A stretch of DNA of 7,338 nucleotides from a virus (Duplodnaviria > Heunggongvirae > Uroviricota > Caudoviricetes), in the IMG/VR virus record IMGVR_UViG_2711768040_000016; one strand, given 5' to 3'. Shown here piece after piece: positions 1 through 7,338 of the stretch. Position 1 is the first letter of the stretch. Every line of letters begins with the position of its first letter. The notes beneath the pieces were generated by a model, which ran no database searches, was not told where the DNA came from, and saw only the letters and a list, made by a program, of their open reading frames with translations. The translations under genes and the position numbers were made by a program.

Positions 1-219
1 TCACATCCACATAATTTGCTGCCCTGACGGCAACGGGTGCGGCCTTACGGCGTGGACTTCTCCCGGCTTCACGATGTATCTCTGTACCGACTCATAAGTG
101 ATGAACGTGGCGCTGCAATTCACGTTCTGACACTGGTGATAACGCTCTTTTGTCGTGTCAGTGATATAGCGACTTGTACGCGCATGTGCGGCATGCTGGC
201 ATAAAGGACAATGAAACAT
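1..219 (-). CDS. ogr: Ogr/Delta-family zinc-finger late transcription activator (72 aa)
   Basis: Minus-strand ORF with stop at 1..3. The track ORF 1..351 is 116 aa, but the last 72 aa starting at the ATG at 217..219 (MFHCPLCQHAAHARTSRYITDTTKERYHQCQNVNC...) carry the Cys-X2-Cys-X22-Cys-X4-Cys motif characteristic of P2 Ogr. Position directly downstream of gene D matches P2 gene order. Start chosen by length match to the 72-aa Ogr family and by the candidate promoter at 254..282, which lies inside the longer ORF. Confidence 0.88.
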   Translation of the reverse strand: MFHCPLCQHAAHARTSRYITDTTKERYHQCQNVNCSATFITYESVQRYIVKPGEVHAVRPHPLPSGQQIMWM

Positions 220-253
220 CGCGAGCACCTCTTCCGGTTTTGTTGATGTTGCC

Positions 254-282
254 ATTTTAGTTAATTTATCCTTACAAAACAA
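254..282 (-). promoter_or_regulatory. Candidate sigma70 promoter for ogr (-35 TTGTTT, 17-bp spacer, -10 TAAAAT on minus strand)
   Basis: Read on the minus strand, the D-ogr intergenic region contains TTGTTT (+ coords 277..282), a 17-nt spacer, then TAAAAT (+ coords 254..259), about 35 nt upstream of the ogr ATG. GGAAGAGG lies 8 nt upstream of the ATG as a ribosome-binding site. P2 ogr is known to have its own promoter. Hexamers were identified by eye and not scored. Confidence 0.3.
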
Positions 283-301
283 ACAGATAAAATAAAATAC
301 A

Positions 302-1465
302 TCACTCATCATCTTCTGTTTCGTACTCCACATCAGAAAGCCTGACCTCAAGCTCCAGGGACGTCGTGAAGCCGCTGTTATTCAGAAAATGTGTCACCTT
401 AGTGATTGTCCAGTCCTGCTCGTCTATGACGCGCTTAAAGCCTGACACTTTAACCGGTGTTTCCGTGTAAATATCTGCCCGACCAGTAGCCAGGCTGATG
501 GAGAACTCCGCTACACCCCGTTGCAGCTTATCCCACTTCGCCTGAGCGGCGCGCATTGCCTGCGCTTTCGTGGCATATACCGTGGTCAGGGCAAAAACGT
601 TGTCAGCCTCACCGGCCATGTATTCACCTTCCCGCGCTTCCGGTACTTTTGGCGCTTTCTTCTGCGTGACCGGTTTCGCTTTGGGGTGCTCCAGTGCGCG
701 CAGGTGTTTCTCTTTCTTTTTGCGTTTCAGTTTTACCTTCTGCTTTTGCGGCTTCGGGTCTTTGGTGTGTAGCCACTTTGCCGTTACGCCGGTGTAGGCT
801 CCACGGTCAGCAATCGCAAAATGGTGACGGTCACCATCGCTGCGGGTGATGGTAATCTGCGGGATTTTTTTACCGCTGGCCGTCACCCCCTGCCCCGCTT
901 TGAGAAACAACAGTTTTCCCATTTTTACCGACACCTCACCGCCGTTGCGTTCTGCAAGACGGGTCAGGAATTTCGCATCAGACTCCTGCGACTGGTCGAT
1001 GTGCGGGATTTTAATTCCTGCCAGTGACGGCGCGACACTGGCTTCCAGCCTGTTACGGGAGGCTATCGCCTCAACAATTGCACCGAGCGTGGTGTCATGC
1101 CAGGAGCCTTCACGGCGGGAATTGAGCGTCCCGCGAAAATCTGCACTCCGGGCGTGGATGGTGACCACATCCGGTGCGCCCCGGTGTTCAACCTCATCAA
1201 CGGTAAATTTCCCTTTGCATACCAGGGCAAAACCTTTCCAGCCGATATACACCGTCAGGACAGCGCCACGAACCGGCAGTCCGACCTGCCCGTCGGCATC
1301 GTTCAGTTCAATATCAAGCTGGTCAGCCTCAAAGCCCCGGTTATCCGTCAGGGTCATGCTCATCAGACGGTCGCTGATATTGCCGGTAATATCCCTGCTG
1401 TCGAGCATCAGCATGTAATCCGGCGTCAGCGTACTGCCTGCATCAAATGTCAGCGCATCCAGCAT
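302..1465 (-). CDS. D: Tail/baseplate hub protein D (Phage_GPD family, gp27/VgrG-N-like), 387 aa
   Basis: 387-aa minus-strand ORF starting MLDALTFDAGSTLTPDYMLMLDSR. Its length and position (after U, before ogr) match P2 gpD. The start ATG at 1463..1465 overlaps the U stop as TAATG, indicating translational coupling. Confidence 0.93.
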   Translation of the reverse strand: MLDALTFDAGSTLTPDYMLMLDSRDITGNISDRLMSMTLTDNRGFEADQLDIELNDADGQVGLPVRGAVLTVYIGWKGFALVCKGKFTVDEVEHRGAPDVVTIHARSADFRGTLNSRREGSWHDTTLGAIVEAIASRNRLEASVAPSLAGIKIPHIDQSQESDAKFLTRLAERNGGEVSVKMGKLLFLKAGQGVTASGKKIPQITITRSDGDRHHFAIADRGAYTGVTAKWLHTKDPKPQKQKVKLKRKKKEKHLRALEHPKAKPVTQKKAPKVPEAREGEYMAGEADNVFALTTVYATKAQAMRAAQAKWDKLQRGVAEFSISLATGRADIYTETPVKVSGFKRVIDEQDWTITKVTHFLNNSGFTTSLELEVRLSDVEYETEDDE

Positions 1466-1944
1466 TATCCCGCCTCCGTCATACCTGTGAATCTGGTCGC
1501 CATACTGCCGGCCTTACCGATGAGCGACTCCGCCTGTTTACCGATATCGCCATAAAGCGCGGCCAGTGATTCATCAACGCGGGTGAGCGACAGCGTAAAA
1601 TCAATTTTCCGGGGTGTGCCGTCTGCAAAGAAAATACTCCCTGTTTCACTCACCTTACTGATGACATACATGCCGTAAATCATGCCGGTGCCATCCAGCA
1701 ACGGCCACGCCCGACCTTCCTCTGCCATCAGCCTGAGCGTGGTCATCGTCAGCTTGCCGCCGGTCAGTTCGGGATAAAGCACACCGGCCAGCGTGATGTT
1801 TTCCTCACCCACACCGAGAAATTGAAAGGCATCCCGTTTGCCGATACGGGAATTTGACGGCCAGCGATAATCTGATTCACGCTGCATGGTCTGGTGTGGC
1901 AGCGTCTGGCGCATAAAAACAAACATACCTAACGCGAGCATCAT
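1465..1944 (-). CDS. U: Tail protein U (P2 gpU family), 159 aa
   Basis: 159-aa minus-strand ORF (MMLALGMFVFMRQTLPHQ...) with the length and position of P2 gpU. A strong ribosome-binding site AAGGAGGTGA lies 8 nt upstream of the ATG and overlaps the T stop codon (TAA at 1959..1961). Confidence 0.93.
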   Translation of the reverse strand: MMLALGMFVFMRQTLPHQTMQRESDYRWPSNSRIGKRDAFQFLGVGEENITLAGVLYPELTGGKLTMTTLRLMAEEGRAWPLLDGTGMIYGMYVISKVSETGSIFFADGTPRKIDFTLSLTRVDESLAALYGDIGKQAESLIGKAGSMATRFTGMTEAG

Positions 1945-1958
1945 TTTTCGTCACCTCC

Positions 1959-4406
1959 TTAACCGTCATGCATCATGCTGGCACGGGCGCGCGCACGTTT
2001 ATCCCGCTCGTATTTTTCGAGCGCATCCTGTAACTGGCGGTCAAGCTGTGTCCCCGGCGCAGTACCACCCGTCAGGCTGATGTGATATTCGTTTTTACTC
2101 TGGTCCACATAAGAGCGGCCAGCCGGTGCCGTGACCGGCTGATAAGCCTGATAGCCTGCATAAGAGCTGGTCGCCGGAATATAACCACCGCTGCCATACG
2201 TGGCGACTTGAGTTCTGGCGGCGGTCTGGTCAAGTGTGTCTGACTCTTTGTTGATAACACCGAGTTTTTCCAGTACCCAGTCAATACCGCTGCGCAGTTT
2301 GTTGAACGCATTAAGCGGCAGCATCAGCGCGTCAGCCAGTGCCTGCCCGAACATGACGCCCGTGTCACGGCAACGGTTCAGGGTGTCCTGGGTGGCTTTA
2401 ACCGGGTCAATCAGGTTTTTAAACCACTGCCACGCGGCCTGTAACTTTTCGCCCAGCCAGTCAAACAGCGGCTTAAGTGGCGTGAACAGTTCCCCCACCG
2501 GCGCAAATGCTGCTTTCAGCCCTTCAACCACACCGCCAAAGAATGCGCTGACAGGCTCCCAGTATTTACGGATAAGCAACGCCCCGGCGACAATGGCGGC
2601 CACCACGGCCACAACCGGCCAGCTAATCGCCCCGATGGCCGTCATAACGGCACTGCCAACCGTCGTGAAGATTGCCCCCATTGCGCCTGCTGCCGCGATA
2701 ATGGCATTGATGCCGGTGATAACCGGCCAGGCTACAAGACCAATGGCACCGATGATGCCAGTAAGCGCCAGTGCGCCACCGACAATGAGGCCGATGGTTG
2801 ACGCCAGTGATTTGTTTTTCTTGATCCAGCCGTCTAGTTTTAACACATACTTTGTGGCCGTCTGCGTGAGATTACGCAGTGCGCCTTCCTGCTGGTCAAA
2901 CAGGTCAGTCCCCACTGCCTCATAAGCGGACTGAAACTCCTTAAAGTCACCGCCGAGGTTGTCCTGCATGATATTTACCAGCTCGGCGGTCTTCCCGTCT
3001 GAGGCTTTAAACGCAACGGTCAGTTTGTCCAGCTTTCCGGTTGAGGCGGCAGTCATCAGCACGGCAGCGGCTGAGCTGGCCTCCTCCCCGAAAATAGTTT
3101 TCATGTATTCAGCCTGCTGGGCAGTACCGAGCCGGTTTTTCTCAAAACTGGCCTGCATTTCTTTCAGAATGGTAAATATTGGCCGGGTGTTTCCCTTGCT
3201 GTCTGAGGTTTTCACTCCAAGCTCTTTGAGTGCATCCCATGCTTTTCCCGTCGGTGCCTGCAGGCGGCTTAACACGGCACGGCTTCCCGTCCCCGCCATT
3301 GAACCGGTAATTTTTGCATCATGCAGCGCCCCGACCATTGCGGCGGTTTCTTCAATGCTGACACCGGCATTTTTTGCCACAGGTGCGGCATAGGTCAGCG
3401 CATCGCTCATGCCGTCAAAATCGGCGGCGGTTTTGTTCATCGTCATGGAGAGAACATCCCCGATATGAGCGACCTTATCGTTTGAAAGCTGAAAGGCGGA
3501 TTTCATCCCCATCAGCAGGGCGGCGTTTTCTTCCATCGTGCGGCGGTTCGCCAGCGCCATATTCAGCGTGACCGGCGTTGCCGCCTGAATGGCATCAACA
3601 TCCCCACCCGCTTTCGCGATGATTATCTGTGCACCGGCCGCATCATCCGCCGAGGCGGCGGTATTATCGCCGAGCTGGCGCGCCTGTTTGCGTAGTGCGG
3701 TCATTTCGGCGGAGTCTTTTGCCACTCCGAGCACGGCCTGCAATTCTGAGTTTTTCTGCGCAAACTCATAACCGGGCATCAGCAGCTTAACTCCGGCCAT
3801 CGTTCCCGCAGCAGCAATCCCCACACCAGCAGCGCCCACTGAGGCCATGTTTCCGGCCAGTTCCTTTCCGGCCTGATAACGCTGTTTTACTGCATTAAGT
3901 TTTGCCTGTTGCGCACTGACACGCGCCAGCGCGTCACGCTGCCGGTTAAGCTGTGCGGTGGTTTCACTGATACGGTTTTTCAGCCCCAGCTCATCATGTG
4001 CAAGATTGCGGGTATTAATTCCCACAGCGGCCAGTTCCCGCTGCTGGCGTTTAACGGAATCTGTCAGGCGGTTATATTTCGCCTGTAAGTCCTCCGCCGC
4101 ACGCTTTGCGGATTCCAGCACTTTCGCCTGAGCACGGGTCGGACGTTCGGTGTTTTTAAACTGTGTGGCAAGGGCTTCGGCCTCCTGCCGTGCCTTTTCA
4201 AGTGCATGACCAGTCACGGCGAGCTGTGCACTGGTCTTGCGGAATCCCTCAATACGGGATGCCTGACCGTTCAGCTCGCGCAGTGATTTTTGTGTTTCCC
4301 GGATATCCCCCGACAGCGATTTGCTCGCTGTGCGGATGGATTTAAACGGGCGGGATGCCTGGTCAACAGCCCTGAGCAATACCTGTAATTTTACATTGTT
4401 ACTCAT
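1959..4406 (-). CDS. T: Tail tape-measure protein T, 815 aa
   Basis: 815-aa minus-strand ORF, the length of P2 gpT. The N-terminal third is Q/A/R/L-rich and coiled-coil-like. A long Gly/Ala/Ile-rich hydrophobic segment (LASTIGLIVGGALALTGIIGAIGLVAWPVITGINAIIAAAGAMGAIF...) sits at roughly nt 2575..2830, as is typical of tape-measure proteins. The start ATG at 4404..4406 overlaps the E' stop as ATGAGTAA, and the first codons decode to MSNNVK. Confidence 0.95.
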   Translation of the reverse strand: MSNNVKLQVLLRAVDQASRPFKSIRTASKSLSGDIRETQKSLRELNGQASRIEGFRKTSAQLAVTGHALEKARQEAEALATQFKNTERPTRAQAKVLESAKRAAEDLQAKYNRLTDSVKRQQRELAAVGINTRNLAHDELGLKNRISETTAQLNRQRDALARVSAQQAKLNAVKQRYQAGKELAGNMASVGAAGVGIAAAGTMAGVKLLMPGYEFAQKNSELQAVLGVAKDSAEMTALRKQARQLGDNTAASADDAAGAQIIIAKAGGDVDAIQAATPVTLNMALANRRTMEENAALLMGMKSAFQLSNDKVAHIGDVLSMTMNKTAADFDGMSDALTYAAPVAKNAGVSIEETAAMVGALHDAKITGSMAGTGSRAVLSRLQAPTGKAWDALKELGVKTSDSKGNTRPIFTILKEMQASFEKNRLGTAQQAEYMKTIFGEEASSAAAVLMTAASTGKLDKLTVAFKASDGKTAELVNIMQDNLGGDFKEFQSAYEAVGTDLFDQQEGALRNLTQTATKYVLKLDGWIKKNKSLASTIGLIVGGALALTGIIGAIGLVAWPVITGINAIIAAAGAMGAIFTTVGSAVMTAIGAISWPVVAVVAAIVAGALLIRKYWEPVSAFFGGVVEGLKAAFAPVGELFTPLKPLFDWLGEKLQAAWQWFKNLIDPVKATQDTLNRCRDTGVMFGQALADALMLPLNAFNKLRSGIDWVLEKLGVINKESDTLDQTAARTQVATYGSGGYIPATSSYAGYQAYQPVTAPAGRSYVDQSKNEYHISLTGGTAPGTQLDRQLQDALEKYERDKRARARASMMHDG

Positions 4407-4826
4407 TCGTGTTTCCGCTTCGCCGGAGCGCCTTTTCGCGCCATGTGATGAGTTCGGTCAGGCTCATGGGATACAGTTCTGATGGCGGCCAGTGAAATAT
4501 CACTGCCACATCCGCCATCAGGTCATCGACCGAGAGATTTTTCGGAAACGTCACTGCACCGAGTTCGGCGACAAAAAACCGACCACCTTACCGGCCAGCG
4601 CCACAAGGTCAGGCAGTTCCAGCGCGGCGACTTCCTGCTCGGTCAGCATCGGTGCCGTCATGCGCGGCAGCACCTTAATCAGTGCATCGACTTCGGAGTT
4701 TGCAACCGCAGCCAGACTGACACCGCGTAGCGTCCCGGCATTGGGTTTCATCAGCGTGACCTGTTCGATAACCTGCTCACCACGTTTGACCGGATTGTCC
4801 AGGGTAATGACATTTTCTTTGTTCAT
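4399..4826 (-). CDS. E': Tail assembly chaperone E+E' fusion made by -1 programmed ribosomal frameshift, about 142 aa
   Basis: After the slippery site at 4572..4578, the -1 frame stays open for 57 codons (VAELGAVTFPKNLSVDDLMADVAVIFHWPPSELYPMSLTELITWREKALRRSGNTNE), decoded by hand, and ends at TAA 4399..4401, overlapping the T start. 85 + 57 = 142 aa, the size of P2 E+E'. The arrangement is analogous to lambda G/GT. Confidence 0.8.
4551..4826 (-). CDS. E: Tail assembly chaperone E (zero-frame product), 91 aa
   Basis: 91-aa minus-strand ORF (MNKENVITLDNPVKRGEQVIEQ...GKVVGFLSPNSVQ) matching the size and position of P2 gpE, between FII and T. It contains the slippery heptamer near its 3' end. 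Confidence 0.9.
   Translation of the reverse strand: MNKENVITLDNPVKRGEQVIEQVTLMKPNAGTLRGVSLAAVANSEVDALIKVLPRMTAPMLTEQEVAALELPDLVALAGKVVGFLSPNSVQ
4572..4578 (-). other. Slippery heptamer T_TTT_TTG for the E/E' -1 frameshift
   Basis: Minus-strand sequence GGT TTT TTG in the E zero frame (codons Gly-Phe-Leu); the + strand shows caaaaaa at 4572..4578. This fits the X_XXY_YYZ pattern and matches the slippery sequence described for the P2 FETUD operon. Confidence 0.75.
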
Positions 4827-4854
4827 GGTTTTCTCACTTCTGAATCAGGGTTAA

Positions 4855-4875
4855 CCGGCCAGCCAGGCTGACCGG
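4855..4875 (-). other. GC-rich inverted repeat (potential RNA stem-loop) in the FII-E intergenic region
   Basis: Minus-strand CCGGUCAGCC-U-GGCUGGCCGG can form a stem of about 8 bp (one G-U pair) with a roughly 5-nt loop. It is not followed by a U-tract, so it is not a canonical intrinsic terminator. Judged by eye, no energy calculation. Confidence 0.25.
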
Positions 4876-4882
4876 ATGAAAA

Positions 4883-5401
4883 TCACAGGCCGATATTTCG
4901 GCGGTGTTGCTCCAGCCGGTCGACGCCGTTCACCTTCTCAATCATGTTGATGGTGTCGATTTCGACCAGCTCCTTGCCGTCCATCGTCAGCCGGAAATAG
5001 GTGCAGACCACGGAGATTTTCGACTCGGTGTCTTCTCCCTGTTTACCCTCGCCGGTGTCGATTTCTTTCTGACGTCCACGCATGACCACTTCGACGGCCA
5101 CCGTTTCGCCGGTATCGTCGCGCTGGTAAGAGCCTGCAAAACGAATCGGCACGGCATCCACACCAGTTGCGGCGTAAAGCTCCCAGATAACCGAATCCGG
5201 GAAGCCACCGAGCGACCACTCCATTGACAGCGCATCGTCATCAAGGCCGAGGTCTACCGGTGCGCTGCCGTTCATCCCCGCACCGCGATAGTTTTCGAGC
5301 TTACGGGTCAGTTTTGGCAGCGTGACGGACTTTGCAACGCCCTGATAGCTGTAGCCGTTCAGAAAGACGTTCATTAACTTGAGTTTGCGCGGCATTGCCA
5401 T
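4883..5401 (-). CDS. FII: Tail tube protein FII, 172 aa
   Basis: 172-aa minus-strand ORF (MAMPRKLKLMNVFLNGYSYQGVAKSV...) with the length and position of P2 gpFII. Ribosome-binding site AAGGAG lies 8 nt upstream and overlaps the FI stop codon. Confidence 0.94.
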   Translation of the reverse strand: MAMPRKLKLMNVFLNGYSYQGVAKSVTLPKLTRKLENYRGAGMNGSAPVDLGLDDDALSMEWSLGGFPDSVIWELYAATGVDAVPIRFAGSYQRDDTGETVAVEVVMRGRQKEIDTGEGKQGEDTESKISVVCTYFRLTMDGKELVEIDTINMIEKVNGVDRLEQHRRNIGL

Positions 5402-5413
5402 CGGTCAGGCTCC

Positions 5414-6604
5414 TTAATTGCTGTTAACCGAGGTGACCAGATTTGCCAGGTATTTATCGGTAATACGCTGGCGCAGGGTCAGGTTTTCGAGAGGAGGCAC
5501 CGGGGTATAGTCATAGTCGATATACAGTTTTCCGGCCTTGAGGGTTTCCGCATCGTTGGATTCTTCGCTGAACCAGCAGGTCGCATCCACGATATAGCCG
5601 TTTGTTTTCAGCTCACGGAATTTGGCATTGATGCCGTCAACGATGTCGCGAATCAGCGTTGCGGTGATGGGCTTGTCCACCGCCCACATGTGCGCCTCAG
5701 CCATCGTGTCGGCCAGCACCTGCGCGGTGCGGGTGTAGTTTTCAAAGAGGAACAGCGGGTCATCAGAGCAGGTACGGTTACCCCAGAAGCGGAAACCGTC
5801 GCGGCGAATCAGTGTAGTGACGCCTGACTCATTAAGCAGGTCAGCATCGGTGCCGGACTCCTGCAAATCCCAGAATACAGAGGCGCTGATGCCGGTAACA
5901 CCGTTCACCCCGACATTGGATAGCGTTTTATGCCAGCCCTGCTCCTGGTCAATTCTGGCACGCAGACCCAGCGCACGGGCGGTGGCATACGCGGTGGCGG
6001 TAGTACTGGTGACCGTATCCCATGCGAGGAAATCCGGCCAGATGACCATCAGCTCACGCTGGCTGAAATTCTGACGGTAGGCTTTCACCTCGGAAATGGT
6101 TTTACAGTCCCATGCGCTGATATACCCGAAAGCGCGCAGCTTCTGACAGACGGATGCCAGTGCAACAGCCACCTCTTTGGTGTCCAGTCCCGGCACACCG
6201 AGAATACGCGGTTTAACACCGGTTACCGACTCCGCCGCCAGCAGGGCTTTCAGTCCGGTGTACTGACCATTTTCGTCGGTGGTGCCGATGATATTGGAAA
6301 CGGTCTGCGCGAGTTTCGTTTCTTCGTCGTCGCCGGTGCCGTCTTCCACACGCACGACAACGGTGACCGGTTTTGACTGGTCGGCGATGGCCTGCAACGA
6401 TGCCGCCAGCGTGCCTTTTTTACCGGCCTTTGCAATTGCGCTCTGCACATTGGTAATCAGCACCGGTTTATTGAGGGGGAAGATTTCCGCATCCGCATCG
6501 CTGGCCGTGCAGACCATGCCGACAATGGCAGTGGATACGGTGGAAATGACGCGGGTGCCGTCGTTAATCTCCAGCACCTGCACGCCGTGATGATAGTCAC
6601 TCAT
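5414..6604 (-). CDS. FI: Contractile tail sheath protein FI, 396 aa
   Basis: 396-aa minus-strand ORF (MSDYHHGVQVLEINDGTRVISTVS...) with the length and position of P2 gpFI, first gene of the FI-FII-E-T-U-D operon. Ribosome-binding site GGAG lies 8 nt upstream of the ATG at 6602..6604. Confidence 0.94.
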   Translation of the reverse strand: MSDYHHGVQVLEINDGTRVISTVSTAIVGMVCTASDADAEIFPLNKPVLITNVQSAIAKAGKKGTLAASLQAIADQSKPVTVVVRVEDGTGDDEETKLAQTVSNIIGTTDENGQYTGLKALLAAESVTGVKPRILGVPGLDTKEVAVALASVCQKLRAFGYISAWDCKTISEVKAYRQNFSQRELMVIWPDFLAWDTVTSTTATAYATARALGLRARIDQEQGWHKTLSNVGVNGVTGISASVFWDLQESGTDADLLNESGVTTLIRRDGFRFWGNRTCSDDPLFLFENYTRTAQVLADTMAEAHMWAVDKPITATLIRDIVDGINAKFRELKTNGYIVDATCWFSEESNDAETLKAGKLYIDYDYTPVPPLENLTLRQRITDKYLANLVTSVNSN

Positions 6605-6628
6605 CCGTTTAACTCCGTGGTTAATGGG

Positions 6629-6696
6629 TGAGTGGTATTTTCAGTTGTGCCGGAGATGTCAGGCTATTTGTCCCGGTTGGCTAAGGGATGACACAA
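6629..6696 (-). promoter_or_regulatory. Candidate Ogr-dependent late promoter for the FI operon (imperfect TGT-N12-ACA-type dyad)
   Basis: P2 late promoters carry a TGT-N12-ACA dyad centred near -55. No exact match occurs upstream of FI. The nearest is TGT-N12-CCA on the minus strand (+ coords 6678..6695), about 55 bp upstream of a weak AAAATA -10-like element (+ 6636..6641). If real, it overlaps the 3' end of the invertase gene. Weak evidence. Confidence 0.18.
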
Positions 6697-7257
6697 TTTA
6701 TTCTTTGTCACTGATGAGGGGAATTTTTTATAGAGCGTGGACAGGCCAATATCAAAAATCAGCGCCACACGTTGACGAGATTCCCCCGCAGCCAGCAACC
6801 GTCCGACCTGCTCCCACTCACTCGCGGTGAGTTTCGGACGTCTGCCACCAATACGACCTTTGGCTCTGGCCGCTTCCAGTCCGGCGCGTGTCCGCTCGAC
6901 AATGAGTTCTCGCTCCATTTCAGCCAGGGCACCCATCACATGAAAGAAAAAACGCCCCATCGGCGTGCTGGTATCAATAGCATCCGTCAGACTGCGAAAA
7001 TTAACGCCGCGTTCGCGCAGTTCCTCAACCAGAATGACCAGATGCCGCATACTACGCCCCAGCCTGTCCAGCTTCCAGACTACCAGTGTGTCACCTGCTG
7101 ATAATGTTCTGAGCAGTTTTTTCAGTCCCGGTCTGTCGGACTTCGTGCCGCTGATTTTATCCTCAAAAATCCGCTCGCATCCTGCGCACTCCAGCGCGTT
7201 ACGCTGCAATTCCGTGTTCTGGTCATTTGTTGACACGCGTACATAGCCAATAAGCAT
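6664..7257 (-). CDS. Serine-recombinase DNA invertase (Gin/Pin/Hin/Cin family), about 197 aa
   Basis: The minus-strand ORF translates to MLIGYVRVSTNDQNTELQRNALECAGCERIFEDKISGTKSDRPGLKKLL...GDTLVVWKLDRLGRSM...MGRFFFHVMGALAEMERELIVERTRAGL...GRIGGRRPKL...LSTLYKKF, which is near-colinear with Mu Gin as I recall it. It includes the catalytic serine motif YVRVSTNDQ and a C-terminal helix-turn-helix. The track ORF starts two codons earlier at 7263, but GGGGG directly abuts that ATG; the ATG at 7255..7257 has better ribosome-binding-site spacing and matches the Gin N-terminus. Confidence 0.92.
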   Translation of the reverse strand: MLIGYVRVSTNDQNTELQRNALECAGCERIFEDKISGTKSDRPGLKKLLRTLSAGDTLVVWKLDRLGRSMRHLVILVEELRERGVNFRSLTDAIDTSTPMGRFFFHVMGALAEMERELIVERTRAGLEAARAKGRIGGRRPKLTASEWEQVGRLLAAGESRQRVALIFDIGLSTLYKKFPSSVTKNKLCHPLANRDK

Positions 7258-7312
7258 GAGCATCCCCCTGAATAAAAACCGGAGATGATGCCAGTTGCCC
7301 GTTATCTCTGCA

Positions 7313-7338
7313 TTTTCATAAACGTTGGTTTGGGAGAA
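7313..7338. other. hix/gix/cix-like 26-bp invertase crossover site
   Basis: The reverse complement of 7313..7338 is TTCTCCCAAACC-AA-CGTTTATGAAAA: two imperfect 12-bp half-sites around a central AA dinucleotide. It resembles hixL (TTCTTGAAAACCAAGGTTTTTGATAA) and gix as I recall them. It lies about 55 bp upstream of the invertase start, the expected position for the invertase-proximal inverted repeat. The partner site would be outside the window. Confidence 0.55.

What the first reader, a model, noticed from the sequence alone, without database searches (positions are those of the whole stretch)
4399..4826. Programmed -1 frameshift producing E and E+E' tail chaperones
The slippery heptamer T_TTT_TTG lies 7 codons before the E stop, and the -1 frame then runs 57 more codons to a stop overlapping the T start. 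This reproduces the P2 E/E' arrangement and the conserved chaperone frameshift found upstream of tape-measure genes (lambda G/GT). A standard ORF caller would miss E' or call it as a separate small gene.
Basis: partly seen in the sequence, partly recalled or inferred. Interest (0 to 1): 0.5.

Follow-up and report, generated by a model that had tools for sequence, protein, structure and literature searches.

The report
Phage P2 E/E' tail-chaperone frameshift
This is the well-known programmed -1 ribosomal frameshift that makes the two tail-assembly chaperones (gpE and gpE+E') of phage P2, sitting in a P2 prophage of E. coli and almost base-for-base identical to P2 itself, so it is real but ordinary.

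Summary
On the minus strand, gene E (4826..4551, 91 aa) carries an in-frame T_TTT_TTG heptamer at 4578..4572. Six sense codons and the stop follow it. The -1 frame then stays open for 57 codons, to a TAA at 4401..4399 that overlaps the ATG of tape-measure gene T (4406..4404). The result is a 142-aa fusion.

The 428-nt E/E' segment differs from phage P2 (AF063097) by one base, and the fusion differs from P2 gpE+E' by one residue (S29N). The P2 record already annotates the joined CDS and the -1 frameshift site at this heptamer.

In 91 of 92 related loci (aa identity down to about 30%) E' lies in the -1 frame, and all 91 have an in-frame slippery heptamer in the overlap. I found no conserved downstream RNA structure.

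One modest extra: an SD-like AGGUG sits 6 nt upstream of the slip codons, is conserved, and shows biased synonymous codon choice. It may be a stimulator. That is untested.

Verdict: already known, low interest.

The parts
4551..4826 (-). Gene E: tail assembly chaperone gpE, 91 aa (0-frame product)
   Evidence: ORF and translation. Pfam PF10109 Phage_TAC_7, E=2.6e-12. One aa (S29N) different from P2 gpE. Annotated 'phage tail assembly protein' WP_001031303.1 in the source genome.
4572..4578 (-). Slippery heptamer T_TTT_TTG (0-frame codons GG-T TTT TTG), site of the -1 shift
   Evidence: Sequence and register check. Same position as P2's annotated 'site of -1 translational frameshift'. An in-frame T6N heptamer is present in 89 of 92 related loci.
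4399..4572 (-). E' segment: -1-frame extension, 57 codons plus TAA stop. The fusion is join(4826..4572, 4572..4399) = gpE+E', 142 aa.
   Evidence: Translation. Pfam PF06528 Phage_P2_GpE, E=1.2e-21, on residues 104-139 of the fusion. 100% identical to P2 E' at the aa level. PGAP calls 4399..4554 a separate 51-aa 'GpE family phage tail protein'.
4584..4588 (-). [quoted passage not shown] Candidate upstream frameshift stimulator (inferred, untested).
   Evidence: Meets the operational SD-stimulator definition of Sharma et al. 2014 (AGGKG, 6-17 nt). Predicted anti-SD duplex of -12.8 kcal/mol is the strongest in gene E and in the top 0.27% of the strand. Present in 29/32 enterobacterial and 8/19 more distant dereplicated loci, against 14% background. 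Synonymous bias: AAG 25 vs AAA 2, and GTG 30/31.
1959..4406 (-). Gene T: tape measure protein (815 aa). Its ATG (4406..4404) overlaps the end of E'.
   Evidence: ORF. Pfam PF10145 PhageMin_Tail, E=2.4e-45. Corresponds to P2 gpT.
4883..5401 (-). Gene FII: tail tube protein, immediately upstream of E (synteny context)
   Evidence: Pfam PF04985 Phage_tube, E=2.3e-60. Corresponds to P2 gpFII.

Best explanation
This is the E/E' recoding site of a P2 (Peduovirus) prophage in E. coli.

Most ribosomes translating gene E terminate at TGA 4553..4551 and release the 91-aa chaperone gpE. A minority slip back one base on U_UUU_UUG, with tRNA-Phe in the P site and tRNA-Leu in the A site. They then continue in the -1 frame for 57 codons and make the 142-aa gpE+E', which ends 8 nt inside gene T.

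By analogy with lambda G/GT, both proteins would bind the tape-measure protein T through the shared E domain. The E' domain of the rare fusion would recruit tail tube subunits (FII). The fixed E:E+E' ratio set by slip efficiency would then be what tail assembly needs.

Shown here: the sequence geometry, near-identity to P2, Pfam domains, synteny, and conservation of the -1 arrangement and heptamer across distant relatives. Taken from the literature on P2: E' is essential and is made as a -1 extension of gpE. Inferred: the chaperone mechanism (by analogy with lambda) and any stimulatory role of the upstream SD-like AGGUG.
For: - **Identity to P2.** 427/428 nt and 141/142 aa match P2 E+E'. P2 annotates the joined CDS and the frameshift site at the same heptamer.
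- **Source.** The window is 100% identical to E. coli NZ_AP022036.1. Window 3..6684 is 97.35% identical to the P2 FI-FII-E-E'-T-U-D-ogr operon.
- **Pfam.** TAC_7 matches E and P2_GpE matches the -1 part. The flanking genes are the tube and tape-measure genes.
- **tblastn.** The fusion matches two pieces in different frames in 401 of 418 phage records.
- **Frame and heptamer conservation.** E' is in the -1 frame in 91 of 92 analysed loci. All 91 have an in-frame X_XXY_YYZ heptamer in the overlap: T6G 79, T6A 8, T6C 1, T7 1, plus A_AAT_TTT and G_GGA_AAG.
- **No independent start.** The -1-frame peptide between the heptamer and the first conserved Met (VAEFGAVxFPxxLSVDD) is conserved. In 20 of 51 dereplicated loci this stretch has no ATG/GTG/TTG at all. 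In several distant loci the Met itself is replaced by I/V/A.
- **Literature.** P2 uses TTTTTTG to make E (91 aa) and E+E' (142 aa) (PMC3091744). E' extends 37 nt back into E and lacks an RBS (PMC3931495). P2-type efficiency is 2 to 3-fold above lambda's 1:30 (PMC5009743).
Against: - Nothing in the sequence argues against it.
- No expression data exist for this particular prophage.
- U_UU.U_UU.G is not among the high-efficiency heptamers in E. coli reporter assays, where UUY A-site codons are better than UUR (PMC4066793). The reported efficiency in P2 therefore implies help from context that has not been identified.
- The window, like P2, has a GTG at 4554 that annotation pipelines use as a separate start.
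- The chaperone mechanism is by analogy with lambda. It has not been shown for P2 here.
Confidence: 0.95

Rival explanations
1. E' is an independent small gene, translated from its own GTG start at 4554..4552 to give a free 51-aa protein, as PGAP annotates it. No frameshift is needed.
For: RefSeq annotates WP_000143830.1 'GpE family phage tail protein' at exactly these coordinates. The same 51-aa call occurs on about 1000 contigs. A GTG exists in the window and in P2.
Against: - The GTG is not conserved. Most relatives have GTA or another non-start codon there, and 20 of 51 dereplicated loci have no start codon anywhere between the heptamer and the conserved internal Met. The encoded peptide upstream of that Met is nonetheless conserved.
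- In distant relatives the internal Met is itself replaced.
- The only strong SD-like sequence lies about 29 nt upstream of the GTG, too far to drive initiation there.
- The literature reports that E' lacks an RBS and is made as an extension of gpE.
Confidence: 0.02
2. The frame change is made by RNA polymerase, not the ribosome. Transcriptional slippage on the T6 run would add one U to a fraction of mRNAs, which standard translation then reads as E+E' with a GFFVAE junction.
For: A homopolymeric T run is the kind of sequence on which RNA polymerase can slip. One added U gives the same downstream frame. Reporter and fusion-protein assays do not by themselves separate the two mechanisms. 142-aa direct ORFs with the GFFVAE junction exist in a few assemblies, which shows the T7 version encodes a viable-looking ORF.
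Against: - Six T is shorter than the runs (about 9 or more) known to give appreciable slippage by E. coli RNA polymerase (own knowledge; Wagner 1990, Baranov 2005).
- The run is always in the exact X_XXY_YYZ register.
- Two distant members of the family use non-homopolymeric ribosomal heptamers (A_AAT_TTT and G_GGA_AAG, lambda's own site) at the same place.
- An SD-like element conserved at a spacing that fits ribosomal stimulation would be irrelevant to the polymerase.
Confidence: 0.03

Closest known systems
Bacteriophage P2 genes E and E+E' (AF063097 / NC_001895 19430..19857; UniProt O64312 TAPFS_BPP2; Christie et al. 2002, J Bacteriol 184:6522)
   Same: Essentially the same locus. 427/428 nt are identical, with the same T6G heptamer, the same 37-nt overlap, the same 91-aa and 142-aa products, the same overlap with the T start, and the same FI-FII-E-E'-T-U-D-ogr operon.
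   Different: One nonsynonymous base (window 4741, S29N in the shared E part). It resides as a prophage in an E. coli chromosome. Upstream of FI, the prophage carries a serine recombinase where P2 has fun(Z).
Lambda G/GT and the conserved tail-assembly-chaperone frameshift of long-tailed phages (Levin 1993; Xu, Hendrix and Duda 2004, 2013, 2014)
   Same: Two overlapping ORFs lie between the major tail/tube gene and the tape-measure gene. They are joined by a -1 slip near the end of the first ORF, giving an abundant short and a rare long chaperone.
   Different: There is no detectable sequence similarity: Pfam assigns PF10109/PF06528 and no lambda gpG family. The heptamer is T_TTT_TTG rather than G_GGA_AAG. 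The tail is contractile (a sheath gene is present). Reported efficiency is 2 to 3-fold higher than lambda's.
SD-stimulated -1 frameshift sites (E. coli dnaX, IS911/IS3 family)
   Same: An internal SD-like sequence (AGGUG) lies upstream of a slippery heptamer, within the 6-17 nt window in which such elements were shown to stimulate -1 shifting. It is conserved and shows synonymous-codon bias.
   Different: The spacing is at the short extreme (6 nt, against 10 nt in dnaX, own knowledge). There is no downstream hairpin partner. No experiment shows stimulation at this site.

Membership tests
P2 gpE / gpE+E' tail assembly chaperone pair (Peduoviridae) | Sequence homology of the 0-frame product to gpE and of the -1-frame extension to E' | tested here: met
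   141/142 aa identical to P2 gpE+E'. PF10109 E=2.6e-12 and PF06528 E=1.2e-21.
P2 gpE / gpE+E' tail assembly chaperone pair (Peduoviridae) | Position between tail tube gene FII and tape-measure gene T in the FI-FII-E-E'-T-U-D operon | tested here: met
   Gene order and Pfam domains. Collinear with P2 at 97.35% over window 3..6684.
P2 gpE / gpE+E' tail assembly chaperone pair (Peduoviridae) | E' ORF in the -1 frame overlapping the 3' end of E, with an in-frame T_TTT_TTG heptamer in the overlap | tested here: met
   Heptamer at 4578..4572, 37-nt overlap at 4587..4551. Same as P2. Conserved in 91/92 loci.
P2 gpE / gpE+E' tail assembly chaperone pair (Peduoviridae) | E' has no conserved translation start of its own | tested here: met
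   The GTG at 4554 is not conserved. 20/51 loci have no start codon before the internal Met, and the Met is replaced in distant loci.
P2 gpE / gpE+E' tail assembly chaperone pair (Peduoviridae) | The fusion protein is actually produced by -1 frameshifting and is essential | not testable with these tools
   Reported for P2 by Christie et al. 2002, as quoted in PMC3091744, PMC3931495 and PMC5009743. The primary paper is not held in the library.
Lambda G/GT-type conserved tail chaperone frameshift (functional class of Xu et al. 2004) | Two overlapping ORFs between the major tail and tape-measure genes, linked by a programmed frameshift near the end of the first | tested here: met
Lambda G/GT-type conserved tail chaperone frameshift (functional class of Xu et al. 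2004) | Sequence homology to lambda gpG/gpGT | tested here: not met
   The Pfam scan returned only PF10109 and PF06528, with no lambda gpG family. The literature states there is no aa similarity. This makes it a functional analogue, not a sequence-family member.
SD-stimulated -1 PRF sites (dnaX / IS911 type) | [quoted passage not shown] | tested here: met
   AGGTG at spacing 6. Present in 37/51 dereplicated loci, against 14% background.
SD-stimulated -1 PRF sites (dnaX / IS911 type) | The SD-like element measurably raises frameshift efficiency | not testable with these tools
   This needs a reporter assay with synonymous AAG GTG to AAA GTT changes.

The most novel reading that the evidence does not exclude
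The conserved SD-like AGGUG (UAAGGUGGUC) 6 nt upstream of the slip codons is a functional stimulator that pairs with the 16S rRNA tail of the elongating ribosome. This would explain how a heptamer that is not among the high-efficiency motifs in E. coli reporters (U_UUU_UUG) reaches the several-percent efficiency reported for P2-like phages without any downstream RNA structure. It would be a small mechanistic addition to a known recoding site. I could not establish whether it has already been noted in the primary P2 paper.
Probability: 0.3. Interest if true: 0.2.

Novelty: already known. Interest (0 to 1): 0.07.

Why it matters
In practical terms, automated annotation (PGAP and many phage records) still splits E' off as a separate 41 to 51-aa 'GpE family' gene or omits it. 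The exact 51-aa call sits on about 1000 contigs. Recognising the site lets the 142-aa essential chaperone be annotated correctly. Scientifically, it adds nothing beyond the published P2 and lambda work. The one possible addition is a testable hint that an upstream SD-like element helps the weak U_UUU_UUG heptamer.

Tried and rejected
- **Downstream stimulatory structure.**
  - The 62 nt after the heptamer fold no better than shuffles (z=+0.13).
  - A 5-bp hairpin starting 2 nt after the heptamer is too close to act as a stimulator, and its stem is broken by an A-C mismatch in some relatives that have TCACCG...CGGCG (my reading of the sequences, not a computed pair count).
  - RNAalifold on 28 relatives finds nothing conserved within 50 nt, and the covariation term is only -0.59 kcal/mol.
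  - A perfect 10-bp stem at 4521..4512 / 4488..4479 lies 51 nt downstream. It sits in the most conserved E' peptide (LMAD...PPSE), so its conservation is explained by the protein. I rejected it as a canonical stimulator.
- **Rfam.** Only two sub-threshold hits on the opposite strand (E 0.28 and 0.35). Chance.
- **Primary paper.** Christie et al. 2002 could not be read: it is not held by DOI or PMC id. Secondary quotations were used instead.
- **Chance or pseudogene.** Rejected on the conservation in 91/92 loci.
- **SD-like element as an RBS for E'.** Rejected. It is about 29 nt from the GTG, and there is no start codon in the -1 frame at suitable spacing.
Full report
**1. What is in the sequence**

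All genes in the window run on the minus strand.

- ORF listing and Pfam scans give the order ogr (1..219), D (302..1465), U (1465..1944), T tape measure (1959..4406), E (4551..4826), FII tube (4883..5401), FI sheath (5414..6604) and a serine recombinase (6664..7257/7263).
- Reading the minus strand of 4380..4850, E ends ...GGT AAG GTG GTC GGT TTT TTG TCG CCG AAC TCG GTG CAG TGA.
- The heptamer TTTTTTG occupies 4578..4572 in the register T_TTT_TTG. Six sense codons and the TGA (4553..4551) follow it.
- In the -1 frame a TAA at 4590..4588 closes the frame upstream. The frame is then open from 4587 to the TAA at 4401..4399. That is 57 codons after the slip and a 37-nt overlap with E.
- The -1 stop lies inside the first codons of T, whose ATG is at 4406..4404.
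- The fusion join(4826..4572, 4572..4399) is 142 aa.

Every number in the finding is therefore confirmed.

**2. Is it more than chance?**

The eight minus-strand genes hold six in-frame X_XXY_YYZ heptamers in 2297 codons. Five lie deep within genes (94 to 470 codons before the stop) and are followed by -1 ORFs of 5 to 33 codons. Only the E heptamer is 7 codons from its stop and followed by a 57-codon -1 ORF ending at the next gene's start.

**3. What it is**

- A megablast of 4300..4950 against phage records gives Bacteriophage P2 (AF063097, NC_001895) at 99.4% identity. The annotated features under the match are 'E+E': gpE+E'', 'E: gpE' and 'site of -1 translational frameshift'.
- The P2 record annotates E+E' as a two-piece joined CDS ('shares amino terminus with gpE; -1 frameshift; essential tail protein'). 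It places the frameshift site at the base right after TTTTTTG.
- A base-by-base comparison shows one difference in 428 nt (window 4741, A for G). This gives S29N in the shared E part. The E' part is identical.
- The P2 fusion with junction GFLVAE is the deposited AAD03292.1 / NP_046780.1 / UniProt O64312 'Tail assembly protein E''.
- Pfam places PF10109 (Phage_TAC_7, 'tail assembly chaperone proteins E...') on residues 7-85 and PF06528 (Phage_P2_GpE) on residues 104-139 of the fusion.
- The whole window is 100% identical to E. coli WP3-S18-ESBL-09 chromosome NZ_AP022036.1 4506365..4513702. More than 1500 complete E. coli genomes hold at least 80% of it.
- Window 3..6684 aligns to the P2 F operon at 97.35%.
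- In the source genome PGAP annotates E as 'phage tail assembly protein'. It annotates E' as a separate 51-aa 'GpE family phage tail protein' starting at GTG 4554. The identical 51-aa sequence is recorded on about 1000 contigs.

**4. Comparative test of the frameshift**

- tblastn of the fusion against 50,697 phage records finds 418 records. In 401 of them one place covers at least 80% of the query. All but one of the 40 records listed are joined from two pieces. The frame relation between the pieces was checked in the next step.
- I fetched 12 diverged phage loci from Klebsiella, Salmonella, Yersinia, Burkholderia, Ralstonia, phiCTX, Mannheimia, Aeromonas, Serratia and a 'Microcystis' phage. 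I also fetched 79 loci from one-genome-per-species bacterial contigs.
- In 91 of the 92 sequences analysed (the window plus these 91 loci), E' lies in the -1 frame relative to E. All 91 have an in-frame X_XXY_YYZ heptamer in the overlap: T6G 79, T6A 8, T6C 1, T7 1, plus A_AAT_TTT and G_GGA_AAG in two distant members.
- The single exception (L071, Enterobacter sp. EA-1) has T5G. This is most simply a homopolymer sequencing error or an inactivating deletion.
- The -1-frame peptide directly after the heptamer (V-A/T-E-F/L-G-x-V-x-F-P-x-x-L-S-V-D-D-L-M-A-D) is conserved. Yet 20 of 51 dereplicated loci have no ATG/GTG/TTG in that stretch.
- The window's GTG is GTA or another non-start codon in most relatives. 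In distant relatives the first Met is itself replaced by I, V or A.
- Independent initiation therefore cannot explain the conservation. A -1 shift at the heptamer can.

**5. Literature**

The primary paper (Christie, Temple, Bartlett and Goodwin 2002, J Bacteriol 184:6522) is not held, but three held papers quote it.

[quoted passage not shown] ' (PMC3931495).
- From my own memory of the Christie abstract: E' was shown to be essential by complementation, and the fusion was made at about 10%.

**6. Mechanism**

- Shown by sequence and comparison: the slip-site geometry and the obligatory -1 reading.
- Shown for P2 in the literature: the fusion is produced and is essential.
- Inferred by analogy with lambda (PMC5009743): gpE and the E part of gpE+E' coat the tape-measure protein. 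The E' domain recruits the tube protein. Neither ends up in the virion.

**7. Stimulatory elements**

- The 62 nt after the heptamer fold no better than shuffles.
- A consensus fold of 28 relatives shows nothing conserved near the site.
- A 10-bp stem starts 51 nt downstream (4521..4479). It makes the 109-nt fold unusually stable (z=-3.1). It coincides with the most conserved peptide and shows little covariation. I treat it as incidental.
- Rfam has no match.

*Upstream.*

- This satisfies the operational definition of an SD-like -1 stimulator used by Sharma et al. 2014: AGGKG, 6-17 nt.
- Its predicted duplex with the 16S 3' tail (-12.8 kcal/mol) is the best in gene E and in the top 0.27% of all 12-mers on the strand.
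- An SD-like motif at 6-17 nt is present in 37 of 51 dereplicated loci (29/32 enterobacterial, 8/19 distant). The background over other in-frame positions of E is 14%.
- At the two codons forming it, Lys is AAG 25:2 over AAA (background AAG 31%). Val is GTG in 30 of 31 (background 37%).
- These counts are not phylogenetically independent, so they are suggestive only.
- In E. coli reporters, UUG is a weaker A-site shifter than UUY. U_UU.U_UU.G is not among the efficient heptamers. No motif exceeds about ten times a 0.055% background without stimulators. Some contextual help is therefore plausible. I rate the SD-stimulator idea at about 0.3.

**8. Rivals**

- *Independent initiation at GTG 4554.* Contradicted by the non-conservation of any start.
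- *Transcriptional slippage on T6.* Not formally excluded by sequence. It is unlikely given the short run, the invariant ribosomal register, and the use of G_GGA_AAG and A_AAT_TTT at the same place in distant relatives.
- *Chance or pseudogene.* Excluded by conservation.

**9. Verdict**

The feature is the type example of the P2 E/E+E' programmed -1 frameshift, differing by one nucleotide. It is already known and of low interest. Its value is mainly in correcting annotation.

Noticed in passing
window 6664-7263 (minus strand) and 7313-7338; L002 10288-12253: Where P2 has fun(Z), this prophage carries a serine recombinase (PF00239 + HTH_7, 'recombinase family protein'). P2 homology stops at window 6684. 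A 27-nt inverted repeat (TTTTCATAAACGTTGGTTTGGGAGAAG / CTTCTCCCAAACCAAGGTATGCGAGAA) has its left arm at the window's last 26 bases. It brackets about 1.9 kb of oppositely oriented tail-fibre and tail-fibre-assembly genes. This looks like a Gin/Cin/Pin-type invertible host-range segment.
   Followed up: partly
window 4479-4521 (minus strand): A perfect 10-bp stem (CUGAUGGCGG ... CCGCCAUCAG) lies inside E', 51 nt downstream of the slip site. The 109-nt fold has z=-3.1. The stem is kept in relatives, but it overlaps the most conserved peptide (LMAD..PPSE) and shows little covariation. It is too far away to be a canonical frameshift stimulator. Its function, if any, is unknown.
   Followed up: partly
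L071 (Enterobacter sp. EA-1, CP025776.1), about 60 nt upstream of the E' motif: This is the only one of 92 loci without the heptamer. The T run is T5G, which puts E' in the +1 frame. It is probably a homopolymer sequencing error or an inactivated prophage.
   Followed up: no
proteins RJK13013.1 and QTN08932.1: 142-aa 'GpE family phage tail protein' entries with junction GFFVAE exist as directly encoded ORFs on a few E. coli contigs. Those assemblies must therefore have T7G instead of T6G. This is either a homopolymer error or natural mutants that make only the fusion.
   Followed up: no
L017 (CACSKA010000005.1 'Chryseobacterium sp. 18061'); L024 and L026 ('Vagococcus sp. WN89Y'): Contigs labelled as Bacteroidota or Firmicutes carry E/E' that is 83-93% identical at the aa level to the E. 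coli P2 genes, on contigs of up to 420 kb. The assemblies are likely mislabelled or contaminated with an enterobacterium.
   Followed up: no
L002 2764-3001 (just left of window position 1): The prophage's ogr end abuts the host fieF-pfkA region. The attachment junction should lie in the roughly 240-nt gap between fieF and ogr, just outside the window.
   Followed up: no
L010 (PP438421.1 'Microcystis phage Mae-JY29'): A phage recorded with a cyanobacterial host has a P2-type E/E' pair (41-50% aa identity) with a T7 slippery run. This is an unexpected host assignment for a Peduoviridae-like tail module.
   Followed up: no

Follow-up and report, generated by a model that had tools for sequence, protein, structure and literature searches.

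The question raised by this locus is how the F operon of a P2-like phage is transcribed when the gene for a serine invertase ends only 59 bp ahead of its first gene, FI. The window, that is, the whole stretch of DNA that was analyzed (7,338 nt), carries all of its genes on the minus strand, with the invertase and FI in the same orientation:

219..1, minus strand: ogr (Pfam Ogr_Delta zinc finger)
1465..302, minus strand: D
1944..1465, minus strand: U
4406..1959, minus strand: T
4826..4399, minus strand: E/E'
5401..4883, minus strand: FII
6604..5414, minus strand: FI, tail sheath, gene 1 of the F operon (Pfam sheath domains; 98% identity to P2 FI)
7263..6664, minus strand: Gin-like serine invertase (Pfam Resolvase and HTH_7)

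Comparison by blastn revealed that positions 3-6684 of the window are colinear with P2 17572-24252 at 97.4% identity. Positions 2100-7338 (5239 nt) match a prophage of E. coli WP3-S18-ESBL-09 with 100% identity. The Ogr protein of the window is the same as P2 Ogr in 72 of 72 residues. An Rfam scan of the whole window gave no match. Inside E (4826..4551) a slippery TTTTTTG (4572-4578, minus strand) was found at the position annotated in P2 as the -1 frameshift site (P2 19685), the source of E+E'; the E' frame, which extends as far as 4399, overlaps with the beginning of T.

The protein encoded next to FI matches the invertase families PF00239 (8e-53) and PF02796 (5.5e-13) in Pfam, and its residues 3-184 align with Mu Gin (structures 3uj3 and 4m6f) with E = 5.5e-94. 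Translation probably starts at the second ATG (7257), which gives a protein of 197 aa and agrees with a 594-nt RefSeq CDS in the identical prophage. As in the Gin, Hin, Cin and Pin systems, resolvase and HTH_7 domains are combined in about 190 aa, and the adjacent segment has inverted crossover sites of ~26 bp. The right crossover site (7313-7338, minus-strand TTCTCCCAAACCAACGTTTATGAAAA) is located at the window end. In the identical prophage an inverted partner lies 1862 nt away, the two 27-nt sequences (L011 2053-2079 and 3942-3968) being 81% complementary, and between them lie two sets of genes for the tail-fibre C-terminus and assembly, in opposite orientations, comparable to the G segment of Mu. 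A weak hairpin AACTGGCATCATCTCCGGTT followed by TTTATTC (7277-7296, minus strand) separates the crossover site from the ribosome-binding site of the invertase. A scan of 7264-7338 for a sigma-70-like invertase promoter returned none. A previous inspection, made from the letters alone (the sequence-only reading), had placed the invertase in the slot that Z/fun occupies in P2, and this placement is correct according to the P2 record, the identical prophage and the Z-region records of P2-EC phages.

The same reading gave the distance between the two genes as 59 bp, which we confirm: the invertase stop (TAG) is at 6666..6664 and the FI ATG at 6604, leaving a gap at 6605-6663 in which the FI Shine-Dalgarno sequence, GGAG, occupies 6616..6613 (minus strand). 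A consensus for P2 late promoters has been quoted (PMC3931495), and its textbook form is TGT-N12-ACA. As had been stated, no exact TGT-N12-ACA is present in the window (1.76 expected), and the candidate proposed in its place, TGT-N12-CCA at 6695..6678 (minus strand), proved to be the right site. The premise that the F-operon promoter PF needs an exact TGT-N12-ACA was wrong, since P2 PF, P2 PO/PP, 186 pJ and 186 pV/p12 are all TGT-N12-CCA. In P2 the exact form occurs at five positions, none of which is at an annotated activator site. The activator site of P2 PV (L009 10239-10266) reads as TGT-N11-ACA or TGT-N14-ACA, not N12. As the PV spacing departs from N12, the three activator sites annotated in P2 all lack the exact sequence. 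The textbook TGT-N12-ACA describes a consensus rather than a rule. With P2 PF, PO/PP and two 186 sites all of the CCA form, scans for the exact dyad miss real P2-like late promoters, and a useful by-product of this analysis is that exact TGT-N12-ACA is unsuitable as a strict search pattern.

When one mismatch to TGT-N12-ACA was allowed, 29 occurrences were found in the window against 32.4 expected. The dyad pattern on its own thus occurs at chance frequency, and the significance of the site can come only from its position and homology. A longer pattern read from the annotated sites, TTGTG-N11-CCA, is common to P2 PF, P2 PO/PP, 186 pJ and 186 pV/p12. It matched once in the window (6696..6678; 0.32 expected), in P2 only at the two annotated sites, and three times in 186, where two of the three matches are annotated B-protein sites.

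For the comparison with P2, window positions were calculated as 24256 minus the P2 position; the status of the P2 and 186 features is that given by GenBank annotation. The P2 record contains an 'activator binding site; activation of pF promoter' at 17555-17583, a 'transcription start site for F operon' at 17626-17628, and FI at 17652. The site in the window aligns exactly with this annotated activator site, which in P2 has the form TGT-GCTGTCGATTAG-CCA. Going upstream from the FI ATG, the two sequences align without gaps as far as TTAGCCAACCGGGACAAATAGCC with a single substitution, at 6648, which is also the only one from the final four bases of the spacer down to the ATG. Eight of the first nine bases of the spacer differ from P2 and resemble the spacers of Wphi and L-413C. 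Beyond this divergent stretch TTGTG is again conserved between the window and P2. The following parts were assigned:

6701..6673, minus strand: predicted Ogr binding region of PF (homology to P2 17555-17583; alignment of 16 phages)
6695..6693, minus strand: left half-site TGT, within TTGTG at 6696..6692 (invariant in 16/16; annotated P2 and 186 sites)
6680..6678, minus strand: right half-site CCA, in place of the textbook ACA (CA invariant; P2 PF also CCA)
6671..6663, minus strand: ACAAATAGC block in the -35 region, holding the invertase TAG at 6666..6664 (identical in 14/16)
6642..6637, minus strand: -10-like GAAAAT (GA.AATA invariant in the 16; placed from the P2-annotated start)
6630..6628, minus strand: predicted start of the FI-FII-E-T-U-D operon (homology to P2 17626-17628; flanks identical)

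The center of the dyad is ~57 bp (57.5) upstream of the start predicted by homology. This start would lie 24-26 nt before the FI ATG, as in P2, and the ACAAATAGC block is at about -42..-34 relative to the P2-annotated start. No promoter was detected in 6400-7338 by a sigma-70 consensus scan, as expected of a promoter that depends on an activator. We considered CTGACA at 6662..6657, a 5/6 match to TTGACA, as the -35 hexamer and rejected it, the distance to the -10 being only 14 bp. A sigma-70 -35 hexamer does not explain the role of the ACAAATAGC block, with which P2 PO shares only CCGGGAC..AT.GC. The form and position of the dyad, the short leader to the sheath gene, a -10 lacking a good -35, and an Ogr of its own are all features that the window has in common with the PF/pJ class.

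To this comparison we added an alignment of FI upstream regions from 16 P2/186-like phages, the hosts of which belong to Escherichia, Salmonella, Yersinia, Erwinia and Klebsiella. TGT is invariant in all 16. The CA of the right half-site is invariant as well and is preceded by C in 12 phages and by A in the other four (PSP3, SEN1, KpST147 and F1055). The 12-bp spacer is variable. Downstream of the dyad, the ACAAATAGC block is identical in 14 of the 16, GA.AATA in the -10 region does not vary, and there is almost no variation in the leader and Shine-Dalgarno sequence. Upstream of TGT the phages fall into unrelated sequence classes. A GC-rich hairpin followed by TTTTCTTT is present in P2, Wphi, fiAA91-ss, L-413C, 186, PSP3, SEN1, MDG94 and F1055, and Midge has the same class of hairpin with a variant T-run; the hairpin upstream of pJ in 186 is the annotated terminator t45. 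The 3' end of an invertase occupies this place in the window, pro483, S164 and the 186-like 613R3, and in EtG and KpST147 both the hairpin with its T-run and an invertase 3' end are missing.

One of these phages, F1055, contains a complete PF-type promoter together with about the first 30 FI codons (L014 400-640), after which the sequence becomes unrelated; the divergent stretch adjoins a gene for a glycosyltransferase that is encoded on the other strand. The arrangement resembles a cargo insertion flanked by a partial duplicate of PF and the FI 5' end.

On the evidence of the two alignments, we consider it very probable that the late promoter PF of P2 is present at 6701..6628 (minus strand), located as in P2 and with an essentially normal sequence. 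The suggestion that the late promoter is embedded in the 3' end of the invertase gene is supported by both the P2 comparison and the 16-phage alignment. It has been reported that Ogr binds inverted repeats centered near -55 of P2 late promoters and that contact with the alpha subunit is needed (PMC3152322). By homology, the partial dyad TGT-N12-CCA at 6695..6678 would be bound by Ogr, the gene for which is at the opposite end of the window. Through contact with the alpha subunit, Ogr would recruit RNA polymerase to this promoter, in which the -35 region is weak and the -10 is GAAAAT. Transcription would then proceed from about 6630..6628 through FI, FII, E/E', T, U and D. Binding by Ogr is predicted here, and the putative start and dependence on Ogr are transferred from the P2 annotation. 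The promoter is the characterised PF of P2 and its arrangement with the invertase is ordinary and already known; the significance of the locus goes little beyond annotation.

The last ten codons of the invertase are TTG TGT CAT CCC TTA GCC AAC CGG GAC AAA (6696..6667). Judged by alignment, these codons and the TAG that follows them are PF promoter DNA. Analysis by blastn detected 72% DNA identity to Mu gin in 6718-7256 of the window, similarity to Mu ending at 6718 and similarity to P2 at 6684, which locates the junction as follows:

6717..6685, minus strand: junction of the Gin-like module and the P2 backbone, with TTGTG at 6696..6692

BLAST matches of invertase-less phages to the window begin exactly at 6696 or 6684, and in the 'Z-region' records of P2-EC phages the variable part ends just before the PF site. 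From these observations it follows that the boundary of the module and the upstream limit of the Ogr site coincide. This limit is the right boundary of the variable Z slot, and cargo in the slot, here a Gin-like invertase, can take promoter DNA as its last codons. Because the Gin-like invertase, together with its invertible tail-fibre segment, replaces P2 Z/fun up to the edge of the site, the ORF crosses the site and its TAG falls in the ACAAATAGC block. We also asked whether the invertase has an abnormally long tail. This was rejected: in Mu Gin (193 aa), too, 11 aa after the HTH domain are left unaligned, and the protein encoded here has 197-199 aa.

The same junction was found in the isolated phages pro483, S164 and MET_P1_103_31, in the record of a 'P2' from E. 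coli O157:H43, and in 603 of 5426 complete E. coli genomes (~1/9). The 186-like phage vB_EcoM-613R3 has a truncated invertase ORF of 315 nt in the same slot (L008 1194-1508), which reads through the entire pJ-type promoter as far as a TAA stop located in the -10 region. The junction in 613R3 indicates that joining of an invertase to this promoter is common to the P2-like and 186-like lineages.

It could also be proposed that FI-D are transcribed mainly by read-through, either from a promoter of the invertase itself or from the PV tail-fibre operon, and that TGT-N12-CCA is not a working element. On this view, the same transcripts would carry the invertase together with the late tail genes. Such read-through would be helped by the common orientation of the invertase and FI and by the absence, according to folding and alignment, of a hairpin or terminator between the invertase body and FI. 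In P2 the hairpin and U-run upstream of PF (P2 L001 515-556) have a folding energy of -11.3 kcal/mol and 186 has t45, whereas the matching 64 nt of the window (6697-6760) reach only -3.5 kcal/mol (z = +1.1). The terminator scan that we used is insensitive, having found 0 of the annotated terminators in P2 14700-17700, and the absence upstream of PF therefore rests on folding and alignment. Against this explanation, PF is almost unchanged and its half-sites are invariant over 16 phages, which is hard to explain if the promoter is not used. The Ogr protein is intact and does not differ from that of P2, and a scan of 6400-7338 found no sigma-70-like promoter that could provide strong expression. 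Gin-type invertases are weakly expressed, and expression at such a level would not supply major structural proteins. Overall, we regard read-through as a highly unlikely main source of FI-D transcripts. A further possibility, that TGT-N12-CCA matches only by chance and that FI is driven from an Ogr-independent promoter within the 59-bp gap, is less credible still: the dyad with one mismatch does occur at chance frequency (29 against 32.4 expected), but no match to the sigma-70 consensus was found in the region, the site corresponds precisely in the alignment to the activator site annotated in P2, and across diverged phages the half-sites are conserved while the spacer and the upstream flank are not.

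Returning to PF as the promoter of FI-D, its intact and conserved state makes read-through unnecessary as a source of tail-gene transcripts, and the sequence-only reading, which had offered read-through as the other way of expressing these genes, was in this respect mistaken. A weak, minor contribution is possible. Since phages with an invertase are without the hairpin, PF in them is not insulated from transcription of the invertase, and invertase transcripts probably continue into FI.

Loss of the terminator, combined with an ORF that runs across the Ogr site, might couple the invertase and PF functionally. We consider this unlikely, and it could take one of two forms. Basal transcription of the invertase in a lysogen would pass through FI...D into ogr and result in leaky Ogr expression. 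Alternatively, Ogr and RNA polymerase positioned at PF late in infection would block transcription of the invertase before its stop codon. In that case non-stop mRNAs would be produced and inversion of the tail-fibre segment would be shut off during virion assembly.

Terminator-like matches inside the invertase ORF (6966-6952, 7020-7007 and 6777-6763) were considered and set aside as incidental, being conserved coding sequence. The best terminator-like hairpin of the region is the one at 6952-6966 (minus strand), ACGCCGATGGGGCGT followed by TTTTTCTTTC. It encodes the conserved motif TPMGRFFFHV and is probably incidental.

The closest known counterpart is P2 PF, which has the same position, the same 48 bp from the dyad to the start region and the same TGT-N12-CCA. 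It also shares with the window the block in the -35 region, the -10, the leader, the Shine-Dalgarno sequence and the protein sequence of the activator. It differs in eight of the first nine spacer bases and in having the hairpin and T-run, with Z/fun, upstream of TTGTG, where the window has the 3' end of the invertase. In 186, the homologous promoter pJ precedes J, the homologue of FI; its annotated B site has the form TGT-N12-CCA, and both the leader and the ACAAATAGC block are conserved. Identity over the region is ~73%, the annotated terminator t45 precedes pJ, and 186 has no invertase, only a relic 'Mu-like inversion crossover site' in a tail-fibre gene.

The G-segment, gin and mom region of Mu has the same order as the locus described here: fibre and assembly genes, their inverted alternatives, the invertase and a late operon in the same orientation. 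The gap from gin to the late operon is 94 bp in Mu, compared to 59 bp from the invertase to FI, and the invertases align over 182 residues with a DNA identity of 72%. It is known that the com-mom operon of Mu is activated by the Mu C protein. The difference is in the late operon downstream, which is com-mom in Mu, whereas in the window it is the tail-sheath operon with activation that is predicted to be of the Ogr type.

The Z-region variants of P2 (P2-EC30, P2-EC46, P2-EC48 and others) use the same hypervariable slot between G and FI, bounded on the right by PF, and their homology to the window starts exactly at the TGT half-site, at 6696. These variants carry lysogenic-conversion cargo ORFs with annotated inverted repeats and have non-coding DNA before PF. 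In the window, by contrast, the slot holds an invertase, the ORF of which abuts the activator site and overruns it.

What the first reader, a model, noticed from the sequence alone, without database searches (positions are those of the whole stretch)
6664..7338. DNA invertase and crossover site at the window edge imply an invertible tail-fibre host-range switch just outside the window
A Gin/Pin/Hin-family invertase sits immediately upstream of the tail sheath gene, and a 26-bp hix/gix-like site (7313..7338) ends exactly at the window's last base. In Mu (gin/G segment), P1 (cin/C segment) and e14 (pin), this arrangement controls inversion of a segment encoding alternative tail-fibre C-termini and fibre assembly chaperones. 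Canonical P2 has no invertase here, so this element is a mosaic P2-like phage with an acquired Mu/P1-type switch. The window ending exactly on the repeat could reflect an assembly break at an inverted repeat, though the window also begins exactly at the ogr stop codon, so annotation-based windowing is an alternative.
Basis: partly seen in the sequence, partly recalled or inferred. Interest (0 to 1): 0.6.

Follow-up and report, generated by a model that had tools for sequence, protein, structure and literature searches.

The report
Tail-fibre inversion switch in P2-like prophage

Summary
Window 6664-7257 (-) encodes a 197-aa Gin/Pin-type serine DNA invertase, 86% identical to PinE of e14 and matching Gin across residues 1-182. 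Window 7313-7338 is a 26-bp crossover site, 26/26 identical to the pinE-proximal site of e14.

The window is 100% identical to a complete E. coli chromosome (NZ_AP022036.1). There the sequence continues into a 1.9-kb segment that ends at an inverted partner site inside an intact tail-fibre gene H. The segment holds two opposed cassettes, each a fibre C-terminus plus an assembly chaperone. In-silico inversion keeps H in frame: 399 aa with a Gp53-like tip now, 435 aa with a Collar tip after flipping.

Two near-identical prophages differ only by inversion of this segment, with breakpoints at these sites. In the P2 context, 162 complete E. coli genomes show one orientation and 72 the other.

P2 itself carries fun(Z) in this slot, so the module is a mosaic insert. 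It is closest to e14 Pin rather than to Mu or P1. Invertible fibre segments in P2-like prophages (EPEC, Fels-2, phage pro483) are published. Why the window ends on the site cannot be determined.

The parts
6664..7257 (-). DNA invertase gene (197 aa; an in-frame ATG two codons upstream at 7263 would give 199 aa). Small serine recombinase of the Gin/Pin/Hin/Cin subclass.
   Evidence: Pfam Resolvase plus HTH_7. Gin 3uj3 E 5e-94. 86% identical to PinE. S9, R7, D64, R65, R68 and the invertase-specific K46, K47, R50, Q150, R153, L154 are present (residue roles from PMC3798978).
7313..7338 (-). 26-bp crossover site next to the invertase: outer half-site 7313-7324, 2-bp core 7325-7326 (TT on the + strand, AA on the - strand), inner half-site 7327-7338, which belongs to the invertible segment.
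   Evidence: 26/26 identical to the e14 pinE-proximal site. It contains 14 of the 16 nt of the e14 P-segment repeat TTGGTTTGGGAGAAGG reported in PMC12529663. The inverted partner is at L001 14804-14829, i.e. 1865-1890 nt beyond the window end. The inversion breakpoints between L002 and L003 fall on it.
7221..7235 (-). Candidate proximal Fis-binding site of the recombinational enhancer (TGTCAACAAATGACC), about 98 bp from the crossover centre. Inferred, not shown.
   Evidence: A simple Fis-consensus score finds it at the same aligned position in e14 pinE and Mu gin. Its position fits the native hix-enhancer spacing of about 100 bp in Hin (PMC3798978).
7173..7187 (-). Candidate distal Fis-binding site (GCGCAGGATGCGAGC), 48 bp centre to centre from the proximal candidate. 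Inferred, not shown.
   Evidence: the same 48-bp spacing is seen in the window, e14 and Mu. The hin enhancer has two Fis sites with 47 bp between their centres (PMC3798978). The motif is degenerate and lies in conserved coding sequence, so this is weak evidence.
7285..7338 (+). Start of the invertase-proximal ORF (ATG at 7285 and 7288). It reads through the crossover site into whichever cassette is not fused to H, and runs off the window. It is the counterpart of stfE in e14.
   Evidence: ORF L001 12886-13407. RefSeq calls 12889-13407 'phage tail protein'. After in-silico inversion it becomes a 137-aa ORF with the Gp53-like tip. e14 stfE has the same layout.
6673..6701 (-). Homologue of the P2 pF activator (Ogr) binding site for the FI operon, lying inside the last codons of the invertase ORF. 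Continuous homology to P2 resumes at window 6684, which marks the right edge of the mosaic insert.
   Evidence: 19/29 identical to P2 17555-17583, with TTGTG and TTAGCCAACCGG kept. 96.5% identity to P2 from 6684 onward.
5414..6604 (-). Tail sheath gene FI (context: the first gene downstream of the invertase).
   Evidence: 96.5% nt identity to the start of P2 FI.

Best explanation
The window's right end holds the recombinase gene and one of the two crossover sites of a two-state, Pin/Gin-type invertible tail-fibre segment. It belongs to a complete P2-like (Peduovirus) prophage integrated between fieF and cpxP.

Proposed mechanism:

1. Invertase dimers bind the two 26-bp sites, one at window 7313-7338 and the other 1.9 kb away inside fibre gene H.
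2. The sites synapse, probably with Fis bound to an enhancer in the 5' part of the invertase gene.
3. The enzyme cleaves at the central AA/TT dinucleotide through Ser9 and rotates one half by 180 degrees, inverting the segment.
4. This replaces the C-terminal receptor-binding part of H after the motif ...AYLGLGE. A Gp53-like tip (H = 399 aa, the state in this genome) is exchanged for a Collar-domain tip (H = 435 aa).
5. The matching assembly-chaperone gene is brought directly downstream of H at the same time. Phage released from a lysogen population would therefore carry one of two fibre specificities.

Shown here: the parts, their integrity, both frames, and that inversion at these sites has occurred between near-identical prophages.

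Inferred: Fis/enhancer dependence, current activity in this particular strain, and a host-range difference between the two states.
For: - The window equals NZ_AP022036.1 at 100%.
- The invertase has its domains, catalytic residues and Fis/enhancer-contact residues.
- The two 26-bp sites are in inverted orientation, share an identical inner half-site and a symmetric AA/TT core, and no third site is found.
- H is one intact 399-aa ORF crossing the distal site.
- The cassettes carry Collar and Gp53-like_C tips and two Caudo_TAP chaperones.
- In-silico inversion gives an in-frame 435-aa H.
- L002 and L003 are 100% and 99.95% identical in the flanks, and the 1873-bp middle is inverted at 99.9% identity with breakpoints on the sites.
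- Contigs encoding the identical invertase protein occur in both states.
- In the P2 context, 162 genomes show one junction and 72 the other.
- The prophage gene set runs complete from int to ogr.
- Read- and PCR-verified inversions in P2-like prophages of EPEC, and inversion of the e14 segment at the same repeat, are published.
Against: - No reads were available, so inversion in this strain itself is not shown.
- No sigma-70-like promoter for the invertase was found by the consensus scan.
- The Fis sites are only candidates from a degenerate motif inside conserved coding sequence.
- A host-range effect of these two tips has not been tested anywhere that I could find.
- RefSeq annotates H in this genome as a pseudogene fragment plus a separate gene. 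The continuous ORF contradicts that, but it shows the state was not obvious to the annotation pipeline.
Confidence: 0.9

Rival explanations
1. The invertase and site are a solitary or decayed remnant. The gene and the 26-mer survive, but no inversion takes place any longer.
For: RefSeq marks part of H as a pseudogene in this genome. No promoter was detected for the invertase. No read-level data exist for this strain.
Against: The partner site is present and the inner half-sites are identical. H is a continuous 399-aa ORF, and the inverted state is also in frame. The invertase keeps all catalytic and regulatory residues. Near-identical prophages differ only by the inversion. Both states are frequent.
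Confidence: 0.05
2. In the lysogen the main role of the switch is host defence rather than phage host range. The invertase-proximal ORF (start at window 7285/7288) would make a free receptor-binding tip protein whose identity flips with the segment. That protein would block adsorption of other phages, as reported for StfE2 of e14.
For: An ORF with its own ATG outside the segment reads through the site in both states (173 aa and 137 aa). Its layout and the 26-bp site are the same as e14 stfE next to pinE. Kirigo et al. 2025 report that inversion of the e14 P segment yields StfE2, which blocks T2 adsorption (PMC12529663).
Against: The Shine-Dalgarno spacing is poor: GGAG directly abuts the first ATG (sequence). 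No promoter was found. Here the fibre gene belongs to a complete phage, so the classical role is sufficient. Only the Collar cassette is related to e14. No expression data exist.
Confidence: 0.1
3. The locus is a multi-site shufflon-like system with more than two states, as in one P2-like prophage of EPEC.
For: Goldberg et al. 2014 found three repeats and four variants in one EPEC P2-like prophage. Cassette content varies between relatives; L012, for example, has two Gp53-like cassettes.
Against: The half-site scan finds exactly two sites in this genome's locus and in the twelve relatives that span the whole segment (L002-L004, L008-L015). The two-cassette layout leaves room for only one inversion.
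Confidence: 0.03

Closest known systems
Pin invertase and P segment of the cryptic prophage e14 (E. coli K-12)
   Same: The invertase-proximal 26-bp site is identical (26/26). The invertase is 86% identical in protein. The site, the pin 5' part, the Collar-type cassette and tfaE are 86-89% identical in DNA. The layout is the same: invertase, site, short ORF start, two opposed fibre-tip plus chaperone cassettes.
   Different: e14 is a defective lambdoid element, whereas this module sits in a complete P2-like prophage between H and FI. The second cassette (Gp53-like tip plus a 147-aa chaperone) is not related to stfP/tfaP at the DNA level. The outer half of the distal site differs (GGTATGCGAGAA against GGTTTTCGAGAG). 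The invertase has a 13-residue C-terminal extension that runs into the pF promoter.
Gin / G segment of phage Mu (and Cin / C segment of P1)
   Same: Same enzyme subclass: Gin aligns without gaps over residues 1-182. Same logic of S/U against S'/U' alternative fibre ends, with the crossover site inside the fibre gene and the invertase just outside the segment.
   Different: The site sequence differs (gix TTCCTGTAAACC GA GGTTTTGGATAA). The G segment is about 3 kb, against 1.9 kb here. The phage backbone is different. P1 was not examined here.
Invertible fibre segments already reported in P2-like prophages: EPEC E2348/69 (Goldberg 2014), Fels-2 fin (Zaworski 2021) and Escherichia phage pro483 (Peduovirus pro483)
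   Same: pro483 has the same gene order: sheath, DNA invertase, collar cassette, two chaperones, fibre. It is 96.3% identical over the 939-nt query. Inversions in P2-like prophages of EPEC were shown by reads and PCR. In Fels-2, an inversion next to fin swaps the fibre C-termini. An invertase is said to be seen often in the P2 Z/fun hotspot.
   Different: I did not align the EPEC or Fels-2 loci to this one, so their relatedness at the sequence level is not established here. One EPEC locus has three repeats and four states; this one has two sites.
Canonical phage P2 (NC_001895)
   Same: The backbone matches: the end of gene I at 87.7% and the pF-FI region at 96.5% nt identity, with the same late gene order down to ogr.
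   Different: P2 has a single 669-aa H, one G chaperone, a terminator and fun(Z) between G and FI. It has no invertase and no crossover site.

Membership tests
Fis/enhancer-dependent DNA invertases (Gin/Hin/Cin/Pin subclass of small serine recombinases) | N-terminal resolvase-type catalytic domain with the serine nucleophile and conserved Arg/Asp residues | tested here: met
   PF00239, E 7.8e-53. S9, R7, D64, R65 and R68 are present.
Fis/enhancer-dependent DNA invertases (Gin/Hin/Cin/Pin subclass of small serine recombinases) | C-terminal helix-turn-helix DNA-binding domain and a total length of about 190 aa | tested here: met
   PF02796, E 5e-13. 197 aa, aligned 1-182 to Gin and 1-181 to PinE without gaps.
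Fis/enhancer-dependent DNA invertases (Gin/Hin/Cin/Pin subclass of small serine recombinases) | Residues conserved in invertases but not in resolvases: Hin K47, K/R48, K/R51 (helix B) and Q151, R154, L155 (DNA-binding-domain helix 1) | tested here: met
   K46, K47, R50, Q150, R153 and L154 are present in Gin numbering, which is Hin numbering minus 1. The criterion comes from PMC3798978.
Fis/enhancer-dependent DNA invertases (Gin/Hin/Cin/Pin subclass of small serine recombinases) | Two 26-bp crossover sites in inverted orientation, each made of two imperfect 12-bp half-sites around a 2-bp core that is the same in both | tested here: met
   TTCTCCCAAACC AA CGTTTATGAAAA and TTCTCCCAAACC AA GGTATGCGAGAA lie on opposite strands with 1862 bp between the arms.
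Fis/enhancer-dependent DNA invertases (Gin/Hin/Cin/Pin subclass of small serine recombinases) | Recombinational enhancer with two Fis sites about 48 bp apart, about 100 bp from one crossover site, inside the invertase gene | tested here: inconclusive
   Candidates at window 7221-7235 and 7173-7187 have the right spacing and distance and are conserved in position in e14 and Mu. However, the motif is degenerate and the region is conserved as coding sequence.
Fis/enhancer-dependent DNA invertases (Gin/Hin/Cin/Pin subclass of small serine recombinases) | Catalyses inversion, not deletion, and requires Fis and supercoiling | not testable with these tools
   There is only indirect evidence: natural variants differ by a precise inversion at the sites.
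Invertible tail-fibre host-range segments (G of Mu, C of P1, P of e14) | Crossover site inside the fibre gene, separating a constant N-terminal part from alternative C-terminal parts, with both states in frame | tested here: met
   H is 399 aa now and 435 aa after in-silico inversion, with the junction after ...AYLGLGE. The natural 420-443-aa Collar-tip forms appear.
Invertible tail-fibre host-range segments (G of Mu, C of P1, P of e14) | Two opposed cassettes, each a fibre C-terminus followed by its own assembly chaperone | tested here: met
   Collar tip plus a 200-aa Caudo_TAP on the + strand, and Gp53-like tip plus a 147-aa Caudo_TAP on the - strand.
Invertible tail-fibre host-range segments (G of Mu, C of P1, P of e14) | The two states give different host range or adsorption | not testable with these tools
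   The two tips belong to different Pfam families, which makes different receptors plausible but does not show it.
P2-like phages (Peduovirus) | P2 late gene order and sequence similarity, with the ogr activator and the pF promoter | tested here: met
   ogr-D-U-T-E/E'-FII-FI and V-W-J-I-H, plus head, lysis, A, cox, C and int genes. 96.5% nt identity to P2 at pF/FI. The best phage hits are P2-like phages.

The most novel reading that the evidence does not exclude
The short ORF that starts in the window at 7285/7288 and reads through the crossover site is expressed in the lysogen. It would produce a free fibre-tip protein whose specificity flips together with the phage fibre. Like e14 StfE2, it would mask outer-membrane receptors against superinfecting phages. 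Because the 26-bp site is identical to that of e14, any Pin-type invertase in the cell could also drive the switch in trans.
Probability: 0.1. Interest if true: 0.45.

Novelty: already known. Interest (0 to 1): 0.12.

Why it matters
The finding matters mainly for annotation and assembly.

- The switch explains why tail-fibre genes next to such invertases are often mis-annotated. Here RefSeq splits an intact H into a pseudogene and a separate gene.
- It also explains why draft assemblies may break nearby.
- For phage biology, it is one more instance of bet-hedging on host range in a common family of E. coli prophages.
- It opens no new question on its own. A possible defensive role for the invertase-proximal ORF would be the only new angle.

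Tried and rejected
- Decayed switch. I considered this because RefSeq marks H as a pseudogene. I rejected it because the ORF is continuous at 399 aa and the flipped state is also in frame.
- More than two sites. A half-site scan of this locus and its relatives found only two.
- Invertase promoter. The consensus scan found none. It found only a weak hairpin followed by a T-run between the site and the ATG.
- NCBIfam. It gave no family above its cut-off for the invertase and nothing for H.
- Fis sites. I tried to pin them down. Only a degenerate-motif match with the right spacing was possible, and the hin enhancer sequence is not in the text of the papers held.
- Why the window ends on the site. 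It is not a gene boundary in RefSeq or in the gene calls. Draft contigs do end inside the segment (L016 starts 27 nt past the distal site, L017 mid-segment), but none ends at this base. This is left undecided.
- Literature. Kutsukake 2006 (Fels-2 Fin) is not held. Two other calls failed on term format.
- Junction counts. The first, short junction queries also count e14-type junctions. I replaced them with longer queries that include the P2 sheath gene.

Full report
**1. What is in the window**

The minus strand of window 6664-7263 is an open reading frame. The start that aligns with residue 1 of Gin and PinE is the ATG at 7257, giving 197 aa. RefSeq uses the same start in the identical genome record.

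- The protein has a resolvase catalytic domain (PF00239, E 7.8e-53) and a resolvase HTH domain (PF02796, E 5e-13).
- Its closest solved relative is the Mu G-segment invertase Gin (3uj3, E 5e-94, residues 1-182 aligned without a gap).
- It is 86% identical to PinE of the K-12 e14 element.
- The ORF stops 59 bp before the start of the P2-type sheath gene FI (5414-6604, minus strand).
- Read on the minus strand it is TTCTCCCAAACC AA CGTTTATGAAAA: two imperfect 12-bp half-sites around a 2-bp core.
- It is unique in the 24.9-kb locus, with none expected by chance at up to three mismatches.
- It is 26/26 identical to the site that lies just upstream of pinE in e14.

**2. What lies beyond the window**

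The last 939 bases match the chromosome of E. coli WP3-S18-ESBL-09 (NZ_AP022036.1) at 100%. The whole window is an exact substring of that record; window coordinate equals L001 coordinate minus 5601.

- A partner site, TTCTCCCAAACC AA GGTATGCGAGAA, lies on the opposite strand at L001 14804-14829, with 1862 bp between the arms.
- Its inner half-site and AA/TT core are identical to those of the window's site.
- A scan for further sites found none in this locus. It found the same two sites in the twelve relatives that span the whole segment.
- The partner site lies inside the tail-fibre gene H, a single intact ORF of 399 aa (L001 14444-15643, minus strand).
- H has a Phage_tail_fib N-terminal domain and a Gp53-like C-terminal domain.
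- RefSeq splits this ORF into a 'pseudogene' and a separate 'gp53-like' gene. That is an annotation artefact.

Reading from the invertase, the segment between the sites holds four elements:

1. A Collar-domain fibre C-terminus.
2. A 200-aa Caudo_TAP chaperone on the plus strand.
3. A 147-aa Caudo_TAP chaperone on the minus strand.
4. The Gp53-like C-terminus now fused to H.

Inverting L001 12926-14817 in silico leaves H in frame. It becomes 435 aa, with the junction ...AYLGLGE|GSALPV... in place of ...AYLGLGE|AAKRDV....

**3. Does the segment really invert?**

No reads were available, so the evidence is comparative.

- Two bovine isolates from Okinawa (L002, L003) are 100% identical over the 4940 bases on the invertase side and 99.95% identical over the 2159 bases on the H side. 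The 1873 bases between them are 99.9% identical in reverse complement. The breakpoints overlap the two 26-bp sites.
- Contigs that encode exactly the same invertase protein occur in both states. L008, L010 and L015 have a Collar tip on H. L009 and L014 have a Gp53-like tip on H.
- I ran 1534-nt queries spanning the P2 sheath gene, the invertase, the site and 400 nt of one or the other cassette. At 80% coverage or more, 162 complete E. coli genomes hold the state seen here and 72 hold the flipped state.
- At least 80% of the sheath-end/invertase/site query is present in 545 of 5426 complete genomes.

The inversion is therefore recurrent and precise, as expected for an active site-specific system.

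**4. How it most likely works**

The enzyme carries the serine nucleophile (S9) and the conserved R7, D64, R65 and R68.

McLean et al. 2013 list residues that are conserved in Fis/enhancer-dependent invertases but not in resolvases: Hin K47, K/R48, K/R51 and Q151, R154, L155. This protein has all of them, as K46, K47, R50, Q150, R153 and L154.

In Hin the enhancer is 65 bp with a Fis site at each end and 47 bp between the site centres. It lies about 100 bp from hixL. In the 5' part of this gene, two Fis-like 15-mers lie 48 bp apart, the nearer one about 98 bp from the crossover centre. They fall at the same aligned positions in e14 pinE and Mu gin (window 7221-7235 and 7173-7187). Because the Fis motif is degenerate and the region is conserved as coding sequence, I treat this as a consistent inference and not as a demonstration.

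The mechanism I commit to is the standard invertasome. Invertase dimers bind both sites and synapse at the Fis-bound enhancer. Double-strand cleavage occurs at the AA/TT core, followed by a 180-degree subunit rotation and religation. The result is an exchange of the receptor-binding end of H together with its cognate chaperone gene. A host-range difference is inferred from the two unrelated tip domains and from the precedents of Mu, P1 and carotovoricin cited in the literature.

**5. Genomic setting and mosaic boundaries**

The element is a complete P2-like prophage between fieF and cpxP. It carries int, C, cox, A, the portal-side cargo slot, Q, P, O, N, M, L, X, lysis genes, R, S, V, W, J, I, H, the switch, FI, FII, E/E', T, U, D and ogr.

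Canonical P2 has G, a terminator and the fun(Z) gene between H and FI, with no invertase and no site. Homology to P2 stops within gene I/H and resumes at window 6684 at 96.5% identity.

The homologue of the P2 pF activator-binding site is window 6673-6701. It lies inside the last codons of the invertase ORF, whose 13-residue tail beyond the Pin/Gin homology is thus made of promoter sequence.

The inserted module is related to e14. The site, pin and the Collar cassette are 86% identical, and tfaE 89%.

**6. Comparison with what is known**

- Goldberg et al. 2014 detected two invertible loci in P2-like prophages of EPEC E2348/69 by read mapping and PCR. One has two states and one has four. They also detected the e14 inversion in K-12.
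- Zaworski et al. 2021 describe an inversion of the Fels-2 fibre C-termini next to fin.
- A 2024 preprint on phage hotspots states that a DNA invertase, with inversion of adjacent genes, is often seen in the Z/fun hotspot of P2-like phages.
- Escherichia phage pro483, an ICTV species of Peduovirus, has the same layout and is 96.3% identical over the query.
- Kirigo et al. 2025 give the e14 P-segment repeat as TTGGTTTGGGAGAAGG, 14 nt of which are the last 14 bases of this window. They report that PinE, PinQ and PinR all invert it.

The feature is therefore a member of a described and common arrangement.

**7. The window edge**

In complete genomes the sequence continues without a break. Base 7338 is not a gene boundary in RefSeq or in the independent gene calls.

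Some draft contigs do end inside the segment. L016 starts 27 nt past the distal site and L017 starts mid-segment. Mixed orientations can therefore plausibly break assemblies here, but I found no contig ending exactly at this base. The cause of the window boundary stays open.

**8. Verdict**

- Novelty: already known.
- Interest: low.
- Only non-trivial open reading: the invertase-proximal ORF, starting at 7285/7288 and reading through the site, might yield a free tip protein with a defensive role like e14 StfE2. I give this about 10%.

Noticed in passing
L001 14444-15643 (outside the window; window-equivalent 8843-10042): RefSeq/PGAP annotates the intact 399-aa tail-fibre ORF H as two features: a 'pseudogene, missing C-terminus' (15254-15643) and a separate 'gp53-like domain-containing protein' (14444-14854). 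The ORF is continuous, so this is probably a systematic annotation artefact at invertible fibre genes.
   Followed up: yes
window 6664-6701: The last 13 or so codons of the invertase ORF, including its TAG stop, overlap the homologue of the P2 pF Ogr-binding site. No terminator was found between the invertase and FI, so invertase transcription may read into the late tail operon.
   Followed up: partly
window 7277-7296 (minus strand): A weak hairpin followed by a T-run (AACTGGCATCATCTCCGGTT TTTATTCAGG) lies between the crossover site and the invertase ATG. The motif TGGCAT.AT...CTTTTA is conserved in e14 and Mu. It could shield the invertase from read-through out of the H operon, or it could be part of the invertase promoter.
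   Followed up: no
L003 6782-6807: In one of the two Okinawa isolates, the inner half-site next to H carries a C-to-T change (TTCTCCTAAACC), while the invertase-proximal inner half-site is unchanged. The two inner half-sites are therefore not always identical.
   Followed up: no
L012 2527-4970: A relative with the identical invertase protein carries two Gp53-like cassettes and no Collar cassette, so the cassette repertoire is exchanged between otherwise similar prophages.
   Followed up: no
NZ_AP022036.1, elsewhere in the chromosome: The junction and invertase queries hit 2-3 places in the same genome. The strain therefore has at least one more Pin-type module that could act on this segment in trans. 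These places were not located.
   Followed up: no
L019 3573-5748 (outside the window): The P2 old/tin cargo slot between the portal gene and gene A holds two hypothetical genes and an ImmA/IrrE metallopeptidase gene. This may be accessory or defence cargo.
   Followed up: no
window 1-219: The window starts exactly at the stop codon of ogrK (72 aa, minus strand). All genes in the window are on the minus strand.
   Followed up: partly
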